From positions 545,494 to 609,493 of the forward strand of contig JAJYNN010000002.1 in the NCBI GenBank assembly GCA_021786315.1: a stretch of 64,000 bases of DNA, read 5' to 3'. Below the pieces are notes generated by a model. That model was not told the DNA's origin, searched no databases, and saw nothing but the letters and a program-made list of their open reading frames with translations. Shown here piece by piece: positions 1 to 64,000 of the stretch (within the stretch, counting starts at the first letter, position 1; every line of letters begins with the position of its first letter). Source of the DNA: a bacterium (GTDB lineage Bacteria > Patescibacteriota > Microgenomatia > Daviesbacterales > UBA10151). A program made the position numbers and the translations under genes.

Positions 1-1
1 T

Positions 2-376
2 GAGCTTCCAATCCTTGGGTTTATCGCTGCCGGCCAGCCAATTATGACTTATACTGATCCGGACGCGACCGTTAATGTTCCGGCTCACATGATCACCGGC
101 AAAAAAAGGTCCTACGTTCTTCAGGTGAAAGGCGACTCGATGATCGAGGAGGGAATCTTAGACGGCGATTTCGTCATTATTGAAGAACAAACCACCGCCA
201 ACAATGGTGAAATAGTGGTCGCACTGTTGGATAATGGATTAGCGACCTTAAAAAGATTTTACCGGGAATCAACCCGGATCCGTCTCGAACCCGCTAATTC
301 CGCTATGCAGCCCATCTATGCAACTGATGTAAAGATTCAAGGTAAGTGCGTCGGGGTAATTAGAAGATTCAGCTAA
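2..376 (+). CDS. lexA: LexA repressor, C-terminal S24 peptidase part (5' truncated by window)
   Basis: Frame from nt 2 reads ELPILGFIAAGQP (Ala-Gly cleavage site), then VKGDSM (Ser) and ATLKRF (Lys), LEPAN. Confidence 0.93.
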   Translation, partial: ELPILGFIAAGQPIMTYTDPDATVNVPAHMITGKKRSYVLQVKGDSMIEEGILDGDFVIIEEQTTANNGEIVVALLDNGLATLKRFYRESTRIRLEPANSAMQPIYATDVKIQGKCVGVIRRFS

Positions 377-430
377 AAGAAGCACTCTTACACGTTTATT
401 TCCGGTTTCTCACCTTTTCCTTAAAAATAT

Positions 431-637
431 TTGGTAAATTTACCACTATCAAGATTGGTTGAGACTGAGCAGAGTCTTATGTCAATTCATACACCCAGCT
501 TTTTGCTACAGACGGATACCAGTAAACAAGAGCTTATCAAAGCCGCACAAATTTCTTATGCCAAACTTCTGAAGAAAAAATGCTCGGTTGAGAAAGCCAG
601 ACAAAAAGTTCTGGAAGAAACTGGAGTGGTTTTCTAA
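431..637 (+). CDS. small hypothetical protein (probable start 479)
   Basis: ORF fills the gap between lexA and dedA; no recognisable motif. Confidence 0.4.
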   Translation: MVNLPLSRLVETEQSLMSIHTPSFLLQTDTSKQELIKAAQISYAKLLKKKCSVEKARQKVLEETGVVF

Positions 638-1251
638 CTCTTACAGGGCTTGAGTTTTCGATAGATATAAAATCCTATTACCCCGATCACTACTGCAATA
701 ATTAAAGCATCAAACTTATGGAAGTAGGGGCCAATAGACTTCCAATTTTCTCCCAATTTAAACCCTACCCAAGCTAAAAAGTAAGACCAGACAAAGGATC
801 CGGCAAATGTTAAGACAATGAATCTGCCCAAAGGTAACCTGGCAATGCCGCACGGCAAGGAAATAACAGTCCTTACTCCGGGTAAAACCCGGCTTCCTAA
901 AACTACCGTATCTTTATATTTATGCAGTAAATTCTCCGCTTTATCCAATTCCTCTTCTGTCAAAAGTATCCATTTACCAAACCGTCTGACAAATCTCCTA
1001 ACAACTTTTTCGTGTCCCCAATAACCCAAGCCATAAGCAGCCAATGATCCGATAACATTTCCCAAGGCTCCGGCAATAGCCACTCCCAAAAGAGTAAATT
1101 TGCCTGCAAAAACCAAGTATCCGGAGAAGGGCATAATAATCTCTGAAGGAAGAGGAATCAAGGCTGACTCAATTGCCATAGTTATTGCCACACCCGGATA
1201 TCCTAACGTAGAGATGACATGGATGACCCAACCTGCTACACTTTCTAGCAT
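634..1251 (-). CDS. dedA: DedA family membrane protein
   Basis: MAIESALIPLPSEIIMPFSG, SRVLPGVRTVISLPCG motifs; start trimmed to MLESV. Confidence 0.9.
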   Translation of the reverse strand: MLESVAGWVIHVISTLGYPGVAITMAIESALIPLPSEIIMPFSGYLVFAGKFTLLGVAIAGALGNVIGSLAAYGLGYWGHEKVVRRFVRRFGKWILLTEEELDKAENLLHKYKDTVVLGSRVLPGVRTVISLPCGIARLPLGRFIVLTFAGSFVWSYFLAWVGFKLGENWKSIGPYFHKFDALIIAVVIGVIGFYIYRKLKPCKS

Positions 1252-1924
1252 GCTATATATTGTACCAACACCTATAGGGAATTTAAAAGACATAACTTTA
1301 AGGGTCATCGAGGTTTTGCAGGCTGTTGATGGGGTAATCTGTGAAGACAGCCGGAGAACAGGACAACTTTTAAATCATCTGGGGATCAGGAAACCATTTC
1401 TGGTTTTAAATGATTTTAATGAATCCAGAATGGTTTCAGATATCTTGCAAAAGCTACAGGCCGGACAAAATTTGGCCTTGGTTTCCGATGCAGGAACACC
1501 TTTAGTATCTGATCCGGGATATAAGTTAGTAAGATCATGTATTGAACAAAATATTTCCGTAGACTCTTTGCCAGGTCCGTCTGCCGCAATCACCGCCCTC
1601 ACTTTATCTGGTTTACCCCCAGATAAATTTTTCTTTTTAGGATATCTCCCTGAAAAACAAGGAAAGAGACTTGAGCTCCTTAAGTCCCTTAATACTTTAC
1701 ACTCTATACTTAATACTACTTTTATAGCCTACGTCGCTCCGCACAAATTAGTCCGGACACTTGAGGATATGCAAAGTACATTGGGGAATATAGATGTGGT
1801 CTTGGCCCATGAACTTACCAAGGTTCATCAATCTACCGAAAAGAGAACTGTTGAAGACTGGTTGAATCAATTCAAAAAACAACCTCCCAGAGGAGAATAC
1901 GTACTCCTTTTTAACTTAGGTTAA
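1250..1924 (+). CDS. rsmI: 16S rRNA (C1402-2'-O)-methyltransferase
   Basis: MLYIVPTPIGNLKDITLR, CEDSR, VSDAGTPLVSDPG, ELTK motifs. Confidence 0.95.
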   Translation: MLYIVPTPIGNLKDITLRVIEVLQAVDGVICEDSRRTGQLLNHLGIRKPFLVLNDFNESRMVSDILQKLQAGQNLALVSDAGTPLVSDPGYKLVRSCIEQNISVDSLPGPSAAITALTLSGLPPDKFFFLGYLPEKQGKRLELLKSLNTLHSILNTTFIAYVAPHKLVRTLEDMQSTLGNIDVVLAHELTKVHQSTEKRTVEDWLNQFKKQPPRGEYVLLFNLG

Positions 1925-1931
1925 ATCCACG

Positions 1932-1970
1932 AAAAAGCGCCCTTTAGATCTTTCGATCCTCAAGGCGCTT
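1932..1970. terminator. probable intrinsic terminator between convergent genes
   Basis: aagcgcc...ggcgctt stem next to an A-run (U-tract on the minus strand). Confidence 0.5.
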
Positions 1971-1991
1971 ACTTCACCATTCATTTTTGTG

Positions 1992-2234
1992 TTAACCCCA
2001 ACCCAACCAATGGAAACGGAAAGCTATCCCAACAAAAGCCATAACAGCCCCCGCACCTACGCCTATTAGCAGCCAATTAGCCACTTTTTCCAAAAAATCA
2101 TCATGTTCCTGTCCCGGTAACCACATACCACCAATATAAGTCTTCGGTTTCCCTAATTCGAACATAACAACCAACTCCAGAAACGAGAATACCAGGAAAA
2201 GAACTCCTCCGACGGCAATTAGGGCAATGTCCAC
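1992..2234 (-). CDS. small two-TM membrane protein (paralog 1)
   Basis: Two hydrophobic helices; strong AGGAGG RBS before GTG. Confidence 0.7.
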   Translation of the reverse strand: MDIALIAVGGVLFLVFSFLELVVMFELGKPKTYIGGMWLPGQEHDDFLEKVANWLLIGVGAGAVMAFVGIAFRFHWLGWG

Positions 2235-2248
2235 CTTTTACCTCCTGT

Positions 2249-2449
2249 TTAATGAAGATGCCAAACAATGCCTGCGGCAACTATTATTAATCCAACACAA
2301 ACACCTCGTCTCGTCACTCTCTCTAGACTTTTCCCAAATCCTGGATTACGCAAGACATCATACATGGGCCTACCCAAGTCGATTAATGCTGGGATAAACA
2401 GAAATCCAAGGATCACTACTACCCCGACAATAATCATAACAATGTCCAC
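2249..2449 (-). CDS. small two-TM membrane protein (paralog 2)
   Basis: Similar to 1992..2234 (MDI.., LG(K/R)P); near-identical RBS/start region. Confidence 0.7.
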   Translation of the reverse strand: MDIVMIIVGVVVILGFLFIPALIDLGRPMYDVLRNPGFGKSLERVTRRGVCVGLIIVAAGIVWHLH

Positions 2450-2665
2450 CTTTAACCTCCTGTTTTTTTGTTTTTCCCATTATCTATCTAAAGGCATTAC
2501 TTTGCCATTAATTTCAATCTTAGGTCAAACACAAATTTTGAAGGTGCAAAAGAAAAAATAGCAGGAGAAAGAAATAAGACAAAGCTTAACTTGTCTCTTT
2601 CCCTCTCTTACATGAAGTGTATTCTACTAAATTTCAAGGGGGTAATCAAATATTATGGGCCTTTT

Positions 2666-4126
2666 TTAAATTAATCTTCTGGACACCATTCTTCTTTCCA
2701 CCCAAGCCAAGTGTTCAGGAACTGATTCAGCTTGCAATGGTGTATTAACCGTTACTCCCCAAATGCCTGATTCAACCAAGAAGTCCAAAATTTCATGATG
2801 TAAAGCCAATTCCCCTTTTATTAAGACAGGAATCTTGGATTGATGCAAAATTTTAAAGGCAGGTTTTAAGAATTTTACCAAAGCCTGGACATGGTCCTTA
2901 TAAAATTGCCCTTCTGAAACCTCATATCCCCCAAGATTTTTTTGCAGTTCATCCAGATTCAAAATTATTCCGTCAATTCCTACCGTTAAATAATCCTCCA
3001 GATTTATAAAGTTCTCCGGTACCCCACACTCTAACCAAAAACGCAAAACCCCTTTTCGGCTGATTCCTCTAACTGCCAACTCTCTTTTAAGTTGTAAAAG
3101 TTCCCCGGATGTCCTCGTTAAAGGAATTCCCAGTTCTAAGTTATATAAGCTTTTCTTATTACGAATAAACAAAAAGGTCTTGGCAGTTTCATCCAAAATA
3201 CTTGTCTGATTTATAAGCCTTAACGTTCCCCGGATTTTGGAAGCATCAACAATATCCGGAAGTTTATAAATTACCGGTTTTCCGGGAAAACTCAAAGCTG
3301 ATTCCCCTATTTGAAAAACTAGATTATCAAATCCTTTGATCTTTTCTCCCTCAATTAAAATCCCGTCAATATTATGGGCAACTGCAAAACCCGAAGAAAG
3401 GTTTAAAAAAAGCTTAACCGCTTTTTTACAAAGCTCAACTTCAACCTTTTTTGTAATAACTATGTCCTCTGTCTTTGATACCGGTAGCGTTTGGGTAAAA
3501 GGAGATACGGAAACAATAAATGGTTTTCCCTCGATAATTAAAAATCTATATACTTGAGGAATAAACAGTTTCTTATTGGCATCCAAAACAACCTGGTCAA
3601 TTTTCTTCAACATTGGGGGCGGAAGTTTGGCTGGTGATTTGATTATTACCTCTTTTAAATCCGGGTCAAAATAAGCCGAGACTTCAGAAAACGAATCATG
3701 GACATTAAAAATTACCTGGGATGAAAGGTTAGAAGCTACTCCGTTTCCCAATCCATTATTCCAAATCTTTAGCTTAATTTCTTCAATCCAAATATTAAGC
3801 AATGCTTTCCAAAAATCATTCTTCTTTTTGAAAATTAAACCTTGAATAAAAAATGCTTTAAAATTTTTAGTTTCCTTCTCTAGTTCTTCAGGAATAGAAA
3901 TTTTAGCCAGGTCACTTTTAATTAATTCCAACCTGCTTTCAAACACTTCGCTTTTTATACCCTGGATGTGTTTCAAAATTACATTCAAAACAATTTCCGG
4001 AGGGGAAACAGCAACCCCTAAGACTACAGGAATTCCCGACCTTTGAAGCTTGGCTAAATTAAAGATATCAGCTCCCAAGATTGGTTGGTCTACTTCAGTA
4101 ATATGTTTTATCGGCAGAACAGTCAT
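2666..4126 (-). CDS. degenerate PEP synthase/PEP-utilising enzyme-like protein
   Basis: N-term NLAKLQRSGIPV resembles PpsA N-terminus; C-term GIPLTRT, VPENF..GIDG, LVESGI resemble the PEP-utiliser TIM barrel. Confidence 0.65.
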   Translation of the reverse strand: MTVLPIKHITEVDQPILGADIFNLAKLQRSGIPVVLGVAVSPPEIVLNVILKHIQGIKSEVFESRLELIKSDLAKISIPEELEKETKNFKAFFIQGLIFKKKNDFWKALLNIWIEEIKLKIWNNGLGNGVASNLSSQVIFNVHDSFSEVSAYFDPDLKEVIIKSPAKLPPPMLKKIDQVVLDANKKLFIPQVYRFLIIEGKPFIVSVSPFTQTLPVSKTEDIVITKKVEVELCKKAVKLFLNLSSGFAVAHNIDGILIEGEKIKGFDNLVFQIGESALSFPGKPVIYKLPDIVDASKIRGTLRLINQTSILDETAKTFLFIRNKKSLYNLELGIPLTRTSGELLQLKRELAVRGISRKGVLRFWLECGVPENFINLEDYLTVGIDGIILNLDELQKNLGGYEVSEGQFYKDHVQALVKFLKPAFKILHQSKIPVLIKGELALHHEILDFLVESGIWGVTVNTPLQAESVPEHLAWVERRMVSRRLI

Positions 4127-4128
4127 AA

Positions 4129-4638
4129 CTAATTCCCGGCGGCTTGTTCAACTAAAAATACCTGGTCGCCGACACGGATCCCATTAGTGTCAATAAACCC
4201 GGTGTTGACCTCTAACATCATATCAACTGGGACAACCGGCGCATAGATAGGAAGGGTTGAATCCTTTTGGCCATCCAAAGGCGGTTGGACATTCCTTAAA
4301 AGATCAACAACTTTTCCCTGCCTGATAAAGATAAAGTCCAAAGGAAACTTCATTCCCCTCATCCAAAATTGGTATTTGCTCTCTTTAGGAAAAACAAACA
4401 GCATCCCGGAATCCGCTGGCAAGCTATCCCTTCCCCCCAACCCTTTACTTCTGAGTTCTGGGGTATCAGCTATCTCTATATTTAAGTATATATTGCCTAT
4501 TTTAATTTGATGGGCAGTAGACCGTGCTTGTTGGAATATGGGAGTAACCCCGCCCAATACTTGGGGATTGTATAAAACAAAAATCGAGCCAAGAATAACT
4601 AATCCCAAAAAAACAATTTGAATCCAAAATTTTTTCAA
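4129..4638 (-). CDS. DUF192 family protein with N-terminal membrane anchor
   Basis: EIADT..R.KGL, GMLFVF, FWMRGMKFPLDFIFI, MLEVNTG. Confidence 0.9.
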   Translation of the reverse strand: MKKFWIQIVFLGLVILGSIFVLYNPQVLGGVTPIFQQARSTAHQIKIGNIYLNIEIADTPELRSKGLGGRDSLPADSGMLFVFPKESKYQFWMRGMKFPLDFIFIRQGKVVDLLRNVQPPLDGQKDSTLPIYAPVVPVDMMLEVNTGFIDTNGIRVGDQVFLVEQAAGN

Positions 4639-4656
4639 GGCAATAACATCATACCA

Positions 4657-5220
4657 TCATTGACACTTTCCCCAAAGGCCGCGGTTATTTTCCCTTGCTT
4701 CCCTCTCTGCTTCCAAAAACTGAGACTGAAACTTTACGTCAGGAGGATAAGTGGAAGCTTTGGCAAATCCCTGGCGCGCTAAATAATCATTAATGAATAA
4801 CCAGTTTCCGTTCTCCTGATTAATATATACATACCGTAACAACCTGCCAAATTTGTCGGCGTCCGATACATCTTTGACTAAAATCGCTTCTTTCCCTAAA
4901 ACCAGCTTTTTATTCTCATCGGATGCTTCTTTCCCAAAACACCCGACAGGCCTCCTCGGGTCAACTGTTTCCGGAGTATCAATACCAATATACCTAACCT
5001 TTACCCCTTCCTTGATTTCTATAGTATCTCCGTCAATCACCCGGGTAATTACCACCTTTTGCCCCTCAGGCCCCAAAGTTCCTGAGTTAGTTGATTCCGG
5101 AATAGAAGATGTGGTAACAGTTGGGGTGGATGACAATGAGCTTGTTTTCAACCCACCAACCACCAAAGAAGTGCCAATTACAAACAATGAGATTGCAATT
5201 ACAAGGAGCCGTTTATTCAT
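4657..5220 (-). CDS. thermonuclease (SNase-like), membrane anchored
   Basis: RVIDGDT, VRYIGIDTPE, DKFGRLLRYV, EAR..RGLW. Confidence 0.93.
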   Translation of the reverse strand: MNKRLLVIAISLFVIGTSLVVGGLKTSSLSSTPTVTTSSIPESTNSGTLGPEGQKVVITRVIDGDTIEIKEGVKVRYIGIDTPETVDPRRPVGCFGKEASDENKKLVLGKEAILVKDVSDADKFGRLLRYVYINQENGNWLFINDYLARQGFAKASTYPPDVKFQSQFLEAEREARENNRGLWGKCQ

Positions 5221-6173
5221 TAATTTTTAAACACTTGGGTAAACATAATCCCATATTCATCCCCATTGGCTATTCCAATCCCAATTCTATGATAATCTTC
5301 CGAAAGAATATTGGCCCTGTGTCCGGGACTGTTCATTAACCCCTGCTGGGCTAACTCAAGCGAAGGGGCATAAGCCAAGTTCTCTCCTATCACCCGATAA
5401 TCAATTCCTGCAGCCAAAGCCCTATCAGCCACGTCTTTGCCCTGTAAATCATAATGGGCAAAATATCCATTCCTAAACATATCCGCGCTGTGGTCCCGGG
5501 CAATCTGGCGAAGCGTCGGGTCATAAACCAGCGGCGGAATTCCCCGGCTCACCCTTTCTTTATTCACCATATCAATCATCTGCATTTCCATTTCCTCATC
5601 AAATACAAACTTGTCATTCTTAAACCCTAAACCAACACTCTCATTAGTCTTTGGTTCAATAGTTAAAAATGTTAGAGTGTCGTTAGCAAATCCCCCAAAT
5701 GCAGCTTTCAATGGTGATTCAATCCGGTAGGAATAGGATAAAATCCATGTTGCAATTTTAGAGTTATTTACATCCTTTTTGAGTGTTGGCTGTATGGGAA
5801 AAACCGCAACCAGGATTAAAATGATTGCTACGAATATTGTTCCTTTTAAAAAAGCCGGAATAGTACTTAGAAACTTCTCACCCGGTAATTGGGGAATTTT
5901 TGGCGCTAACTTGTATAAAGTCCTTGCCAAAAAAAACATTACCGCTTCCACCAGATACCACATAATAATAAACCCCAGGACATTGGCAAACGAATGAGGG
6001 AGGGTAAAAAAATTTTCAAGTACCTTTGCAGCTAAACCATAAAACTGTAACGAAACTAAAAATGATAAAACGAACCCCAAAAGATCAAAGGTCTCAAAAA
6101 ATAAAGGTTTTCCAAAACCCTGGACAGCAAAAAGAGCAACAATGGCGATAATACTGAAGTCAACCCAATTCAC
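5220..6173 (-). CDS. CvpA-like membrane domain fused to CAP/SCP domain
   Basis: MNWVD..TM segments; VNKER, ARDHSADM, GENLA, MNSPGHRANIL. Confidence 0.88.
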   Translation of the reverse strand: MNWVDFSIIAIVALFAVQGFGKPLFFETFDLLGFVLSFLVSLQFYGLAAKVLENFFTLPHSFANVLGFIIMWYLVEAVMFFLARTLYKLAPKIPQLPGEKFLSTIPAFLKGTIFVAIILILVAVFPIQPTLKKDVNNSKIATWILSYSYRIESPLKAAFGGFANDTLTFLTIEPKTNESVGLGFKNDKFVFDEEMEMQMIDMVNKERVSRGIPPLVYDPTLRQIARDHSADMFRNGYFAHYDLQGKDVADRALAAGIDYRVIGENLAYAPSLELAQQGLMNSPGHRANILSEDYHRIGIGIANGDEYGIMFTQVFKN

Positions 6174-6296
6174 TATTTCCTACATATTTTACTACAATTT
6201 GGACCCCCGAAAATAGAATTAACCATATTATTACGCGATCATTGTTATTTTCTAATCCTCCCGCAGTAGCATGATCCTACTTGAAAGGAGGAGCCA

Positions 6297-6467
6297 ATGA
6301 AAAAAACTCCCAGCCAAAAAAAAGAAAGGAAGGAAGAGGGAAATGACGAAATCGTAGTCCCTACCGATCAAAAAATTCACGAACCCGATCTCCCCTTATT
6401 ACAATACGATGATTTTGGTATGGAGGATCCCCGGGTAAAAATGCTCTTTCCTAAAAGATACCCTTAA
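6297..6467 (+). CDS. small 56-aa protein absent from the ORF track
   Basis: AAGGAGGAG RBS then ATG; MKKTPSQKKERKEEGNDEIVVPTDQKIHEPDLPLLQYDDFGMEDPRVKMLFPKRYP; fills the intergenic gap. Confidence 0.6.
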   Translation: MKKTPSQKKERKEEGNDEIVVPTDQKIHEPDLPLLQYDDFGMEDPRVKMLFPKRYP

Positions 6468-6472
6468 AACTC

Positions 6473-7240
6473 TCAAATCTGAATTTTTGAAAAAAGGTAA
6501 GTGCCAACCCCCAGAAGAATTAATGTAATAGCACTTAACACAAAAAAATCCAGCGTCAATCCAAATTGAGCTGCTCCTGTCAGGGTTCCCCGAAGCCCGT
6601 CGACTCCATAAGAAAGCGGGTCAATTCTGGCAACAATATTTAAGGCTTGGGGTAAGCCTGTTAAAGGAAAAAGCGCCCCTGATAAGAAGAAAAATGGCAT
6701 GACCATAAAATTCATTATCAGCTGGAACCCCTGCATATCTTCCAAAATAGAAGCAATCGCGGTTCCCAAAGCTGTAAAAAGTAAAGCAATTAAAAACATG
6801 AAGATAATTGCCAAAGGAAACTCTCCTAAACTATGTATTCTAAAACCTACCAATGATGCCAAAATTACCACGATAATCCCCTGAATCATAGCTACCGTTG
6901 CCCCTCCCAAAGTTCTGCCTAACATTATTTCCCATCTGGAAATCGGCGCCACTAAAGTTTCCTTCAGGAAACCAAATTGCTTATCCCAAATAATCTCTAT
7001 TCCTGAAAAAATTGCCGTAAATAAAATGCTCATGGCAATAATTCCGGGAGCTAAAAATTCTAAGTAGTTCCCCTGGCCTGCCTTCTGGAAAATGGGTCCA
7101 AAACCAAATCCTAATGCCAAGAGAAATAGCAAAGGTTGCCCTAAAGCCCCCACGATTCTGGATCTCGCCCGGAAATATCGTTTTAACTGGCGAAGCCACA
7201 AAATATAAACTGCCCCCAAATTCATCTTCTCCCTCCCCAA
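6473..7240 (-). CDS. ABC-2 type exporter permease
   Basis: YLEFLAPGI, WDKQFGFLKETLVAP, FFLSGALFP, PLSYGVD. Confidence 0.92.
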   Translation of the reverse strand: MGREKMNLGAVYILWLRQLKRYFRARSRIVGALGQPLLFLLALGFGFGPIFQKAGQGNYLEFLAPGIIAMSILFTAIFSGIEIIWDKQFGFLKETLVAPISRWEIMLGRTLGGATVAMIQGIIVVILASLVGFRIHSLGEFPLAIIFMFLIALLFTALGTAIASILEDMQGFQLIMNFMVMPFFFLSGALFPLTGLPQALNIVARIDPLSYGVDGLRGTLTGAAQFGLTLDFFVLSAITLILLGVGTYLFSKIQI

Positions 7241-8025
7241 ACTCTGCTTGCCATCCTCATCTGTTCTTTAGCACCCGCCTCTTCTTCCCGGATTGCCTTC
7301 CCGGTTAATTTCAGGAAAGCCTGCTCTAAACTGGAAGATTTAGTTCTGGACTTCAATTCCTTTGGAGAACCTAAGGAAATAATTTTACCGTGATCAATAA
7401 CGGCCACCCGCCCGGCAACATCTTCTGCCTCATTCATATAATGGGTAGTAAAAAAGATGGTAATCTCTTCTTTTTTATTAAGGTTTTTAATATATTCCCA
7501 AATATGGTTTCTTGTTTGGGGATCCAGTCCCAGGGTTGGCTCATCAAGGAAAAAGATTTTAGGGTGATGAAGCAGCCCGCGGGCAATTTCCAGTCTTCTT
7601 TTCATCCCTCCGGAAAAAGTTTTTACTAAATTATTTCTTCTATCCCAAAGTTCAACAAACCTCAAAAGTTCCTCTGTTCTTTGTTTTCTGATATCTCCCG
7701 GTACCTTATATAAAACTCCGTGAAATTCCATATTTTCATAAGCCGTGAGTTCGTCATCCAAACTCGGATCCTGGAAAACAATGCCAAAAGTTTTGCGGGC
7801 CCCTTCAGAATCTTTTACCGGGTCAATTCCATTCAGCTCAATTTTTCCTTCTGTCGGATGAAGCAGTGTAGTCAGCATCTTAATGGTGGTTGTTTTGCCT
7901 GCTCCGTTAGGACCCAGGAAAGCAAAAATCTCCCCTTTGGGAACTTCAAAAGAGATACCATCCACTGCCGTTAAATCTCCGTATTTTTTAATTAGATTCT
8001 TTGCTACAACCGTATTTTTTGCCAC
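7222..8025 (-). CDS. ABC transporter ATP-binding protein (DrrA-like)
   Basis: GPNGAGKTT, FSGGMKRR, LDEPT, TTH. Confidence 0.95.
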   Translation of the reverse strand: MAKNTVVAKNLIKKYGDLTAVDGISFEVPKGEIFAFLGPNGAGKTTTIKMLTTLLHPTEGKIELNGIDPVKDSEGARKTFGIVFQDPSLDDELTAYENMEFHGVLYKVPGDIRKQRTEELLRFVELWDRRNNLVKTFSGGMKRRLEIARGLLHHPKIFFLDEPTLGLDPQTRNHIWEYIKNLNKKEEITIFFTTHYMNEAEDVAGRVAVIDHGKIISLGSPKELKSRTKSSSLEQAFLKLTGKAIREEEAGAKEQMRMASRVWGGRR

Positions 8026-8250
8026 AGCTTTTAGTATAGCTCAAAAGTGTAAGAATTTGATAGGCAAAATGGAAACTTTGTAAAAGCTATGGGTTTTATG
8101 GTATAATTACCATGTACTCTGTTAGTGTGTAAAGAAACTGCGTGTTAGGTTGGCAGGATCTGAAGCTTAAGAGACTGTCAAACATTCTTCTTTGTGTTTA
8201 AACCCCAGAGAAAGTGAGTTGAAAAGAAAAAAGGTGGTGAATATTTTAAT

Positions 8251-8598
8251 ATGACAAAGTTATTTGTAGGCGGATTGCCTTATGCTGTCAACAGCGATGA
8301 ACTTAAGAATACTTTCAGCCAGTTCGGTTCAGTTTTATCTGCTACCGTTATTACTGATAAGTTTTCCGGCCAAAGCAAAGGTTTTGGATTCGTCGAAATG
8401 GAAAACGATGAAGAAGCCCAAACAGCTATCAAGGAACTTGATGGTTCAGATATGGGTGGTCGTAAGGTTGCTGTTTCAGTAGCTCGTCCCAAGGAAGAAA
8501 GACCTCAAGGAGGATTCAGACGCGACAACAATCGTGGTGGATTCGGTGGAGGTTTTAATCGCGGTGGACGCGATGATCGAAGAGGCGGAAGATATTAA
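8251..8598 (+). CDS. RRM RNA-binding protein with Gly/Arg-rich tail
   Basis: LFVGGL (RNP2), KGFGFVEM (RNP1). Confidence 0.95.
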   Translation: MTKLFVGGLPYAVNSDELKNTFSQFGSVLSATVITDKFSGQSKGFGFVEMENDEEAQTAIKELDGSDMGGRKVAVSVARPKEERPQGGFRRDNNRGGFGGGFNRGGRDDRRGGRY

Positions 8599-8686
8599 GA
8601 CAATCGTCATTGATTGTTAAATTGTCGAGACGATTATCATGTAATTATCTTCGATAATTATAATCTTTCAGATCTGAAGATCTAAG

Positions 8687-8715
8687 AAAAAGGAGCTCGC
8701 AAGAGCTCCTTTTTT
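8687..8715 (+). terminator. intrinsic terminator
   Basis: aaaaaggagctc-gcaa-gagctccttttt. Confidence 0.9.
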
Positions 8716-8756
8716 GTCCCCCTTGCCAAAATATAAAATTTTTATAGAATATCCAC

Positions 8757-9530
8757 ATGCACGAGTTATTAATCTCCAAAGACCAACCGGACAATCAACT
8801 AACTCAAACCTCCCGGCAAAAAAATCTTCTCAGAAAAGTAAACTTTGATATCGATGGGGTACTCGCAAAAGCCCCTGTGCCCGGAAAAACTGTTTTTGCT
8901 TTGGTTATCAGGCGGTTCCATCCCAAACTGGGAAAAACATACAAGCCATACCATCCCGGAAAAAGCGAAATTATTTCCCGGGTTTTTGAGCCTGTTACTT
9001 CCCGTTTTATCACTCCATATGAATCTCGTCGATTACGCCCGGATGTGGTTCCTGGTTTAAGAGGATTTCAGGCAATCGGCAAGCGTCAGGGAGTTGATCT
9101 GACAATGGGAATCCTTTCCGGACGGGAACTACCTGCACATTCAACAACCAGACTATGGATTATCACCAACCCTCGGCTATCCCATTTTTTTCAACCTGAA
9201 AACGTTTCTTTAAATACCGGCAACAGTTCGTCGTTATCGAAAGAGCTGGGGACAATAGCAGATGCCGAAAGGTTTTACTCTGTCCTCCAGGTAGACGATG
9301 ACCCCAAGGCGGCTGTCCAAACTGCTTTAATTAATGGAATGACATTAGTTGATGCCAATGGGGAACAAAAAGTTGCAAAGACTGCATCTATTTTAATTAA
9401 CAACCTTTCCACTAAACCCGGGCTACTGCGTTGGGCAGGTGTGGAGTTACCGGAAAATGTCATCCCCGTAGACTCACTCTTTTTGGCAGCTCTAGCTTAT
9501 GAAAGAATGATCGCCGACGGAATAATGTAG
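8757..9530 (+). CDS. HAD-superfamily-like hypothetical protein
   Basis: NFDIDGVLA motif I, LSGR, VDDD motif. Confidence 0.55.
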   Translation: MHELLISKDQPDNQLTQTSRQKNLLRKVNFDIDGVLAKAPVPGKTVFALVIRRFHPKLGKTYKPYHPGKSEIISRVFEPVTSRFITPYESRRLRPDVVPGLRGFQAIGKRQGVDLTMGILSGRELPAHSTTRLWIITNPRLSHFFQPENVSLNTGNSSSLSKELGTIADAERFYSVLQVDDDPKAAVQTALINGMTLVDANGEQKVAKTASILINNLSTKPGLLRWAGVELPENVIPVDSLFLAALAYERMIADGIM

Positions 9531-9535
9531 CTTGG

Positions 9536-11317
9536 TTATTTAGCACTGAGATTAATTTTGCGGATGCGGATGTTTTTGGGGGTCACTTCCACCAACTCTG
9601 TATCATCTATATATTCCAAGGCATCTTCCAAAGAAATAACCCGAGGGGCATTAAAGTGTTCCGAAACTCCTTCTCCGGAAGACCGGTGGTTTGTTTGCTG
9701 TTTTTCTTTGCAAACATTAATCCGGATATCATCCAACCGGGAATTTTGCCCAATCACCTGGCCAGCATAAACCGGAACAGACGGACCAATAAAAAGTTCT
9801 CCCCTGTCTTGAGCCCCAATCAAAGCATAGAGCTTACTGATTCCGCTTTCGTGAACCACCAAGGATCCTCTTTCACGGACATAAGAGCTTCCGGTATCTT
9901 TCCTAAATTCCAAGAAGGTTACATTAATAATCCCTAAACCGTGGGTGTCGGTAATAAATTCACTGCGGTAGCCAAAAAGCTCTTTGGTGGAAATAATAAA
10001 TTCCATGGTAACCACTCCGTTTTCAGTGTTCATATCCTGCAAATCCCCATGGCGGGTTCCCATCTTTTGCATAACAACCCCGGAGAAGTTTTCCGGCACT
10101 TCAATCAAAACCCTTTCATAAGGGGTAAAAGTTTGCCCATCAATTACTTTCTCGATTACTTGCGGACGGGAAACTTGGAATTCATAACCCTCCCGGCGCA
10201 TTCTTTCAATAAGAATCGCTAAATGGAGCTCTCCTCTTCCGGAAACAATCCAGGAACCATTGCTCTCCTGAACTTTCAAAGCCACATCAGTTTCCAACTC
10301 TCGGTTCAACCTGTCTTGGATTTGCCTAGCGGTTTTAAATTCCCCCTCTTTTCCGGCAAATGGAGAAGAATTAACGCTAAAGGTCATCTTGACGGTTGGT
10401 TCTTCAATGGATAAAAGTGGTAAAGCTTCAGCATTATTAGGATCAGCAATGGTCTCTCCAATAGTGATTTCCGGAATACCCGAGATGGAGACAATATCCC
10501 CCGCCTGTACTTCGCTTGTTTCTACCCTTTCCAAACCCTGATAAGTCATCAACGAAGTTAAGCGGTATTTTTTCTTTTCCCCGTCACGATTGATATGCAT
10601 CACATCTTGGCCAGCCTTGATTGTTCCGTTGTATATTCTGCCTGTAGCAATCCGGCCTTTAAAGTTGTCTCCGGAAATGGCCGCCACTAACATCTGTAAT
10701 GGTTTGTTAGAATCACCGGACGGAGAGGGAATGTGTTCCAAGATGGCATCAAAAATCGGGGTAATATCTTCCATCTTATCCAGCATTGGCTCCAAACCGG
10801 CTTTACCCAGCTTGCTTGAAGAATAAATAACCGGGAAAAAGGCAGTCTCTTCATCAGCCCCAAGTTCCAAAAACAGGTCAAAGGTTTTATTTAAAACATG
10901 CTCAATCCGGGCATCGGGTTTATCAATCTTGTTGATTACCACAATAATTTTATGGCCTAGCTCCAAGGCTCTCTTTAAAACAAATCTGGTTTGGGGCATA
11001 GGTCCTTCCTTGGCATCCACCAAAAGCAGACAACCATCAGCCATCTTTAATACCCGTTCAACTTCCCCTCCAAAGTCAGCGTGTCCTGGGGTATCAATAA
11101 TATTGATCTTGGTATCTTTCCAAATGATGGAGGCATTCTTGGAAAAAATAGTAATTCCTCTTTCCTTTTCCAAGTCATTGCTATCCATGATGAGGTCAGA
11201 ATCTTCAGTAAATTGTTTACCCAATTTGGTCTGTGATTGACGCAGCAAAGCATCCACCAAAGTAGTTTTACCGTGATCAACGTGAGCAATGATGGCAACA
11301 TTTCTTATATTATTCAT
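9536..11317 (-). CDS. typA: translational GTPase TypA/BipA
   Basis: AHVDHGKTT, ERGITI, DTPGHADF, NKID, GRGELHL, EVTPKNIRIRK. Confidence 0.97.
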   Translation of the reverse strand: MNNIRNVAIIAHVDHGKTTLVDALLRQSQTKLGKQFTEDSDLIMDSNDLEKERGITIFSKNASIIWKDTKINIIDTPGHADFGGEVERVLKMADGCLLLVDAKEGPMPQTRFVLKRALELGHKIIVVINKIDKPDARIEHVLNKTFDLFLELGADEETAFFPVIYSSSKLGKAGLEPMLDKMEDITPIFDAILEHIPSPSGDSNKPLQMLVAAISGDNFKGRIATGRIYNGTIKAGQDVMHINRDGEKKKYRLTSLMTYQGLERVETSEVQAGDIVSISGIPEITIGETIADPNNAEALPLLSIEEPTVKMTFSVNSSPFAGKEGEFKTARQIQDRLNRELETDVALKVQESNGSWIVSGRGELHLAILIERMRREGYEFQVSRPQVIEKVIDGQTFTPYERVLIEVPENFSGVVMQKMGTRHGDLQDMNTENGVVTMEFIISTKELFGYRSEFITDTHGLGIINVTFLEFRKDTGSSYVRERGSLVVHESGISKLYALIGAQDRGELFIGPSVPVYAGQVIGQNSRLDDIRINVCKEKQQTNHRSSGEGVSEHFNAPRVISLEDALEYIDDTELVEVTPKNIRIRKINLSAK

Positions 11318-11517
11318 TTATTAATCCTTTCTGTTGCCATCACAAGATCTTTTTGTGAAACAAAAAGTAGACTTATGATTGCGACATTTCTCCTGTTCTT
11401 CATTTGACATTCCTTTCCCATTAAAAAAACCGCCTGTCCGCGGTGCAATAATTATACCTTTTTAAGCTTCAAATCACAAACATAAAGGTGACGCCTCGTC
11501 CGAAGGCAGGCGCCACC

Positions 11518-11850
11518 TTAAGAAATTACTAGAACATCACCAATTTCAGTTTTAGTTTGTTTTATTGTCCCTTCAGGTAATTCCAAAACCAATCCATATT
11601 TAGGGTTCCAAAAGAAAAACTGATTGGGTTCAATGGATTCTCCGATCTTTACCACCTTATTACTCTTGTCCAAAACCAAGATATCAATATTCTCCTTCAT
11701 CAATAGGGTATGCATCCCCAATCTCGTTTTAAACATCAGAGATCTGGGGTTGGATTTTCTAAGCAGCCCCAAGAATTTATCCAAAACAGAATTACAAAGT
11801 TTTAAATCAGTGGCCAGAATAGTTTTTTTGCTTTGATTGACAACTTCCAT
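11518..11850 (-). CDS. DUF192 family protein
   Basis: HT..M..NIDILVLD, VLELPEG, IGD. Confidence 0.8.
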   Translation of the reverse strand: MEVVNQSKKTILATDLKLCNSVLDKFLGLLRKSNPRSLMFKTRLGMHTLLMKENIDILVLDKSNKVVKIGESIEPNQFFFWNPKYGLVLELPEGTIKQTKTEIGDVLVIS

Positions 11851-11862
11851 ACTTATTCTGTA

Positions 11863-12138
11863 TCAAAACCATTTTTTTGCTTTAGGATTGCGATGAGGAC
11901 AACCAGGCCAACAACACGGCCTGCGCATACCTTCTTTAAGTTCCGAAACCACTCGCTTGACGTGTTCCTCTCTCGTCTCGGGTTTTTTAACAATAGTAAC
12001 CCAACAAATCCACTCATTACGGGCAAGTGGTGTAATACTCTCCCAAGCTTCTAGAGCTTTGGGATCAGAAATGAGAGCTTTTCGCAAATCATCCGGCAAG
12101 TCATGCACTACGCCACCGGGAATATTTTTTGGGGTCAT
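11863..12138 (-). CDS. YdeI/OmpD-associated family protein
   Basis: LPDDLRKAL, ITPLARNEWICW, RRPCCWPGC. Confidence 0.85.
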   Translation of the reverse strand: MTPKNIPGGVVHDLPDDLRKALISDPKALEAWESITPLARNEWICWVTIVKKPETREEHVKRVVSELKEGMRRPCCWPGCPHRNPKAKKWF

Positions 12139-12156
12139 GAAGTTATTTTATCAAAG

Positions 12157-12434
12157 TTGTGACCCGGCTAACACTACTTTTTACTTCGTAAAAAGATGTT
12201 GTAATTCTCGCTTCGCTCAAATTATGTGGATTCGAAGGGCCTCTTCCTTAGTCAGACAGAAATAAAAAAGGCGAGGCATAAAACCCCGCTTTTTAATTGT
12301 GACCCGGCTGGGATAGGCACTCCTCGAAGACTCGGAGTTGAACCTCCTTAGCTGTGCCAGATGCGGAGATTCTCGATCCAATAACCGCCTCAAAAATGAA
12401 ATTGCGCTTGGAAAAACCAAACTCAATTTCATTG
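12157..12434 (-). repeat. two tandem structured units, each ending in a copy of the tRNA-Lys 3' end
   Basis: attgtgacccggctgggat at 12296-12314 equals 12431-12449; ttgtgacccggct again at 12157-12169; each unit has a terminator-like stem and hairpin modules. Confidence 0.85.
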
Positions 12435-12506
12435 TGACCCGGCTGGGATTCGAACCCAGGACCAAAAGCTTAAAAGGCTTCTGCTCTACCGCTGAGCTAC
12501 CGGGCC
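12435..12506 (-). tRNA. tRNA-Lys(TTT)
   Basis: Cloverleaf GGCCCGG/CCGGGTC, anticodon loop CTTTTAA, TTCGAAT T-loop. Confidence 0.95.
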
Positions 12507-12618
12507 AGATAGCACTAGATATTTTACCTCAATTTGATCTCAGTTAAAAGCCTTTTGCTTTACTCTTTTATTACTTCTTTAATATTTGAAAGTTAAAGGG
12601 TGTGTCTATACTTTTCCC

Positions 12619-13803
12619 ATGAACCTAGATATTCCGAGTACTTTTCAGTCAATTTGGCAAGCTACAACCCCGGAGACAAATTATCCGGCTTTAGAAAAAG
12701 ATCTGGAAGTTGATGTAGTAGTCATTGGCGGAGGCATCGCCGGGTTAAACGCCGCTTACTTTTTAAAAAACCGGGGATTAAAGATTGCGGTCATCGAGAT
12801 GGGGAAAATTGTTACCGGTACCTCAGGTAACACTACCGCTAAAATAACCTCTCTCCATGGCCTAAGATATGCCTATTTGAGAGAACATTTTGGTCAGGAT
12901 AAAGCTCAAATTTATGGGAATTCCAATGAATGGGCTATCTCTGAACTTCAGAGGATTATTCAAAAAGAGAATATTGAGTGTGATTTTTATCAGGCTCCCA
13001 GTTTTACCTATACCAACTCCCCTGATGATTTAGACAGTATTAAACAAGAGGTGGAGACAGCCCAAAAATTAGGGCTTCCGGCATCTTTTGTAAATTCCAT
13101 TCCCGGAATTAATTTGGATATTTTAGGAGCGGTGCGGTTTGACCATCAGGGATATTTTCACCCCAGAAAATTCCTTTTAAGAATTGCTGAACTAATTAAT
13201 AGAGATGGCAGTTATATTTTTGAAAATACTCCTGCCCAGGATATTAAAGAGAGTGAACGTTGCAATGTTCAAACTCCTAAAGCAACCCTTCTGGCCAAAT
13301 CCGTTGTTATTGCCACTAATCTCCCTTTCTATGACCCGGAAAAAATCTTTTCCCAGCTGGAAAGAAGCGGTTCCTTTGTTATTGCTGCCAAGCCCGCCTC
13401 CATCTTTCCCGAAGCAATGTTTATCGGCACCCGGGGCAAAGACATGTCATTCCGCCCCCACAAGAATCATCAGGAAAGGTGGTTAATTATCGGAGAAAGG
13501 CATAATGAGATGGGGATGGGTAAAAATATGAATGAAAATATCGAAACCCTGGCAAAGCTTACTAAAGAACACTTTCAGACAGATCAAATTGAGTTTAAAT
13601 GGGGGGCAGCCGACACCATGTCTTTGGATAAAGTGCCGTATATCGGTAGGATGCCCGGGTCGAAAAATGTCTATGTGGCCACCGGTTTTAATACCTGGGG
13701 AATGACTACTAGTTTTGTTTCTGCTAAGTTGCTTACGGACTTAATTTTAGGGGAGAAAAACGACTGGGAGAGCCTGTATACCCCTAAAAGGCTAAGGAGG
13801 TGA
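12619..13803 (+). CDS. FAD-dependent oxidoreductase (DAO/YhfW-like)
   Basis: VIGGGIAG, GTSGNTTAK, FHPRKF, ATGFNTWGMT. Confidence 0.9.
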   Translation: MNLDIPSTFQSIWQATTPETNYPALEKDLEVDVVVIGGGIAGLNAAYFLKNRGLKIAVIEMGKIVTGTSGNTTAKITSLHGLRYAYLREHFGQDKAQIYGNSNEWAISELQRIIQKENIECDFYQAPSFTYTNSPDDLDSIKQEVETAQKLGLPASFVNSIPGINLDILGAVRFDHQGYFHPRKFLLRIAELINRDGSYIFENTPAQDIKESERCNVQTPKATLLAKSVVIATNLPFYDPEKIFSQLERSGSFVIAAKPASIFPEAMFIGTRGKDMSFRPHKNHQERWLIIGERHNEMGMGKNMNENIETLAKLTKEHFQTDQIEFKWGAADTMSLDKVPYIGRMPGSKNVYVATGFNTWGMTTSFVSAKLLTDLILGEKNDWESLYTPKRLRR

Positions 13804-14060
13804 TCGAGTTGGATTTAAAACCCGGTGAGGGAAAGGTTATTGATTACCAGGGGCAAAAAGTTGCTGTCTATAAGGATGAAAAAGACAGGATCTTTGCCAT
13901 TTCAGGAAACTGTACCTATGAGGGCTGTATTATTAATTGGGACCCGGTGCAAAAAATTTGGGTCTGTCCTTGTTGCGGGTCAAGATATAGCTTGGAAGGA
14001 AAAGTTTTAAAAGGACCGGCAACAGTGGACTTACAAAAGGTTAAGATAAAAGAAGACTAG
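13800..14060 (+). CDS. Rieske-like domain protein with non-canonical ligands
   Basis: CTYEGC ... WVCPCCGSRY..G.V..GPA; follows the YhfW-like gene. Confidence 0.8.
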   Translation: MIELDLKPGEGKVIDYQGQKVAVYKDEKDRIFAISGNCTYEGCIINWDPVQKIWVCPCCGSRYSLEGKVLKGPATVDLQKVKIKED

Positions 14061-14689
14061 TCTTTTTCAGCAGAGTTGGTGGCAGGATGGGCTGATTTGC
14101 TGCCTTCTTTCTGCCAATTCTTCCCCTCAGAAGTAGCAGAGTTAAAACTCTTAAGTGTCCTGATAATTTTAGATGCATCCTCACGGATAGCATGAATATC
14201 TTGTCTTATCGCCTTAAATTGAGTTTCAATAGCCTGGAATCCAGCTTTGTCTACTGCGGTTCCTTTTTGGGCATCAACATTTGCCAATCTTGTCTTGGCA
14301 TCAGCCAATTTACTTCTGGCATCAGTCATAGCTGCACTCATAGAAGTCACATCTTTTCCGGCATTTTTCGCGGCATCAATTCGAATTTGTAACTTATCTA
14401 AAATCTTGCCTGCAAGATCCAAAGACCTACTTAAGGCAGTTTCCCTGGCATCAACTGCTTTTCTCACTCTGGTAACTATTGCCTCCTTTTTGGCGTCTCT
14501 TTTTTCGGATACTTTTTCCTTTATATTGGTAACTCTTTCCTTGACAGTCTCCTCCAGTCTCCTAATTCCGGAGGTGGAAGCATTAGTTGGCCTCACTTCA
14601 TTACTGCCTTCCGCAAAAACAACTCCCGTCGCAGAAAGCGCTACAACAACAGACAAAGCTATAGCGATAGTGGCTTTTTGTATCTTCAT
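14057..14689 (-). CDS. secreted coiled-coil hypothetical protein
   Basis: Signal peptide ending VFA; helical K/A/E/D-rich body. Confidence 0.75.
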   Translation of the reverse strand: MKIQKATIAIALSVVVALSATGVVFAEGSNEVRPTNASTSGIRRLEETVKERVTNIKEKVSEKRDAKKEAIVTRVRKAVDARETALSRSLDLAGKILDKLQIRIDAAKNAGKDVTSMSAAMTDARSKLADAKTRLANVDAQKGTAVDKAGFQAIETQFKAIRQDIHAIREDASKIIRTLKSFNSATSEGKNWQKEGSKSAHPATNSAEKD

Positions 14690-14982
14690 AATCCCTTTAA
14701 TTCATTGGATAAATCAGAACCAGTGGTATCAATGTTGGCAAGATCCTTATCCAAAGCTGTTAAATCCTGGTCCAAAGCCTGGTCAGAAACATCTGGGGTA
14801 GGAGTTACCCGCACGTTTTGGGAAACTGTACCCTCCTGGGCGGGTTTTATTTCATTAATAGTCTTGGTGATTCCAATTTTTGAACCAAACTTATCTAAAA
14901 CACCAATTTTTACCGGGGAAAACATGTAGTACCCTGCAAGGATAAGAATTAAAGCTAAAAAAGCAACGAATAACTTAATCAT
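14686..14982 (-). CDS. small membrane-anchored protein
   Basis: N-terminal TM; acidic LDQDLTALDKDL tail; 4-bp overlap with the next gene. Confidence 0.7.
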   Translation of the reverse strand: MIKLFVAFLALILILAGYYMFSPVKIGVLDKFGSKIGITKTINEIKPAQEGTVSQNVRVTPTPDVSDQALDQDLTALDKDLANIDTTGSDLSNELKGL

Positions 14983-15091
14983 AGAGCAGTAAATTTATAC
15001 TACAACCAGCCCTAAAAACTGTCAAGAATATCAAACTAAATCAAGTCTAGATAATGTTGTAACTTCTATATCTTGTAGATATACTAAATTT

Positions 15092-16069
15092 ATGGAAGAT
15101 AACCTGCCCAAATCTGATAATCAATTTTGGTATGAAAATCAGCCCAACCATAATGAACCTCTTCAACCACAACCAGAACCTGCTCCTGCTGGTCCTCCAA
15201 TTCAAATAACAGAGAATAAGAAATACTCAGAGAAAAATGACCCGCCGATGGTAGATGTTAAAGTGACCAATCCTGTCTCCTACTTTAAAAAGTGGGTTAA
15301 ACATCTTTTAGGTAATGAGGGTATTGATATCGGTTTCAAATTTAAAGTTAAACCCTTAACCGCCATAGCTTTAATGGTTGCCTTGGCTGTTTCTTTTGGC
15401 ACTGGTTATGGAACTGGATTAAACGCCGCTGCCGGAGTTTTATTCCCCAACTCCTCCCCGCTTTTACACAGAACCGTGATGTACCAAGGAAATTTGCAAA
15501 AGGCAGGTGACAAATATCTTCTAATCCTTCCCAATTCAGATACTTATACTTTAAAACCCAAATCCAATACTAATATTAACTTTCAAAATTTAACTGATGG
15601 CCCGGTTTTAGTTAAAGGAAACTTAACCAGGGAAGCGTTTGTGATTGAACCCTCAGAAGTTATATCTTTAGGTGGTTCAGCCCCTGAGCCGCAAGCTACC
15701 CTTACCCCAACTAACTCTTCCATCTCTAATCCCACCGATTTCCCTAGTCTTTACCCCAGCCTGACTTGGGAAGTAACTCAAGAAAAAGTTTTAATATTTA
15801 CTTCGGGAAAAAGAAAGATCGAACAAAATGGTGTCTACCTGGAATCTGCTCAGGTACCTACTCTTCCTCAAGATTTCTTGAATTACTATACCAATGAGCT
15901 ACAAACCAAAGGTTTTGAGGAAACCTTAAATTCCAAAGATCCGGAAGGAACCACAATCACCTTTGCCAAAAATGACCTCTACTTAACCTTCGGCATCAAA
16001 AACATCTTTAAAGGCTCAGGCGACACCCGCCAACTCTCCGGCTACAAAGCCTTCATAGAACATAACTGA
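15092..16069 (+). CDS. membrane protein, paralog of 26482..27273
   Basis: Pro-rich N-terminus, one TM, shared PPMVDVKVTNPV/LLGNEGIDIGFKF/LFPNSSP/VKGNLTREA blocks. Confidence 0.8.
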   Translation: MEDNLPKSDNQFWYENQPNHNEPLQPQPEPAPAGPPIQITENKKYSEKNDPPMVDVKVTNPVSYFKKWVKHLLGNEGIDIGFKFKVKPLTAIALMVALAVSFGTGYGTGLNAAAGVLFPNSSPLLHRTVMYQGNLQKAGDKYLLILPNSDTYTLKPKSNTNINFQNLTDGPVLVKGNLTREAFVIEPSEVISLGGSAPEPQATLTPTNSSISNPTDFPSLYPSLTWEVTQEKVLIFTSGKRKIEQNGVYLESAQVPTLPQDFLNYYTNELQTKGFEETLNSKDPEGTTITFAKNDLYLTFGIKNIFKGSGDTRQLSGYKAFIEHN

Positions 16070-16129
16070 TCTCCACGCAGGGCGTTGCCTTGCGTAGGCT
16101 CAGTTAACAACATATGGTATTATTCCCCC

Positions 16130-16702
16130 ATGGCTGAAAGATCAATATTAGGAATAACAGAAGAAAGAGTTAATAGAGCTGAAGACATTGTAGAAGAAAC
16201 TACCGATATCGAAAGAACCGACGATATGTTTAGGTTTATTAGAGGTGTAAACAAAAGGATATCCCGGGAACAAAGAGAACTTTATCTTAATTTAAAAACC
16301 GCCAAGGAAAGATTTCAAGTTGGTTCAGCACTCGCTTATGGATATGCAGCTGCAGTAACTTATGAAATGCTTCCTGATGAAGTAAGAAAAATTGAACTCA
16401 CTCAGGATCAAGTGGAGACTTCAACCAAGAGCCTACTTGATTCAAACCAAGATGAAAATGGATGCTTTGATTGGTATTTGGACAAATTAATAGCCGACTC
16501 TCCTTATTATATTAACTGGTTAATAGATACACTTGAAGATATTGAAGACCCAGAAGAAAAGCGTGATTTTACCTATGGTAGCGTTCTAGTCACACTTCCT
16601 TTTTATCAAAGAGGCGAGGCGTTTATCTTAGCCAATCAAATATGGTATAGACAAGACAGACCTCTCCTTACCTTACTCGAAGTTGAACTTGTACCACAAT
16701 AA
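16130..16702 (+). CDS. acidic hypothetical protein
   Basis: Long ORF, probable start MAERS. Confidence 0.65.
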   Translation: MAERSILGITEERVNRAEDIVEETTDIERTDDMFRFIRGVNKRISREQRELYLNLKTAKERFQVGSALAYGYAAAVTYEMLPDEVRKIELTQDQVETSTKSLLDSNQDENGCFDWYLDKLIADSPYYINWLIDTLEDIEDPEEKRDFTYGSVLVTLPFYQRGEAFILANQIWYRQDRPLLTLLEVELVPQ

Positions 16703-16810
16703 CAACACTATTTTCTCAACCCTACTGGCCTTCAGGATTATTTTTTGTTAAAATTACCACTACGGCGCGTTCGTCATAGTGCGCAAGCGCCAGACGAACT
16801 ACCTTGAAAA

Positions 16811-18406
16811 CTAAATATAGATGGCGCGTTCGTCTAGAGGCCTAGGACACTGGGTTTTCATCCCAGGAATCGCGGGTTCGAATCCCGCACGCGCTACTGA
16901 GAGGGATTGTAAGAAGGTTGTGTTTGATTTCCTCTGCGCGGGTGGGGGCGCGCAGAGCTCTCTAAAGCCCTGATTGTAGTCTACGGAAAGTTGCCGATTC
17001 AATAAAAAGAAGTTCGAGCCGACAGTTTTTGCTCCTATGCTTAAATCGGAGCATGTATTTTTTGCGCGCGCGATTTTTGCGCACGAAAGTGCGCTTCCGA
17101 CCCACTCTCTCATAGGTTCGAGCCAACTCGAACCGTTTTGTCTTATTCTCTCCAAATCTTCCTGAATTTTAAGTTTTTGTTCAAAAACTTCGTTCTTTTT
17201 ACTTTTATAAGTTTCACCATCTATTACCTGATCCAAGAAACTATCAAGTAACAAATTGAGCTTTTTATCTAAAGTTTCCAGCTCGTTTTTTAGGGAGATT
17301 ATATTTTCCTCAATGAACTTTTGCTCCTCAACTTCATCCCGATCCATCCATTTATACCAATCATGAGCCCAACTTTCGGGAATAGACACATCAGAAACAA
17401 TCTTTCTTACTTGTAGTTCTAAATCTTCTTGAGAAATATATTTTTGAGAACAAGGTTTAATTTTCTTAGTGCATCTATAGTAAATAAAGGTTTGTTTATT
17501 ACCATTTTTATATTTTTTAGTATGAGTTTCGGTAGTAATAGCCGCACCGCACTCTCCGCACCTCATCAAACCTCTAAAAGCAAAATCATGGCCATTTTTC
17601 CTTGGTCTTTCAATTCTTTTTATTTCTTGTTGAGCAGAATCAAATAGTTTTTTAGAGATAAATGTTTTATGAGAGCCCTGATAATACTCACCGTTATACT
17701 TTAAAATCCCAATATAAAATCTGTTGGATAGCATTTTCTTTATTTGGTTTATATGTAAAGGTTTTTTGTTTATGGTTGTACTTACCCAACCTCGAGTTAA
17801 CCCTAATTTGTGAAGATAGAGGGATATTTCCTTGTAAGATTTACCTCCCTCGGCAAAAAGTTCAAAGGCCTTTTTAATTGCTAAAGAAGTTTCCGGATCT
17901 ACTTGAACAGTTTTTGTATTCGAGTCGTTTTTATACCCGAAAGGTGCTTTCATTGGCCAAACTCCATTGCGAAGTTTTTGCCTTAGCCCACGTTTTACAT
18001 TTTCTGATAAGTTGTCGACATAATATTTGGATTGGCCAAAGGCAATATTTAGCATAAATTTTCCCTGTGGAGTATTTTCAAACCAGAAGGTAGGGAATTT
18101 AAGGTTTAGAAGATTACCGGTATCCAAGAGGTAAATTATTTGGCCGCCGTCAATTGAGTTACGAGCTAATCTATCGGGATGCCAGGCAATAATACCTTGT
18201 GCCTGTCCTTTCTCGATCTTTTTTATTACCTCTGCGAATTTTTCTCTTCCGGGGAGTTTAGCGGTTTTTGACTCTGTTATAAATTCTTTGATTTCTAAGT
18301 TCTCTCTTTTGGCAAATTCTTGAAGCTCAGCAATTTGAGCCTCAATAGAAAGGACTTGTCTATCCTTCTCATCTGTTGATTTTCGGCAGTATGCTATATA
18401 TTTCAT
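16811..18406 (-). CDS. large serine recombinase/integrase (resolvase + recombinase + Zn ribbon + coiled coil)
   Basis: YIAYCRKST catalytic Ser, DRLARN, APFGY, CGECG...YYRC...PC; C-terminus runs through the att site into antisense tRNA. Confidence 0.95.
   Translation of the reverse strand: MKYIAYCRKSTDEKDRQVLSIEAQIAELQEFAKRENLEIKEFITESKTAKLPGREKFAEVIKKIEKGQAQGIIAWHPDRLARNSIDGGQIIYLLDTGNLLNLKFPTFWFENTPQGKFMLNIAFGQSKYYVDNLSENVKRGLRQKLRNGVWPMKAPFGYKNDSNTKTVQVDPETSLAIKKAFELFAEGGKSYKEISLYLHKLGLTRGWVSTTINKKPLHINQIKKMLSNRFYIGILKYNGEYYQGSHKTFISKKLFDSAQQEIKRIERPRKNGHDFAFRGLMRCGECGAAITTETHTKKYKNGNKQTFIYYRCTKKIKPCSQKYISQEDLELQVRKIVSDVSIPESWAHDWYKWMDRDEVEEQKFIEENIISLKNELETLDKKLNLLLDSFLDQVIDGETYKSKKNEVFEQKLKIQEDLERIRQNGSSWLEPMREWVGSALSCAKIARAKNTCSDLSIGAKTVGSNFFLLNRQLSVDYNQGFRELCAPPPAQRKSNTTFLQSLSVARAGFEPAIPGMKTQCPRPLDERAIYI
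16823..16896 (+). tRNA. tRNA-Glu(TTC), integration target
   Basis: GGCGCGT/ACGCGCT acceptor, loop TTTTCAT, GCGGG-TTCGAAT-CCCGC. Confidence 0.95.
16894..16996. repeat. inverted repeat A, left copy (103 bp)
   Basis: Exact reverse complement of 18490-18592. Confidence 0.97.
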
Positions 18407-18489
18407 GGCAGTTTATCTTTAGGGGAAAAGTTCTTTTAGCGACAGCGTTTCCCAGAAATTTTTGCGTGTCTTCTTACTATCTTTCTTTA

Positions 18490-18703
18490 CGGCAACTTTC
18501 CGTAGACTACAATCAGGGCTTTAGAGAGCTCTGCGCGCCCCCACCCGCGCAGAGGAAATCAAACACAACCTTCTTACAATCCCTCTCAGTAGTACGGTAT
18601 CAACAAATTCGAACCTATTTCAAATCGACGTATGCATCGGTCGGTCGGTAGAAGCCCCTCCGCTTCGCGTCGGGGCCTTCTGATCTTTAAGCTCGGCCTT
18701 CGG
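18490..18703 (-). repeat. internal inverted copy of reconstituted attP (IR-A' + CTAC core + IR-B)
   Basis: 18490-18592 = revcomp of 16894-16996; 18589-18703 = revcomp of 28385-28499; the two overlap at GTAG/CTAC. Confidence 0.95.
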
Positions 18704-18764
18704 TCGAAGCTCTGAAACTGTCGGTTCCGAAAACGCAAAAATTTCAAAGAACTTTTCCAAAAAA

Positions 18765-21700
18765 TTATGCACTAAGTTGTATGTATGGATAATCCTTGTA
18801 AAGATTCTCTGCCTGTTCATATACCTTATCAACCATCAAGTCCACCTCTGCAAATGAAATATTATTCCTTAATAAGACTAACCTCACATCTGCTCTTACT
18901 CGAGCTTTAATAATTTCATGGTTAGTCCAGTCAATTGCTATATCTGCCCTTATAGCATGTATAATTTCTTTCACAATCCTCTTTAGATTACTATCTTTTA
19001 AAGACTTCTTACCCAGTGATAAGGCATCATAAAAAGCTAATTCCTCTACTGTTAATCCAATCTCCTTGCCAACTTCACTTGCTTGTCTAATTTCTCTAGC
19101 CAGTTCTAATAATTTATCTATCACTTTAGATGAATTGATAATATTGTTTTCATATTCCTCAATGATTTCTTCTAATTTATTAAGGAGAGTGTCATACCTT
19201 AAAATATTTGTTCTTCTGCGCATTTTTAATTCATCTTTTAACAGTTTGTTTATTGCCTCAATTGTTAGATTCTTAAATCTAGATTTCTTAATATCTTCCA
19301 GGAATCTTTCATCCAATATAGAAATATCAGGTTCCTCTCTCCCATTTTGAGAAAATATATCTATTACACCCTCAGCGACTATATTTTTTGAGATTAGATC
19401 TTTAATCGCGGTTTCTGTTTCATTACTTATATAGATTGGGTCTACAGTAGTGTTTTTAATGATAATTTTTCTAACTCCTTCGAAAAATTCTAGTTCTTCC
19501 CGAATATTATTTGCCGCTTTATGTGGCATTACTAAAGAGAAAAATTTATATAGTCTGCTGGAAAGGCTTAAGTATTGGTCTTTTTGTGCTGTATTTATAC
19601 CACCAGATACCGGATCCGTTAAAATTCCATTAACCGCTCTTGCAAAAAGTGACGCCAGTTCGCTACTAGGTAACTTATGCCAGTTGGTATATTCAATCCC
19701 TTCAAAAAATTTCTTTACTTTTTTATAGTGTTCTAACATTTTCGCGACCATCTCCTCTATTGGAACCATGGCTTGTTTTTGAACATCCGAAGTGTAGATT
19801 GCTAAAGCTTTCTTTAAGTTATCAGCAACACCAATATAATCAACAATTAACCCACCCTCTTTATCTTTATAGCGTCTGTTAACCCTAGCAATTGCCTGCA
19901 TCAAAGTATGACCTTCAAGAGGTTTATCTAAATAGAGTGTATTTAAATGAGGAACATCAAAGCCTGTAAGCCACATATCACAAACGATAACAATTTTTAA
20001 AGGATCTTCAGGATTTTTGAATCTTTTCTCAATTTCCCTATTATCTAACTCTTCTTGAATTTGTCCCTGAAAATCCTTACTGCCAGAAACAACAACAGCA
20101 ATTTCCGGTGCACCCTTCATTGTTTTGATAATTTCGTACATTCTTGCAGCAATTCTTCTACTCATAGTCACAAGTAATGCCTTTCCTTTATATCTTCTAT
20201 TTATAAAATGAAAAACGACATCATAAGCCACTTTTTGTAATCGATCCTCCGCTCCAATAGCGCTCTCCAAAGTAGCCCATTTATTCCTTAAGACGTCTTT
20301 TGTATCTATTGGATGCTCAGCTAATAATTGATCAAAGTCCAAATCAATGTATTTGTTGAAAACATGTAGAGGGGTTAATCGTCCTTCATAGTAGATTGGC
20401 ACCGTTGTTCCGTCCTCAACTGCTTTATCAATTGGATATTCACTAAATTCCTCACCAAAGACCATTTGTGTATTTCTGTTTTGCAAAGAGATTGGAGTAC
20501 CAGTAATACCCATAAAAGAGGCATTTGGTAAAACATCTCTAACATTGCCTGCAAATGTGGCATATTGCGATCTGTGCGCTTCGTCTGCAATCACGATAAT
20601 ATTTTCTCTTTCCGATAAAGGTTCTCTCGTATCAAACTTCTGAATAGTAGTAAATAGAACCTCGGATCCAGCTCCTTTTAGCTGATTAATTAATCCAGCG
20701 ATACTGCCTGCTTGTTTTACAGTGGGGTAACCTGTTCGCAAGAAAGTTTTATACAGCTGCTGATCCAAATCATTACGGTCTGTTAAAAACAGTATTGTCG
20801 GGCTTTTTAGTTGCTCCGCTCTTTTAGCTTTATTAACATAGAAAACCATAGATAAAGATTTTCCGCTTCCTTGTGTATGCCAAAAAACTCCAATCTTTTT
20901 ATTACTAACGATAGCTTGTAAAGTTCTTCCAATCGCTTTGTTCACGCCAAAATATTGATGATACATCGCCATCTTCTTGGTAAATTTAGAAGCATCTTTC
21001 TCAGCGTCTGCCTCAAAGACAATAAAGTTCTCAATTAGATCAAGTAAATGATTTTTATTAAACATTCCCTTTATCAAAAGTTCTAATTCTGACTTCTCTA
21101 GATTTTTTTCGTTCTCACTCTCTATTCCTTTCCAAACATTAAAAAAGTCGAAGGAAGACGAAATAGTTCCATGCTTCGCCTTCATTAGATCGCTGATAAC
21201 AAGTACCTGGTTATACAAAAATATCTTTGGAATTTCTTTTTTATACAAGTCGTGAATTTGTGAGTATGCGTCGGCAATTGTCACCTTTCCATCAACGGGA
21301 TTTTTTACTTCAAATAATCCCACGGGAATTCCGTTAATAAAAACGACCACGTCTGGAATTCTTATAGAAGATCCTTGAACAGAAAATTGGTTAACTACTA
21401 AAAACTCGTTGTTATCCGGATTTCTATAATCAATAATATTTACGATCTCACCTTTAAGATCATTATTTTTGTCTTTGACTTCTACTCTTATCCCTTCCGT
21501 CAACCACTTAAAAACTTCTTTGTTTCCTAACTCTAAATCCTGATGATCATATTTAGTGATCTTATCTACAACCTCGTTAACTTTTTCATCTGGAATATCT
21601 GGATTTATTCTTTTTAAAGATCTTTTTAGTCGCGTCTCTAGAACAACCTCTCTATAATCACTACGTTCTTGAAAAGTTCCGCCAGGGGAGATATCAGGAC

Positions 21701-21782
21701 CATATGCATGTTCATAACCCAATTCATTGAGCCATTCTAATACTGGTTTTTCTGCTAAATTATTTTCATTAAGTTTTGACAT
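18765..21782 (-). CDS. hsdR: Type I restriction endonuclease subunit R
   Basis: PD..VFINGIP...EVK nuclease, HTQGSGKS, DEAHR, TGT, DMWLTGFDVP, QAIARVNR. Confidence 0.96.
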   Translation of the reverse strand: MSKLNENNLAEKPVLEWLNELGYEHAYGPDISPGGTFQERSDYREVVLETRLKRSLKRINPDIPDEKVNEVVDKITKYDHQDLELGNKEVFKWLTEGIRVEVKDKNNDLKGEIVNIIDYRNPDNNEFLVVNQFSVQGSSIRIPDVVVFINGIPVGLFEVKNPVDGKVTIADAYSQIHDLYKKEIPKIFLYNQVLVISDLMKAKHGTISSSFDFFNVWKGIESENEKNLEKSELELLIKGMFNKNHLLDLIENFIVFEADAEKDASKFTKKMAMYHQYFGVNKAIGRTLQAIVSNKKIGVFWHTQGSGKSLSMVFYVNKAKRAEQLKSPTILFLTDRNDLDQQLYKTFLRTGYPTVKQAGSIAGLINQLKGAGSEVLFTTIQKFDTREPLSERENIIVIADEAHRSQYATFAGNVRDVLPNASFMGITGTPISLQNRNTQMVFGEEFSEYPIDKAVEDGTTVPIYYEGRLTPLHVFNKYIDLDFDQLLAEHPIDTKDVLRNKWATLESAIGAEDRLQKVAYDVVFHFINRRYKGKALLVTMSRRIAARMYEIIKTMKGAPEIAVVVSGSKDFQGQIQEELDNREIEKRFKNPEDPLKIVIVCDMWLTGFDVPHLNTLYLDKPLEGHTLMQAIARVNRRYKDKEGGLIVDYIGVADNLKKALAIYTSDVQKQAMVPIEEMVAKMLEHYKKVKKFFEGIEYTNWHKLPSSELASLFARAVNGILTDPVSGGINTAQKDQYLSLSSRLYKFFSLVMPHKAANNIREELEFFEGVRKIIIKNTTVDPIYISNETETAIKDLISKNIVAEGVIDIFSQNGREEPDISILDERFLEDIKKSRFKNLTIEAINKLLKDELKMRRRTNILRYDTLLNKLEEIIEEYENNIINSSKVIDKLLELAREIRQASEVGKEIGLTVEELAFYDALSLGKKSLKDSNLKRIVKEIIHAIRADIAIDWTNHEIIKARVRADVRLVLLRNNISFAEVDLMVDKVYEQAENLYKDYPYIQLSA

Positions 21783-21783
21783 A

Positions 21784-22602
21784 TTAGTGATCTTCCAATT
21801 GTAATTTTTGTTGAGGTTCTTTATATGACTCTATATCAACTACTTTAATTTTGGGAACCTCATAATCACTATTTCTTATTACTATCCCTCTCAACTGAAC
21901 TTTTTCCATTTCAAGATATTCGTGAAATTTCGTCGTACTCTTTTCTTTATCCAAAGGAGAAACATTTAAGGTGTACCCTTTATAAATAAATCCTAAATCA
22001 TTTAATTTTTTATTTATCCGTGTAATTTCTCCATCTATAACAACTTCCTCTCCGTTTCTAAGTTCCGGTAATATGGGATCTTCTTGTTTATCTACATAAA
22101 ATTGATACTTATTATCGCAAGTAATCTTGAATGACTTATCTCCTATAACGATTTCCGCATGTTCGTTGTATTCGCTAACTGGCCTCGCCATTTTTTCTGC
22201 ACCTTTTCTGAAATCATAACTTCTACATAATTCAAAGACCTTCTTGTCGGAAATGGCGTCTAACAATTCTTTTGTGGGATTCTTCAAGCTATTCGATCCA
22301 AATCTATCGATTATTACAAAGGCTGATACTATTATTGTGGCTACATAACTTATTCGCTCTACGGTTTGCCAGGGGTGCTTCTGAACATATATAAGCTTTG
22401 TTCTAACCGAACCATTTTCAATTGGAAGAACGTATATATTATCGTAAGCCAGCATTCCTATTTTTGCTGCTTCTTTTAAACATGTCTCCAAGCCAATAAT
22501 TGCTTCTCCTAACTCTTTAGCTGGCATTGCACTTTTTTCCGCAGAATACACTAAGAATATTTCCGATGAAGAGGGATCGACTTGGAATAGTTGTTGATTC
22601 AT
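21784..22602 (-). CDS. hypothetical protein embedded in the Type I RM operon
   Basis: 272-aa ORF abutting hsdS and hsdR. Confidence 0.75.
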   Translation of the reverse strand: MNQQLFQVDPSSSEIFLVYSAEKSAMPAKELGEAIIGLETCLKEAAKIGMLAYDNIYVLPIENGSVRTKLIYVQKHPWQTVERISYVATIIVSAFVIIDRFGSNSLKNPTKELLDAISDKKVFELCRSYDFRKGAEKMARPVSEYNEHAEIVIGDKSFKITCDNKYQFYVDKQEDPILPELRNGEEVVIDGEITRINKKLNDLGFIYKGYTLNVSPLDKEKSTTKFHEYLEMEKVQLRGIVIRNSDYEVPKIKVVDIESYKEPQQKLQLEDH

Positions 22603-23745
22603 CTAAATTGTTATTTCTCCTTTCATTAATTTTGGTAAAAGCAAATCACGCAAAGCAGTTAATTTTTGATTTTCCAGCTTTAAACTGATCATAGTTCTGT
22701 AAGTAACATCAAAAATATTTATATTTTTATTGTCAGATATAAAAATATTTTGTTCTTTTAAATGCTCTTTTTTAATATGTCCCATGGTCGTAGCTTTGGC
22801 ACCCGCCTGTTGTTGAAAAAATTTTAGCTTCGACTTAAGAAGAAAATATATAAACCCTTTGGAAAAATCACTTGTTGGAACTACATTAAATATATGCTGG
22901 TTTAATATCGCCTTATCTTTATCCCAGATATACAAATCTACTGTACCAGACCAAGAGAATAGCAAGTCACCGTTTTGGATGTAATATTTATCGTCCACCT
23001 TTTTGTCTATCCATTCAGTATTATCTGAAACTCCTCTGTTTAAGTCAGCAATTTTTATTAGCGGAAGTCCTTTCTTCATTCTGTTTGTAATTTTTCCAAA
23101 AGCCCCGCCATTAATATAATTCGCTATATCCAACAATGAATATTTAGTACCTTCATTAGAGGAGAACCATTTTTTAAAAAATGTCTGGGCCATTTCTTCT
23201 AAAGTTTTTGAAATTTTATTGTTCACTTCAATCTTTTCATCTAATGCAGCTAAAATTCTGGAAATTTTTTTTTGTATAGACAATGGAGGGGTTGGAACTA
23301 AAACATTCTCGAAAGTACCAAGATTAATATTGTCTTGTGCGCTACCGATGGCATAACTTTGAATATTTCTCTTAAGATATTGCAGAGAATATAGAATAAA
23401 ATCTGGATCGCTTTTTTCTTCGTCTGCTAAAAAACCGATTACACTATCAGGGAAACACGCCGGAAAAGTTAGTTTTCCTAAATCTGCAATATTTGCTGCG
23501 ATCGTTATACAAATTGTATTAACGGGCCACATCCTACTTTGTTTTAAACCATTTTCACTGTATGTTTGTGAATATGAAGTTATTCGACCACCTGAGGCTT
23601 TCACATCACCTGTTTGTATAAATGGGTACGGACCACCATACAATATCCTTGCGTCTCTTGGCCGATGTCGAGATCTTCCTCTATTAAGTTCACCTAACTG
23701 AGTTAATTTTTTTAATTGCCAATTATCTGGAATCTGATTTTGCAT
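22603..23745 (-). CDS. hsdS: Type I RM specificity subunit
   Basis: IPDNW, PPLSIQKKI...LDEKIE.N...LEEMAQ, LRDLLLPKLMKGEI; two TRDs. Confidence 0.95.
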   Translation of the reverse strand: MQNQIPDNWQLKKLTQLGELNRGRSRHRPRDARILYGGPYPFIQTGDVKASGGRITSYSQTYSENGLKQSRMWPVNTICITIAANIADLGKLTFPACFPDSVIGFLADEEKSDPDFILYSLQYLKRNIQSYAIGSAQDNINLGTFENVLVPTPPLSIQKKISRILAALDEKIEVNNKISKTLEEMAQTFFKKWFSSNEGTKYSLLDIANYINGGAFGKITNRMKKGLPLIKIADLNRGVSDNTEWIDKKVDDKYYIQNGDLLFSWSGTVDLYIWDKDKAILNQHIFNVVPTSDFSKGFIYFLLKSKLKFFQQQAGAKATTMGHIKKEHLKEQNIFISDNKNINIFDVTYRTMISLKLENQKLTALRDLLLPKLMKGEITI

Positions 23746-23746
23746 A

Positions 23747-25537
23747 TTAATAATTAATCTTTTTTAGATTTTCTAAAATTTCCTTTTCTAATTTTTCAGA
23801 TTTTGTGAAATATTGTTTTAGTTCTGATTCTAATTCTTTCATCTTTTCTTCGAACGGAACTCCATCCTCCTCTTCATCCTCCACTCCAACAAAACGACCC
23901 GGTGTTAAAACATAACCACTTTTTACAATTTCCTCTTTTGTTGTTGCCTTACAAAATCCGGAAACATCTTTATATTCTCCATTTTCGCTCCTCCAAGCCC
24001 TCACAGTATTAGCAATTAGCTGAACTTGTTCTTCATTAAAAGTCACTTGTTTTCGAGAGATTTGAGTAAAATATTTTGAGTCTCGAGCATCAATGAAAAG
24101 AGTTTCTCCTTTTCTGTTTCTGAATCTGCCGGATTCTTTATTTTTTGTGACAAACCATAACGACACTGGAAGGGAAACATTAAAAAATAGTTTTGGAGGA
24201 CAAGCAATTATTACATCAATCAGATCATCCTCAATCATTCTTTTTCTGATTTCACCTTCCTTGCCGGAAACAGCCAACGCTCCATTAGCCATTACAAATC
24301 CAGCTATTCCATTTGGGGTTAAGTGGTTTATAAAATGTTGAATCCACATAAAGTTAGCATTTCCTTTCGGAGGAGTGCCATAAACTAATCTCGGATCTTT
24401 TTCAGAAAGACGATCTGAATCCCATTCTGCATTAAATGGAGGATTAGCCAGGATAAAATCGACTTTAAGTTCTCTGAACTTGTCATCATAGTAAGAATTA
24501 CCAAATTGGATATTTCCAAAAACTCCACGGATAGCAAGATTCATCTTGCAGAGCTTTAAAGTTGTTTGATTACTTTCTTGGCCGAATATGGATATTTTTG
24601 TCGGATCTTTATGGTGCTCTTGCAAGAATTTGCTGGACTGGACAAACATTCCACCAGACCCACAACATGGGTCTAAAACCCTACTGTTTTCATAAGGTTC
24701 AAGAATTTCAACTAAAAGTTTTACTAGCGAACGAGGTGTATAAAATTCTCCTCCTCTTTTACCCTCAGCATCAGCAAACTGTCCCAAGAAATATTCATAG
24801 ACTCTACCAAGTAAATCTTTCTCTCTATCCTCATCATCGTTGAAATCTATCCGGGAAAAAATATTAATGAGTTCTCCTAAGATTTGACTTTCAAGTGGAA
24901 CGCGAACATAACTCTTTGGCAGAACTCCTGTCAGCTGTTCAGGGTTTTCATTTTCTATAGCTTCCATAGCATCGTCGATATACTTCGCTAAATCTGATAA
25001 GGCAGCTTTGCTTCTCAAATATTCCCATCTGGCGATTTCTGGAATATAAAAGATCCCCTCCTTCTTATACATGTCTTTATCTTCCAAAATCATTTCTCGA
25101 GCAGCGGGGTTAGGGATATAGTATTGCTTGTTTTTGGAATCACTCATCCATTTTTGAAGTTTTTCTCTTCTTTGGTAAAAAGAATCAGAAATATACTTAA
25201 GGAAAATAAGACCTAAAACGACATTCTTGTAATCAGAAGAATCAATATTACCCCTAAGTCTATCTGCAGCTGCCCATAGCTCTTTTTCAAAATGAATATC
25301 TGTTTTAGGTTTACTAGCTAAATCCCGAGCTTCCTTTGCTGTAGCTTTTTGAGTTTGGATAATTCTATCTTTAAAATCCTGAGGAAGAGTATTGTACTTT
25401 AGAAGATATTTTTTACCCTCTGTTCGTGTTTCGATTTCTCCAGCATTAATTTTACCTTGGAGTTGCTTTAAAACAGCCTGACGAGATATACCTAATATCC
25501 TGGCGATATCACTAATTGAGATAAAATTTTCATCCAT
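23747..25537 (-). CDS. hsdM: Type I RM N6-adenine methyltransferase with N-terminal HTH
   Basis: LWAAADRLRG, GEFYTP, DPCCGSGG, NPPF; N-term ISISDIARILGISRQAV helix-turn-helix. Confidence 0.95.
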   Translation of the reverse strand: MDENFISISDIARILGISRQAVLKQLQGKINAGEIETRTEGKKYLLKYNTLPQDFKDRIIQTQKATAKEARDLASKPKTDIHFEKELWAAADRLRGNIDSSDYKNVVLGLIFLKYISDSFYQRREKLQKWMSDSKNKQYYIPNPAAREMILEDKDMYKKEGIFYIPEIARWEYLRSKAALSDLAKYIDDAMEAIENENPEQLTGVLPKSYVRVPLESQILGELINIFSRIDFNDDEDREKDLLGRVYEYFLGQFADAEGKRGGEFYTPRSLVKLLVEILEPYENSRVLDPCCGSGGMFVQSSKFLQEHHKDPTKISIFGQESNQTTLKLCKMNLAIRGVFGNIQFGNSYYDDKFRELKVDFILANPPFNAEWDSDRLSEKDPRLVYGTPPKGNANFMWIQHFINHLTPNGIAGFVMANGALAVSGKEGEIRKRMIEDDLIDVIIACPPKLFFNVSLPVSLWFVTKNKESGRFRNRKGETLFIDARDSKYFTQISRKQVTFNEEQVQLIANTVRAWRSENGEYKDVSGFCKATTKEEIVKSGYVLTPGRFVGVEDEEEDGVPFEEKMKELESELKQYFTKSEKLEKEILENLKKINY

Positions 25538-25546
25538 GCCGGAAGC

Positions 25547-25592
25547 AGTATAGTACTAAAAAATAATTCTGTCAAGTTGTCATCGTGACAAC
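25547..25592 (-). promoter_or_regulatory. sigma70 promoter of hsdM with adjacent palindromic operator
   Basis: TTGACA (25575-25570), 17 bp, TATACT (25552-25547); GTTGTCA-N3-TGACAAC at 25576-25592. Confidence 0.75.
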
Positions 25593-25627
25593 CTTAAATT
25601 AGAAATAATTGCGATACAAGAGTTTCT

Positions 25628-26485
25628 TCAGTAACACTTTTTAGTGCTACTACCCTCTAAATAATAAGACTCTTTTTTAGGATCAAACCGATATGTATTC
25701 TTTTCTTCGGTATCACTTCCATGATCTCCACAAGACCAACCTTGCTCAACCTTCCCTTCAGAATTTGGCAGAAAGTTATCGACCCAGTAGAAAGTTTGAT
25801 CTTTGTTGATTATTGGATAGACAACAGCTTTATTATTGGCCTTACTATATCCCAAGACTAAATGTTCAGTATGTCCACAAGCCAAAGTAAAACCATTTAG
25901 GAGAAACTCATAATAATACCCATCGCCGTTTAAATCCTGAAAATTCATCAAGTCCACATCTGTATACTCGAGTTGTTCTACAGAAGGTTCGCTACCTTCC
26001 AATTTCAAATAAGCCGGATCAGCGTTCATTCTGATATTTTGATAAGCTAAACGGATATTATTGCTTGGAGGTAATGGTTTCCCTGTACTTAAATCTACAT
26101 TAGAGCCCGAACCCGGAATCGAAACATCATTAATAAGTTTGTTGTTTTGTATCAGGGCTAAATGATAGTTACCTTCAATCGCTCTTCCCTCTATGCCGGA
26201 AGCACAAGAAGTATAAGCAGACCATCTGCGGGATGGTTCTAATAATTCGTCTGTTTTAGAGTTTAATACATAGAGCACCAAGTACGATTCAGGAGAAAGA
26301 TTGGGAATTTTCTTATATTCTCGGAGTAATGCTTCTTTGGGAATTAAGTTCTTGATAGAACTGTCGCTAATATTTGTTTTATCGGGTTTATTTATGTTTT
26401 TTGTATCAATTTTTAAAGAGGGAAAATAGAAGAAACCAACAATCAACACAAATGGAATGATAAATAATAACTTTTTTCTGCTCAT
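25628..26485 (-). CDS. membrane-anchored extracytoplasmic protein
   Basis: N-terminal TM, four Cys, DLNGDG motif. Confidence 0.75.
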   Translation of the reverse strand: MSRKKLLFIIPFVLIVGFFYFPSLKIDTKNINKPDKTNISDSSIKNLIPKEALLREYKKIPNLSPESYLVLYVLNSKTDELLEPSRRWSAYTSCASGIEGRAIEGNYHLALIQNNKLINDVSIPGSGSNVDLSTGKPLPPSNNIRLAYQNIRMNADPAYLKLEGSEPSVEQLEYTDVDLMNFQDLNGDGYYYEFLLNGFTLACGHTEHLVLGYSKANNKAVVYPIINKDQTFYWVDNFLPNSEGKVEQGWSCGDHGSDTEEKNTYRFDPKKESYYLEGSSTKKCY

Positions 26486-27273
26486 TTATTACTATCAAAA
26501 ATATTTATTTCAGATACATTAATAACATTGGCTTCTCTAGTTAGGTTTCCTTTAACCATTACTTGTTTGTTTATAGAATTGTTGATGGTATTGAGGGCTG
26601 TTTGGGATTTTGGGAGTAGCTTCCATAAAGTTGTATCGGGTAAAGATAAATAGTATTGTCCGTCTTGAGTTTTCTGAATAGTTCCTTGATAGACAATAGC
26701 TCGATGAAGGATAGGGCTTGAGTTAGGGAAAAGAATTCCGGCAGCCGAATTTAGACCAGAGGTATAACCAGTTCCGAAAGAAGCTGCGAGGGCAATCATA
26801 ATAGCTACTGCAGTCATAGGCTTAATTCTAAACTTAAATCCAATATCTATGCCCTCGTTTCCCAAAAGGTGTTTAATCCATTTTTTAAAGTAAGTTACGG
26901 GATTAGTAACTTTCACATCCACCATTGGAGGATCATTATTTTCTGAGTATTTATCATTTTGGGTTACTTGGATTGGAGCAGGGTAAGAGGAATCAGGGTG
27001 ATCAGGGATATTAGGGGAAATTGGAGGATTGGGATTATCAGGGACAGTATAATCACTTTTAATAAAGTGTCCTTGGGCATCTCGCTTTTGGTGTTTTGCT
27101 AATTCACTTTGAACAGGGTCTATTAAGTCAGGAGAAGGATTTGAAGGAATAGGAGGAATGGGGGTATCAGGGAAATTGGGGGGATTCGGGGAAGGAGTTT
27201 GAGCTAATGGTTCGGGTTGAGTTGGTTGTTGAGGGGTAAAGGAATTATTAGGATCAGGCAGTTTGTCATCCAT
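26482..27273 (-). CDS. Pro-rich membrane protein, paralog of 15092..16069
   Basis: Shares long identical blocks with 15092..16069. Confidence 0.8.
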   Translation of the reverse strand: MDDKLPDPNNSFTPQQPTQPEPLAQTPSPNPPNFPDTPIPPIPSNPSPDLIDPVQSELAKHQKRDAQGHFIKSDYTVPDNPNPPISPNIPDHPDSSYPAPIQVTQNDKYSENNDPPMVDVKVTNPVTYFKKWIKHLLGNEGIDIGFKFRIKPMTAVAIMIALAASFGTGYTSGLNSAAGILFPNSSPILHRAIVYQGTIQKTQDGQYYLSLPDTTLWKLLPKSQTALNTINNSINKQVMVKGNLTREANVINVSEINIFDSNK

Positions 27274-27387
27274 AAATCCAGTATATCTACTAGATTAGAA
27301 AGGTGCAACTGCAGCGGAAATATACAAAAAGTTATCCAATATATTGTGTATTGACTCGGCTTTCCATACAAGGTGTAAAATTTAATT

Positions 27388-27720
27388 ACTCTCTGCAGTA
27401 GCGGAGGTAGAAGGGAGGGCCATGAATTTGACCCAACTTTTGTACTCCGTGAGTATCTTTGGTAATTGAAACTAGCAAACGGACAAGCAAGGAGGATCCA
27501 AATAACCTTGCTTACTTAATTGTTCAGGGAAGATTACTGACAACACTCTAGCGGAGGCTCACCTTTGTCTTACCTAAAGGTTAAGTGTTGTCTACCGGAA
27601 AATTGGGAGAGAATAACCAATCAAAGCAAACTGAGACGTCGGTTTGGGGAGATATAGGTATTAGGTACTTTTGTAGGTGAGAGGGCCACTCAGTATTCTC
27701 ACTGGGTGGCCTTTTCTTTA
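27388..27720 (+). ncRNA. candidate structured ncRNA (~330 nt)
   Basis: TTGACT..TAAAAT upstream, several stems, strong terminator at 27684-27719, no long ORF. Confidence 0.4.
27684..27719 (+). terminator. intrinsic terminator
   Basis: ggccactcagt-attctc-actgggtggcc followed by ttttcttt. Confidence 0.85.
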
Positions 27721-28384
27721 TTCTCCTTGCAAACTCTTTTCTCTTCTGTGGCGGTTCCGCCGCCCCCGCCCCTTTGGGATAATAACCGTTCAGGAGGGCA
27801 GCACCTTAGAAGAAATCTTTTTGGAATTAGTAGTAAGTAAAATGGGTGCTGCCCGACAATAGCGAGGGCCGAGAAAGCCAAGTCATATTTTAGAAGAACC
27901 GGCCCGAGCCCTCGGAATTAGTGCGAGAAAGTTTCTCGAGAAACTTTCGAGCGGCATGGATGCAAGTAGGGCTAAAAATTGCGGCGGGGGCGATTGCGGA
28001 CAAACCCCCGCAACGGCAGGAGGTATTAGAAAGAAGAAAAGGGTAGGCGAAAAGTACCGAAGGTAACCTTACCCAACGAACTTTTCGCCGAGTTAGATAC
28101 TACCAATACTAGTTCGTAAGGCAACAATATAGGCGAGGCGCCCCCTAGGGCGACCTCTCGCCCAAAAGCGGGGGTGCCGCTACTACTAATTTGGGTGGGT
28201 GGGTTAGTTCAGGATACAAGATTTACTCTTCTTACCCGTTACCGTAGCGGTAACGGTATCCGTAACGGTCCGTTACGGTGATTAGCTTGTCAAAAACCGC
28301 TAAACTCCCCATTCTTAAATATCTTAATAATTCTTTAAAAATCGCGCGCTTTTCTGTCTCTTAGCAAAAAATACCAGAGCGAGG

Positions 28385-28499
28385 CCGAAGGCCGAGCTTA
28401 AAGATCAGAAGGCCCCGACGCGAAGCGGAGGGGCTTCTACCGACCGACCGATGCATACGTCGATTTGAAATAGGTTCGAATTTGTTGATACCGTACTAC
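28385..28499. repeat. inverted repeat B, right copy (115 bp; element right end)
   Basis: Exact reverse complement of 18589-18703. Confidence 0.97.
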
Positions 28500-28504
28500 A
28501 AAAG

Positions 28505-28540
28505 AAAAAGTCCTCCCTTCGGGGAGGCTTTTTGTTTTTT
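28505..28540 (+). terminator. intrinsic terminator (probable original tRNA-Glu terminator)
   Basis: aaaaagtcctccc-ttcg-gggaggctttttgttttt. Confidence 0.85.
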
Positions 28541-28556
28541 AACTGTGATTAGGCAA

Positions 28557-28657
28557 GAATCTGCGCATCTCGCAGAGCTAAGCAGGTTCGATCAGGCAAA
28601 GCCTGACAACATCTTCGAGCAAAGCGAGAAGTAGTGTTAATCCCCGCACGCGCTACT
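28557..28657 (+). repeat. structured unit ending in a copy of the tRNA-Glu 3' end
   Basis: cccgcacgcgctact (28643-28657) equals 16884-16898; preceded by hairpin modules shared with the Lys/Asp/Thr loci. Confidence 0.85.
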
Positions 28658-29219
28658 TGTTACGATTAAAATGGTGAGTTTTTAGACCCTTAACCTCACC
28701 GTTTCCTTTTTGAGTTTCAGAAGCAGCCCGCCGCAATTTTTCCGAAGAAGCAGGATTCTTCCGGGCTTCATCTTCAAACTTTCTTCCCTGAATATTGATC
28801 TCCTTTTTAACTTCCTCTTTCCGGGCAGAACTGCTTGCCATATTTTCACTATCCTTTACCGCTTCCTGATAATGCTCAATCGCATCATCCAATTTCTTTG
28901 GGTCATTACTTACTTTCAAAACATCATCGCCCCTTCTTTCTATAATTAAGGAGGGGTTATTGGTGGCTTTGGCCACTATATTATCAGCCAATACTTTAAT
29001 CGGATAGAACGTGTCCCCGGGTTCAGCTGCCTGAACTACCCCTCCAAACCCGCCTAGAATTATTAATGCCCCAATCAAACTCAAGACTATCTTTGAATAA
29101 GGAACAGGCGAATTATAAGCATTCTGATCACCCAATTTGGACTCCAACTTTTTCCACTCTTTATCAGGATTATTATCTGAAATATTAATATAGCTTTTTC
29201 TTAATTCCTCTAATTTCAT
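28653..29219 (-). CDS. putative anti-sigma factor (TM + DUF5667-like PGD.FYP.K motif)
   Basis: 4-bp overlap with the ECF sigma gene; single TM; AEPGDTFYPIKV. Confidence 0.7.
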   Translation of the reverse strand: MKLEELRKSYINISDNNPDKEWKKLESKLGDQNAYNSPVPYSKIVLSLIGALIILGGFGGVVQAAEPGDTFYPIKVLADNIVAKATNNPSLIIERRGDDVLKVSNDPKKLDDAIEHYQEAVKDSENMASSSARKEEVKKEINIQGRKFEDEARKNPASSEKLRRAASETQKGNGEVKGLKTHHFNRNK

Positions 29220-29749
29220 TCTGTCTCCTCTAAAACCTCTTTCATTTTTTTTAAAACCCTGTGGATTTTCACCCTTAAAGCGCCCTCCCGAATTCCCAAT
29301 ACTTTGGAGATTTCAGTAAATGACAATTCCTCAAAATACCGCAGAATGACAATTTGTTTTTCTTCTTCCTTAAGCAAAGAAAGCGCTTCCCATACTTTTT
29401 TGGATGTCTCTTCACGGACCAGGTTTTCATCCGGTTTTTCATTTGCTTCAATTTCCATTGCCCCCTCCAAAGAGGTTTCTTTCTTCTTGCGGGAGAAATC
29501 AATAATGGAATTCTTAGCAATTTTAAAAAGGTACGCCTGAAAAGAGCCACCGGCAAAATGGCTAAACGAAGGGAGATTTTTCCAGGCTTTAATAAAAGTT
29601 TCCTGGGAAATGTCCTGCGCCAGGTCATGGTCATGCAGGTTGAGGAAACAGTAACGGAAAATCCGCCGCGAAAACATCCGGTAAATTTTACTGAAGGCAT
29701 CCTTGTCTCCTTTTTGAGCTTGCGAAAGCCACTGTTCGAGGTCGTCCAT
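29216..29749 (-). CDS. ECF RNA polymerase sigma factor
   Basis: AQDISQETFIKAW, YLFKIAKN..ID, LRYFEELSFTEISKVLG. Confidence 0.93.
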   Translation of the reverse strand: MDDLEQWLSQAQKGDKDAFSKIYRMFSRRIFRYCFLNLHDHDLAQDISQETFIKAWKNLPSFSHFAGGSFQAYLFKIAKNSIIDFSRKKKETSLEGAMEIEANEKPDENLVREETSKKVWEALSLLKEEEKQIVILRYFEELSFTEISKVLGIREGALRVKIHRVLKKMKEVLEETE

Positions 29750-29790
29750 GAAGGTTCATACTATAATGTAGAACGTTCAGAAATTCAATT

Positions 29791-29818
29791 TGTAACATTT
29801 TTTAACGAACTGCGTTCT
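29791..29818 (+). promoter_or_regulatory. ECF-type promoter
   Basis: TGTAAC-N16-CGTT upstream of 29830, divergent from the ECF sigma gene. Confidence 0.6.
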
Positions 29819-29829
29819 ATTCTTTAGAG

Positions 29830-30312
29830 ATGAAAAAAGTTTTACTTTTAAGCGCCGGCATTTTAATTGTTACCGCAACACCGGCTTTAGCCAAAGAAAA
29901 CGGTAATAAAACTCCGGAAAACGGTAAATTAAATGAACAGGCAGAAATCAAAGATACCGGTAAAGAGTGTAACCCAGATGACCAATGGAAAAACCACGGC
30001 GAGTATGTTTCCTGTGTGGCTAGGTTACACCTAGGGAGCGCAACAACCTCCGCAGCCGCCAAGTCTGATATCGGCAAGAAAGAAGCTAAAGAAAAGGAGA
30101 CTGAAGATAATGGGAATGAAATTTCGCCCACTGCCGCCCCAAGTGGAACCTTAACTCCAACCCCAACATCTACCATTTCCGCTACCCCTACCCCAGTAAG
30201 TACCGAATCCGCCCAATTATTAACCGAAAAAGCCCAGGCTTTAACCAATGAATTGAACGGAGTAATAACATTCCTCAATAACGTCCTGGCATCCTTGAAA
30301 AGTTTACTTTAA
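29830..30312 (+). CDS. secreted protein with NHGEYVS motif and Pro/Thr linker
   Basis: Signal peptide (ALA|K), C..NHGEYVSC, TPTPT. Confidence 0.75.
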   Translation: MKKVLLLSAGILIVTATPALAKENGNKTPENGKLNEQAEIKDTGKECNPDDQWKNHGEYVSCVARLHLGSATTSAAAKSDIGKKEAKEKETEDNGNEISPTAAPSGTLTPTPTSTISATPTPVSTESAQLLTEKAQALTNELNGVITFLNNVLASLKSLL

Positions 30313-30668
30313 CCGGTAATATTTTTAATCAATTCAACTTTAGGATTATTTTTATCTTCAGCAAAATCCACCCCGACAAAATCTAGCCGATAAGGTTTAT
30401 CTTCCCAATTAATTTCCTGTAAATAAAATTTTGCTGTTTTTAAAAGATATTGGATTTTCCAGGGAGTCATGGATTCAACAGGCAGACCAAATTCATGGGA
30501 ATACCTTGTCTTAACCTCCACAAAAACCAAATATTCCTTATCCTGGGCCACAATATCAATTTCTCCCCCTCTAATCCGGTAGTTTTTCTTAAGAATTTTA
30601 TATCCATGGCTTTGGAGATATTTACAAGCGAGTTCTTCCCCCAAGTCACCAACATTTTTTGTAGTCAT
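30309..30668 (-). CDS. yraN: YraN family (UPF0102) nuclease-like protein
   Basis: GEELA..YL, GEIDIVA, FVEVKTR. Confidence 0.92.
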   Translation of the reverse strand: MTTKNVGDLGEELACKYLQSHGYKILKKNYRIRGGEIDIVAQDKEYLVFVEVKTRYSHEFGLPVESMTPWKIQYLLKTAKFYLQEINWEDKPYRLDFVGVDFAEDKNNPKVELIKNITG

Positions 30669-30775
30669 CGATTTAGGATTTAGGAATTAGGAATAAATTC
30701 TTAAATCTTACCTCTTAAATCTTAAGAACTTGCTCACAAGTTCGCAAGACCTTGCGACAGCAAGCTGTCTTAAAT

Positions 30776-31408
30776 CTATATTAAGAACTTTTCCAGATTA
30801 AAAGATTTCCTATGAATTCGGGATAAACCATGTTTTTTGATGGCATCCCGATGAGCCTTTGTCCCGTAACCCTTATGTTTATTAAAACCATATTGGGGAT
30901 ATTTTCCGTGCAATTCATCCATTAATTTATCCCGGTGAACCTTGGCAATAATAGAAGCTGCCGCTATCGAGATAGACAATTGATCTCCTTTAATAATCGG
31001 TTCCTGTTTCTTCCGATTAAGATGCTTAATGTAAAAAGCGTCTATTAGAATAAAGTCAGGATTCTTATCCAGGGATTTAACTGCTTTCCTGAAAGCCATC
31101 TGGGTAGCTTTACCAATTCCCAGCTTATTAATGTGACAGACAGGAATTTCGGCAATTGACCAGGCAAGGGCAGTTTTCTTAATCTCTTCTGCCAGTTTCT
31201 CCCGCTTTTTCGGAGTTAAAAGTTTAGAATCAGCAATTCCCTCCGGTATCTCACGCAAGGCGTCACCTTGCACAGGCTCAGCAAAGATTACAGCACCGAC
31301 CACCACCGGCCCGGCAAAACACCCCCGGCCAACCTCATCCAAGCCACAAACATACCGATAACCTAATTTCCAGTATTTTTCTTCAAATTCGAGTGTGGGA
31401 TAGATCAT
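30776..31408 (-). CDS. rnhB: ribonuclease HII
   Basis: GLDEVGRG..AGPV, DSK, KGD..SIAAASIIAKVHRD, HKGYGT. Confidence 0.96.
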   Translation of the reverse strand: MIYPTLEFEEKYWKLGYRYVCGLDEVGRGCFAGPVVVGAVIFAEPVQGDALREIPEGIADSKLLTPKKREKLAEEIKKTALAWSIAEIPVCHINKLGIGKATQMAFRKAVKSLDKNPDFILIDAFYIKHLNRKKQEPIIKGDQLSISIAAASIIAKVHRDKLMDELHGKYPQYGFNKHKGYGTKAHRDAIKKHGLSRIHRKSFNLEKFLI

Positions 31409-31547
31409 AAACCTTTGATAAAAACAATTTATAAATACCAAGTACCAATTTACAATGAATTTTCAAAAACTCAATGATCAAAAGTTTAGAACTTCGAACA
31501 TTGAAATTTATTTGAAAATTGTAAACTGAAAATTGAAAATTCTGAAG

Positions 31548-31862
31548 TTAAACCCTTGTAGCTTGTCTACCAGTTAAATTGCGGAGGTAATAAAGCTTGC
31601 TTCTTCGAACATTAGTAGCATTCTTCTTCACTTCAACTTTAACAATGGATTTTGCGTCCAAAGGCCACTTTCTTTCAACACCAATTCCGCCAGCACCAAT
31701 ATGGCGGACAGTCATCATCTGGTTTTCACCGCGTCCGGATAAAGCAATAATAATGCCCTCAAAAACCTGGACACGGGTTTTATTGCCTTCAACCACGGTT
31801 GAATGGACACGAACCGTGTCGCCAATGTGAATTTCTGTTGTGCTTATTTTTCCTGAAATCAT
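31548..31862 (-). CDS. rplS: 50S ribosomal protein L19
   Basis: GDTVRV..EG..RVQVFEG, VRRSKLYYLR. Confidence 0.95.
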   Translation of the reverse strand: MISGKISTTEIHIGDTVRVHSTVVEGNKTRVQVFEGIIIALSGRGENQMMTVRHIGAGGIGVERKWPLDAKSIVKVEVKKNATNVRRSKLYYLRNLTGRQATRV

Positions 31863-31889
31863 GGACTAAATTTTAACCTAAGATCAGCT

Positions 31890-34800
31890 TCAAGTCAATC
31901 TAACAACACCTTTTCCTAAAATTCCTTCAATGTTTTCAATCATCGCCGGATCAGCTTTCACCCCAAAAGGCAAATCCATCCTTTGTAAGTTTGGCCCTCC
32001 ATTGGGCAAAAGCAAAGCTACTTTAGACTTTCCTGGATACTCACGCAAAGTCCGGTTAATCTTTTGTAGAGTTTCCGCCCCCGCCCCTTTAGGCACCATA
32101 ATTTCCAATTCTTTCTCTTTAACTCTCTGGCTCCCTGATTCACCGGTTCTCTGGCTCTCTGATCTTCCGGTTTTCCGGTCTTCCGATACTTTGGTATCCA
32201 AATTAAAGGTATCCGGATCATAAGAAACTATCCTATCAATCACCAATGAAAGTTGTTCCTCCCTTTTATCCAGTTTGGCCCAGATTACTACTACATTATC
32301 CTTTTCCATACATTGTTTTGAGGTTTCAAAAGTTTTCGGAAAGACCACCGCTTCCATTTCAGAGGTTCCATCCGACACCTGCAGAAAAGCCATCTCAGCC
32401 TGAGTTTTCTTGGTCATCACCTTCTTCACATTGGTAATCACTCCTGCTACCACCACTTTCATTCCCGCCAGTTCCTCGCCTAAGTCCGAAATTTTCTGCT
32501 CGCAAATCCTATTGGCCTGGCGAAGCTTGGAAATATAAGGAGGTTCGTGCAGATAAAATCCTAAAAGGTCTTTTTCAAAACCCAACATCTGATCCAAAGC
32601 CAATTCTTCCACGTCCGGCAAAGGCACAACTATTTCATCAACATTTTCCTCTTCCCCAAATAAAGAAACCTGGTTGGAAGCCACCCTTTTGGCTTGCTGA
32701 TGCACTTTTTCAATGACAGTATCCAAAACCAGAAGCTGGGCTGCCCGGGAACCAAATTGGTCTAAAGCTCCAGCCTTAATCAAGCTTTCCAAAGTCTTTT
32801 TATTCACCAAGCGGTTATCCACCCGAGTGCAAAGATCAACCAAAGAGTTAAATGGTGTTTTCTTTCGGGCCTCAATAATCGATTCAATAGCTGAAATTCC
32901 AACGTTTTTAATTGCCGACATCCCAAAACGTATACCCTGAGCCTGAATTTCCCCTGTTGTTCCGCCAACCTGCCTCTCCAAATCACCTTCACTAAGCTTT
33001 TCCAAAGTAAACCCAACTCCTGATTTATTGACATCAGGTGGCAAAACCACAATACCCATTCTTTTACATTCATCCATGGCATTGGCAATCTTCTCTGCAT
33101 CCCCATACTCGGCCGACATCACCGCCGCCATATATTCAACCGGGAAGTTAGCTTTCATATAACCCGTTTGGTAAGAAACCATGGCATAGGAAGCGCTGTG
33201 GGATTTATTGAAGCCATAAGCCGCAAATTTTTCGATCAGATCAAACAGTTCTTCTGCTTTTTCATGGCTCATCCCTCCCGCCACAGAACCTTCAACGAAA
33301 TGCGCCCGCTGCTTGGCCATCTCCTCCGGAATTTTTTTGCCCATAGCTTTACGGAATTTATCCGCCTCCTCCCAGGTGTAACCGGCAATATTAATAGCCG
33401 TCATAATAACGTCTTCCTGATAAACCAAGAGTCCCAAAGATCTATCCATATAACTTTCCATCCTGGGATCAAGATAAGTAATTCTGGAGGGGTCACGTTT
33501 ACGGGCAATATATTCCGGAATAATTGAAAGTGGACCCGGGCGATATAGGGCAATCATCGCCATGATATCGAAGATATTGGTGGGACGCAGCTCCATCAAG
33601 TACCGAGTCATGCCTGAACCCTCAAGCTGAAACAAACCCATGGTTTCCCCCCGAGCCATCATGTCGTACGTCTTTTTGTCATCAAGCGGTAAATTGCCCA
33701 AATCAACATTAATATCCCGATTATCTTTCACGAATTTAACCGCTTGTCCTAAAATAGACAAATTACGAATTCCCAACATGTCCATCTTAACTAACCCCAC
33801 ACCATCTTCACCAACAGCGAACATATCGTATTGGGTTACAATCTTATCCCCATTTGACTCCCTTTGGAGCGGAGTAAAATCTGTCAGCGGTGTGGGAGCA
33901 ATAACCAACCCGGCGGCATGGACTGAGGCATGACGGACCGTTCCTTCAACCCGCTTAGCAAGCTCTATTAGTTTTTTAACCTGGGGGTCATCCCGATAGA
34001 GCTGGTTGAGCTCGGGAACCTCTTTTAAAGCATCATCTAAAGTCTGGTGAAATCCCTGCTTGGGCGGCGGCACCAGTTTAGCAATTCTGTCTACCTCCCC
34101 ATAGGTCATCCCCAAAACCCGGCCGATATCCCGGATGGCCGCCCGGCCCATCATAGTTCCAAAGGTCACAATATGGGCCACTTTATCCTGACCGTATTTG
34201 TCCATCACGTAGCGGATTACCTCATCCCTTCTGTCGTCAGCGAAATCACTATCAATATCAGGAAGAGACGGCCTCCAGGGGTTTAAAAACCTTTCAAAGG
34301 GAAGTAAGTAATCTACCGGATTAATATTCGTGACCCCCAATACATAAAGGGTAAGCGCCCCAGCAGCTGAACCTCTGGTATTAGTGATAATACCATGCTC
34401 GTGTGACCAGTTAATAAAATCGTGGACAATTAAAAAATACGTTCCGTACCCCTTTTGTTCAATAACAGAAAGTTCATAATCCAATCTTTCCCGAAGCCTT
34501 CCATCATCATTGGGGAACTTTTCTTTAAATTTTTCATCACACATCTCTTTCAAATAATCCATTGGTTTTTTACCACCTGGAACATCAAAAATAGGAAAGT
34601 ACGGCTTTCCAAGGGTTATCTCAAAATCAATTTTATCTGCCACTTTTAGGGTATTACTAATAGCGTCAGGGATTTCACTAAACATAGCGGACATTTCTTC
34701 TGTAGAGCGAATATAAAGGTTGGGGGTATCAATCATCCGCAGGCGGTTAATATCCCGAATATACTTTCCGGTTTGGACACAAAGGACTGCATCCTGAGCC

Positions 34801-35513
34801 TCAGCATCATCGGCCTTAACGTAATGGTAATCGTTGGTAGCAACAATTGGGATGCCAACTTTGGGGCTCAACTCCTGAACGGCTTTCCACCAAATCTTTT
34901 GGAACTTTTCCATCCTTTGGAGGTCTTGGATAACCTTGGGGTCAAGATTTTTGTTCTCAGCTAAAATTTTGGCATATTCGTGATCCTGTAACTCTAGGAA
35001 ATAATTTCCTTCCCCAAAAATAGATAAGTAATTTTTAACGATCTCCTCCCCTTTCTTAAAATCATCTTCCTTTAAACTCTCTGCAAATTCCCCTCCGGGA
35101 CATCCGGAAAGTGCAATAATTCCTTCATGAAACTCTTTTAAAAGCTCTTTATCCACCCGAGGTTTGTAGTAGTAACCATCAAGGTAAGCAATAGAAACCA
35201 GCTTCATCAGGTTTTTATAACCCTCAAAGTTTTTGGCCAGGAGTGTTAAATGGTAAGGTTCAGTATCAATTTTCCCTTCTTTGTCCTTGTGTGACCTTTT
35301 GGCCACATAAACCTCACACCCCACAATTGGTTTAATCTCATTATCCAAACAAGCCTTATAAAACTCGATTGCTCCATACATCGAGCCGTGGTCGGTCACG
35401 GCCACTGCCGGCATTTCCATCTCTTTGACAGCCTTAACCAGCTTTTTAATCTTAGATAAACCATCAAGAAGGGAATATTCTGTATGACCGTGGAGATGAA
35501 CGAAGTTAGCCAT
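31890..35513 (-). CDS. dnaE: DNA polymerase III alpha subunit
   Basis: FVHLHGHTEYSLLDG, TDHG, RGSAAG, PDIDSD, YGFNKSHS; start MANF. Confidence 0.98.
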   Translation of the reverse strand: MANFVHLHGHTEYSLLDGLSKIKKLVKAVKEMEMPAVAVTDHGSMYGAIEFYKACLDNEIKPIVGCEVYVAKRSHKDKEGKIDTEPYHLTLLAKNFEGYKNLMKLVSIAYLDGYYYKPRVDKELLKEFHEGIIALSGCPGGEFAESLKEDDFKKGEEIVKNYLSIFGEGNYFLELQDHEYAKILAENKNLDPKVIQDLQRMEKFQKIWWKAVQELSPKVGIPIVATNDYHYVKADDAEAQDAVLCVQTGKYIRDINRLRMIDTPNLYIRSTEEMSAMFSEIPDAISNTLKVADKIDFEITLGKPYFPIFDVPGGKKPMDYLKEMCDEKFKEKFPNDDGRLRERLDYELSVIEQKGYGTYFLIVHDFINWSHEHGIITNTRGSAAGALTLYVLGVTNINPVDYLLPFERFLNPWRPSLPDIDSDFADDRRDEVIRYVMDKYGQDKVAHIVTFGTMMGRAAIRDIGRVLGMTYGEVDRIAKLVPPPKQGFHQTLDDALKEVPELNQLYRDDPQVKKLIELAKRVEGTVRHASVHAAGLVIAPTPLTDFTPLQRESNGDKIVTQYDMFAVGEDGVGLVKMDMLGIRNLSILGQAVKFVKDNRDINVDLGNLPLDDKKTYDMMARGETMGLFQLEGSGMTRYLMELRPTNIFDIMAMIALYRPGPLSIIPEYIARKRDPSRITYLDPRMESYMDRSLGLLVYQEDVIMTAINIAGYTWEEADKFRKAMGKKIPEEMAKQRAHFVEGSVAGGMSHEKAEELFDLIEKFAAYGFNKSHSASYAMVSYQTGYMKANFPVEYMAAVMSAEYGDAEKIANAMDECKRMGIVVLPPDVNKSGVGFTLEKLSEGDLERQVGGTTGEIQAQGIRFGMSAIKNVGISAIESIIEARKKTPFNSLVDLCTRVDNRLVNKKTLESLIKAGALDQFGSRAAQLLVLDTVIEKVHQQAKRVASNQVSLFGEEENVDEIVVPLPDVEELALDQMLGFEKDLLGFYLHEPPYISKLRQANRICEQKISDLGEELAGMKVVVAGVITNVKKVMTKKTQAEMAFLQVSDGTSEMEAVVFPKTFETSKQCMEKDNVVVIWAKLDKREEQLSLVIDRIVSYDPDTFNLDTKVSEDRKTGRSESQRTGESGSQRVKEKELEIMVPKGAGAETLQKINRTLREYPGKSKVALLLPNGGPNLQRMDLPFGVKADPAMIENIEGILGKGVVRLT

Positions 35514-35593
35514 TTTTCTGTCCCATTTTAACAGCCTAATGGATCCCCATTTCAAGTGGGTAGATTACATTTAAAATTTCCAATTCTCAATTT

Positions 35594-36478
35594 TCAATTT
35601 CTAAGTAATTCAGAAACAGTGACAAATTGAAAACCTCTCTTTTTAAGGTCAGGAATTATCTTCTCCAAAGCATCATTAGTCTTGGGGGCATTCGGCCCTC
35701 CATGAATATGGAAAACAATGATCGAGCCGTTTTGTACTTGAGATTCGACCTTGTTAATAATCGACTGGGTATTGGGGTTAAAGCCGTCACCCGAGATAAC
35801 GTCCCAATGGACAACCTTTAACCCTAATTTAGCTACGGTTTCCAAATTTACCTTATCGTAACATCCTCCGGGGAAACGGAAATATTTAGGGGTAACCCCC
35901 GTAACCGCAACGATCTCCTTTTGGGCTTGTTCTACCTCATCTACGGCTGATTCTGAAAGAAAAGGCAGCTTAAAGCAGCTCTTAGTAAAAGCCGGGTGGG
36001 CATAGGAATGATTGCCAATCTCTATCAATTTATCCTGGGCCAATTCCTTAGCTTCCTGAGGATATGCCTTAACCCAAAGTCCGGTTAAAAAGATAGTGGC
36101 CGGTACATTTTCCCGATCCAAAGTATCTTTAATCGGCTTGTTGTACCAAGACTTCACTACCCCTTTTTGCAGCAGCGCCAACATCCCCGGAGTCATGTCC
36201 GCATCAAAAGTTAAAGCCACTACCTTTTTATTCCGAGGCCCGTGTTCAATAACCTCCGGCTTCAGAGCTTGCTGGGGAGAACTTTGGAACTTCCGGATAA
36301 TAAAATTTTTTGGTGACGGCTGCTCAGCTTGTTCAGGGGGATAAACAAATGACTGGTAATCTACGGCAATAAAAATTAAAACAGAAAATACTAATCCAAC
36401 CAAAACAATGGTGATATTTTTAAGATTTCTTTTAAAAAGATCGACCGGGTATCTTTTAACCTTTTTTCTTTGCCTCAC
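35594..36478 (-). CDS. polysaccharide deacetylase (NodB-like), membrane anchored
   Basis: VALTFDA, IGNHSYAH, FRFPGG, IIVFH. Confidence 0.9.
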   Translation of the reverse strand: MRQRKKVKRYPVDLFKRNLKNITIVLVGLVFSVLIFIAVDYQSFVYPPEQAEQPSPKNFIIRKFQSSPQQALKPEVIEHGPRNKKVVALTFDADMTPGMLALLQKGVVKSWYNKPIKDTLDRENVPATIFLTGLWVKAYPQEAKELAQDKLIEIGNHSYAHPAFTKSCFKLPFLSESAVDEVEQAQKEIVAVTGVTPKYFRFPGGCYDKVNLETVAKLGLKVVHWDVISGDGFNPNTQSIINKVESQVQNGSIIVFHIHGGPNAPKTNDALEKIIPDLKKRGFQFVTVSELLRN

Positions 36479-36490
36479 AGGAATTATTGT

Positions 36491-37816
36491 CTAGGATTCC
36501 AATTTTTCCTGCAAGACACGTCTTACAGTTTCTATATTCACTTTACCGCCGGTTTTTCTCATTACCCCACCAATTAAAGACTGGATAGCGTTTGTTTTGC
36601 CATTCTTGTAATCATCTACGGACTTCTCGTTTTCCATTAAGACTTCATCCACCACTTTTTCAATTTCCCCTTCATCTTCAACAACCCCTACTTTCCTATT
36701 GGCAATTTCTTCCACAACCTGTTTAGGCTTGACCTCATCAATATTTACCTTCCTGTTGATGATGTAATTAGCTATATCCGTTGGACTCACTCCTATATCC
36801 TTACCATCTTCAACTGTTTTTTCAAAATAGTTAGCCAACTCCTTGGAATCCACTAAAATCTGGGCATTGGCCTTAGAAATTCCATAATCCGAGATAAATC
36901 TTTTTACTTTCGCTTCCGGTAGTTCCGGCATACCAGACTCCAGACTCTTGACTCTAGACTCTTCCATTCTGATTTCCGGTAAATCCGGATCCGGAAAATA
37001 CCTGTAATCGTGCGCTTCCTCCTTGCTTCTTTGCAAAAATGTTTCTTTTTTGTTTTCATTCCAACCCCTGGTTTCCTGGGTTAATTTTTCACCTTTTTCC
37101 AAAGCCTCAATCTGCCTTTTAATTTCATATTCAATAGCTGCCACCATAAACCTAAATGAATTAATATTCTTCAATTCAATTCGATAGTTGGGCAATTCCG
37201 TTTCTCCAATCTTCCGAACCGACACATTTGCCTCCAACCGCATATCTCCCCGTTCCATATCAGCATTGGAAACCCCCAGGTACCTGAAAATCTGCTGAAG
37301 CTTCTTGGCATAATCTCGAACCTGGGAAGAATCATGAAAATCCGGTTCGCTGACTATTTCCACCAAGGGAACTGATGAACGGTTGAAATCAATTAGGGTT
37401 TGTCCATCGGTATGTGTCAGCTTTCCTGTATCCTCTTCCTGGTGGACCCGATTGATTCTGATTTTGGTGACATTGCCATCTTTATCCTCCACCTCTAACC
37501 AACCGTTTTTACAAAGCGGCCATCGGTATTGGGAAATCTGGTAACCTTTTGGTAAATCCGGATAGAAATAATTCTTCCTCTCAAACCGGGAGACATCAGC
37601 AATTTGGCAATTTAGGGCTAGACCAATTTTCATACAATCTTCAATAGCTTGTTCGTTGATATAGGGGAGCGATCCGGGAAGCCCCAAATTTGTCGGATCC
37701 GTACAGCTGTTTGGTTCTTTGCTAAAATAATCCGCCGAAGACCCCGAAAACATCTTCGACTTGGTGTTGAGTTCTACGTGTACCTCTAACCCAATAACTG
37801 GTTCGTATTGATTCAT
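36491..37816 (-). CDS. gatB: Asp/Glu-tRNA amidotransferase subunit B
   Basis: IGLEVHVEL, RKNYFYPD, EED.GK, RSKEEAHDYRYFPDPDLP. Confidence 0.97.
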   Translation of the reverse strand: MNQYEPVIGLEVHVELNTKSKMFSGSSADYFSKEPNSCTDPTNLGLPGSLPYINEQAIEDCMKIGLALNCQIADVSRFERKNYFYPDLPKGYQISQYRWPLCKNGWLEVEDKDGNVTKIRINRVHQEEDTGKLTHTDGQTLIDFNRSSVPLVEIVSEPDFHDSSQVRDYAKKLQQIFRYLGVSNADMERGDMRLEANVSVRKIGETELPNYRIELKNINSFRFMVAAIEYEIKRQIEALEKGEKLTQETRGWNENKKETFLQRSKEEAHDYRYFPDPDLPEIRMEESRVKSLESGMPELPEAKVKRFISDYGISKANAQILVDSKELANYFEKTVEDGKDIGVSPTDIANYIINRKVNIDEVKPKQVVEEIANRKVGVVEDEGEIEKVVDEVLMENEKSVDDYKNGKTNAIQSLIGGVMRKTGGKVNIETVRRVLQEKLES

Positions 37817-37939
37817 TCCGCCTAGTCTAAATAATTTTCAATTTTAAATTCAAAATTTTCAATTAATTTTCAATGCCTTAATTTTTAAAAATTTAAACAT
37901 TGGATCATTTATTAAAAATTAAAAATTAGAAATTAGAAA

Positions 37940-39313
37940 TTAAGCCTCCTTTCCTAAATCTGGTTTTTTATTATGCCAATCAGTTGATTGTTCATAAATT
38001 TCCCCTATATTTAAAATTGTCTCTTCATCCAAATATTTACCTAAAATCTGCAAACCTACCGGCAGACCATCGGAAAATCCGCAGGGAACTGACAACCCAG
38101 GGATTCCAGCGAGCGATGCCGGGATTGTATAGACATCAGATAGATACATAGTTAAAGGATCTTCAATCTTTTCTCCCAAATTCCAGGCTACTGTCGGAGA
38201 AACCGGACCCACAATCACCTCACATTTTTCAAATGCTTTTTCAAAATCCTGTTTAATCAAGGTTCGAACTTCGGCAGCTTTGGCAAAATAATCATCGTAG
38301 TATCCGGTAGAGAGAGCAAAAGTTCCGAGCATTATTCTTCTTTTAACCTCCGGGCCAAAGTCTTCCCGCCCTGATCCAAACCTAATACCGTCAAATTTGG
38401 CCATATTGGAAGAAACCTCAGAAGACATAATAATGTAATAGGCAGCCACGGCATATTCAGTGTGAGGCAAGCTCACTTCGACAATTTCCGCTCCCAATTC
38501 TTCTAACTTTTTAATAGCTTCACGGATAACCTTCTCTACCCCTTTATCCAATCCCTTACCAAAATATTCTCTCGGCACCCCAACCCTTACTCCCGCAAGG
38601 CATCCCCTTGCGGCGCAAGGCGTCACCTTGCACGAAGCTGGATCAACACAATTTGAGTCCTTTCCATCTGGCCCGGAAATCCATTCTAAAACTAACCTGG
38701 CATCTGCCACTGATTTTGTTATCGGGCCAATTTGGTCCAAAGATGAGGCCATAGCAATTGCCCCATACCTGGGCACCCTTCCATAACTCGGTTTAAGCCC
38801 GACCACTCCACAAAGTGAGGCTGGTTGGCGGATTGAGCCACCGGTATCGGTTCCCAAAGCAAAAGTACAAAGGTCTGCCGCTACCGCTGCCGCTGATCCG
38901 CTGGAAGATCCGCCGGGTACTTTTGTCTCATTCCAAGGGTTTTTCGTTGGACCATAGGCTGAATTCTCGCCCGATGAACCCATGGCAAACTCGTCCAAAT
39001 TTGTTTTTCCGATTATCCCAATCCCCTTTTCTTTGAGGCGGTCAATTACTGTTGCACTATAAGGAGGAACGAAATTACTCAATATTTTTGATCCCGCAGT
39101 AGTCCTAATATTTTGAGTACAAATTATATCCTTTATTGCTGCAGGCATATTTTGGGGATTTTTTTTAATTTCCAGAAAAATATTTAGCCTCGGATTTATT
39201 TTTTCAATTCTTTCGAGGTAAGCCTTATTTAATTCCTCCGATGAGAATTTCTTTTCCTCTAAAGCTTTTAAGGTTTCTATCAGTGTTAATCCGGTAATAT
39301 CATTCATTCTCAA
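37940..39313 (-). CDS. gatA: Asp/Glu-tRNA amidotransferase subunit A
   Basis: [32 protein letters not shown]. Confidence 0.97.
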
Positions 39314-39593
39314 AAACTCCCTTCGTTACAAAAAAGTGGTTATTTTTAGAAGAGGCATTCTGCAATGCAGCATCCTGGGTCAAGTTTTTAGTTACTTCAT
39401 CCTTCTTCATAACGTTGAATGATCCGGTAACATTAAATGTCGGTTCAACTCCCTCAGTTCCAACCTTATTTAGCTGGTCAATATAATCCAAAATTCGGGA
39501 AATTTGTTCTGCGTAAACTTCAATTTGCTCTTCAGTTAAGGGTAATTTTGCTAATTTAGCCGTGTGTTTGACCTGATCGGATGTAAGCTTCAT
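39300..39593 (-). CDS. gatC: Asp/Glu-tRNA amidotransferase subunit C
   Basis: [23 protein letters not shown]; upstream of gatA. Confidence 0.93.
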
Positions 39594-39637
39594 AAAAGGA
39601 TTATACTTGATACTCGGGTTCGTGTTAATATCAATTC

Positions 39638-40093
39638 ATGAGGAGAGTCACTCTCTGCCTTTTAGTTAAAGAAAACCATGTACTTCTAGCCATGAAAAAA
39701 CGCGGATTTGGACAGGGGCTTTGGAATGGAGTCGGAGGAAAACTAAACGAAGGCGAGACCATAAAACAAGCAGCGATCCGCGAAACCCGAGAAGAAATTA
39801 ACATCATCCCCAGGGAACTAGAGAAAGTTGCAACTGTCGATTTTCTCTTTTCAGACAAACCCGAATGGAACCAACAGATGGTGGTTTTTAAGTGTACAAA
39901 ATGGGAGGGTAAGCCCCAGGAATCAGAAGAGATGAAACCACGATGGTTTAAAGTTGATAGGATCCCGCTCAAAAAAATGTGGGAAGCCGATACCCACTGG
40001 CTGCCCAAAGTTTTATCAGGAATTTCGATAAGAGCTAAATTTATTTATACAGCTGACCAAAAGCTACAAAAATCAAAGCTTGTAGAAATCTAG
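39638..40093 (+). CDS. NUDIX hydrolase (MTH1/MutT-like)
   Basis: GGK.NEGE....AIRETREE Nudix box; MW.AD..W. Confidence 0.92.
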   Translation: MRRVTLCLLVKENHVLLAMKKRGFGQGLWNGVGGKLNEGETIKQAAIRETREEINIIPRELEKVATVDFLFSDKPEWNQQMVVFKCTKWEGKPQESEEMKPRWFKVDRIPLKKMWEADTHWLPKVLSGISIRAKFIYTADQKLQKSKLVEI

Positions 40094-40163
40094 AGTTAAT
40101 TACTAGATTCATATCTCTCTCTTACAGTTTCCTTACTTTAGAAATTTAAACTATTACCTTGTA

Positions 40164-40367
40164 GTGAGAGAAACCCAAGATAATAATCTAGCTAAAACTA
40201 AAGAGGAAGGGAAAACAGAAAAAACCTTAACTCCATACACATTATTCTTTTGCGTGGAAGAAAGATATCTCCAGGAAAGTTGGATCGGCAACCCTGATGT
40301 AACTGCAGCTTGCTTATTATCGCCGGAAAAACCCCAAAAACCTAAGAGGAAAAAATTAACTTCTTAA
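40164..40367 (+). CDS. small hypothetical protein
   Basis: Fills the intergenic gap; no motif. Confidence 0.35.
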   Translation: MRETQDNNLAKTKEEGKTEKTLTPYTLFFCVEERYLQESWIGNPDVTAACLLSPEKPQKPKRKKLTS

Positions 40368-41300
40368 GTAACTTTTTAATTTCTCCAAAGAATCCCAATC
40401 ATGAATAGAAACAGTCAAAACTTGTTTTTTGAGTGTCTTAAGCTTCTTGACCTTTTCTTCAACTTGCTTTTTATCCATCAAATCCGTCTTGGTTAAGAGA
40501 ATTATTTCTTTTTTCTTTAAAAGTTCCGGGTTAAACTTTTTCATCTCCCCTTGTACGGTTTTGTAGTCACCTAAAACATCTTCAGATTCCGAAGGAATAC
40601 AATGGATCAATAAGTTAACCTTTTCAATATGTTTCAAAAACTTAATCCCCAAGCCCTTCCCTTCAGCTGCTCCTTCAATTAAACCCGGGATATCAGCAAT
40701 AACCTTGCCATCGAATACACCTAAATTAGGTTCTAAGGTGGTAAAAGGGTAAGCTGCAGTTTTAACACTGGCGGCAGTAAGCTCGTTCAATAAACTGCTT
40801 TTGCCGGCATTAGGCAAACCAATCAGACCAAAATCAGCAATCAACCGCAAAATTACTTTGAAATGTTTTTCTTCGCCCGGTAAGCCTTTTTGGGCAAACT
40901 TAGGTGTGGTTCTTCGGGAAGATTTAAATTCAGCATTTCCTTTCCCCCCTAATCCGCCTTTACAAACCAGTAAGACCTGATCCGACTCAGCAAGCTCAAA
41001 TTGCTCACCAGTATTTACTTCTGTGAATAACGAGCCAACAGGAAAGGTATAGGTTGCATCTTTGCCGTCTTTGCCAAACTTTAAAAAACTACCGCCCATT
41101 TCCCCATTCTCCGCCTCTATCATTTTTTTATTGGCGTATTGATTTAGAGCAGTGATATCCGAAGTGGCCTTAACGTACAAATCTCCACCACGACCACCAT
41201 TGCCTCCATCTGGGCCAGCCTTTTCTTTGGGATAAAAGGAAACTTTTCCAACTCCCCCATGTCCAGCTCTTAAAGTAATGTTTACTTCATCAATTAGCAT
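40356..41300 (-). CDS. obg: GTPase Obg/CgtA (no C-terminal extension)
   Basis: GPDGGNGGRGG, GLPNAGKSS, YPFTT, DIPGLIEGA, TKTD. Confidence 0.96.
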   Translation of the reverse strand: MLIDEVNITLRAGHGGVGKVSFYPKEKAGPDGGNGGRGGDLYVKATSDITALNQYANKKMIEAENGEMGGSFLKFGKDGKDATYTFPVGSLFTEVNTGEQFELAESDQVLLVCKGGLGGKGNAEFKSSRRTTPKFAQKGLPGEEKHFKVILRLIADFGLIGLPNAGKSSLLNELTAASVKTAAYPFTTLEPNLGVFDGKVIADIPGLIEGAAEGKGLGIKFLKHIEKVNLLIHCIPSESEDVLGDYKTVQGEMKKFNPELLKKKEIILLTKTDLMDKKQVEEKVKKLKTLKKQVLTVSIHDWDSLEKLKSYLRS

Positions 41301-41392
41301 ATTTCTCCTACAATTTACTAAGCTAGTATAGCATAAAAATCATTCAAAGACCTATAGTTTACTTTTCCAAAAAATTTTACTATAATTCGAAG

Positions 41393-41974
41393 ATGTGTCT
41401 AGAGAAAGCAATACAACTTTATCCTCTCCCCAGAGAGTTATACAAACCCTACATTCGCGTAGGAATCCAACCACCACTTGATATTAATAGGGTCACTTCA
41501 GAATTTATTTTCGGTGACAGAAGACAAGTTGTCCTTAAAACTCCAGTTACTGGAGACGGAAGCTTAATTCTCTCATATTCTAAAAACGGTAAAACAAAGG
41601 AGGGTGGCGTAGTCAGCCTAAAAGAAAATAATTCCGACTTGCTAGTTCTGCAAGTCCAGGGAGCAACTTCAGGGATATCTTATCGTTTGCTTACAGGACT
41701 GCGTTGGGAATCATTTGCAGCCGATCAAATCAGGCGAATCGGCTGTTTTTTAGCAAAACATGGATCCATAGATAGAATTGCCGTTCCTTTCTTTATTGAA
41801 GGTATTGACAGTGCGAAATCAGAGAATGCTTATCACAAATACCAGATAGTTGCAGCCAGACTCGGATTAAAACCTTCGACAGAAGAGAAAATGTTTGTCG
41901 GGGAAATAGATGAGGTAATAAAACAGTGCCCTAACTGTTGCTTAAATTGCCTTCCATCTGGTGAAGGGCTTTGA
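41393..41974 (+). CDS. hypothetical protein
   Basis: 193-aa ORF; TATAAT 6 nt before ATG. Confidence 0.6.
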   Translation: MCLEKAIQLYPLPRELYKPYIRVGIQPPLDINRVTSEFIFGDRRQVVLKTPVTGDGSLILSYSKNGKTKEGGVVSLKENNSDLLVLQVQGATSGISYRLLTGLRWESFAADQIRRIGCFLAKHGSIDRIAVPFFIEGIDSAKSENAYHKYQIVAARLGLKPSTEEKMFVGEIDEVIKQCPNCCLNCLPSGEGL

Positions 41975-42866
41975 TCCTATCCTGAATTGAGGGATGGGTA
42001 TTGAAAAGTCCGGTTAGCCAACTGCCGGCTTCTTTGCCTTTTAAGGGATTCACTATGTACATATGGGCTGTGCCTGAAGTGGCTGATCGTACAGGTTGAG
42101 GATCTGAAGAAATTTTAAGTAATGCATTTTCCAAACCCTGAGGATATCTTGTTAAAATCACCCCAGAAGCATCTGCCAAAAACTCTCTCCTTCGGGAAAT
42201 GGCCAGTTGGATCAAAGTAGCCACAATCGGCGCCAAAATGGCCGCCACAAGGGCCAAGATGGCAAAAATGGAGTTATTCCCCTCCCGGTCACGGTCTCTT
42301 CCCCCAAACCACATTGACCTTAGGAAAATATCTGCAAGTATTGCAATCGTTCCCACCAAAACTGCAACCACTGCCATAAGTAATGTATCCCTATTCCCCA
42401 CATGAGACAGTTCATGGGCAGTTACCCCTTCCAACTCTTGTTTGTTTAACCTTTCCAATAGGCCTGATGTATAGGCAATAGCTGCATGTTTCGGATCACG
42501 TCCGGTGGCAAATGCATTGGGAGCACTATCATCAATCACATAAATTTTAGGAGTTGGCAATCCCGCCGCAATACAAAGATTTTCCACTAAATGATACAGC
42601 TCCTTGTTTTGGTCGTGTTTTAATTCTTTGGCTCCGGAAATCCCCAATACAATCCTGTCGGAGTAGTAATAAGAGACAACATTCATTATTCCGGCAATGA
42701 TTAAAGCAAGGCCGACAATCCCCAACCCCCCAATGTTTCCATACCCTAAACCTCGGGCAAGCACATAAACCACTGCCGTCACAAAAATTGTAAAGAAAAT
42801 AAAAATTAACCAGGTTTTGAGGATATTGCCGGAAACCTGATCCCACGCAGTATTAACTTTAGCCAT
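41931..42866 (-). CDS. htpX: M48 zinc metalloprotease HtpX
   Basis: PNAFATG, HELSH, ISRRREFLADA, THP. Confidence 0.95.
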   Translation of the reverse strand: MAKVNTAWDQVSGNILKTWLIFIFFTIFVTAVVYVLARGLGYGNIGGLGIVGLALIIAGIMNVVSYYYSDRIVLGISGAKELKHDQNKELYHLVENLCIAAGLPTPKIYVIDDSAPNAFATGRDPKHAAIAYTSGLLERLNKQELEGVTAHELSHVGNRDTLLMAVVAVLVGTIAILADIFLRSMWFGGRDRDREGNNSIFAILALVAAILAPIVATLIQLAISRRREFLADASGVILTRYPQGLENALLKISSDPQPVRSATSGTAHMYIVNPLKGKEAGSWLTGLFNTHPSIQDRIKALHQMEGNLSNS

Positions 42867-42871
42867 AGGAG

Positions 42872-43420
42872 TTAGAACTTTACTTTAATGTCAGCCTTTT
42901 CTTCGTCGGTTGCCTGAAAGAAATCAGCCTTCTGAAAATTAAATAAATTAGCGATCAAAGCAGAAGGAAAAGTTTCAATTGAATTGTTTAAATCCAAAAC
43001 GTTGGTGTTATAAAACTGTCTGGCAGCAGCCACTTTAGTTTCAGTATCAGAAATTTCCTCTTGTAATTCCTTAAAGTTTTCCGAAGCTCTAAGTTGAGGA
43101 TAATTCTCAGCTACCGCAAACAAGCTCTTTAAAGCCCCGGAAAGCTGGTTATTTGCCGCTGCAGCCTCCTGTGGCCCCTTAGCACCCAACAAAGCACTTC
43201 TAGCCTTGGTAACGTTTTCAAAAACTTCTTTTTCGTGCTTAGCATACCCCTTTACAGTTTCTACTAAGTTGGGAATCAATGAGGATCTTCTTTTAAGCTG
43301 GACATCAATTTGTGACCAGGCTTCCCGAACACGATTCCTTAATGTTACCAGGCTGTTATAGGTGGCAAGCAGCCAAAGAAGGATAACAAAAATGATTCCA
43401 GCCAGAATATACAGAGCCAT
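42872..43420 (-). CDS. lemA: LemA family protein
   Basis: [32 protein letters not shown]. Confidence 0.95.
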
Positions 43421-43426
43421 AACTTC

Positions 43427-45169
43427 TTATATCTTAATCCATTCTAACACTTTTGTTAAGCTCCAGCTGTTAATAATATCATTCTTTGTCAGCCATCCCC
43501 TTTTAGCAACTGCTACCCCAAATTTCATCTGGTTCATATCTGAGGCTTTATGGGAGTCAGTGTCAATGACAAATTTTACCCCAATTGCCTTTGCCATCCG
43601 CACCAACATATCCGGTAAATCTAATCTGTCAGGATAAGCATTAATTTCTAAAGCTTTCTGGTTTTCAGCAGCAAACTTAAAAATCCTCTCCCAATCCGCC
43701 TCGGACGATTCGCGCCTGTTGATCAACCTATTTGTGGGATGCCCCAAAACTTTAACATAAGGATTTTCTAAAGCTTTAAGTATTCTCTTGGTCATCTCTT
43801 CCCGGGGTAGAGAGTGTTGACTATGAACAGAAGCAATGGCAAAATCTAAAAGTTTTAAACCCTCGTCAGGCACTGATAAGCTGCCATCTGGCTGAATATC
43901 TACTTCGAGTAAATTTAGTACTCGAACACTTTTATTGTTCGAGGAATTATATTTATCAATTACTTCTTTATGCTTCTGGATAAGATGGATGATCTGTTCC
44001 GAGGAATGGTTAGAAATACTGGGAGAGTGGTCAGAAATCCCGATATATTCATACCCTAGCTTCTTCCCCTCTTCAGCGATTTCTGTGATCGAACTTGATC
44101 CCAAGTCATGCGACGGCTCAATAGGGAAATTATCATGCAGATGAAAATCACCTTTAATATCTTCTATCCCCACTAAATCAGGTAAGGTATCTTTTACGGC
44201 TGCTTCTATTTCGCCAGTATCCTCCCGAATCTCCGGCGGTGGCATTTTCATCCCTAATAGTCTATAGAACTCTTCTTCAGTTGGGGTTTTTACCACCTTC
44301 CCGGTTTTAACATCCTTCACTCCATATTCCGAAAGCGATAATCCTTTGTGTTCGGCCAAAGTCCGAAGATGGATATTGTGGGATTTAGAACCTGTGAAGT
44401 GCTGAAGCAAGGCACCGTAAGAATCAGGGTCAGCAATTAAAAAATCCAATTCCAAACCAGAGGATAAGCGCACATCAACTTTGCTTTCACCCTTACCTAA
44501 GACTTCATTTACCCCAGGCATCCGGATAATGTATTCCACAACTTCCTTGGGTTTTTTGGAAGCTACAGCAAAATCCAAATCCCCTACAGTCGCCACCATC
44601 CTTCTTAAACTCCCTAAAACATCTGCATGAATAATATCCGGGTTGGGCTTTAAGTAGTCCAAAACCTTTTCCGCCTGGGTGTAGGCATAAGGAAGCAACA
44701 TCCTCCCGCTCTGTGTCTTCTTAATGCCTTCCAACCCCCCAAGAACTTTATCGGCAATCTTTTCCGAAAGGCCTTTTTTAACCAAAAGTCCTGATTGAAG
44801 CTTATCTTGTAAATCTCCAACATCCTTTGCTCCCAGTTCGGCAAGTTTTAAGGCAGTTTTGGGACCCACTCCGGGAACATCTAAAAATTCAAAGGTTGCC
44901 TCAGGAATACCTCTTTTCAGATCTTCCCAATGTTTAACTTTTCCGATTTTAAAAAGCTCCTCCAAATGGGCTTGGATACTCTCCCCAACACCCGGAACCT
45001 GACCCAACTTCCCTTCTTCCCGAAGATCCTTTATCTCCGAAGTCGAATGTTCAATAGACGTAGCCGCATTTTCATAAGCCCGTATCTGGAAAACGCTGGC
45101 TTTTTTGAGGATTAATGCCGCTGCAACTTCGCGAAGGCTTTTGGCAACCGCCGCATTGGTCCATGTCAT
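43427..45169 (-). CDS. polX: DNA polymerase X / PHP
   Basis: GVGPKTA, GSLRR...GDLD, HFTGS, PPEIRE, H.H, SDHS, GHPT.R, TDSH. Confidence 0.93.
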   Translation of the reverse strand: MTWTNAAVAKSLREVAAALILKKASVFQIRAYENAATSIEHSTSEIKDLREEGKLGQVPGVGESIQAHLEELFKIGKVKHWEDLKRGIPEATFEFLDVPGVGPKTALKLAELGAKDVGDLQDKLQSGLLVKKGLSEKIADKVLGGLEGIKKTQSGRMLLPYAYTQAEKVLDYLKPNPDIIHADVLGSLRRMVATVGDLDFAVASKKPKEVVEYIIRMPGVNEVLGKGESKVDVRLSSGLELDFLIADPDSYGALLQHFTGSKSHNIHLRTLAEHKGLSLSEYGVKDVKTGKVVKTPTEEEFYRLLGMKMPPPEIREDTGEIEAAVKDTLPDLVGIEDIKGDFHLHDNFPIEPSHDLGSSSITEIAEEGKKLGYEYIGISDHSPSISNHSSEQIIHLIQKHKEVIDKYNSSNNKSVRVLNLLEVDIQPDGSLSVPDEGLKLLDFAIASVHSQHSLPREEMTKRILKALENPYVKVLGHPTNRLINRRESSEADWERIFKFAAENQKALEINAYPDRLDLPDMLVRMAKAIGVKFVIDTDSHKASDMNQMKFGVAVAKRGWLTKNDIINSWSLTKVLEWIKI

Positions 45170-45188
45170 GAAATTAATATAACATAAA

Positions 45189-46127
45189 TTAAAACACTGC
45201 CATGGGAGCCAGGTGGTCTGAAATATATATTTTCTCTCCTTTTACCATTTTCGGACGGGTTCCCATCAGCATAACTCTTTTAGGGATCAAATCCGCGCAA
45301 CCCCAAATATAATCCATCCATCTTTGCAGTACACTGTAACTGGGAACGTTCTGCAGTTCTCTGGCATGGATATCATAAAACCACCTTAAATCAGGTGGCC
45401 ATGTGTGGCTGAGCCTCCTTTTAATCGGAGAACGGAAGAAGGGGAATTGCCGCCCAATCGGCGGTTCAAAAACATAACGGTATTTGCGGTTTAAGGACCT
45501 CGTCCAATCGATCAACCCCGCCTGTTCAAATTCCCGGTAGAGATTGGTAAAAATATCCGCATTTAAATCCCCAACAAGAAGCATATTGGTGAAGGATCGG
45601 AGCTGGTAAATTGAGCTGCCCAACAACTCTTCTCTAATTCCCCCGGATAACTGCAGTCCTTCCACAATAAAATCCCTAAAAATCCTTAAACACTCAAGAC
45701 CCTCCTGGATTTGGGTCCTTTCATGAAAATCCAGATGGGTATTGGCAAAAACCAAAGGCTGATTCTCATGGCGAAGCTCCATTAATGCCACCCCCCTTTG
45801 GTAATCAGAACGCCTAGTTGAGGAGAAAATTTTGACTCCCGACCTGATTACATCCAAATTGGTAACTATGGCCAAACCGTATTTTCCGGGCACAGATATA
45901 GGAAAAAAGAAGACTTCTTCGGGATTAAAGTGTAGCTCTGTCTCCAAATCCTTTAAAAAGTTGGTCTTACGGATATTTACTTCCTGCAAGGCCAAAATTA
46001 TCCCCCTTTGATTCCCACCATGAAAACCATGATGTCTTAAAACCTCATATATATAATCCCTTCTTTTCTCCCAAATGAAGTCTTCCCATAAATTTAAGGT
46101 GCCAACCAGAAGTTCCTTCTCTGCCAT
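45189..46127 (-). CDS. endonuclease/exonuclease/phosphatase (EEP) family protein
   Basis: TLN, LQEV, NTHL, GDLN, DYIW, SDH. Confidence 0.88.
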   Translation of the reverse strand: MAEKELLVGTLNLWEDFIWEKRRDYIYEVLRHHGFHGGNQRGIILALQEVNIRKTNFLKDLETELHFNPEEVFFFPISVPGKYGLAIVTNLDVIRSGVKIFSSTRRSDYQRGVALMELRHENQPLVFANTHLDFHERTQIQEGLECLRIFRDFIVEGLQLSGGIREELLGSSIYQLRSFTNMLLVGDLNADIFTNLYREFEQAGLIDWTRSLNRKYRYVFEPPIGRQFPFFRSPIKRRLSHTWPPDLRWFYDIHARELQNVPSYSVLQRWMDYIWGCADLIPKRVMLMGTRPKMVKGEKIYISDHLAPMAVF

Positions 46128-46171
46128 AACAGTACATTATGGTTTTTTTACTTAAGAAAGAGGTGAAGATT

Positions 46172-47041
46172 ATGCAAGAATACTATTTACTAAAGGCTGT
46201 CAATAAAATTACTCCTTTCTTAACGGCGTTTGCGATACTAGACATTATGTTGGTGGCTGACGGCTGTGAGGTTATAAAGGGTAATATTGATCCAATTGTG
46301 ATTGCCGAAGAATTTGTAATCCAAGAATTAATCAAGATGTTTCCCAAAGAGACAGAACAGTTTTACGACATCATCCGATTTTATGTCCGTGATTTTAAGA
46401 ACGTTTATTCTGAACACCGGCTTTGGAAATTTTTGGCAGGGTTATCCAATGAATATATGTTCAAAAGCGTTTATCAAATCTTAAGGGGTGATCAATATTA
46501 TTGGAATCTGGAATCTATTCCTCTAAAAGATTTAAGGGTAAAAATGCTTTCTGGGAAAATCGACAAAATTTTAAGAAGTGTCGATTTCCGGGCAGATAAA
46601 GCCGGGGAAATCTTACAAAAGTTGGACCCCAAAGAGAGGAATGAGCTTATTGAGCCATTTAAGCTGAGTGAGGATAACTATCCAATCTTGGTAGTGCAAG
46701 AAGGCAATGAGCTAGTTGTTCATGACGGGAATAGGAGGACAATGGATGCGGCTATTTATGGCATGCCGGCTATCAAGGGATATGTGGGAAGACTAAAGAA
46801 TCCTCCTGGAAAACCAGCTATTTCAGAGGGATTTATTATCTTACTGTTTCATTTATTTAAGGATGTTGATGATTTGGATGATACCTTGGTTGAAGCTTTA
46901 TGTAGGATATTAATTGATGTCAAAAAAACTTATAAAGATGCTCCTGAATTAATTGATATGTATATCCCCCGGACTTTTGAGGTATTAAAAAATAGCAAAC
47001 AAAGAGAAATGCTGGAAAAAGTTTTAAAGGAAAAAGGTTAG
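46172..47041 (+). CDS. ParB/Srx-like domain protein
   Basis: YPILVV..LVVHDGNRR..A...G motif; start uncertain. Confidence 0.6.
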   Translation: MQEYYLLKAVNKITPFLTAFAILDIMLVADGCEVIKGNIDPIVIAEEFVIQELIKMFPKETEQFYDIIRFYVRDFKNVYSEHRLWKFLAGLSNEYMFKSVYQILRGDQYYWNLESIPLKDLRVKMLSGKIDKILRSVDFRADKAGEILQKLDPKERNELIEPFKLSEDNYPILVVQEGNELVVHDGNRRTMDAAIYGMPAIKGYVGRLKNPPGKPAISEGFIILLFHLFKDVDDLDDTLVEALCRILIDVKKTYKDAPELIDMYIPRTFEVLKNSKQREMLEKVLKEKG

Positions 47042-47044
47042 CTT

Positions 47045-47211
47045 GCGGGACCGACGGGACTAAGACCACCTTTTTGTTCTTCGAACAAAAACGATCTTGT
47101 CTTCTCGCTTCGCTCGAAGATCGAACCAACTTAGAACTTCGTTCTGCGTATATTTCTCTCCCAAGCAATCAGCCAATAAAAAAGTCCCCATAAAGGGGAC
47201 TACTTTTTTGT
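47045..47211 (-). repeat. structured unit ending in a copy of the tRNA-Asp 3' end
   Basis: gcgggaccgacgggact at 47045-47061 equals 47214-47230; terminator stem 47178-47210 and hairpin modules lie between. Confidence 0.85.
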
Positions 47212-47288
47212 TGGCGGGACCGACGGGACTCGAACCCGCGACCTCTTCCGTGACAGGGAAGCGCTCTAACCAACTGAGCTACGATCCC
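47212..47288 (-). tRNA. tRNA-Asp(GTC)
   Basis: GGGATCG/CGGTCCC, loop CTGTCAC, encoded CCA. Confidence 0.96.
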
Positions 47289-47323
47289 AAGCCAAGATAT
47301 TTTATCAAAGCTAGAGCCTAGGG

Positions 47324-48232
47324 TCAACGAAAGACTATTCTTTTTTTCCATGATTGGTTTTGTTCTGGTAAGAGCTCCATTCGCTCTCTTAAAGCAATTC
47401 CCTCCAAAATTTCCGGGGTAATTGGAATGCCCAATATATCTTCATACTCAGTAATCACTCCATCCATTACTTCCCGGAACTTTTTTAGGCCGTTGGTTCG
47501 AGATACGGGAGATCCTAGATACTGAATTTTATGTAATACTTGTCCCGCTTGAGAACAGTATCCTCTATAGTAATACCATAAGCTACTTTCATAAATCGAA
47601 TAAGAAGAGAGTCCTCGATTCTGTTGTAGATAATAGACATACGCATCCACAGGAGCAGGGTAAGTTAGAAGCCCGCCTTCCTGCTTAAAAAAAGCCTCCA
47701 CAATAGTTTGTTGGTATAAGTTAAAAGCAGAAAAATTTTTCCCAGTTTCATAAGGAATAACTCCCCTTCTTATTACTGGCCGATGGCACTCTCTCCTAAT
47801 CCACTCAGGGAGGCACTTATTGAAATGGTCAACCAGCTGACCCAATCTATCAAGCATAATTTTAGTACTTTCTACCTCTCTTGTTGGTAAAGTAGTCAAT
47901 GCACTAGGTTCCGGCGAGACTTGATCCACACGAGTAGAACCATCATCAGTAAAATCTGTACCTCCGAAAGCTCTAAGAAGAACAGAAACACGGGCTCCTT
48001 CATCAGTAAACGACTTATCGGCAATATCTAATAGAACCTGTATTTCTTCCAGAGAACCAAGAGCTCTCGAGAACCTCTTCGAACCTGCCTCCAAGGAAGC
48101 TGCATCTTCAGTCTTTCCGGAAATCCGTAAAAGACCCTCTAATCCGGATAATTTTTCTGAAGTCTGCTCCAACTTAGCCCTGGCTTCCCCGAGAGTTACG
48201 TCCCCTGCTAACGAAAAATCTCTCTCTGACAT
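47324..48232 (-). CDS. hypothetical protein
   Basis: 302-aa ORF, N-terminal coiled coil. Confidence 0.65.
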   Translation of the reverse strand: MSERDFSLAGDVTLGEARAKLEQTSEKLSGLEGLLRISGKTEDAASLEAGSKRFSRALGSLEEIQVLLDIADKSFTDEGARVSVLLRAFGGTDFTDDGSTRVDQVSPEPSALTTLPTREVESTKIMLDRLGQLVDHFNKCLPEWIRRECHRPVIRRGVIPYETGKNFSAFNLYQQTIVEAFFKQEGGLLTYPAPVDAYVYYLQQNRGLSSYSIYESSLWYYYRGYCSQAGQVLHKIQYLGSPVSRTNGLKKFREVMDGVITEYEDILGIPITPEILEGIALRERMELLPEQNQSWKKRIVFR

Positions 48233-48393
48233 GCAGCAAGACTACAATACATAGATTAAAAAAGTCAAAAAAACACTCGCTCCCTTGACAAAAGTTTTTA
48301 AATCCTTTAAATACAAACTATACTTCAAAAGAATCTTTTTTACTGCCACAAGAGATTTTCTGCTCAAGCTAATTACAGTTAGGAGGTGAGAAA

Positions 48394-49062
48394 ATGCCAA
48401 GAAAAAAACAAACACTTGCTATCGCTACAGCCAGGCGAACCGCAAAAATTGGTCGGGTTTCAAGGTCTTCCTCGAATCTTTCTCTAATCCAAAAATTACA
48501 AAAGGAGTTAAACATCAACCAATCGTACCTTTCAGTACTATTGGGAATTTTGATTGTTTTAGTAGTTGGAGTTTTGGTCTTTAACTACGTCAAGAGAAAT
48601 GAAGGAAATCTGGGGCCAGCCCAACAAACAGTTTCGGAAAACAAAAATGCAGATGTTAAGCCGGAAAACTTGCCGGGTAAATACACTGTTAAGGACGGTG
48701 ACACTCTATTCAAGATTGCCCAAGCTTATTACAACGATGGTTACAAATATCCTGAGTTAGTAAAAGCCAATAAAATTGCTGACGAGAACGTTATCGCCGT
48801 CGGCCAGGTAATAGACATTCCAAAACTGGAAGTAGCTTCCGACACTCAAACTGCCTTGGGTACAGGCGGATCTACTAACGAAACTATCTGGGGAGATAAA
48901 ATCACCGGCGATACATATACGGTAGTAGAAGGTGACTGGCTTTCCAAGATTGCGGGACGGGCTTATGGGGATATTTATGCTTTTGACAAAATTGCCAAAG
49001 CAAACAACATTACTGACGTCGATAATATCGAACCAGGAACAGTCCTAAAAATTCCGCGTTAA
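48394..49062 (+). CDS. membrane-anchored protein with two LysM domains
   Basis: YTVKDGDTLFKIA, YTVVEGDWLSKIA; AGGAGG RBS. Confidence 0.93.
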   Translation: MPRKKQTLAIATARRTAKIGRVSRSSSNLSLIQKLQKELNINQSYLSVLLGILIVLVVGVLVFNYVKRNEGNLGPAQQTVSENKNADVKPENLPGKYTVKDGDTLFKIAQAYYNDGYKYPELVKANKIADENVIAVGQVIDIPKLEVASDTQTALGTGGSTNETIWGDKITGDTYTVVEGDWLSKIAGRAYGDIYAFDKIAKANNITDVDNIEPGTVLKIPR

Positions 49063-49400
49063 GCAATCCCGGCGAATAAAATTAGGAGCAATCCTAAAAT
49101 TATTACCAAAACCAGAAGGCTTGGTAGTCCTGTGAAGGCAAAAAAGCCGGAGAAAATTCCTAAAACGGAAAGTGCCCAAAGCAGTAAAAGCAAGCCGGCA
49201 ACAATTTGAAGTGGAGCCGGAAGCAAAGTTATCACCCACAGAACCACAGCTAAAATCAGCAGGTTTAAAAGAGTGATGGGAATGCCGTTAAATGTAAAAA
49301 GTATAATATTGGGTATTAATAACCCGGGGATTGTGACGTACCCTAAAAACCACAGGATTATTAAGAGAATAAGCAGCGCCCCCAACATATCTTGTATCAT
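49059..49400 (-). CDS. very hydrophobic small membrane protein
   Basis: MIQDMLG start after AGGAG RBS; almost entirely TM. Confidence 0.7.
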   Translation of the reverse strand: MIQDMLGALLILLIILWFLGYVTIPGLLIPNIILFTFNGIPITLLNLLILAVVLWVITLLPAPLQIVAGLLLLLWALSVLGIFSGFFAFTGLPSLLVLVIILGLLLILFAGIA

Positions 49401-49515
49401 AATTCCCTCTCCTAAGAAGCCAGTTAAAATCGGGTAAGAAAGCAGACATATATCTCTTGATAAATTCTTACCCACATCTGATTGAATATTTAACCCAAAA
49501 CAATAACATGTCATC

Positions 49516-49872
49516 ATGACAAATATCACTGGCATCTCCGACCTGTTCAAGATTAATGCCGGCATCATTTTGGCAGCAATTACGGCAAGTTTGATCACCT
49601 GGATCGTCTTCGGGATTGTAGTTGGAATTATTGCCCACTTCATAGACCGGGGCGAGGTCCGGGGAGGAATTCTTGGCACGATTTTAACGGCAATTATTGG
49701 GTCAATATTGGGAGGACTAATAGGAAATTTGGTTTTTGGCATTAGCGCCGTAGGCATTAATGGCCAAAGCTTCCTGGTTGCAGCCATCGGAGCCATAATT
49801 CTTGTCATACTTGAACGGATAATCTTCCGGAACCGGGAACATATTAAAACCAAAGTGACAAGATTGGATTAA
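49516..49872 (+). CDS. GlsB/YeaQ/YmgE (transglycosylase-associated) membrane protein
   Basis: WIVFGIVVGIIAH, GSILGG, AAIGAIIL. Confidence 0.85.
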   Translation: MTNITGISDLFKINAGIILAAITASLITWIVFGIVVGIIAHFIDRGEVRGGILGTILTAIIGSILGGLIGNLVFGISAVGINGQSFLVAAIGAIILVILERIIFRNREHIKTKVTRLD

Positions 49873-49874
49873 CA

Positions 49875-50768
49875 ATGCTAGTTAAAGGAACAGAAGTTAT
49901 TGGTGCCAAGGTTTTTACAATTGACGAAGGCGAACAGGTTGAGGATGTGGATGATGTTATCTACAATCCTCAAACGAACCGGGTAGAAGCCCTTCTTGTC
50001 TCCCCTAGCGGCATTTTTTCCGAAGCTAAGCTAATATTGCTTAAAGATGCCCGGGGTGTAGGTAAAGATGCGGTTTTAATTCAAAACAAAGATATTATGA
50101 AAAATTCCTCCGATATTCCCTCCAATTTAGCGTCCATTGCCACCAAAGGTGCCTATTTAACGGAAAACAGGATTATTTCCGAATCAGGAGTAGACCTGGG
50201 GAAAGTAGTTGATATTTTATTTGACAGCCAAAGCGGTAAAGTTGAGGAATTTGAAGTCTCCCAAGGCCTAAGAGATGTTGCAACAGGCAGAAAACGAGTT
50301 AAAGTTTCGGACATTATTACTGTCGGGAAAGATGCTGTAATTGTGAAAGGCTACACGGAAGAAAAAGTCAGTGAGCAGGCAAAAAGCGGCGGAGTTGTTG
50401 GGGCAGTCAATAAAGGTGCAGAAACTATCCGTCGGGAAGGGCCAAAATACTACGAACAGGCCAAAACCAAGGCTCAGGAATATGCCGATAGAGCCAGGAG
50501 TAAAGCCGAGGAATACCGGCAAAAACCGGAGACCCAAAAAACCATTAACGAAGCCAAAATAGAGGCAAAAAAACTAAAGGGGCAAGCTTCAGAAACATAC
50601 CAAAGGGTCAAGGGTAAAGCAAAAGAAGCAAAAAGGACACAGAGCCCAAAAGTTCGGTCAATGGCCCAAAGAGCCCGGGAAGAAGCAGCCCAATACCGTG
50701 CCCAAGCTCAACAAACTACTAGACCAAAATCCCGAAAAACAACTAAGAAATCCTCTAAAAGAAGGTGA
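49875..50768 (+). CDS. PRC-barrel domain protein with basic helical tail
   Basis: Two repeats G..V.D..(Y/F)..Q...V...VGKDAV. Confidence 0.85.
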   Translation: MLVKGTEVIGAKVFTIDEGEQVEDVDDVIYNPQTNRVEALLVSPSGIFSEAKLILLKDARGVGKDAVLIQNKDIMKNSSDIPSNLASIATKGAYLTENRIISESGVDLGKVVDILFDSQSGKVEEFEVSQGLRDVATGRKRVKVSDIITVGKDAVIVKGYTEEKVSEQAKSGGVVGAVNKGAETIRREGPKYYEQAKTKAQEYADRARSKAEEYRQKPETQKTINEAKIEAKKLKGQASETYQRVKGKAKEAKRTQSPKVRSMAQRAREEAAQYRAQAQQTTRPKSRKTTKKSSKRR

Positions 50769-50865
50769 CTTCCTCGCCAAAGCCAGGCGTTACCTTAGCA
50801 CTTTTCCCCTCCATAAAGGTGACCTCCTTGGCGTATAGCAAGGGGTCACCTTGCGCATTGAAAAG

Positions 50866-51291
50866 TTAAGGTAACTGGTTATCAGAAACTGGCGAGGCAG
50901 GAGTTGTGGGAGTTTCAACTTGTGTCTCTGCCGGCTTATTACTTTGTTCTACTTCTAATCCAGGAACTTGAGTAAATCGAGAAAGACCACCAGTCGCTTC
51001 TCCTAATGTATTCGATGCAGGTTGTGTTTTAAGGGGGATTGAAGGAATTGGTAACTTCACTTCAGGTTCCTCTTTTCTAGGAGGAGGAGTCACTCCTGAT
51101 TGCTCTAACGCAAAGTCTTTTACCTGACTGGCAGCTTCCTTGGTTGCAGCACCTAAAGCATCAGGCATCGACTTTGCAAGTAAACCAGCTGCTTCCCCAG
51201 CAGTCATATGTGGAGTTTCAGAAGAAGAATCAAGGGAACCCAAAGGTAGCTCTTTTTCTTCAAAGCTTCCACCAATCACATCATCTTTCAT
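50866..51291 (-). CDS. hypothetical low-complexity protein
   Basis: Pro/Ser/Thr-rich ORF. Confidence 0.55.
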   Translation of the reverse strand: MKDDVIGGSFEEKELPLGSLDSSSETPHMTAGEAAGLLAKSMPDALGAATKEAASQVKDFALEQSGVTPPPRKEEPEVKLPIPSIPLKTQPASNTLGEATGGLSRFTQVPGLEVEQSNKPAETQVETPTTPASPVSDNQLP

Positions 51292-51469
51292 CTAGTTCAG
51301 TAGACCATAACCACATTAAAATATCAATCACCTTCCTTGGTTTCCTCCGCCAACTTGAGTTATAATTTGAGCGAAGCGATAATTTCAAGCTCCGCTTATA
51401 ATTTGAGCGAAGCGAGAATTACAGGATCGTTTTGACGCAGTCAAAAGGTAGCCCTATAATACTCACACT

Positions 51470-51540
51470 GCGGGATTCGTATAGTGGTAATATGCTTCCT
51501 TCCCAAGGAAGAGTCGAGGGTCCGATTCCCTTATCCCGCT
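51470..51540 (+). tRNA. tRNA-Gly(CCC)
   Basis: GCGGGAT/ATCCCGC, CTTCC-TTCCCAA-GGAAG, T-loop TCCGATT. Confidence 0.9.
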
Positions 51541-51544
51541 CATA

Positions 51545-51946
51545 ATGAGCGAAAATGAACCTGATAATAATTTGGAAGCCTTTAGGTCTTATATCGAAGA
51601 AGAAATAGATAATCTTTTCGGAACACCTGAAATGCTTGATACAGTTCGCCCAATCGATCCTTGGTGTATGAGACTGGAAAAACCAATGGAGGAGCTTAAT
51701 TTAGGCGAAAAGAAAATCATAGAACAGGCCATCTTTAAAACAGCCGGATTAGAACCTCAAACACTGGAAGAATCAAAGATTAGACAATACGAAGCTCATG
51801 GTAAAGAAGGTACCAAAGGTGCGGGAAAAATCTATATCGAAGTTTTTCGAACCAACCAGGAAGAAGTCTTTTTACAAAAGTTAACGTATCCGGATGGAGA
51901 AATAAGGTGGGCCGTCGGCCCGGATGAAAATCTAAAAGAACTTTAA
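51545..51946 (+). CDS. acidic hypothetical protein
   Basis: 133-aa ORF directly after tRNA-Gly. Confidence 0.6.
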   Translation: MSENEPDNNLEAFRSYIEEEIDNLFGTPEMLDTVRPIDPWCMRLEKPMEELNLGEKKIIEQAIFKTAGLEPQTLEESKIRQYEAHGKEGTKGAGKIYIEVFRTNQEEVFLQKLTYPDGEIRWAVGPDENLKEL

Positions 51947-51949
51947 ACC

Positions 51950-53236
51950 TTATCTTCCACCCTGAGCCAAAGTAAAAATCAGGGCAATGGCTGCAGTGGA
52001 CATTCCAATAAATGTTGTCCAGAGAATAAGGTTTGAAAGCCAACCATTCCTGTATTCCCCCATGATATTTTTATTTCTGCCGATTAAAGCAATTAAGAAT
52101 AGCAAAGGAACAGCCACAATACCGTTGATCACTGCCGTATAGACTAAAGCCTTGACCGGGTCAATGCCGACAAAATTAATCATCAGCCCAATCAAGGTAG
52201 CCAGGGTAATCACCCCGTAGAAACCATGTGCCTGTTTCAATTTCCTATATAAACCTTCTTTCCAGCCAAAAGCCTCGGATAAGGCATAAGCAGCGGAACC
52301 TGCAAGAACAGGAACTGCCAACAACCCTAGACCAACAAGCCCGGTTGCAAAGATAGTCTTAGCCATAAATCCGGCGTTGGGGAAAGTTTGTACCAGCGGT
52401 TCTAAAGCTTTCGCGGCATCAGCTGCTGTGCGAATATCAGTAATGCCATTTTTGTTTAACACCGTAGCCCCGACAACGATAATACTCCAAGTGGCTATCT
52501 CTGAGGCAACCATCCCTAAAGCATTATCAATCCGCAACTGTTTAATCTGTGCCCAGCCAATACTGGGCCGGCTACTACCATTTAACTCATGTTTCTCCCG
52601 CTCTTCCTCCACCTCCTCTGAAGCCTGCCAGAAAAACATATACGGAGAAATCGTTGTCCCCAAAACTCCAGTAATGATAAACAGAAAGGCAAAATTGAGT
52701 TCAAAGTGCGGCACAAAGGTAGCCCGGAGTAACTCCCTCCATGGTTGGGAAACCAAAAGCACAGTTAAAGGATAGGCCAAAAGGGTAAGAGCCAGCCATT
52801 TAAGCAACCTTGAGTAAAACTTATAGGAAGTAAAGATCTCCAAAACCAAAACAGTAAAGGTAAAAAACAGGGTCAGCAGGGCAAAGTTGACGGGGATAAT
52901 CAACTGAGTGGCTGCAGCCATAGCCCCAATATCCGCCCCAATATTAATCGTATTGGCCACCACAACCAGGAAAACTACCCCATAAAGAATCCTCTTACTA
53001 TAGTGGGTCCGGACTACCGCCGCGATTCCCTTTCCGGTAACCATTCCAATCCTTGCGCAACATTCCTGCACCCCCATCATAAAGGGGAGCATAAACAGGG
53101 CTGTCCAAAGTTGGCCTAGTCCAAACTGAGCTCCGGTTTGAATATATGTCCCTATCCCTGAATCATCATCATCTGCCGCGCCGGTTATGACTCCGGGTCC
53201 TAAAATTCTTAATAATCTATTAAATTTATGCTTCAT
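51950..53236 (-). CDS. NRAMP-family divalent metal transporter
   Basis: GPGVITGAADDD.SGIGTY, LGTTISPYMFFWQ. Confidence 0.92.
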   Translation of the reverse strand: MKHKFNRLLRILGPGVITGAADDDDSGIGTYIQTGAQFGLGQLWTALFMLPFMMGVQECCARIGMVTGKGIAAVVRTHYSKRILYGVVFLVVVANTINIGADIGAMAAATQLIIPVNFALLTLFFTFTVLVLEIFTSYKFYSRLLKWLALTLLAYPLTVLLVSQPWRELLRATFVPHFELNFAFLFIITGVLGTTISPYMFFWQASEEVEEEREKHELNGSSRPSIGWAQIKQLRIDNALGMVASEIATWSIIVVGATVLNKNGITDIRTAADAAKALEPLVQTFPNAGFMAKTIFATGLVGLGLLAVPVLAGSAAYALSEAFGWKEGLYRKLKQAHGFYGVITLATLIGLMINFVGIDPVKALVYTAVINGIVAVPLLFLIALIGRNKNIMGEYRNGWLSNLILWTTFIGMSTAAIALIFTLAQGGR

Positions 53237-53312
53237 CTATTTATGTATAACATATCTAAAACTCTCACAACACCCCGATTTTCCCGTTTTCTGGTAGAAT
53301 ATACACATTACT

Positions 53313-53384
53313 GCCGATGTAGCTCAGTGGCAGAGCAATGCTTTCGTAAAGCAAAGGTCGTGAGTCCGATTCTCACCATCGGCT
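53313..53384 (+). tRNA. tRNA-Thr(CGT)
   Basis: GCCGATG/CATCGGC, loop TTCGTAA, GTGAG-TCCGATT-CTCAC. Confidence 0.92.
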
Positions 53385-53462
53385 CCGAGCAAAGCGAGAA
53401 GACAAAGTGAGAACAACATCTTCGAGCAGAGCGAGAAGTAGTGTTATTCTCACCATCGGCTC
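53385..53462 (+). repeat. structured unit ending in a copy of the tRNA-Thr 3' end
   Basis: attctcaccatcggctc at 53446-53462 equals 53369-53385; preceded by caacatctt-cgagcagagcgag-aagtagtgtt. Confidence 0.85.
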
Positions 53463-53473
53463 TCACAATTTTT

Positions 53474-54235
53474 ATGAACAGGCAAAAACTTAGATCAAGA
53501 GCAAGAGCATCATCCAATAGTTCCTTTACAGCCAGACGCTGGGAGAAAAAAAGCAAGAAAAAAATTTATCTGACTCTTACCGTTATCGCCATACTTCTCT
53601 ACTCATTTTTCACCTGGTTTCTGCCCACGCTCATAGGAAGCCTGTCTTTTGTAAACCAATTCAAACCAGCGCCAACACCTGTTCCTCAAGTCGCTGACAG
53701 TGTCACTTTAGCCCCACCCGTTTTAAATATTCCTTTTGAAGCAACAGGAAGTTCCACTATTAAGGTTAAAGGTTACGCTTCTCCTAATACATCAGTAAAA
53801 ATTTATCTGGATGATGATTTAAAAAGTACCGTTAAAACATCCGGTGACGGTAGCTTCACCTCAGATGATATCACCCTCAGCTTAGGTTCAAATAATATTT
53901 ACGGAAAAACTGTTGATGAAAGTAACCACGAAAGTTTACCCTCCACGACTCTCCGGATCAGTTACATTAACGAAAAACCGGATTTATCAGTGGATAGTCC
54001 GGCTGACAATCAGGTCATAAACGGCGGGGACAAAAAAGTTACAGTTTCCGGCAAAGTCAACCCAAAGGAGAATATGTCTTTGACTATCAATGGCCAAGTT
54101 ATCATCCTGAAAGATGACGGCAGCTTCTCTCAATCAATAGATATCAATGAAGGAGATAATAATATTGTAATTAAGGCAATTGACCAAGTTGGTAATAGTG
54201 CCCAAGTTACCCGTAAAGTTACTTATAATCCCTAA
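53474..54235 (+). CDS. membrane-anchored protein with two Ig-like domains
   Basis: TM then repeated G..SP...V.I..D/DGSF...L..G.N.I...A.D..GN. Confidence 0.8.
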   Translation: MNRQKLRSRARASSNSSFTARRWEKKSKKKIYLTLTVIAILLYSFFTWFLPTLIGSLSFVNQFKPAPTPVPQVADSVTLAPPVLNIPFEATGSSTIKVKGYASPNTSVKIYLDDDLKSTVKTSGDGSFTSDDITLSLGSNNIYGKTVDESNHESLPSTTLRISYINEKPDLSVDSPADNQVINGGDKKVTVSGKVNPKENMSLTINGQVIILKDDGSFSQSIDINEGDNNIVIKAIDQVGNSAQVTRKVTYNP

Positions 54236-54337
54236 GCGGAGCGAGAGAATTACAGGATCGTTCCGGCAAATGCCGGGAGGTAGCCTACAATAATACCTAG
54301 ATTGCATAAATAAACCCCAGCAGTTAATATACTTCCG

Positions 54338-55060
54338 ATGAAGACACTCTCCATAGTTATCCCTATTTTTAATGAAGAAAAATTTATCGCCACGACCTTA
54401 GAAAAGGTTATAAAAAGTGACACTCTTAGCTTTAAAAAGGAAATCATTTTGGTTGATGACGGATCTAAAGATCAAACACCAAAAATTTTAAAAAAATTAG
54501 AAAAACAATACCAAAAGAAAGTCAAAATAAAACTCATCCTGAAAAAGAAAAATCAAGGCAAAGGAGCGGCCCTAAAAGACGGATTTCTAGAGACTACCGG
54601 AGATATTGTCCTAGTCCAAGACGCGGATCTTGAATATAACCCCAATGATTACCCTACTCTCCTTGAACCCTTTATAAACCACGATGCCGATGTGGTTTAT
54701 GGCTCCAGACTTTTGTCCAACCGCCCCCACCGTGTCCTTTATTTTTGGCACTATGTTTCCAATATGGTTTTGACAACTTTATCCAATATGTTTACCAACT
54801 TAAATCTTTCGGATATGGAAACAGGATATAAGGTTTTTAAGGGAGATCTAATCCGTAAATTGGCCAAAAAATTAAAGAGCAAGAGGTTTGGATTTGAGCC
54901 GGAAATTACTGCTAGAATCTCTAAGGTCAAAGGCATTAAAGTATATGAAGTGGGAATTTCCTATTCCGGGAGAACTTACGAAGAAGGTAAAAAAATTGGC
55001 TGGAAAGACGGAGCTAAAGCGGTTTGGGAAATTTTTAAATACAATGTTTTAGAATCATGA
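54338..55060 (+). CDS. GT2 glycosyltransferase (DPM1-like)
   Basis: SIVIPIFNEE, VDDGSKD, NQGKGAA, QDADLEY, DMETGYK. Confidence 0.95.
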   Translation: MKTLSIVIPIFNEEKFIATTLEKVIKSDTLSFKKEIILVDDGSKDQTPKILKKLEKQYQKKVKIKLILKKKNQGKGAALKDGFLETTGDIVLVQDADLEYNPNDYPTLLEPFINHDADVVYGSRLLSNRPHRVLYFWHYVSNMVLTTLSNMFTNLNLSDMETGYKVFKGDLIRKLAKKLKSKRFGFEPEITARISKVKGIKVYEVGISYSGRTYEEGKKIGWKDGAKAVWEIFKYNVLES

Positions 55061-56238
55061 AATATATAACAAGTCTTATTTTATTAATTGGCCTTTTAGC
55101 CGGGCAGCTTTTTAAATTTCCCCAAGGGAACCAGGGAGGGGCCACGCTTTTGGATCTCGCAGTAATTATATTAATCCTTTTCTCAATTCCTAAAATTAAA
55201 CTCCAAAACTTAAAATTAAACCATTGGACCAAAGCCGCTTTTATCTTCTCCGGGGTAGCAATAATATCTTTAATTCTGACACCGCTCAGACTAAGCACCA
55301 GCCAATATCTTTTAAGCCTTGCCTATCCTTTCCGCTTTACACTTTATTTCTTGTTAGGCTTTCTAATTTCCAACGGTGCACTGCCAACCCTGAAGAAAAC
55401 CTTACCAAAAACTATTTTGTTCTCCGGAATAGGGCTTGCCGTCCTTGGGCTATTACAGCTAATCTTTATTCCGGATTTAGGGTTCATGTCAGAAGCCGGA
55501 TGGGATCCCCATTATTTCAGGACTGTTTCGACTCTTCTTGACCCAAACTTTCTCGGGGCATATCTAGTCTTAACTCTTCTTTCAATCACTCTGGATCAGT
55601 CAATTTCCCCAACAATAAAAAAGAGGCTTCCAGGTTTTATTATTACCTACCTGGCAATCATCACAACATTTTCCCGCAGTGCGGCAATCATGCTTTTTGT
55701 AAGTTTTACAGCACTTGCACTCTTAAAAAGATCCCCCAAATTATTATTGCTTTCCATATTCTTAACGGGTGGAGTTGGTTTAGGATTTTTAGGATACAAA
55801 CAGCTAGTTGCCCAACCCCGGGGAATCGACCGGCAACAATCGGCCTACTATCGCCTAAATTCCTGGCAGGAAGGATGGACAATGCTTCAATACTCCCCTG
55901 TTTTTGGAGTAGGGTTTAACGCCTACCGTTTTGCCCTTTCTCAATATCATCTGGGGACAGAAAATTTCAGCCAGACGCGTGGAGCGTCTGCCAATGATTC
56001 CAGCCTTTTATTCGTGGCAGCAACCACCGGAGTTGTGGGATTGGCTGTATTCTTTGCCTTTTTAACAACACTTATTCAGGGATCTCTCTTTAAAGTTACC
56101 CAAAACAAATGGAATCTAGTAATTGTCTCAGGCTTACTTGGCTTAATTGCCCAAAGTTTTTTTATTAATGTTCTTTTTTATCCCTGGATTTTAATTTGGG
56201 TTATCCTTGTTACAGTTTACGCTCAATCTAAGCAGTAA
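55057..56238 (+). CDS. O-antigen ligase-like (Wzy_C) membrane protein
   Basis: R..ST..DPNFLG.YL, TFSRSA, R...W, P.FGVGFN. Confidence 0.85.
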   Translation: MKYITSLILLIGLLAGQLFKFPQGNQGGATLLDLAVIILILFSIPKIKLQNLKLNHWTKAAFIFSGVAIISLILTPLRLSTSQYLLSLAYPFRFTLYFLLGFLISNGALPTLKKTLPKTILFSGIGLAVLGLLQLIFIPDLGFMSEAGWDPHYFRTVSTLLDPNFLGAYLVLTLLSITLDQSISPTIKKRLPGFIITYLAIITTFSRSAAIMLFVSFTALALLKRSPKLLLLSIFLTGGVGLGFLGYKQLVAQPRGIDRQQSAYYRLNSWQEGWTMLQYSPVFGVGFNAYRFALSQYHLGTENFSQTRGASANDSSLLFVAATTGVVGLAVFFAFLTTLIQGSLFKVTQNKWNLVIVSGLLGLIAQSFFINVLFYPWILIWVILVTVYAQSKQ

Positions 56239-57370
56239 TCTCTTGGTAGAGTTTGTTCAATTCTTGTGCTGACTTCTCCCAAGAAAATTTCTCTGCTTGT
56301 TTCATTCCCATCTGGCCCATTCGTCTCCTGATTCTTATATCTCCAATTATTTTTTTTATCTCATTTCCTATCTCTTTTGTATTACTAGGATCAATATACC
56401 TTGCTGCCTTTCCCCCCACTTCTGGAAGTGAGGAAATATTCGAGGTGATCACAGGGAGTCCTGCTTTCATCGCTTCTAATACCGGAATACCAAAACCCTC
56501 ATAAAAAGATGGGTAAACAAAAATCAAGGCATGTTTATACAAGTTAGCCAATTCCTCATCAGGCACAAATCCTAATTGTTTTATCCGATCTTGATGTTTA
56601 TTAATTAAATCCATCAATCCCTCGTTTTTCCAACCTGATTTTCCTACCAAAATTAAGGGCTCGGAAATTTTGCTTTCTAAATAAGCTTTAACTAAGTTTT
56701 CTAAATTCTTCCTTGGCTCCAAAGTTCCCACGGCTAATAAATATCCCGGCTTTAATCCATATTTTTCTAATGTTTCTTTTTCCTTACCCCTTTTCCCTAA
56801 ACCATCTCTCACGGCCGGGTAAATCACCTCCACCCTACCTTTTGGTTTAAACTCCATAAAATCTTTCTTGGTACTCTCTGAAATGGCAATCACCAAATCC
56901 GCATTTTTAGCGATTCTATTAAAGCGGGCTTTGTCCAATTGGGTTGTTTTGGGGTCATGCCATTGGGGAAACAGTACTGATGTCAGGTCGAACACTGTAG
57001 CCACTCTTTTTCCATGTCTTTGGGGAGGCATAAACCAATTAAATGAATGGAAAATATCAACAGGGCCAATAAATGTTTCTATTGGCGGCCAATTTAATTT
57101 TTGCCAAGTTAAAAAAGCCGTCCGGAAAAATTTCGCCGGCATCTTATAAACTTTCATTTCTACATTAGGATAATCTTTAAATTCTAAGTTTTTCAGATAT
57201 TCATAAGTAGAAAGGGTTGCGATCCCAAAAAGAATAAACTTATCTTTTTTACTCGAAGAGGAGCTTTGCTCATTAGTCTTGAGGAGATTTTTAATTAACT
57301 CAAAAGTGTAGACTCCAATTCCCGTCCGATTCTTATCATTTAAAACCGAAATATCAATCCCAATTCTCAT
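56228..57370 (-). CDS. GT4 glycosyltransferase
   Basis: MRIGID, VGTLEPRKN, YEGFGIPVLEAM, SSLPEV. Confidence 0.95.
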   Translation of the reverse strand: MRIGIDISVLNDKNRTGIGVYTFELIKNLLKTNEQSSSSSKKDKFILFGIATLSTYEYLKNLEFKDYPNVEMKVYKMPAKFFRTAFLTWQKLNWPPIETFIGPVDIFHSFNWFMPPQRHGKRVATVFDLTSVLFPQWHDPKTTQLDKARFNRIAKNADLVIAISESTKKDFMEFKPKGRVEVIYPAVRDGLGKRGKEKETLEKYGLKPGYLLAVGTLEPRKNLENLVKAYLESKISEPLILVGKSGWKNEGLMDLINKHQDRIKQLGFVPDEELANLYKHALIFVYPSFYEGFGIPVLEAMKAGLPVITSNISSLPEVGGKAARYIDPSNTKEIGNEIKKIIGDIRIRRRMGQMGMKQAEKFSWEKSAQELNKLYQEITA

Positions 57371-57376
57371 ATTAAG

Positions 57377-57450
57377 TGGAGTTAACTGGACTCGAACCAG
57401 TGACCTCTTCAATGTGAATGAAGCGCTCTAACCAACTGAGCTATAACTCC
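57377..57450 (-). tRNA. tRNA-Val(CAC)
   Basis: GGAGTTA/TAACTCC, CTTCA-TTCACAT-TGAAG, TTCGAGT. Confidence 0.93.
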
Positions 57451-57523
57451 TTAACCTAGAAACACCTAATTTTACCATCCTCCCACTTGTCTTACAAACC
57501 CAAAATGTAGGATAATTACCGGT

Positions 57524-58144
57524 ATGGATCCCCAATACCCTAAAGAAGTTAACCCTGATTTAGCCAAAGCGACTGAAGAACATCCTTCATCATCAAAATT
57601 TAGGGATAGCTTAGTTGAACTGATTGAGTTTGTTGCCATCGTTGCAGCAGTATTAATCGTCTTGCGTTTTTTTATTGCCGAGCCTCACCGTGTCTCCGGA
57701 AGTTCAATGGTCCCCAATTTTCATGATGGAGATTATATTATTACCAACAAACTTGCCAAAAGCATTGCCCATCTTGAAAGGGGGGAAGTTATTATCCTGC
57801 ACAACCCCAGAAACACCGACCAGGTATTTATTAAAAGGATAGTTGGACTGCCGGGAGAAAAAATCCAAATTCTAGACGGGCAAGTGTATATTAACGGCAA
57901 ACAAATTCAGGAACCATACCTACCTCAGGGGCTCAAAACCTCCGGAGGGGCATTTCTTCCCGAAGGAGAAGAGATTACTATCCCCGATAACCAATATTTC
58001 GTCATGGGAGATAACAGGAACGGCAGCTCGGATTCAAGGGAATGGGGCACAGTCGAATACAACCTGGTCATCGGCCAAGCATGGGCAAGATATTGGCCAG
58101 CACAAAAGTTTGGAATTATTCCGGTCGATAAACCTTCGAATTAA
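57524..58144 (+). CDS. lepB: signal peptidase I
   Basis: GSSMVP, FIKRIVGLPG, MGDNR..S.DSR.WG. Confidence 0.96.
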   Translation: MDPQYPKEVNPDLAKATEEHPSSSKFRDSLVELIEFVAIVAAVLIVLRFFIAEPHRVSGSSMVPNFHDGDYIITNKLAKSIAHLERGEVIILHNPRNTDQVFIKRIVGLPGEKIQILDGQVYINGKQIQEPYLPQGLKTSGGAFLPEGEEITIPDNQYFVMGDNRNGSSDSREWGTVEYNLVIGQAWARYWPAQKFGIIPVDKPSN

Positions 58145-58980
58145 AAGAGAGAAGTAATAGCTTCGTAGATTTTTCTCACTATTTCGGCATTAGCTTCCGG
58201 GTTTCCCGGAATCTTAAACTCTAATTTTGCCTGATTCCCGGTTAAGACGTACTTTACGTGAGCCTTTCTGTCACCTTTAGACAAAGCAGAAGCCAAACCT
58301 GCTTGGATCTTATCTATTTCATCGTTTAGGATATGCATATCAATTCTTTCACCCTTCTTGGCAGCAATTCCAAGCTTGGAACGCATTTTTCGGACAAGCT
58401 CTTCCGTTCCCCGGACTGACAAGTTTTTCTTAAGGACTTCTTTATATGCCTCAATAATCAAGTGAGGATCCTCTAAAGCAGCTAAAGCCCTAACGTGACC
58501 CTCTGTTGTTTGTTCAGACATCACCGCATCTTTTAAAGCGTCAGGCAAAGTCAAAAGGCGGATTGTGTTGGAAATGTAGGCGGGGCTCTTCCCTACCCTT
58601 TGGGCAATCTCGGCATTGGCCAAACCGAACTCATCCATCAGTCTTCTGTAAGCTTGGGCCCTCTCTAAAGCATTAAGGTCTTGCCTTTGGACATTTTCCA
58701 CAATTGCCATCTCCAGCATCCCTCTTGGAGAAGTTTCTTTCATAATTACAGGGACTTTTTTGAGGCCGGCGAGTTTAGAAGCTCTCCAGCGTCTTTCGCC
58801 GGCGATTATTTGAAATCCGGCAGGGGTCTTGGCAACAACCAAGGGTTCCAAAATTCCGTGTTCTCTGATTGATTCTGCAAGCTCGGCCAAAGACTCAGGG
58901 GTAATTAAACCTCTTGGTTGGAGTGGATTGGGCTCCAAGAGGTTGATATCTAACTCAAATACTTGGTCAATATTATCCAT
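58141..58980 (-). CDS. parB: ParB/Spo0J chromosome partitioning protein
   Basis: [29 protein letters not shown]. Confidence 0.93.
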
Positions 58981-59224
58981 TAATAATTTGAACTATGCTC
59001 TTACCTTTTTTCTTTGCAAATTCAACTTTTCCTGGAGTGGCTGCATAAATAGTAAAATCATTCCCTATCCTTGTTCCAATACCGGAATGAAACTTATTCC
59101 CCTTTTGTCTGACAATAATATTACCTACTTCAACAATTTCCCCACCATAACGTTTTACACCCAATCTCTTGGAAACTGAGTCTCTGCCATTTTTTGTTTT
59201 TCCACCTGCTTTTGTATGTGCCAT
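58973..59224 (-). CDS. rpmA: 50S ribosomal protein L27
   Basis: [20 protein letters not shown]. Confidence 0.97.
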
Positions 59225-59258
59225 ATATCTTTAAGGATACAATCCGTGAAAACAAAAA

Positions 59259-59582
59259 TCAAGCTTTTTTCACAGACTTTTTATCGTCTGCCAACTTAAT
59301 TCTTGTCATTTCCCTTTTTTGTCCTATTACTCTTCTATAATTAGCCTTTGCTTTGTAAGTTGCCACCCTTACTTTGGGTTTTCTGACATTGCCAACCACC
59401 TCAAAATTTAAAGTGGTCTTTAAGTATGGTTTTCCAATCTCGATTTTCTTACCATTGGAAACTAAAAGAACCTTGTCAATATTTAAGGTCTTTACATCCT
59501 CAGAAATTCGGTCAACTTCGATTGTTTGGCCAGGTTTAATTAAATATTGCCGGCCTGATATTTCAAAAATTGCATAATCCAT
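59259..59582 (-). CDS. rplU: 50S ribosomal protein L21
   Basis: YAIFEISGRQY, IGKPY, YRR..G; upstream of rpmA. Confidence 0.93.
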   Translation of the reverse strand: MDYAIFEISGRQYLIKPGQTIEVDRISEDVKTLNIDKVLLVSNGKKIEIGKPYLKTTLNFEVVGNVRKPKVRVATYKAKANYRRVIGQKREMTRIKLADDKKSVKKA

Positions 59583-59614
59583 AAAGGGAATTATACCCTG
59601 ATCTTGCTGTAGCG

Positions 59615-60700
59615 TCAATCCAAATCACGATTAAACGATTTTTGCCTACTGAATCTGGAAACTGAAGCAATGAAGCTTAAGGACAAGAGTACCGAAAGAA
59701 GCGAACTGCCTCCATAAGAAAGCAGCGGTAAGGTAATACCGGTAATAGGAAATAGTCCGACATTCATCCCAATATTAATTGAGGTTTGGAAAAAGATCAT
59801 TCCTAAAACTCCTAAGATTAATAAATTCCCAAATCGGCTCGATGAGTTAGTGCAAATCTTCAAGGCTCTGGCAATTAAAACACCATATAGAGATAAAACA
59901 ATAAGTGACCCTAGGAGCCCAAGTTCCTCGGCGATAGACGCAAAGATAAAATCTGTCCGGAACTCGGGTAGAAATTGCAGTCTGGACTGAGTCCCTCTCC
60001 CTAAGCCCCTTCCGAGTACTTGTCCTGACCCAACAGCGATCATTGATTGAATAACGTTATAGCCTATCCCTAAAGGATCCTGAGTAGGCGAGAGAAAGCT
60101 GAAAATCCTTTGTCTTTGGTAATCTTTCAAGAAGAGCCAGATGATAGGCGCAGATACAGCCGAAGCCACACCCATGATCATAAACTTAAACCAGGAGATA
60201 TTTGCTCCCACAAGCATTATTACCCAGATAGAGAGTAAAGTAAGCGCTGTCCCTAAATCCGGCTGTTTAAAGATCAACCCTATTAAGGGTGCCGCAATAA
60301 GGAAACTTTTTAATAAATTCATCCAATTGGGAAGCCGGTTAGACCAAAATTTTGCCAGAAATAAAATCAAAGCCGGCTTCGCCAACTCCGATGGTTGAAG
60401 CTGAATCCCCCCTAATGGTATCCACCTAACGGATCCTCTGGTCTCAAAACCTAAAAGGAAAACTACAACAAGTAAAATTATTACTGACAGGTAAAAATAA
60501 AGTGTGTAATTTTTATATATTTCAAAATCTAAAGAAGAAAGACCCCAATAAATTAGAAGCCCGACTAAGGCAAACAAACCCTGCTGGAAAGCAAGCTTGG
60601 TATCCGAAGAATAAATCACTAAAATGCCTAATGAAAGCAGCAGAATAGCAGGAATAGTTATCAATAAGTCAGGCAGAAAACCGCTTTTAGGATTCATCAA
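59615..60700 (-). CDS. rodA: SEDS family rod shape-determining protein RodA
   Basis: RW, QPSELAK, QPDLGT, LPE.RTDFIF, EELG, PLLSYGGSS. Confidence 0.9.
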   Translation of the reverse strand: MMNPKSGFLPDLLITIPAILLLSLGILVIYSSDTKLAFQQGLFALVGLLIYWGLSSLDFEIYKNYTLYFYLSVIILLVVVFLLGFETRGSVRWIPLGGIQLQPSELAKPALILFLAKFWSNRLPNWMNLLKSFLIAAPLIGLIFKQPDLGTALTLLSIWVIMLVGANISWFKFMIMGVASAVSAPIIWLFLKDYQRQRIFSFLSPTQDPLGIGYNVIQSMIAVGSGQVLGRGLGRGTQSRLQFLPEFRTDFIFASIAEELGLLGSLIVLSLYGVLIARALKICTNSSSRFGNLLILGVLGMIFFQTSINIGMNVGLFPITGITLPLLSYGGSSLLSVLLSLSFIASVSRFSRQKSFNRDLD

Positions 60701-63523
60701 TTAAACAACTTCGATCTTTAAACTCTCGCCTTGTATAAGCTCCAAAGCATTGGTCTGTTTTAATATTAGCTCAACTAGATTTTTATCTTTTGGCACTTCC
60801 GGTACAAAAGCCTTTATCTTATCTTGTAAAGTCAGCCCGGATTCTTTCCTTGCCTGTTGGATTTGCCTGATTATCTCCCTAGCTTCTCCTTCTGCTTGAA
60901 GTTCCGGAGTAATTTTTGTATCCAATTCCCCTTTAGCCTCATTTGAGGATTTTTTATACTCAATCTCTTTAACATTTAACTCATCCGCCATAATCTTTTC
61001 TAATTCGTCATCTAATTTCCCCTCTGAGAAGTAAGTAAACTTCTGCAATGGTTGACGAAGTTTAATATTTGCTTCTTTTCTTAGGGCATGTCCCCTCTCC
61101 ACCATTTGTCTCACAAGGCTCATCTGCCTCACCAGCTCTTCATCAATTAGCCCCTTGTCTGTTTCCGGATAATCAGTTAAATGAACCGATTCTTCTCCGG
61201 TAAGGTTTCGATAAATTGCTTCAGAAACAAAAGGCATAAACGGAGCTAGTAACTTGCTCAAAGTCACTAAGACTTCGTAAAAAGTCGACAAAAACACTTT
61301 CTCATCTTCCTTATCAGCTACAGGCCCTACACGATCTCTGGATCTTCGGATATACCAAGTCGATAAGTCATTTACGACAAAATCTTCAATATTTCTGGAG
61401 GAATTATAAAAATCATATTTATCTAAATTATTATTCACAAGCTCCGTCAGCTGGTTCAGTCTGGATATGATCCATTTATCAAGCGCTGTCCTATTTCTCA
61501 CATCTTGAACTTCAACCTCGGATAAATTAGCATAGTCGACGAAAAACTTATAACTGTTCCATAAAATTAAGGAAAAACGGCGTAATTTTTCTGAAACTAA
61601 GTCAGAGGAGAAGGGTACGCTCCCCCCTGGAGGGCAATTAGTGTAGAAAAACCAGCGAATTGTATCCGCTCCGGTTTTTGAGATTACATCCCAAGGATTA
61701 ACTACATTTCCCTTGGATTTACTCATCTTTTGGCCTTTTTCATCCAAAATATGTCCTGTTGTAAAGATATTTTTAACAGGAGCAGGGGTGCTATTTCCCA
61801 AAAGCATCGCTTCGGCCATTAAAGTAAAGAACCACCCTCTTGTTTGGTCAATTGCCTCAACAATATAATCTGCCGGATACCATTCCTTATAAATCTCCTG
61901 GTTTTCAAAGGGATAGTGCCACTGGGCAAAAGGCATTGCTCCTGAATCCATCCAGACATCAACCACATCAGAAACCCTTCTCATTTCCTGGGAACATTCA
62001 GGACATTTGAACGTCACTTCATCAATAAAAGGCTTGTGTAAATCATCGGGAACTTTACCCCCTAACTCTTCAATCTCATTCCGTCCGCCAACAACCTTTA
62101 TATGTTTATCAGGGCACATCCAAACCGGCAGCGGTGTTCCCCAAAACCTGTTACGGGAAATATTCCAATCAATTAATGTTTCCAACCAGTTTTTCATTCT
62201 CCCGGTCTTTATAGTTTTGGGAACCCAATTAATCTTTTGATTATCCTCTAAAAGCGCCTCTTTAACCGCAGTGGTTTTAATGAACCAGGAATCAAGGGCA
62301 TAATAAAGAATCGGGGTGGAACATCTCCAACAAAACGGATAAGTGTGTTTTATGGTTCCTGATTTATAAAGGATGTTTCTATTTTTTAAGTTTTCGATAA
62401 CATCTTTGTCGGCATCTTTGACAAATTTTCCGGCAAATTCAGTGATTTCCGGCATAAACTCCCCCTTTAAGCTGACCGTGTGCTGTAAAGGCAAGTTCGC
62501 CTTTTTCCCCATTTCAAAGTCTTCGATTCCGTACATTACCGCAGTATGAACGATGCCAGTTCCCTCATCTTCCGTAGCAAAATCCCCTTCTAAAACATAG
62601 AATGCTTTGGGCTCCGGTTTGATGTAATTAAATAGTGGTTTGTAGTTTTTCCCTAAAATATCTTCAAATTTAACATCACCTAAAACTTTGTACTCTCCGT
62701 CTAAAACGCTTAATCTTTTCTTGGCCAAAATATATCTTTCATCATTTTGCTCCACTTTCACATATTGGATATTTTTTCCAATCGTCAGGCCAACATTTCC
62801 CGGAAGTGTCCAGGGAGTTGTTGTCCAGACCAAAAAATAGGTGCCTGGTTCATCTTCCAACTCAAATTTAATAAAAACGGATGGGTCTTCCACATCATCT
62901 TTATATCCTTGGGCCAACTCATGGGAAGAAAGCGAAGTTCCGCAACGAGGACAGTAAGGGACAACTTTGTAGTCCCGGTACAAAAGACCCTTTTCGGAAA
63001 CCTGTTTTAAAAACCACCAAACGCTTTCAATATATTCATTTTTATAAGTGATATACGCGTCATCGAAGTTAATCCAAAAAGCAATCCTCCTGGTTAAGTT
63101 CACCCACTCATCAACATAACGAAAAACAGATTGTTTACATTTTTCATTAAAGAATTTAACTGACTCAAATTGGCTATCTTTTAAATCTAAAATATCCTGT
63201 TTGCCCCGCAATCCCAACTCTTTCTCAACTTCAATCTCTACCGGTAACCCATGGGTATCCCAACCGGCTTTTCTCTCCACCAAAAAGCCTTTCATTGTTC
63301 TATAGCGCAAAACTAAATCTTTGAAAGACCTTACTAATACATGATGAATGCCTGGTTTACCATTTGCCGTTGGAGGGCCTTCATAAAAAACAAATCTCTC
63401 CCGACCTTCCCGGTTTTCTACGGATTTTGCAAAAGTTTTGTTATCTTCCCAATAAGCCAAAACCTCTTCTTCGAGAGTCGGCAAATCAACTTGCGACGAA
63501 ATAGGCTTAAATCTTGTTACCAT
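60701..63523 (-). CDS. ileS: isoleucyl-tRNA synthetase (type 2-like)
   Basis: EGPPTANG.PGIHH, GWDTHGLP, WTTTPWTL, DQTRGWF, KMSKS. Confidence 0.96.
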   Translation of the reverse strand: MVTRFKPISSQVDLPTLEEEVLAYWEDNKTFAKSVENREGRERFVFYEGPPTANGKPGIHHVLVRSFKDLVLRYRTMKGFLVERKAGWDTHGLPVEIEVEKELGLRGKQDILDLKDSQFESVKFFNEKCKQSVFRYVDEWVNLTRRIAFWINFDDAYITYKNEYIESVWWFLKQVSEKGLLYRDYKVVPYCPRCGTSLSSHELAQGYKDDVEDPSVFIKFELEDEPGTYFLVWTTTPWTLPGNVGLTIGKNIQYVKVEQNDERYILAKKRLSVLDGEYKVLGDVKFEDILGKNYKPLFNYIKPEPKAFYVLEGDFATEDEGTGIVHTAVMYGIEDFEMGKKANLPLQHTVSLKGEFMPEITEFAGKFVKDADKDVIENLKNRNILYKSGTIKHTYPFCWRCSTPILYYALDSWFIKTTAVKEALLEDNQKINWVPKTIKTGRMKNWLETLIDWNISRNRFWGTPLPVWMCPDKHIKVVGGRNEIEELGGKVPDDLHKPFIDEVTFKCPECSQEMRRVSDVVDVWMDSGAMPFAQWHYPFENQEIYKEWYPADYIVEAIDQTRGWFFTLMAEAMLLGNSTPAPVKNIFTTGHILDEKGQKMSKSKGNVVNPWDVISKTGADTIRWFFYTNCPPGGSVPFSSDLVSEKLRRFSLILWNSYKFFVDYANLSEVEVQDVRNRTALDKWIISRLNQLTELVNNNLDKYDFYNSSRNIEDFVVNDLSTWYIRRSRDRVGPVADKEDEKVFLSTFYEVLVTLSKLLAPFMPFVSEAIYRNLTGEESVHLTDYPETDKGLIDEELVRQMSLVRQMVERGHALRKEANIKLRQPLQKFTYFSEGKLDDELEKIMADELNVKEIEYKKSSNEAKGELDTKITPELQAEGEAREIIRQIQQARKESGLTLQDKIKAFVPEVPKDKNLVELILKQTNALELIQGESLKIEVV

Positions 63524-63556
63524 ATGGGTAATTCTAACAAAAATGGTGCTCTGAAA

Positions 63557-64000
63557 CTAGTTGTTTCGGCGGAGGAAGGTGGGAATTTCAAATCTGTCAT
63601 CTGAATCTTCTGCCGCTACTTCTTCTACAACTTCCTCTTCTTCCGGCTCCTCTTCAGTAACCTCTTCCTGAGCCGTTGGCCTTTGGGGTTGTATATAACT
63701 TTGTGATAAAGGATTCATCCCTGCCCCGGCATATTCACGAAGCCTTGCCCTACTCTGGTCAAACCCAGTTGCAATAACCGAAACTATTAATTGGTCCACT
63801 TGGTCCTCTTTAATGGTGGCACCAAAGATAATGTTGGCATCCGGGTCGGCAGCGGCCGAAACAATCTTGGCTGCTTTGTCGACTTCTTCCATGGTTAAAT
63901 CCGGACCGCCAACAATATTGAACAAAACTCCCTTGGCGCCTTCAATGGAAACTTCCAAAAGCGGCGAAGCAATAGCCATGCGCGCTGCCGCTTCCGCCCT
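63557..64000 (-). CDS. ftsZ: cell division protein FtsZ, C-terminal part (5' truncated by window)
   Basis: [30 protein letters not shown]-terminal FEIPTFLRR. Confidence 0.96.

Follow-up and report, generated by a model that had tools for sequence, protein, structure and literature searches.

The window, a stretch of 64,000 nucleotides of patescibacterial DNA, contains an 11.6-kb mobile element (16894..28499) at the 3' end of a tRNA-Glu gene (Table 1). A large serine recombinase, with Pfam domains PF00239, PF07508 and PF13408 above cut-off, is encoded at its left end, and its cargo contains a type I restriction-modification (RM) set together with ORFs that lack a family match, one of which (26482–27273) is paralogous to a host gene (15092–16069).

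Table 1. Features of the element and its target within the window
Feature	Position	Strand	Remark
Large serine recombinase ORF, 531 aa	16811..18406	-	Resolvase, Recombinase and zinc-ribbon domains
tRNA-Glu(TTC), target	16823..16897	+	T-loop motif closer to the core than its arm B counterpart, by 4–5 bp
Arm A with CTAC core (attL)	16894..16996	+	Minus strand gives the last pre-core recombinase residues; contains a GC-rich hairpin
Recombinase gene nt 1379–1394	17013..17028	-	Complementary to clamp 18715–18731, imperfect
Recombinase gene nt 1329–1352	17055..17078	-	Complementary to two-part clamp 28337–28349 + 28364–28374
Recombinase gene nt 135–156	18251..18272	-	Complementary to 28289–28310, 22/22
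Leader segments 18424–18436 and 18455–18467	18424..18467	-	Complementary to contiguous clamp 18733–18758, 13 + 13 exact
Internal inverted attP, B' joined to A' on CTAC	18490..18703	-	Proposed splint
Conserved tail frame, within internal attP	18592..18651	+
Antisense clamps beside internal B'	18715..18758	+	Against gene 3' region and leader
HsdR, type I restriction subunit, 1005 aa	18765..21782	-
272-aa ORF	21784..22602	-	No Pfam or PADLOC match
HsdS, type I specificity subunit	22603..23745	-
HsdM, type I methyltransferase	23747..25537	-
Two ORFs	25628..27273	-	No family match
Hairpin-rich non-coding stretch	27274..28288	.	Parts common only to close relatives
Antisense clamps beside terminal B	28289..28374	+	28289–28310, 28337–28349, 28364–28374
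Arm B with CTAC core (attR)	28385..28499	+	T-loop-like motif at 28473–28481; opposite strand encodes I-R-T of the conserved tail

The two ends of the element recur inside it in inverted orientation. The reverse complement of 18490–18703 equals arm B (115 bp) followed by arm A (103 bp) in 214 of 214 bases, with the arms overlapping on the 4-bp CTAC core, exactly as a preliminary description of this DNA had stated. The inverted arm pairs give self-BLAST E-values of 6e-54 and 2e-47, and neither arm has a third copy in the 780,724-base genome. The integrated element retains an intact 214-bp attP, and the earlier view of an integrated serine recombinase element whose circle would hold two attP sites is upheld. 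The right border is fixed independently, because the sequence that follows 28499 is a unit that lies directly 3' of tRNA-Arg(TCG) and tRNA-Lys(CTT) elsewhere in the same genome. The spacing of the T-loop motif in tRNA-Glu is as expected for an attB half-site.

The recombinase gene and its attP-encoded tail

In the integrated state, the recombinase ORF runs through the core into the antisense strand of the tRNA and lacks the conserved RTxF tail. Integration removes about 13–19 C-terminal residues, and this conserved last segment, which is helix-like, is encoded only across a joined attP. An R/K-T-like motif is in frame in 84 of 90 attP-joined frames, unlike the tRNA-derived tail, which uses at least two frames, and across loci the conserved tail employs all four codons for T and both for F. 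A search of solved structures with the recombinase returned one N-terminal domain match only, and the best phage and plasmid matches among those listed are less than 31% identical.

Conservation of the layout among homologous loci

The preliminary description had proposed a search of related genomes for integrases with an upstream inverted attP. Among the evaluable homologous loci, drawn from 191 distinct integrases, 107 of 119 have the inverted A' upstream of the recombinase gene, and 58 of 66 possess the right arm pair (B'). Most of the element's relatives in ultra-small Patescibacteria carry this layout, their integrases are 40–75% identical to the query, and the family targets 18 tRNA types and the tmRNA. 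The core overlaps measure 2–11 bp in 67 loci, and in 82 of 86 loci the recognition motif, on the tRNA/B side alone, shows an offset of 4 or 5. Within one element the arm copies diverge by 0.5–2.4% over the first 70 nt, and the arm A copies are identical in 42 of 153 loci (median 98%). A palindromic central dinucleotide was rejected as the cause of the inverted layout, as the TA present in the core here is absent from most homologous cores, and about 100 bp separates the extra junctions from the core.

Arm lengths close to common k-mer sizes and the many homologous contigs that end at the arms would suit an internal copy that arose as an assembly artefact from circle-derived reads, or as a one-off duplication. 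This explanation is refuted for the family, most strongly by the occurrence of the same layout, with slightly diverged copies, in more than 100 separate assemblies, and three complete-genome records (L041, L046, L093) share it; its probability is negligible. The preliminary description had held that a lack of sequence over 18489/18490 and 18703/18704 would indicate an artefact. In runs X1 and X2, from which the window may derive, unique unitigs extend into the repeat at both junctions by 30 letters, which is the k-1 graph overlap and one short of the 31-letter bridging bar, while in run X3, from a second study, unitigs do so only at 18489/18490 among the pieces listed; run X6 contained relatives only. 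The depth of the arm A unitig is about twice that of single-copy sequence (32 vs 15 in X1, 21 vs 12 in X2), that of arm B is 37 vs 14 in X1 and not doubled in X2 (15 vs 13), and the unitig over the B|A junction shows no consistent depth (22.6 vs 15 and 8.6 vs 12, respectively). No joint of the tRNA to the right flank occurs among the listed X1–X3 contigs, and neither a circle nor a single-stranded form nor an empty site was observed.

The orientation of the segments is nearly fixed. In 128 loci the integrase segment points towards the tRNA, whereas the tRNA lies upstream in 6, two of which have tRNA sequence at both ends and four of which run off the contig end. Of 54 orientable loci, one (L022) has a flipped cargo segment, and among 139 evaluable loci the gene is joined to its own B arm in none of the 27 with a non-tRNA 3' junction. 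These counts bear on the phase switch suggested in the preliminary description. As a double-stranded inversion, worked by the recombinase or by RecA acting on the 100-bp repeats, it would flip the integrase segment between A and A', restoring the tail and placing the gene under the tRNA promoter, and the flipped state would be brief since it leads to excision. An A x A' flip would fuse the gene in frame to the strongly conserved tail, the six loci with an upstream tRNA and the flipped cargo of L022 indicate that flips can happen, and recombination between the repeats would also homogenise them. However, ratios of 128 to 6 and 53 to 1 across genomes speak against both this switch and the B x B' cargo flip proposed alongside it, and a switch leaves unexplained the antisense clamps described below, the junction geometry, the 100-bp B pair and the self-complementary gene. 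Furthermore, serine integrases are described, in the available text of PMC3783163, as not recombining other site pairings, attL x attP included. An inversion switch is therefore unlikely, and of the earlier suggestion it is the in-frame join that stands.

The RM set is incidental to the element, as minimal relatives hold one small unrelated gene in its place. The 16 shortest cargo segments among the relatives (583–930 nt) contain small unrelated ORFs and have no gene in common, with no shared replication gene or directionality-factor gene, the latter kind being too diverse for sequence-based exclusion. A structured RNA or an origin common to the whole family was rejected for the cargo segment, since the shared sequence is confined to the ends that adjoin the arms; no position of the stretch at 27274–28288 is matched by more than 6 of 75 other loci, and the stretch has no Rfam match at E<=1, the only Rfam match above threshold being the tRNA.

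The internal copy might instead serve as a second working attP for double-stranded reactions, such as re-use of another tRNA, cargo capture, tandem arrays or copy amplification of the circle, the last through flips between its inverted sites, as the yeast 2-micron plasmid does. In two loci (L151, L099), the integrase segment adjoins different tRNA sequences at its two ends, which would fit recombination of the internal attP with another tRNA; there are also tandem and chimeric elements (L102, L226, L250), and the internal site retains a T-loop-like motif at attP spacing. These two-tRNA loci are the only ones and both come from metagenome assemblies that may be chimeric, the shortest elements share no replication gene, and neither the clamps nor the gene-wide stems are accounted for, which makes this role improbable, slightly more so than the inversion switch.

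Antisense clamps and self-complementary genes

The preliminary description overlooked short segments beside both copies of arm B that are antisense to the recombinase gene and its leader. Of 75 loci, 53 have such clamps, which point to a folded single strand, no further than 90 nt from the internal B', and 51 have them no further than 100 nt from the terminal B; each of the control windows gives 1 of 75. At the threshold used, 21 of the 75 loci have no clamps. Those in the window are short (11–22 nt). The clamps follow the departures of their own gene from the family consensus at 232 of 256 positions, a count of co-variation that is inflated because the clamps were found via alignment to that gene, and that includes related elements which are not independent. 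The clamps lie no more than a few bases from the arms and from one another, like the junctions of a folded strand, and two different clamp arrangements yield the same topology. In addition, the insert of split clamps is a pair of hairpins in 4 of 4 cases, and the leader clamp closes a loop of 221–274 nt in 46 of 47 loci. The sequences are consistent with a site that would be rebuilt by fold-back with co-varying pairs.

The recombinase genes are self-complementary beyond synonymous-codon shuffles, with z>3 in 111 of 147 and a median of 162 vs 28 nt in stems, compared to a median z of 0.4 for long host ORFs (n=115). Among more distant tRNA-adjacent recombinases, z>3 was found in 8 of 9 with A' and in 2 of 8 without it. 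The gene in the window is not itself enriched for self-pairing (44 vs 29+-23 nt in stems; z 2.3 at a 9-bp seed), and its folding z of -1.7 is like that of hsdM and dnaE. For two minimal relatives, minimum-energy folding yields the A and B stems, and it cannot show the clamps because these cross both stems.

The pairings could also act in RNA. A transcript of the circle, starting at the leader clamp and reaching the terminal clamp by way of the gene and attP, would adopt the same fold and control expression or stability of the recombinase, while the internal attP would double as operator or decoy. All paired segments lie within one arc of about 2.1 kb on the circle, whatever the cargo length, and the clamps are antisense to the leader and the early coding region, an arrangement resembled by the antisense control of transposases. 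Counts of G-T to A-C mismatches are 74:75 in arm A, 16:36 in arm B, 32:40 in the clamps and 33:33 in the intragenic stems. The absence of a G-T excess on either strand in the gene stems and arm A suits DNA over RNA, and neither arms, clamps nor intragenic stems show a G-U excess on the coding strand. Functional RNA does not typically contain perfect duplexes of 100 bp, about 50 bp would suffice for an operator in place of the 214 present, and the promoter and terminator scan stayed at chance level (6 promoters found, 4.5 expected). No RNA run on record contains the sequence. A role in RNA is about as doubtful as the inversion switch. The mismatches of arm B lean to one strand (p=0.008, as counted on the coding strand), and the polarity of hairpin loops is 15:22. 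A G-T bias that would name the folding strand, seen as 28:44 and 4:12 in the first 126 loci, was discarded, as the bias in arm A was gone in the larger set.

A folded strand as the proposed splint

The reading that we favour, with a probability of roughly 55%, is that the internal attP splints both ends of one DNA strand into a circle that encodes the full enzyme. A single strand of the integrated element, taken up by competence or exposed in replication, would fold A on A' and B on B' and so rebuild a double-stranded 214-bp attP with a break exactly at the core, while the clamps would cap both far ends of the fold in multi-way junctions. The tails of tRNA and flanking sequence would then be trimmed and the break sealed, by host nucleases and ligase or with the aid of the shortened recombinase, and repair on the heteroduplex would hold the copies near-identical within each element. 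The resulting circle would encode the full-length recombinase and insert at a tRNA end via ordinary attP x attB exchange, which would again sever the tail and leave the gene antisense to the tRNA.

Several points weigh against the splint: the lack of any observed circle, single strand or empty site, the short clamps and the unenriched self-pairing of the gene in the window, the 21 loci with no clamps, and the lean of the arm B mismatches to one strand. Moreover, insertion in either direction would be expected of a double-stranded circle whose two attP sites are equal, compared to the 128 vs at most 6 observed, and up to 10 kb of unpaired cargo must persist as a single strand. Serine recombinases cut all four strands, and for this reason a CTX-like one-strand exchange cannot explain the 128:6 ratio; our guess is that selection acts against the form with a complete, tRNA-driven gene, which would lead to the near-exclusive use of one attP copy.

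At odds somewhat below even, the splint may extend to a widespread class of Patescibacteria elements that travel as naked single-stranded DNA, folding into an origami-like shape programmed by the sequence, with an internal attP that splints the ends for self-excision independent of the recombinase and a complete integrase encoded only by the circle. As only the circle would encode the complete serine integrase, the fold would replace an excision factor, a relaxase and replication genes, which other integrative elements require. The host encodes ComEC and DprA, and Saccharibacteria are described as naturally competent and as importing single strands (PMC10633639, in the text available).

Precedents exist for the enzyme, for the target and for the folded-strand logic. 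The element has its catalytic, recombinase and zinc-ribbon domains and its short core in common with the large serine integrase elements (phiC31, Bxb1, A118/LI, SPbeta), which have one attP of about 50 bp that is absent once integrated. Unlike these, the present element retains a second, inverted attP inside, its gene is cut by its own attP, its arms measure about 100 bp instead of 25, the motif is on one half-site only, and its shortest relatives share no directionality-factor gene. The CTX phage attP and integron attC are exchanged on one strand by tyrosine recombinases and form short local hairpins, and SEs also use tyrosine recombinases together with accessory genes. The shift of the recognition motif by 4–5 bp between attB and attP half-sites is like that described for LI integrase (PMC3783163), and the predicted fold-back of a single strand, which would rebuild a double-stranded site from inverted arms, is like that described for CTX attP and attC (PMC9345347). 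In contrast to the latter sites, a serine recombinase is encoded here, the pairing partners are separated by 1.5 and 10 kb, and the gene is bound into the fold by clamps. The available description of the SE-6945 sites reports no inverted-repeat structure, unlike the element here.

Archaeal suicidal integrases split near the N-terminus. As described for those of SSV1, pTN3 and pT26-2, which are tyrosine recombinases and are said to be exclusive to archaea, the attP lies within the integrase gene, a tRNA is the target and insertion splits the gene (PMC8371274). The element differs in its bacterial serine recombinase, in the loss of only the short C-terminal tail and in the spare joined site that it keeps. 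Invertons and shufflons of the Hin/Gin/Fim type place a gene between inverted repeats beside a recombinase, an arrangement that recurs here, whereas the orientation is nearly fixed across the family and the repeats are the element's own att arms.

No description of the inverted-internal-attP layout was found in the full-text literature, as covered by main texts and few subscription papers. Self-splinted excision, if confirmed, would constitute a new kind of system and, if the splint model is true, a new exit route for an integrative element through the folding of its own DNA strand; a bacterial serine integrase gene completed only on the circle would have built-in directionality. The family offers many compact serine integrases aimed at the 3' ends of many different tRNA genes. 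Recombinase homologs, close and distant matches together, occur in 199 of 401 sampled genomes of the host's class, and the close ones mostly carry the inverted-attP layout, which suggests that such small elements may be one of the main ways in which Patescibacteria acquire single genes and defence systems. Two partial homologous loci were also present in viral contigs.

Layout of the element and its recurrence in relatives

Read as its reverse complement, the internal attP consists of arm B, the right end of the element, followed by arm A, its left end at the tRNA-Glu, with CTAC common to both; the match is exact, which confirms the inverted fusion of the two ends claimed in the preliminary description (the inner copies are termed A' and B'). 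Each arm is present in two copies, and no more, in the genome of 780,724 bases on three contigs. Among the matches listed, the nearest named homolog of the recombinase is 73% identical and comes from Candidatus Daviesbacteria.

Features of the element and its surroundings (window positions unless a contig is named)
Feature	Position	Details
Host gene	15092-16069	just upstream of the target tRNA
Element start		3' end of tRNA-Glu
Arm A	16894-16996
Large serine recombinase		531 aa, minus strand
Internal attP	18490-18703	A' and B' fused on CTAC
Tail frame	18592-18651
Cargo		type I restriction-modification set and three ORFs without family matches
272-aa ORF	21784-22602	between hsdS and hsdR
Cargo ORF with host paralog	26482-27273
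Hairpin-rich segment	27274-28288	non-coding
Perfect palindrome	27927-27948	22 bp
Arm B	28385-28499
Element end	28499	followed by a small unit also directly 3' of two other tRNAs
Small unit	28500-28658	about 160 nt
Further unit copies	G000:C3 (same genome), about 528362-528530 and 529392-529255
Imperfect palindrome	37832-37942	111 bp, outside the element
Partial second copy of it	31472-31541	outside the element

An assembly artefact is excluded by unitigs at the internal junctions and, more decisively, by relatives with the same layout. In contigs of two sequencing runs that may have given rise to the window, unique unitigs at both junctions reach 30 letters into the repeats, which is the expected graph overlap and one letter short of the bridging threshold; in the run from a second study, unitigs reach equally far at the first junction among the pieces listed.

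Loci were pooled from 61 relatives, 401 genomes of the class, the best 80 of 582 genome hits and extended regions, together with 79 loci from the best 80 of 591 metagenome hits, and were left out if the match missed the gene start or did not cover at least residue 300. Merging integrases until none shared 97% identity or more reduced the 216 loci to 192, one of them from the window and 191 from elsewhere. One unpublished genome, G101, counts towards the tally of the 401 genomes and nothing else. The search for an upstream inverted attP in relatives, suggested earlier, recovered A' at most 600 bp upstream of the recombinase gene in 107 of the 119 loci whose flank was long enough; where 9 kb of upstream sequence was available (66 loci), 58 loci have the B pair. 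Three of the 12 loci with no A' call (L037, L087, L172) carry A' beyond the distance filters, and the rest include chimeric or distant loci and some truly without A'. Median identity over about 100 bp is 98% for the A copies and 99% for the B copies, complete elements are 2.4-10.9 kb long (72 loci), and the insertion targets comprise 18 tRNA types and tmRNA. The window element is a real, intact-looking member of this widespread family. Among 17 evaluable distant tRNA-adjacent recombinases (34-46% identical), A' was found in 9 and not in 8, and the layout therefore marks a clade.

The 272-aa ORF, which has no match in Pfam or PADLOC, is a possible accessory defence gene. Another cargo ORF and the host gene beside the target tRNA are paralogs in inverted orientation (76% over 259 bp), a hint that the element captured host DNA from next to its target. 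Parts of the hairpin-rich segment are found again in other contigs; in one relative, 18752 is joined to 27751 and the restriction-modification cargo is missing.

Attachment sites and the divided recombinase gene

The cores are overlaps of 2-11 bp around the last bases of the tRNA, and arm B contains a T-loop-like motif whose distance from the core exceeds that of the T-loop in the tRNA itself by 4 or 5 bp in 82 of 86 loci. Excerpts of PMC3783163 describe the same shift between attP and attB for LI integrase, and by this motif arm B therefore counts as a half-site of the P type, and the inverted inner copy as a true attP. Six loci (L093, L101, L110, L177, L197, L205) are inserted 3' of tRNA-like ends that ARAGORN did not call; they have an upstream motif in common, which may mark tRNA introns.

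When the recombinase gene is joined to arm B, its frame ends in a short tail with an R/K-T-like motif in 84 of 90 loci (counting that of the window), which bears out the alternative C-terminus proposed earlier. The tRNA-derived tail varies in length and occupies at least two frames (27 and 45 of 90 loci, with 18 unassigned). Across 86 loci aligned on the motif, hydrophobic residues recur at helical spacing, T is encoded by all four codons and F by both, while R is mostly CGA, which is the DNA motif; this pattern argues for selection on the tail both as protein and as DNA. Archaeal suicidal integrases, exclusive to archaea according to excerpts of one review (PMC8371274), are similarly cut by their own attP at insertion. 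In a few loci (L046, L102, L200, L226, L250), tandem or chimeric elements place the B arm of one against the A arm of another; the joint returns the tail to frame in L046 and is one base off in L102.

The preliminary description had suggested that the layout could be a phase switch or decoy site, with invertible segments. The recombinase gene faces the tRNA in 128 loci, has it upstream in 6 and has no called tRNA nearby in 57, and of the 54 loci whose cargo segment can be oriented, one has it flipped; these are counts between genomes, as contigs do not resolve the orientation mix within the window's population. Segment flips are therefore possible but rare, which speaks against the switch and leaves a transient inversion switch unlikely; the duplicated attP more probably serves as a splint for folding. 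A called tRNA or tmRNA stands at the end in 112 of the 139 loci that have A' together with flanking sequence downstream; in the other 27, the gene is joined to its own B in none. The empty-site joint was absent among the contig pieces listed for the sequencing runs examined. In the sole cargo flip, L022 (G006:C15), clamp sequences beside terminal B are in direct orientation.

Among the six loci with an upstream tRNA, four lie at a contig edge, and L099 and L151 have different tRNA sequences at their two ends (in L151 at about 33-123 and 1851-1940, one per end of the integrase segment). This suggests either recombination between the internal attP and a second tRNA, possibly as a chromosomal inversion, or a chimeric assembly. 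Both loci favour the internal copy being a second working attP, a reading slightly less probable than the switch.

A proposed one-strand route to the circle

The preferred reading, put at roughly 0.55 with all its steps inferred, is that the internal attP splints the two ends of one DNA strand into a circle with a complete gene. On a single strand, A would pair with A' and B with B', restoring the attP duplex in full except for an interruption at the core, and the tRNA and flanking sequence would protrude as tails; once these were trimmed and the break sealed, the circle would result. The predicted pairing energies of the arm duplexes are -146 and -163 kcal/mol. Such a self-splinted circle would make an excision factor unnecessary; the 16 shortest cargo segments have no gene common to them. 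Repair on the folded heteroduplex would keep the arm copies alike, which would explain a divergence of no more than about 2% over the first 70 nt and its rise farther out. Single strands could plausibly come from natural competence, since the window's genome encodes ComEC and DprA and competence has been demonstrated in Saccharibacteria (PMC10633639, in excerpt).

Further pairing is predicted by clamps, short segments adjoining both B copies and antisense to constant positions in the recombinase gene and leader of the same element. Of 75 loci, 53 have them at most 90 nt from internal B' and 51 at most 100 nt from terminal B, against 1 of 75 in each control window. Their partners in one large group are gene nt 90-119, 137-157 and 1335-1362 plus the leader, and in a group nearer the window nt 1310-1339 and 1360-1381 instead; both arrangements give the same topology, with multi-way junctions capping the restored attP duplex at its two far ends. 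Aligned to the gene of the same element, clamps reach 0.92-0.96 per base, compared with a mean of 0.50-0.66 for the genes of other elements. Where the own gene departs from the consensus, the clamp agrees with the own gene at 232 of 256 positions, a covariation inflated by the method of finding clamps and by the relatedness of the loci. All 4 split clamps carry a pair of hairpins, and in 46 of 47 loci a loop of 221-274 nt is closed by the leader clamp. The window's clamps are a shorter form, measuring 11-22 nt and having inserts on either side.

The recombinase genes are also self-complementary: perfect stems of at least 10 bp exceed synonymous shuffles (z>3) in 111 of 147 homologs, with a median z of 0.4 over 115 long host ORFs as control. 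The same excess occurs in the distant set in 8 of 9 genes with A' versus 2 of 8 without it; the strongest in that set is L247 (G238:C1), with 480 of 1320 coding bases in such stems (z 21). The window's own gene does not show this excess, which is also rarer in its nearest relatives (21/44 versus 107/127). A fold at the RNA level would account for such pairing, but G-T versus A-C mismatches (74:75, 16:36, 32:40, 33:33) favour no consistent strand, which points to perfect DNA pairing usable on either strand; the RNA fold is about as improbable as the inversion switch. The weak points of one-strand splinting are an unseen circle, an unexplained orientation bias of insertion, long unpaired cargo and the faint fold signal in the window's own copy.

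Known systems and neighbouring units

In enzyme and sites the element agrees with large serine integrase elements, but it departs from their single attP. The proposed rebuilding of a site from one strand resembles CTX phage and integron cassettes, and the proposed one-strand circularisation resembles SE elements (PMC9345347, in excerpt); these systems use tyrosine recombinases, and the window element, with its serine recombinase, is therefore not a member of them. Phage and plasmid matches to the recombinase are less than 31% identical among those listed. The family is apparently undescribed; listings from the largely open-access full texts searched contained no description of the layout.

Immediately beyond the element, the separate small unit contains a terminator-like hairpin, a tRNA-like motif and a 14-17-nt repeat of the host tRNA's 3' end. 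It adjoins tRNA-Glu, tRNA-Arg(TCG) and tRNA-Lys(CTT), with pieces 3' of other tRNAs too, and looks like a miniature tRNA-targeting element.

Follow-up and report, generated by a model that had tools for sequence, protein, structure and literature searches.

Organization of the mini-elements in the window

We analysed a 64,000-nt stretch of DNA (the window; G000:C3:545494-609493) from a genome, G000, of 780,724 bases in three contigs that is 93.8% complete. The host is an ultra-small groundwater-type bacterium of the CPR (Patescibacteria); the closest relatives of its conserved Xer-like protein (77–79% identity) are labelled Candidatus Daviesbacteria or Microgenomates. Several tRNA genes in the window adjoin gene-less inserts of 60–190 bases, which consist of hairpin modules and a spare copy of the gene end.

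The gene for tRNA-Glu(TTC) (16823..16897, plus strand) is flanked by such inserts on both sides. The 5' insert (16764..16822, plus strand) is made up of a 12-nt copy of the gene start, a small hairpin and a partial complement. On the 3' side, a separate island (16898..28499) with a serine recombinase and type I restriction-modification genes lies between the tRNA and its mini-element. The large serine recombinase of this island is encoded on the minus strand (16811-18406) in a frame that extends into tRNA-Glu antisense; with this frame included, the island covers 16811-28499. A second copy of the recombinase 3' end is found at 18376-18651.

The mini-element itself (plus strand throughout) begins at the first base past the right end of the island with a terminator-like hairpin, T (28500..28540), followed by S' (28541..28556), a loose G/T-rich complement of the tRNA 3' end. 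Hairpin A (28557..28591) has stems of 8 and 5 bp around a GC/AA 2x2 loop and ends in the T-loop-like GGTTCRA. Hairpin B (28592..28606), which has an A before it, abuts the C of cap C (28607..28639), the commonest type of cap, which reads C-A-R-S-A-T-C, an inner hairpin and G-T-A-G-N-S-Y-T-A. The element is closed by a copy of the tRNA-Glu 3' end (28640..28657) that starts from position 59, has one extra C and lies 140 nt past the right end of the island. The order tRNA end, T, S', hairpin A ending in GGTTCRA, B, cap and copy from position 59 is that of the long elements in general.

On the minus strand, tRNA-Lys(TTT) (12434..12506) is followed by two elements. Element 1 (12296..12433) comprises T, S', hairpin A (12372-12338), a short hairpin and end designated D (12337-12315) and a 19-nt copy (12314-12296); element 2 (12157..12295) comprises a terminator, another hairpin, hairpin B (12224-12202), cap C (12201-12169) and a 12–13-nt copy. 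A gene for a YdeI/OmpD-associated protein (11863-12138, minus strand) lies directly behind element 2. The element of tRNA-Asp(GTC) (47212..47288, minus strand) occupies 47045..47211 on the same strand and contains T, S', hairpin A (47156-47121), B (47120-47100), cap C (47099-47061) and the copy (47060-47045). The tRNA-Thr(CGT) element (53370..53462, plus strand) is of a short type without T and hairpin A: its B (53370-53413) is the tRNA's own 3' end plus a complement, and it continues with cap C (53414-53446) and the 3' copy (53447-53462). The 3' copies noticed in a preliminary description of this DNA at Lys, Glu, Asp and Thr are thus all present, at distances behind the gene of 119 and 264 nt (Lys), 151 nt (Asp) and 60 nt (Thr).

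Two more units on the plus strand of the window are a B+cap unit at the start of the protein-coding gene typA (11290..11403), with B at 11290-11342, cap C at 11343-11375 and an outer copy at 11376-11403, and a tandem before the -10 box of tRNA-Gly(CCC) (51363..51456), in which a B with the short cap E is followed by a B with cap C. The Asp, Gly-promoter and Thr elements are found letter for letter in contigs of a separate study's run (X3) and therefore are not assembly artefacts. The X3 contigs contained no excised circle and no empty allele; in one joint 47064-47214 is skipped, but the short side of this joint is just 21 letters long, and it is probably from another organism.

Copies of tRNA 3' ends in the genome

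ARAGORN identified 45 tRNA genes in G000. A cognate 3'-end copy, with at least 11 of 14 letters matching within 260 nt, was found at 19 of them, the Glu copy being counted behind its island. The same definition was satisfied in 19 of 1800 random windows, a chance level of 0.5 per 45 tRNAs. Nearly all the copies begin at T-loop position 59. Several outer copies (Pro, Phe, Arg TCT and Gly GCC) retain a CCA that is absent from the gene, and some agree with the genomic flank instead of CCA. Altogether, this streamlined 0.78-Mb genome contains more than 70 module copies, distributed over core operons and roughly half of the tRNA genes.

The modules are mosaic. Terminators are common to different isotypes and genera (the T of the Glu element is the T of a Met element in the relative G356), and both T and the caps interchange between different tRNAs. 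S' is weakly cognate in the long elements, with 6.97 vs 6.35 of 15 pairs (p=0.035) and 5 of 31 in the top tenth. A precise antisense arm in the long elements was rejected, two tests having been noisy and the subsequent anchored test being the weak one just given. Versions bearing cargo exist in G187, of 887 nt behind tRNA-His (L082) and 563 nt behind tRNA-Trp (L085), and both end in a 3' copy from position 59.

Structure and tRNA association of hairpin A

Three copies of hairpin A had been quoted in the preliminary description, and all were confirmed (28557-28591, plus strand; 12372-12338 and 47156-47121, minus strand). Their covariation was borne out in a larger set: among 13 aligned copies, both partners vary in 7 of 13 pairs, and 85.8% of cells pair, compared with 31–43% in slid controls. 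Neither the pairing score nor the covariation score was reached in any of 500 shuffles, a count that is not a probability because the copies are related. The internal loop, given earlier as GCA/TAA, retains an invariant GC/AA and is a 2x2 loop whose third letters pair as A-T or T-G; the apical triloop is kept as R-N-A rather than strictly as GNA, with ACA in 3 of the 13 copies. The Thr element is without hairpin A.

Computed folding energies of whole elements were not better than those of shuffles (z from +0.33 to -1.82), so that the structure rests on covariation. The energy model used is not known to include a dedicated term for sheared G.A mini-loops, and this null result is therefore not decisive.

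A covariance-model scan returned 11 matches to hairpin A in G000, all 11 at tRNA loci. There were 22 matches in nine of the 95 family genomes, two of them part of the training set of the model. Of these matches, 21 lie 51–59 nt behind a tRNA; the tRNAs concerned represent eight amino acids. As to the association with cognate 3' duplications that had been proposed as a check, 17 of the 22 matches have a cognate 3' copy. No hairpin-A element was seen with a 3' copy and without a downstream B plus end. A match to an existing Rfam family had been named as a reason to abandon the idea of a new motif; only tRNAs reached the Rfam gathering score and nothing came near the threshold at 28440-28700. The elements are, as first described, non-coding, conserved in structure, anchored at the T-loop and located at many different tRNAs.

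Caps and the A-junction rule

Complementary R-S/S-Y letters were found in 37 of 40 matches to the cap pattern, even though the search did not require them (the other three were dropped as chance matches, and the search missed the Arg-TCG copy). They occur as GG/CC (20), AG/CT (13) and AC/GT (4). The apical loops, mostly GAA (18), GCA (5), GTA (4) and AAA (3), are of the DNA mini-hairpin type described in the accessible text of PMC3201870 and PMC13037366.

Only 14 of the 37 caps C of G000 lie behind tRNA 3' ends. The other 23 have neighbours that include dnaG-rpoD, secD, rplY, gyrB, atpB, typA, def, tig and murJ. The view of a tRNA-specific family therefore holds for hairpin A, which is tRNA-bound, and does not extend to these 23 caps or to the 5'-end and typA versions described below. 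Of 20 units away from tRNA ends, seven are no more than 15 nt from a predicted start or stop codon, and the typA unit is at 27 nt. The folded strand is on the leading-strand template in 17 of the 23 non-tRNA copies (p=0.035), or in 15 of 21 with tandems merged (p=0.078). The short cap E (24 copies) occupies the slot of cap C. Tandem 36-nt repeats of a hairpin plus cap E are found at L006:2780-2900 and at G000 C3:614640-614740. The most frequent non-coding 12-mers of G000 are A/T-rich repeats with a seven-base period, unrelated to the caps.

A single rule describes where these units join their surroundings. Scored in copies with a hairpin of 4 bp or more next to the C of the cap, the base before hairpin B is A in all 31 measurable copies of G000 (6 of the 37 have no detectable B) and in 32 of 33 copies in loci of relatives (9 of 42 have none), that is, in 63 of 64 copies in total compared with a background of 30%. 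The last base of the cap is also A, or C in a few copies. Since an A both precedes B and ends the cap, at either junction an A can lie opposite the invariant C. The observed grammar is therefore an A, the left junction, hairpin B, a cap ending in A and the right junction.

Signs of movement and mirror versions

Two 66-base units lying 79 kb apart (C3:446.8 kb and 525.7 kb) show no difference over 68 columns and have unrelated flanks, and one double unit is present both in the tRNA-Arg(TCT) element and at C1:24.5 kb, before a protein gene. Behind tRNA-Cys, a B+cap unit interrupts a fragment of the tRNA-Ile T-arm directly after A58, and no duplication is present. Such units also split fragments of Leu and Val tRNAs in G213, G187 and G355, and an uninterrupted copy of the T-arm is found behind tRNA-Ile in G187. 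This evidence of movement, from identical copies and from insertion into T-loop fragments, belongs to the B+cap unit and not to hairpin A.

Mirror elements are present at the 5' ends of six tRNAs of G000 (a seventh on the list was a neighbouring tRNA gene and was left out). In several of them the cap is antisense, and more mirror elements were found in relatives. Because 5' elements carry the cap antisense, its orientation follows the duplicated end and not transcription. In the typA unit, B holds the present N-terminal codons and the outer copy, which might give rise to a short upstream frame, corresponds to a different allele of the N-terminus; G355, G356 and G264 have typA units as well. 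Since mirror versions rebuild 5' ends from the opposite strand and the start of typA is rebuilt too, the structure appears to matter at the DNA level. At Thr(GGT) and Arg(GCG), it is the inner copy and not the outer one that pairs with the 5' acceptor strand of the host, and a simple model in which the element brings the inner copy does not explain these two loci.

Distribution among relatives

Comparison of orthologous sites, proposed earlier as a check, showed filled and empty loci in a patchy distribution: 7 of 35 Met loci beside xer have a 3' copy, as do 3 of 65 Ile(TAT) genes beside xer. Cap C was found at the xer start in none of 80 relatives. Loci of 21 family relatives contain 42 hairpin-bearing caps, and only these are counted, because a looser tally of 48 of 96 family genomes includes chance matches. 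The strict hairpin-A pattern was found in 4 of 301 genomes of the class, one of these being a chance match in coding DNA. Outside the family, the cap pattern matched in 7 of 400 genomes of the phylum, with no inner hairpin by eye and at a level not exceeding that of the reversed control. Viral contigs had no match to one strict cap pattern; a metagenome scan yielded a single match, which is identical to the L024 sequence and so is not independent.

A proposed model of insertion as folded single-stranded DNA

On balance, the elements are probably non-autonomous and mobile as folded single-stranded DNA (ssDNA), being cut and joined in trans, most likely by an enzyme of the HUH/Y1 type. Such an enzyme is favoured because inverted ends and target duplications are lacking, a hairpin lies near a fixed right end and the complementarity of the cap letters may be guide-like; a function in ssDNA is suggested by the orientation, which follows the duplicated end, and by loops of the DNA mini-hairpin type. 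In the proposed mechanism, a protein would bind the cap and cut beside the A that faces its invariant C, at the 3' end of the cap and at the foot of whichever hairpin abuts it. As any abutting hairpin would serve, the left end would be set by structure rather than by sequence. B may contain a gene end, in which case a unit with a tRNA or typA end would restore the gene and displace the old end outward, so that in essential genes only end-carrying units would survive. The long tRNA elements (T-S'-A-B-cap) would then be nested products, the T-loop mimic of hairpin A having been targeted by B+cap.

In IS608, the guide pairs with the cleavage site according to a position-by-position rule. The guide/cleavage pairs quoted in the accessible part of PMC5934647 are GAAT with TCAA and AAAG with TTAC. 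By our reading, the RSAT/SYTA letters of the cap may fit guide complementarity of this kind. They covary in 37 of 37 caps, which a plain helix explains equally, and the guide-like pairing is broken in other caps. A more far-reaching version of the model, which we regard as unlikely, is a programmable 66-base DNA-guided system of ssDNA insertion, in which the cap would recruit the enzyme and the adjacent arm would pair with the target. Any chromosomal hairpin coming to lie next to a cap would be taken up, and the system would thereby capture gene ends and exchange them between alleles. Under this version, the cut would fall at the A facing the invariant C, and the ends captured would be tRNA 3' ends, tRNA 5' ends and the typA N-terminus.

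The search for a co-occurring enzyme, which the preliminary description had recommended, gave negative results for both types named there. None of 30 Y1 loci, some of them IS200-like, has a cap within about 1.5 kb, and no integrase was found in or beside the elements, G000 encoding only two Xer-like proteins and the recombinase of one serine recombinase island. The single RAYT gene of G000 is flanked by a different REP, of the AAGG..CCTT type. This RAYT (G000 C3:191090-191776; L003:1190-2060) is of the classical kind, and its own REP matches at 44 places in the genome, which form 29 clusters and are frequently inverted doublets; one REP of this type lies at 11487-11520 of the window, and cap E is seen in or beside some of them. 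Cap E is near RAYT-flanking REPs in 4 of 21 clusters, compared with 0.5 expected (p=0.003); for cap C the figures are 1 of 34 clusters and 0.9 expected. The RAYT and the small GIY-YIG nucleases discussed below are enzyme candidates as leads only.

Other candidates were rejected. The Xer-like gene at C3:93.1 kb, considered as a dedicated enzyme, belongs to the conserved core and has no caps in 80 relatives, and the neighbours of the xer gene at C3:393.9 kb, considered as the site of an integron array, are core genes. A retro-type origin by tRNA-primed reverse transcription was set aside, there being no RVT_1 domain in G000 and some outer copies matching the flank rather than CCA. IS110 and TnpB were absent from all five genomes searched; IS91 Y2 was also found in none of the five, in a search whose positive control was silent too.

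Alternative explanations

Small GIY-YIG genes (Pfam GIY-YIG) are present in 86 of 95 genomes of the family, and an origin of the elements as gene-less remnants of small GIY-YIG cassettes that brought a replacement tRNA end and spread by homing, through cutting by the nuclease and homologous repair, with the hairpins as cassette ends, is conceivable though doubtful. Of 26 parsed GIY-YIG loci (4 of 30 were not parsed), 18 adjoin a tRNA; in three (L229, L231 and L234, judged by eye) a 3' copy with the same position-59 junction stands immediately outside the gene, and the short end of these three loci resembles A-type elements in G187 and G355. However, G000, the genome richest in caps, has no small GIY-YIG gene at 93.8% completeness, and no real cap C lies within 350 nt of the 26 loci, where there are three loose matches without an inner hairpin. 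One locus, L245, has a cap C about 250 nt behind the GIY-YIG gene, but beyond a tRNA. Homing, moreover, cannot carry a unit to 23 unrelated sites, and the nuclease would be without a joining step.

A terminator right behind a tRNA, together with a copy of its 3' end, is the usual scar of tRNA-targeted islands. One example appears in the accessible part of PMC3119063. The 3' copies could accordingly be ordinary att scars of integrases whose attP carried the terminator, with REP-like B+cap units later hitting the T-loops, so that only the combination would be out of the ordinary, a view that we hold to be somewhat less probable than the GIY-YIG one. It would accommodate the cargo-bearing versions behind tRNA-His and tRNA-Trp in G187, the outer copies with a CCA that their genes lack and the uninterrupted T-arm copy behind tRNA-Ile in G187. 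From independent integrases, however, one would not expect a single hairpin A at a fixed distance of 51–59 nt behind tRNAs for eight amino acids in nine genomes, in addition to 11 loci here; the elements have no integrase in or beside them, and the 5'-end and typA versions are not att scars.

It is highly improbable that the host keeps the elements as RNA structures that act in termination, in the processing or protection of tRNA ends, or in the control of translation at start codons. Such a role would suit T, which is plausible as an intrinsic terminator, the strong covariation and the proximity of some units to start and stop codons. Against it, the cap is in sense orientation in 3' elements but antisense in 5' elements and at the majority of start-codon sites, the triloops are of the DNA type, the element is absent from 28 of 35 orthologous Met loci and most of each element lies behind the terminator.

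Comparison with known mobile elements

Insertion as folded ssDNA, the reading that we favour, invites comparison with REPs. In GTAG and CGTC REPs, the tetranucleotide GTAG/GTGG (or CGTC) stands at the 5' foot of the palindrome, according to the accessible text of PMC3733652, PMC6006769 and PMC8266576. Our elements resemble REPs, BIMEs and REPINs in being short, intergenic, imperfect hairpins in many copies, arranged as module mosaics with a conserved bulge and one folded strand; the copy numbers, 37 caps C, 24 caps E and 11 hairpins A, are those of multi-copy extragenic hairpins. In contrast to REPs, the GTAG of cap C lies 3' of the inner hairpin and hairpin A has no GTAG; TnpA-REP cleaves C|T or C|A, whereas the junctions here adjoin A; no RAYT gene is flanked by these modules; and the units here carry and restore gene ends. 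CGTC REPs, too, are without a known transposase (PMC3733652).

PATEs and IS200-IS605 elements, as presented in the accessible parts of PMC3119063 and PMC5934647, share with the elements the absence of terminal inverted repeats and of target duplication, near-terminal palindromes and sizes down to ~50–70 nt; the complementarity at the right end of the elements may also be of their guide type. Unlike PATEs, the elements have no conserved left end and no fixed target tetra- or pentanucleotide, the left flank sharing only its last A, and no related full IS was found at the 30 Y1 loci, nor TnpB in the five genomes. IS608 and ISDra2 prefer the lagging-strand template (PMC6006769, accessible part); the strand bias here is the opposite one, towards the leading template, and is weakly significant. 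The elements differ from MITEs, as defined in the accessible text of PMC3184786, in lacking terminal inverted repeats and a fixed target duplication. They are thus REP/PATE-like in kind, and yet fail to match these classes in the position of GTAG, in a cognate transposase and in a conserved left end.

With tRNA-targeted integrative elements they have in common that the gene end is restored, the old end displaced and a terminator placed beside the tRNA; they differ in their length (60–190 nt), which leaves no room for an integrase or other coding sequence, in modules common to many isotypes and in their mirror 5' and protein-gene versions. Integron attC sites delimit cassettes near IntI and function as folded ssDNA in which the stem covaries, some bases are extrahelical and the terminal hairpin is variable. 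The elements share these features of the folded strand, but they lie inside core operons rather than between cassettes, and there is no IntI: both tyrosine recombinases of G000 score far below the IntI cut-off. GIY-YIG tRNA cassettes also duplicate the tRNA end, and some in this family share the position-59 junction, but the elements have no nuclease gene between the duplicated ends, nor is there one anywhere in G000.

No description of the family came up in full-text literature searches, which did not extend to subscription papers and supplements, in agreement with its first reading as undescribed. New here are a single junction rule for the copies at tRNA 3' ends, at tRNA 5' ends, at typA and between genes, the counts of covariation and the tests of candidate enzymes. 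If the elements move as proposed, they would extend ssDNA mobility of the REP/PATE type to elements able to persist in essential genes because they rebuild gene ends, and would provide a test case for repeats that lack a known transposase, a question left open for CGTC REPs (PMC3733652). A junction defined by structure could also serve as a minimal programmable insertion tool. In CPR genomes, such elements mislead programs that call islands and att sites.

Additional observations on tRNA genes

G023 and G187, which belong to one genus, have different alleles of the Cys, Thr GGT, Ser CGA and Arg CCT tRNAs (L036-L095), which suggests fast replacement of tRNA genes. No tmRNA was found in G000. 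A ~150-nt stretch behind tRNA-Ile(GAT) (L005:1617-1770; G000 C3:137617-137770) has a 7-bp acceptor-like closing stem and is preceded by a T-arm-like hairpin, with no ARAGORN call there; it may be a piece of tmRNA or another tRNA-like RNA. A tRNA-Arg gene with a predicted intron of 1477 nt is located at L007 (G000 C3:226190-227760).
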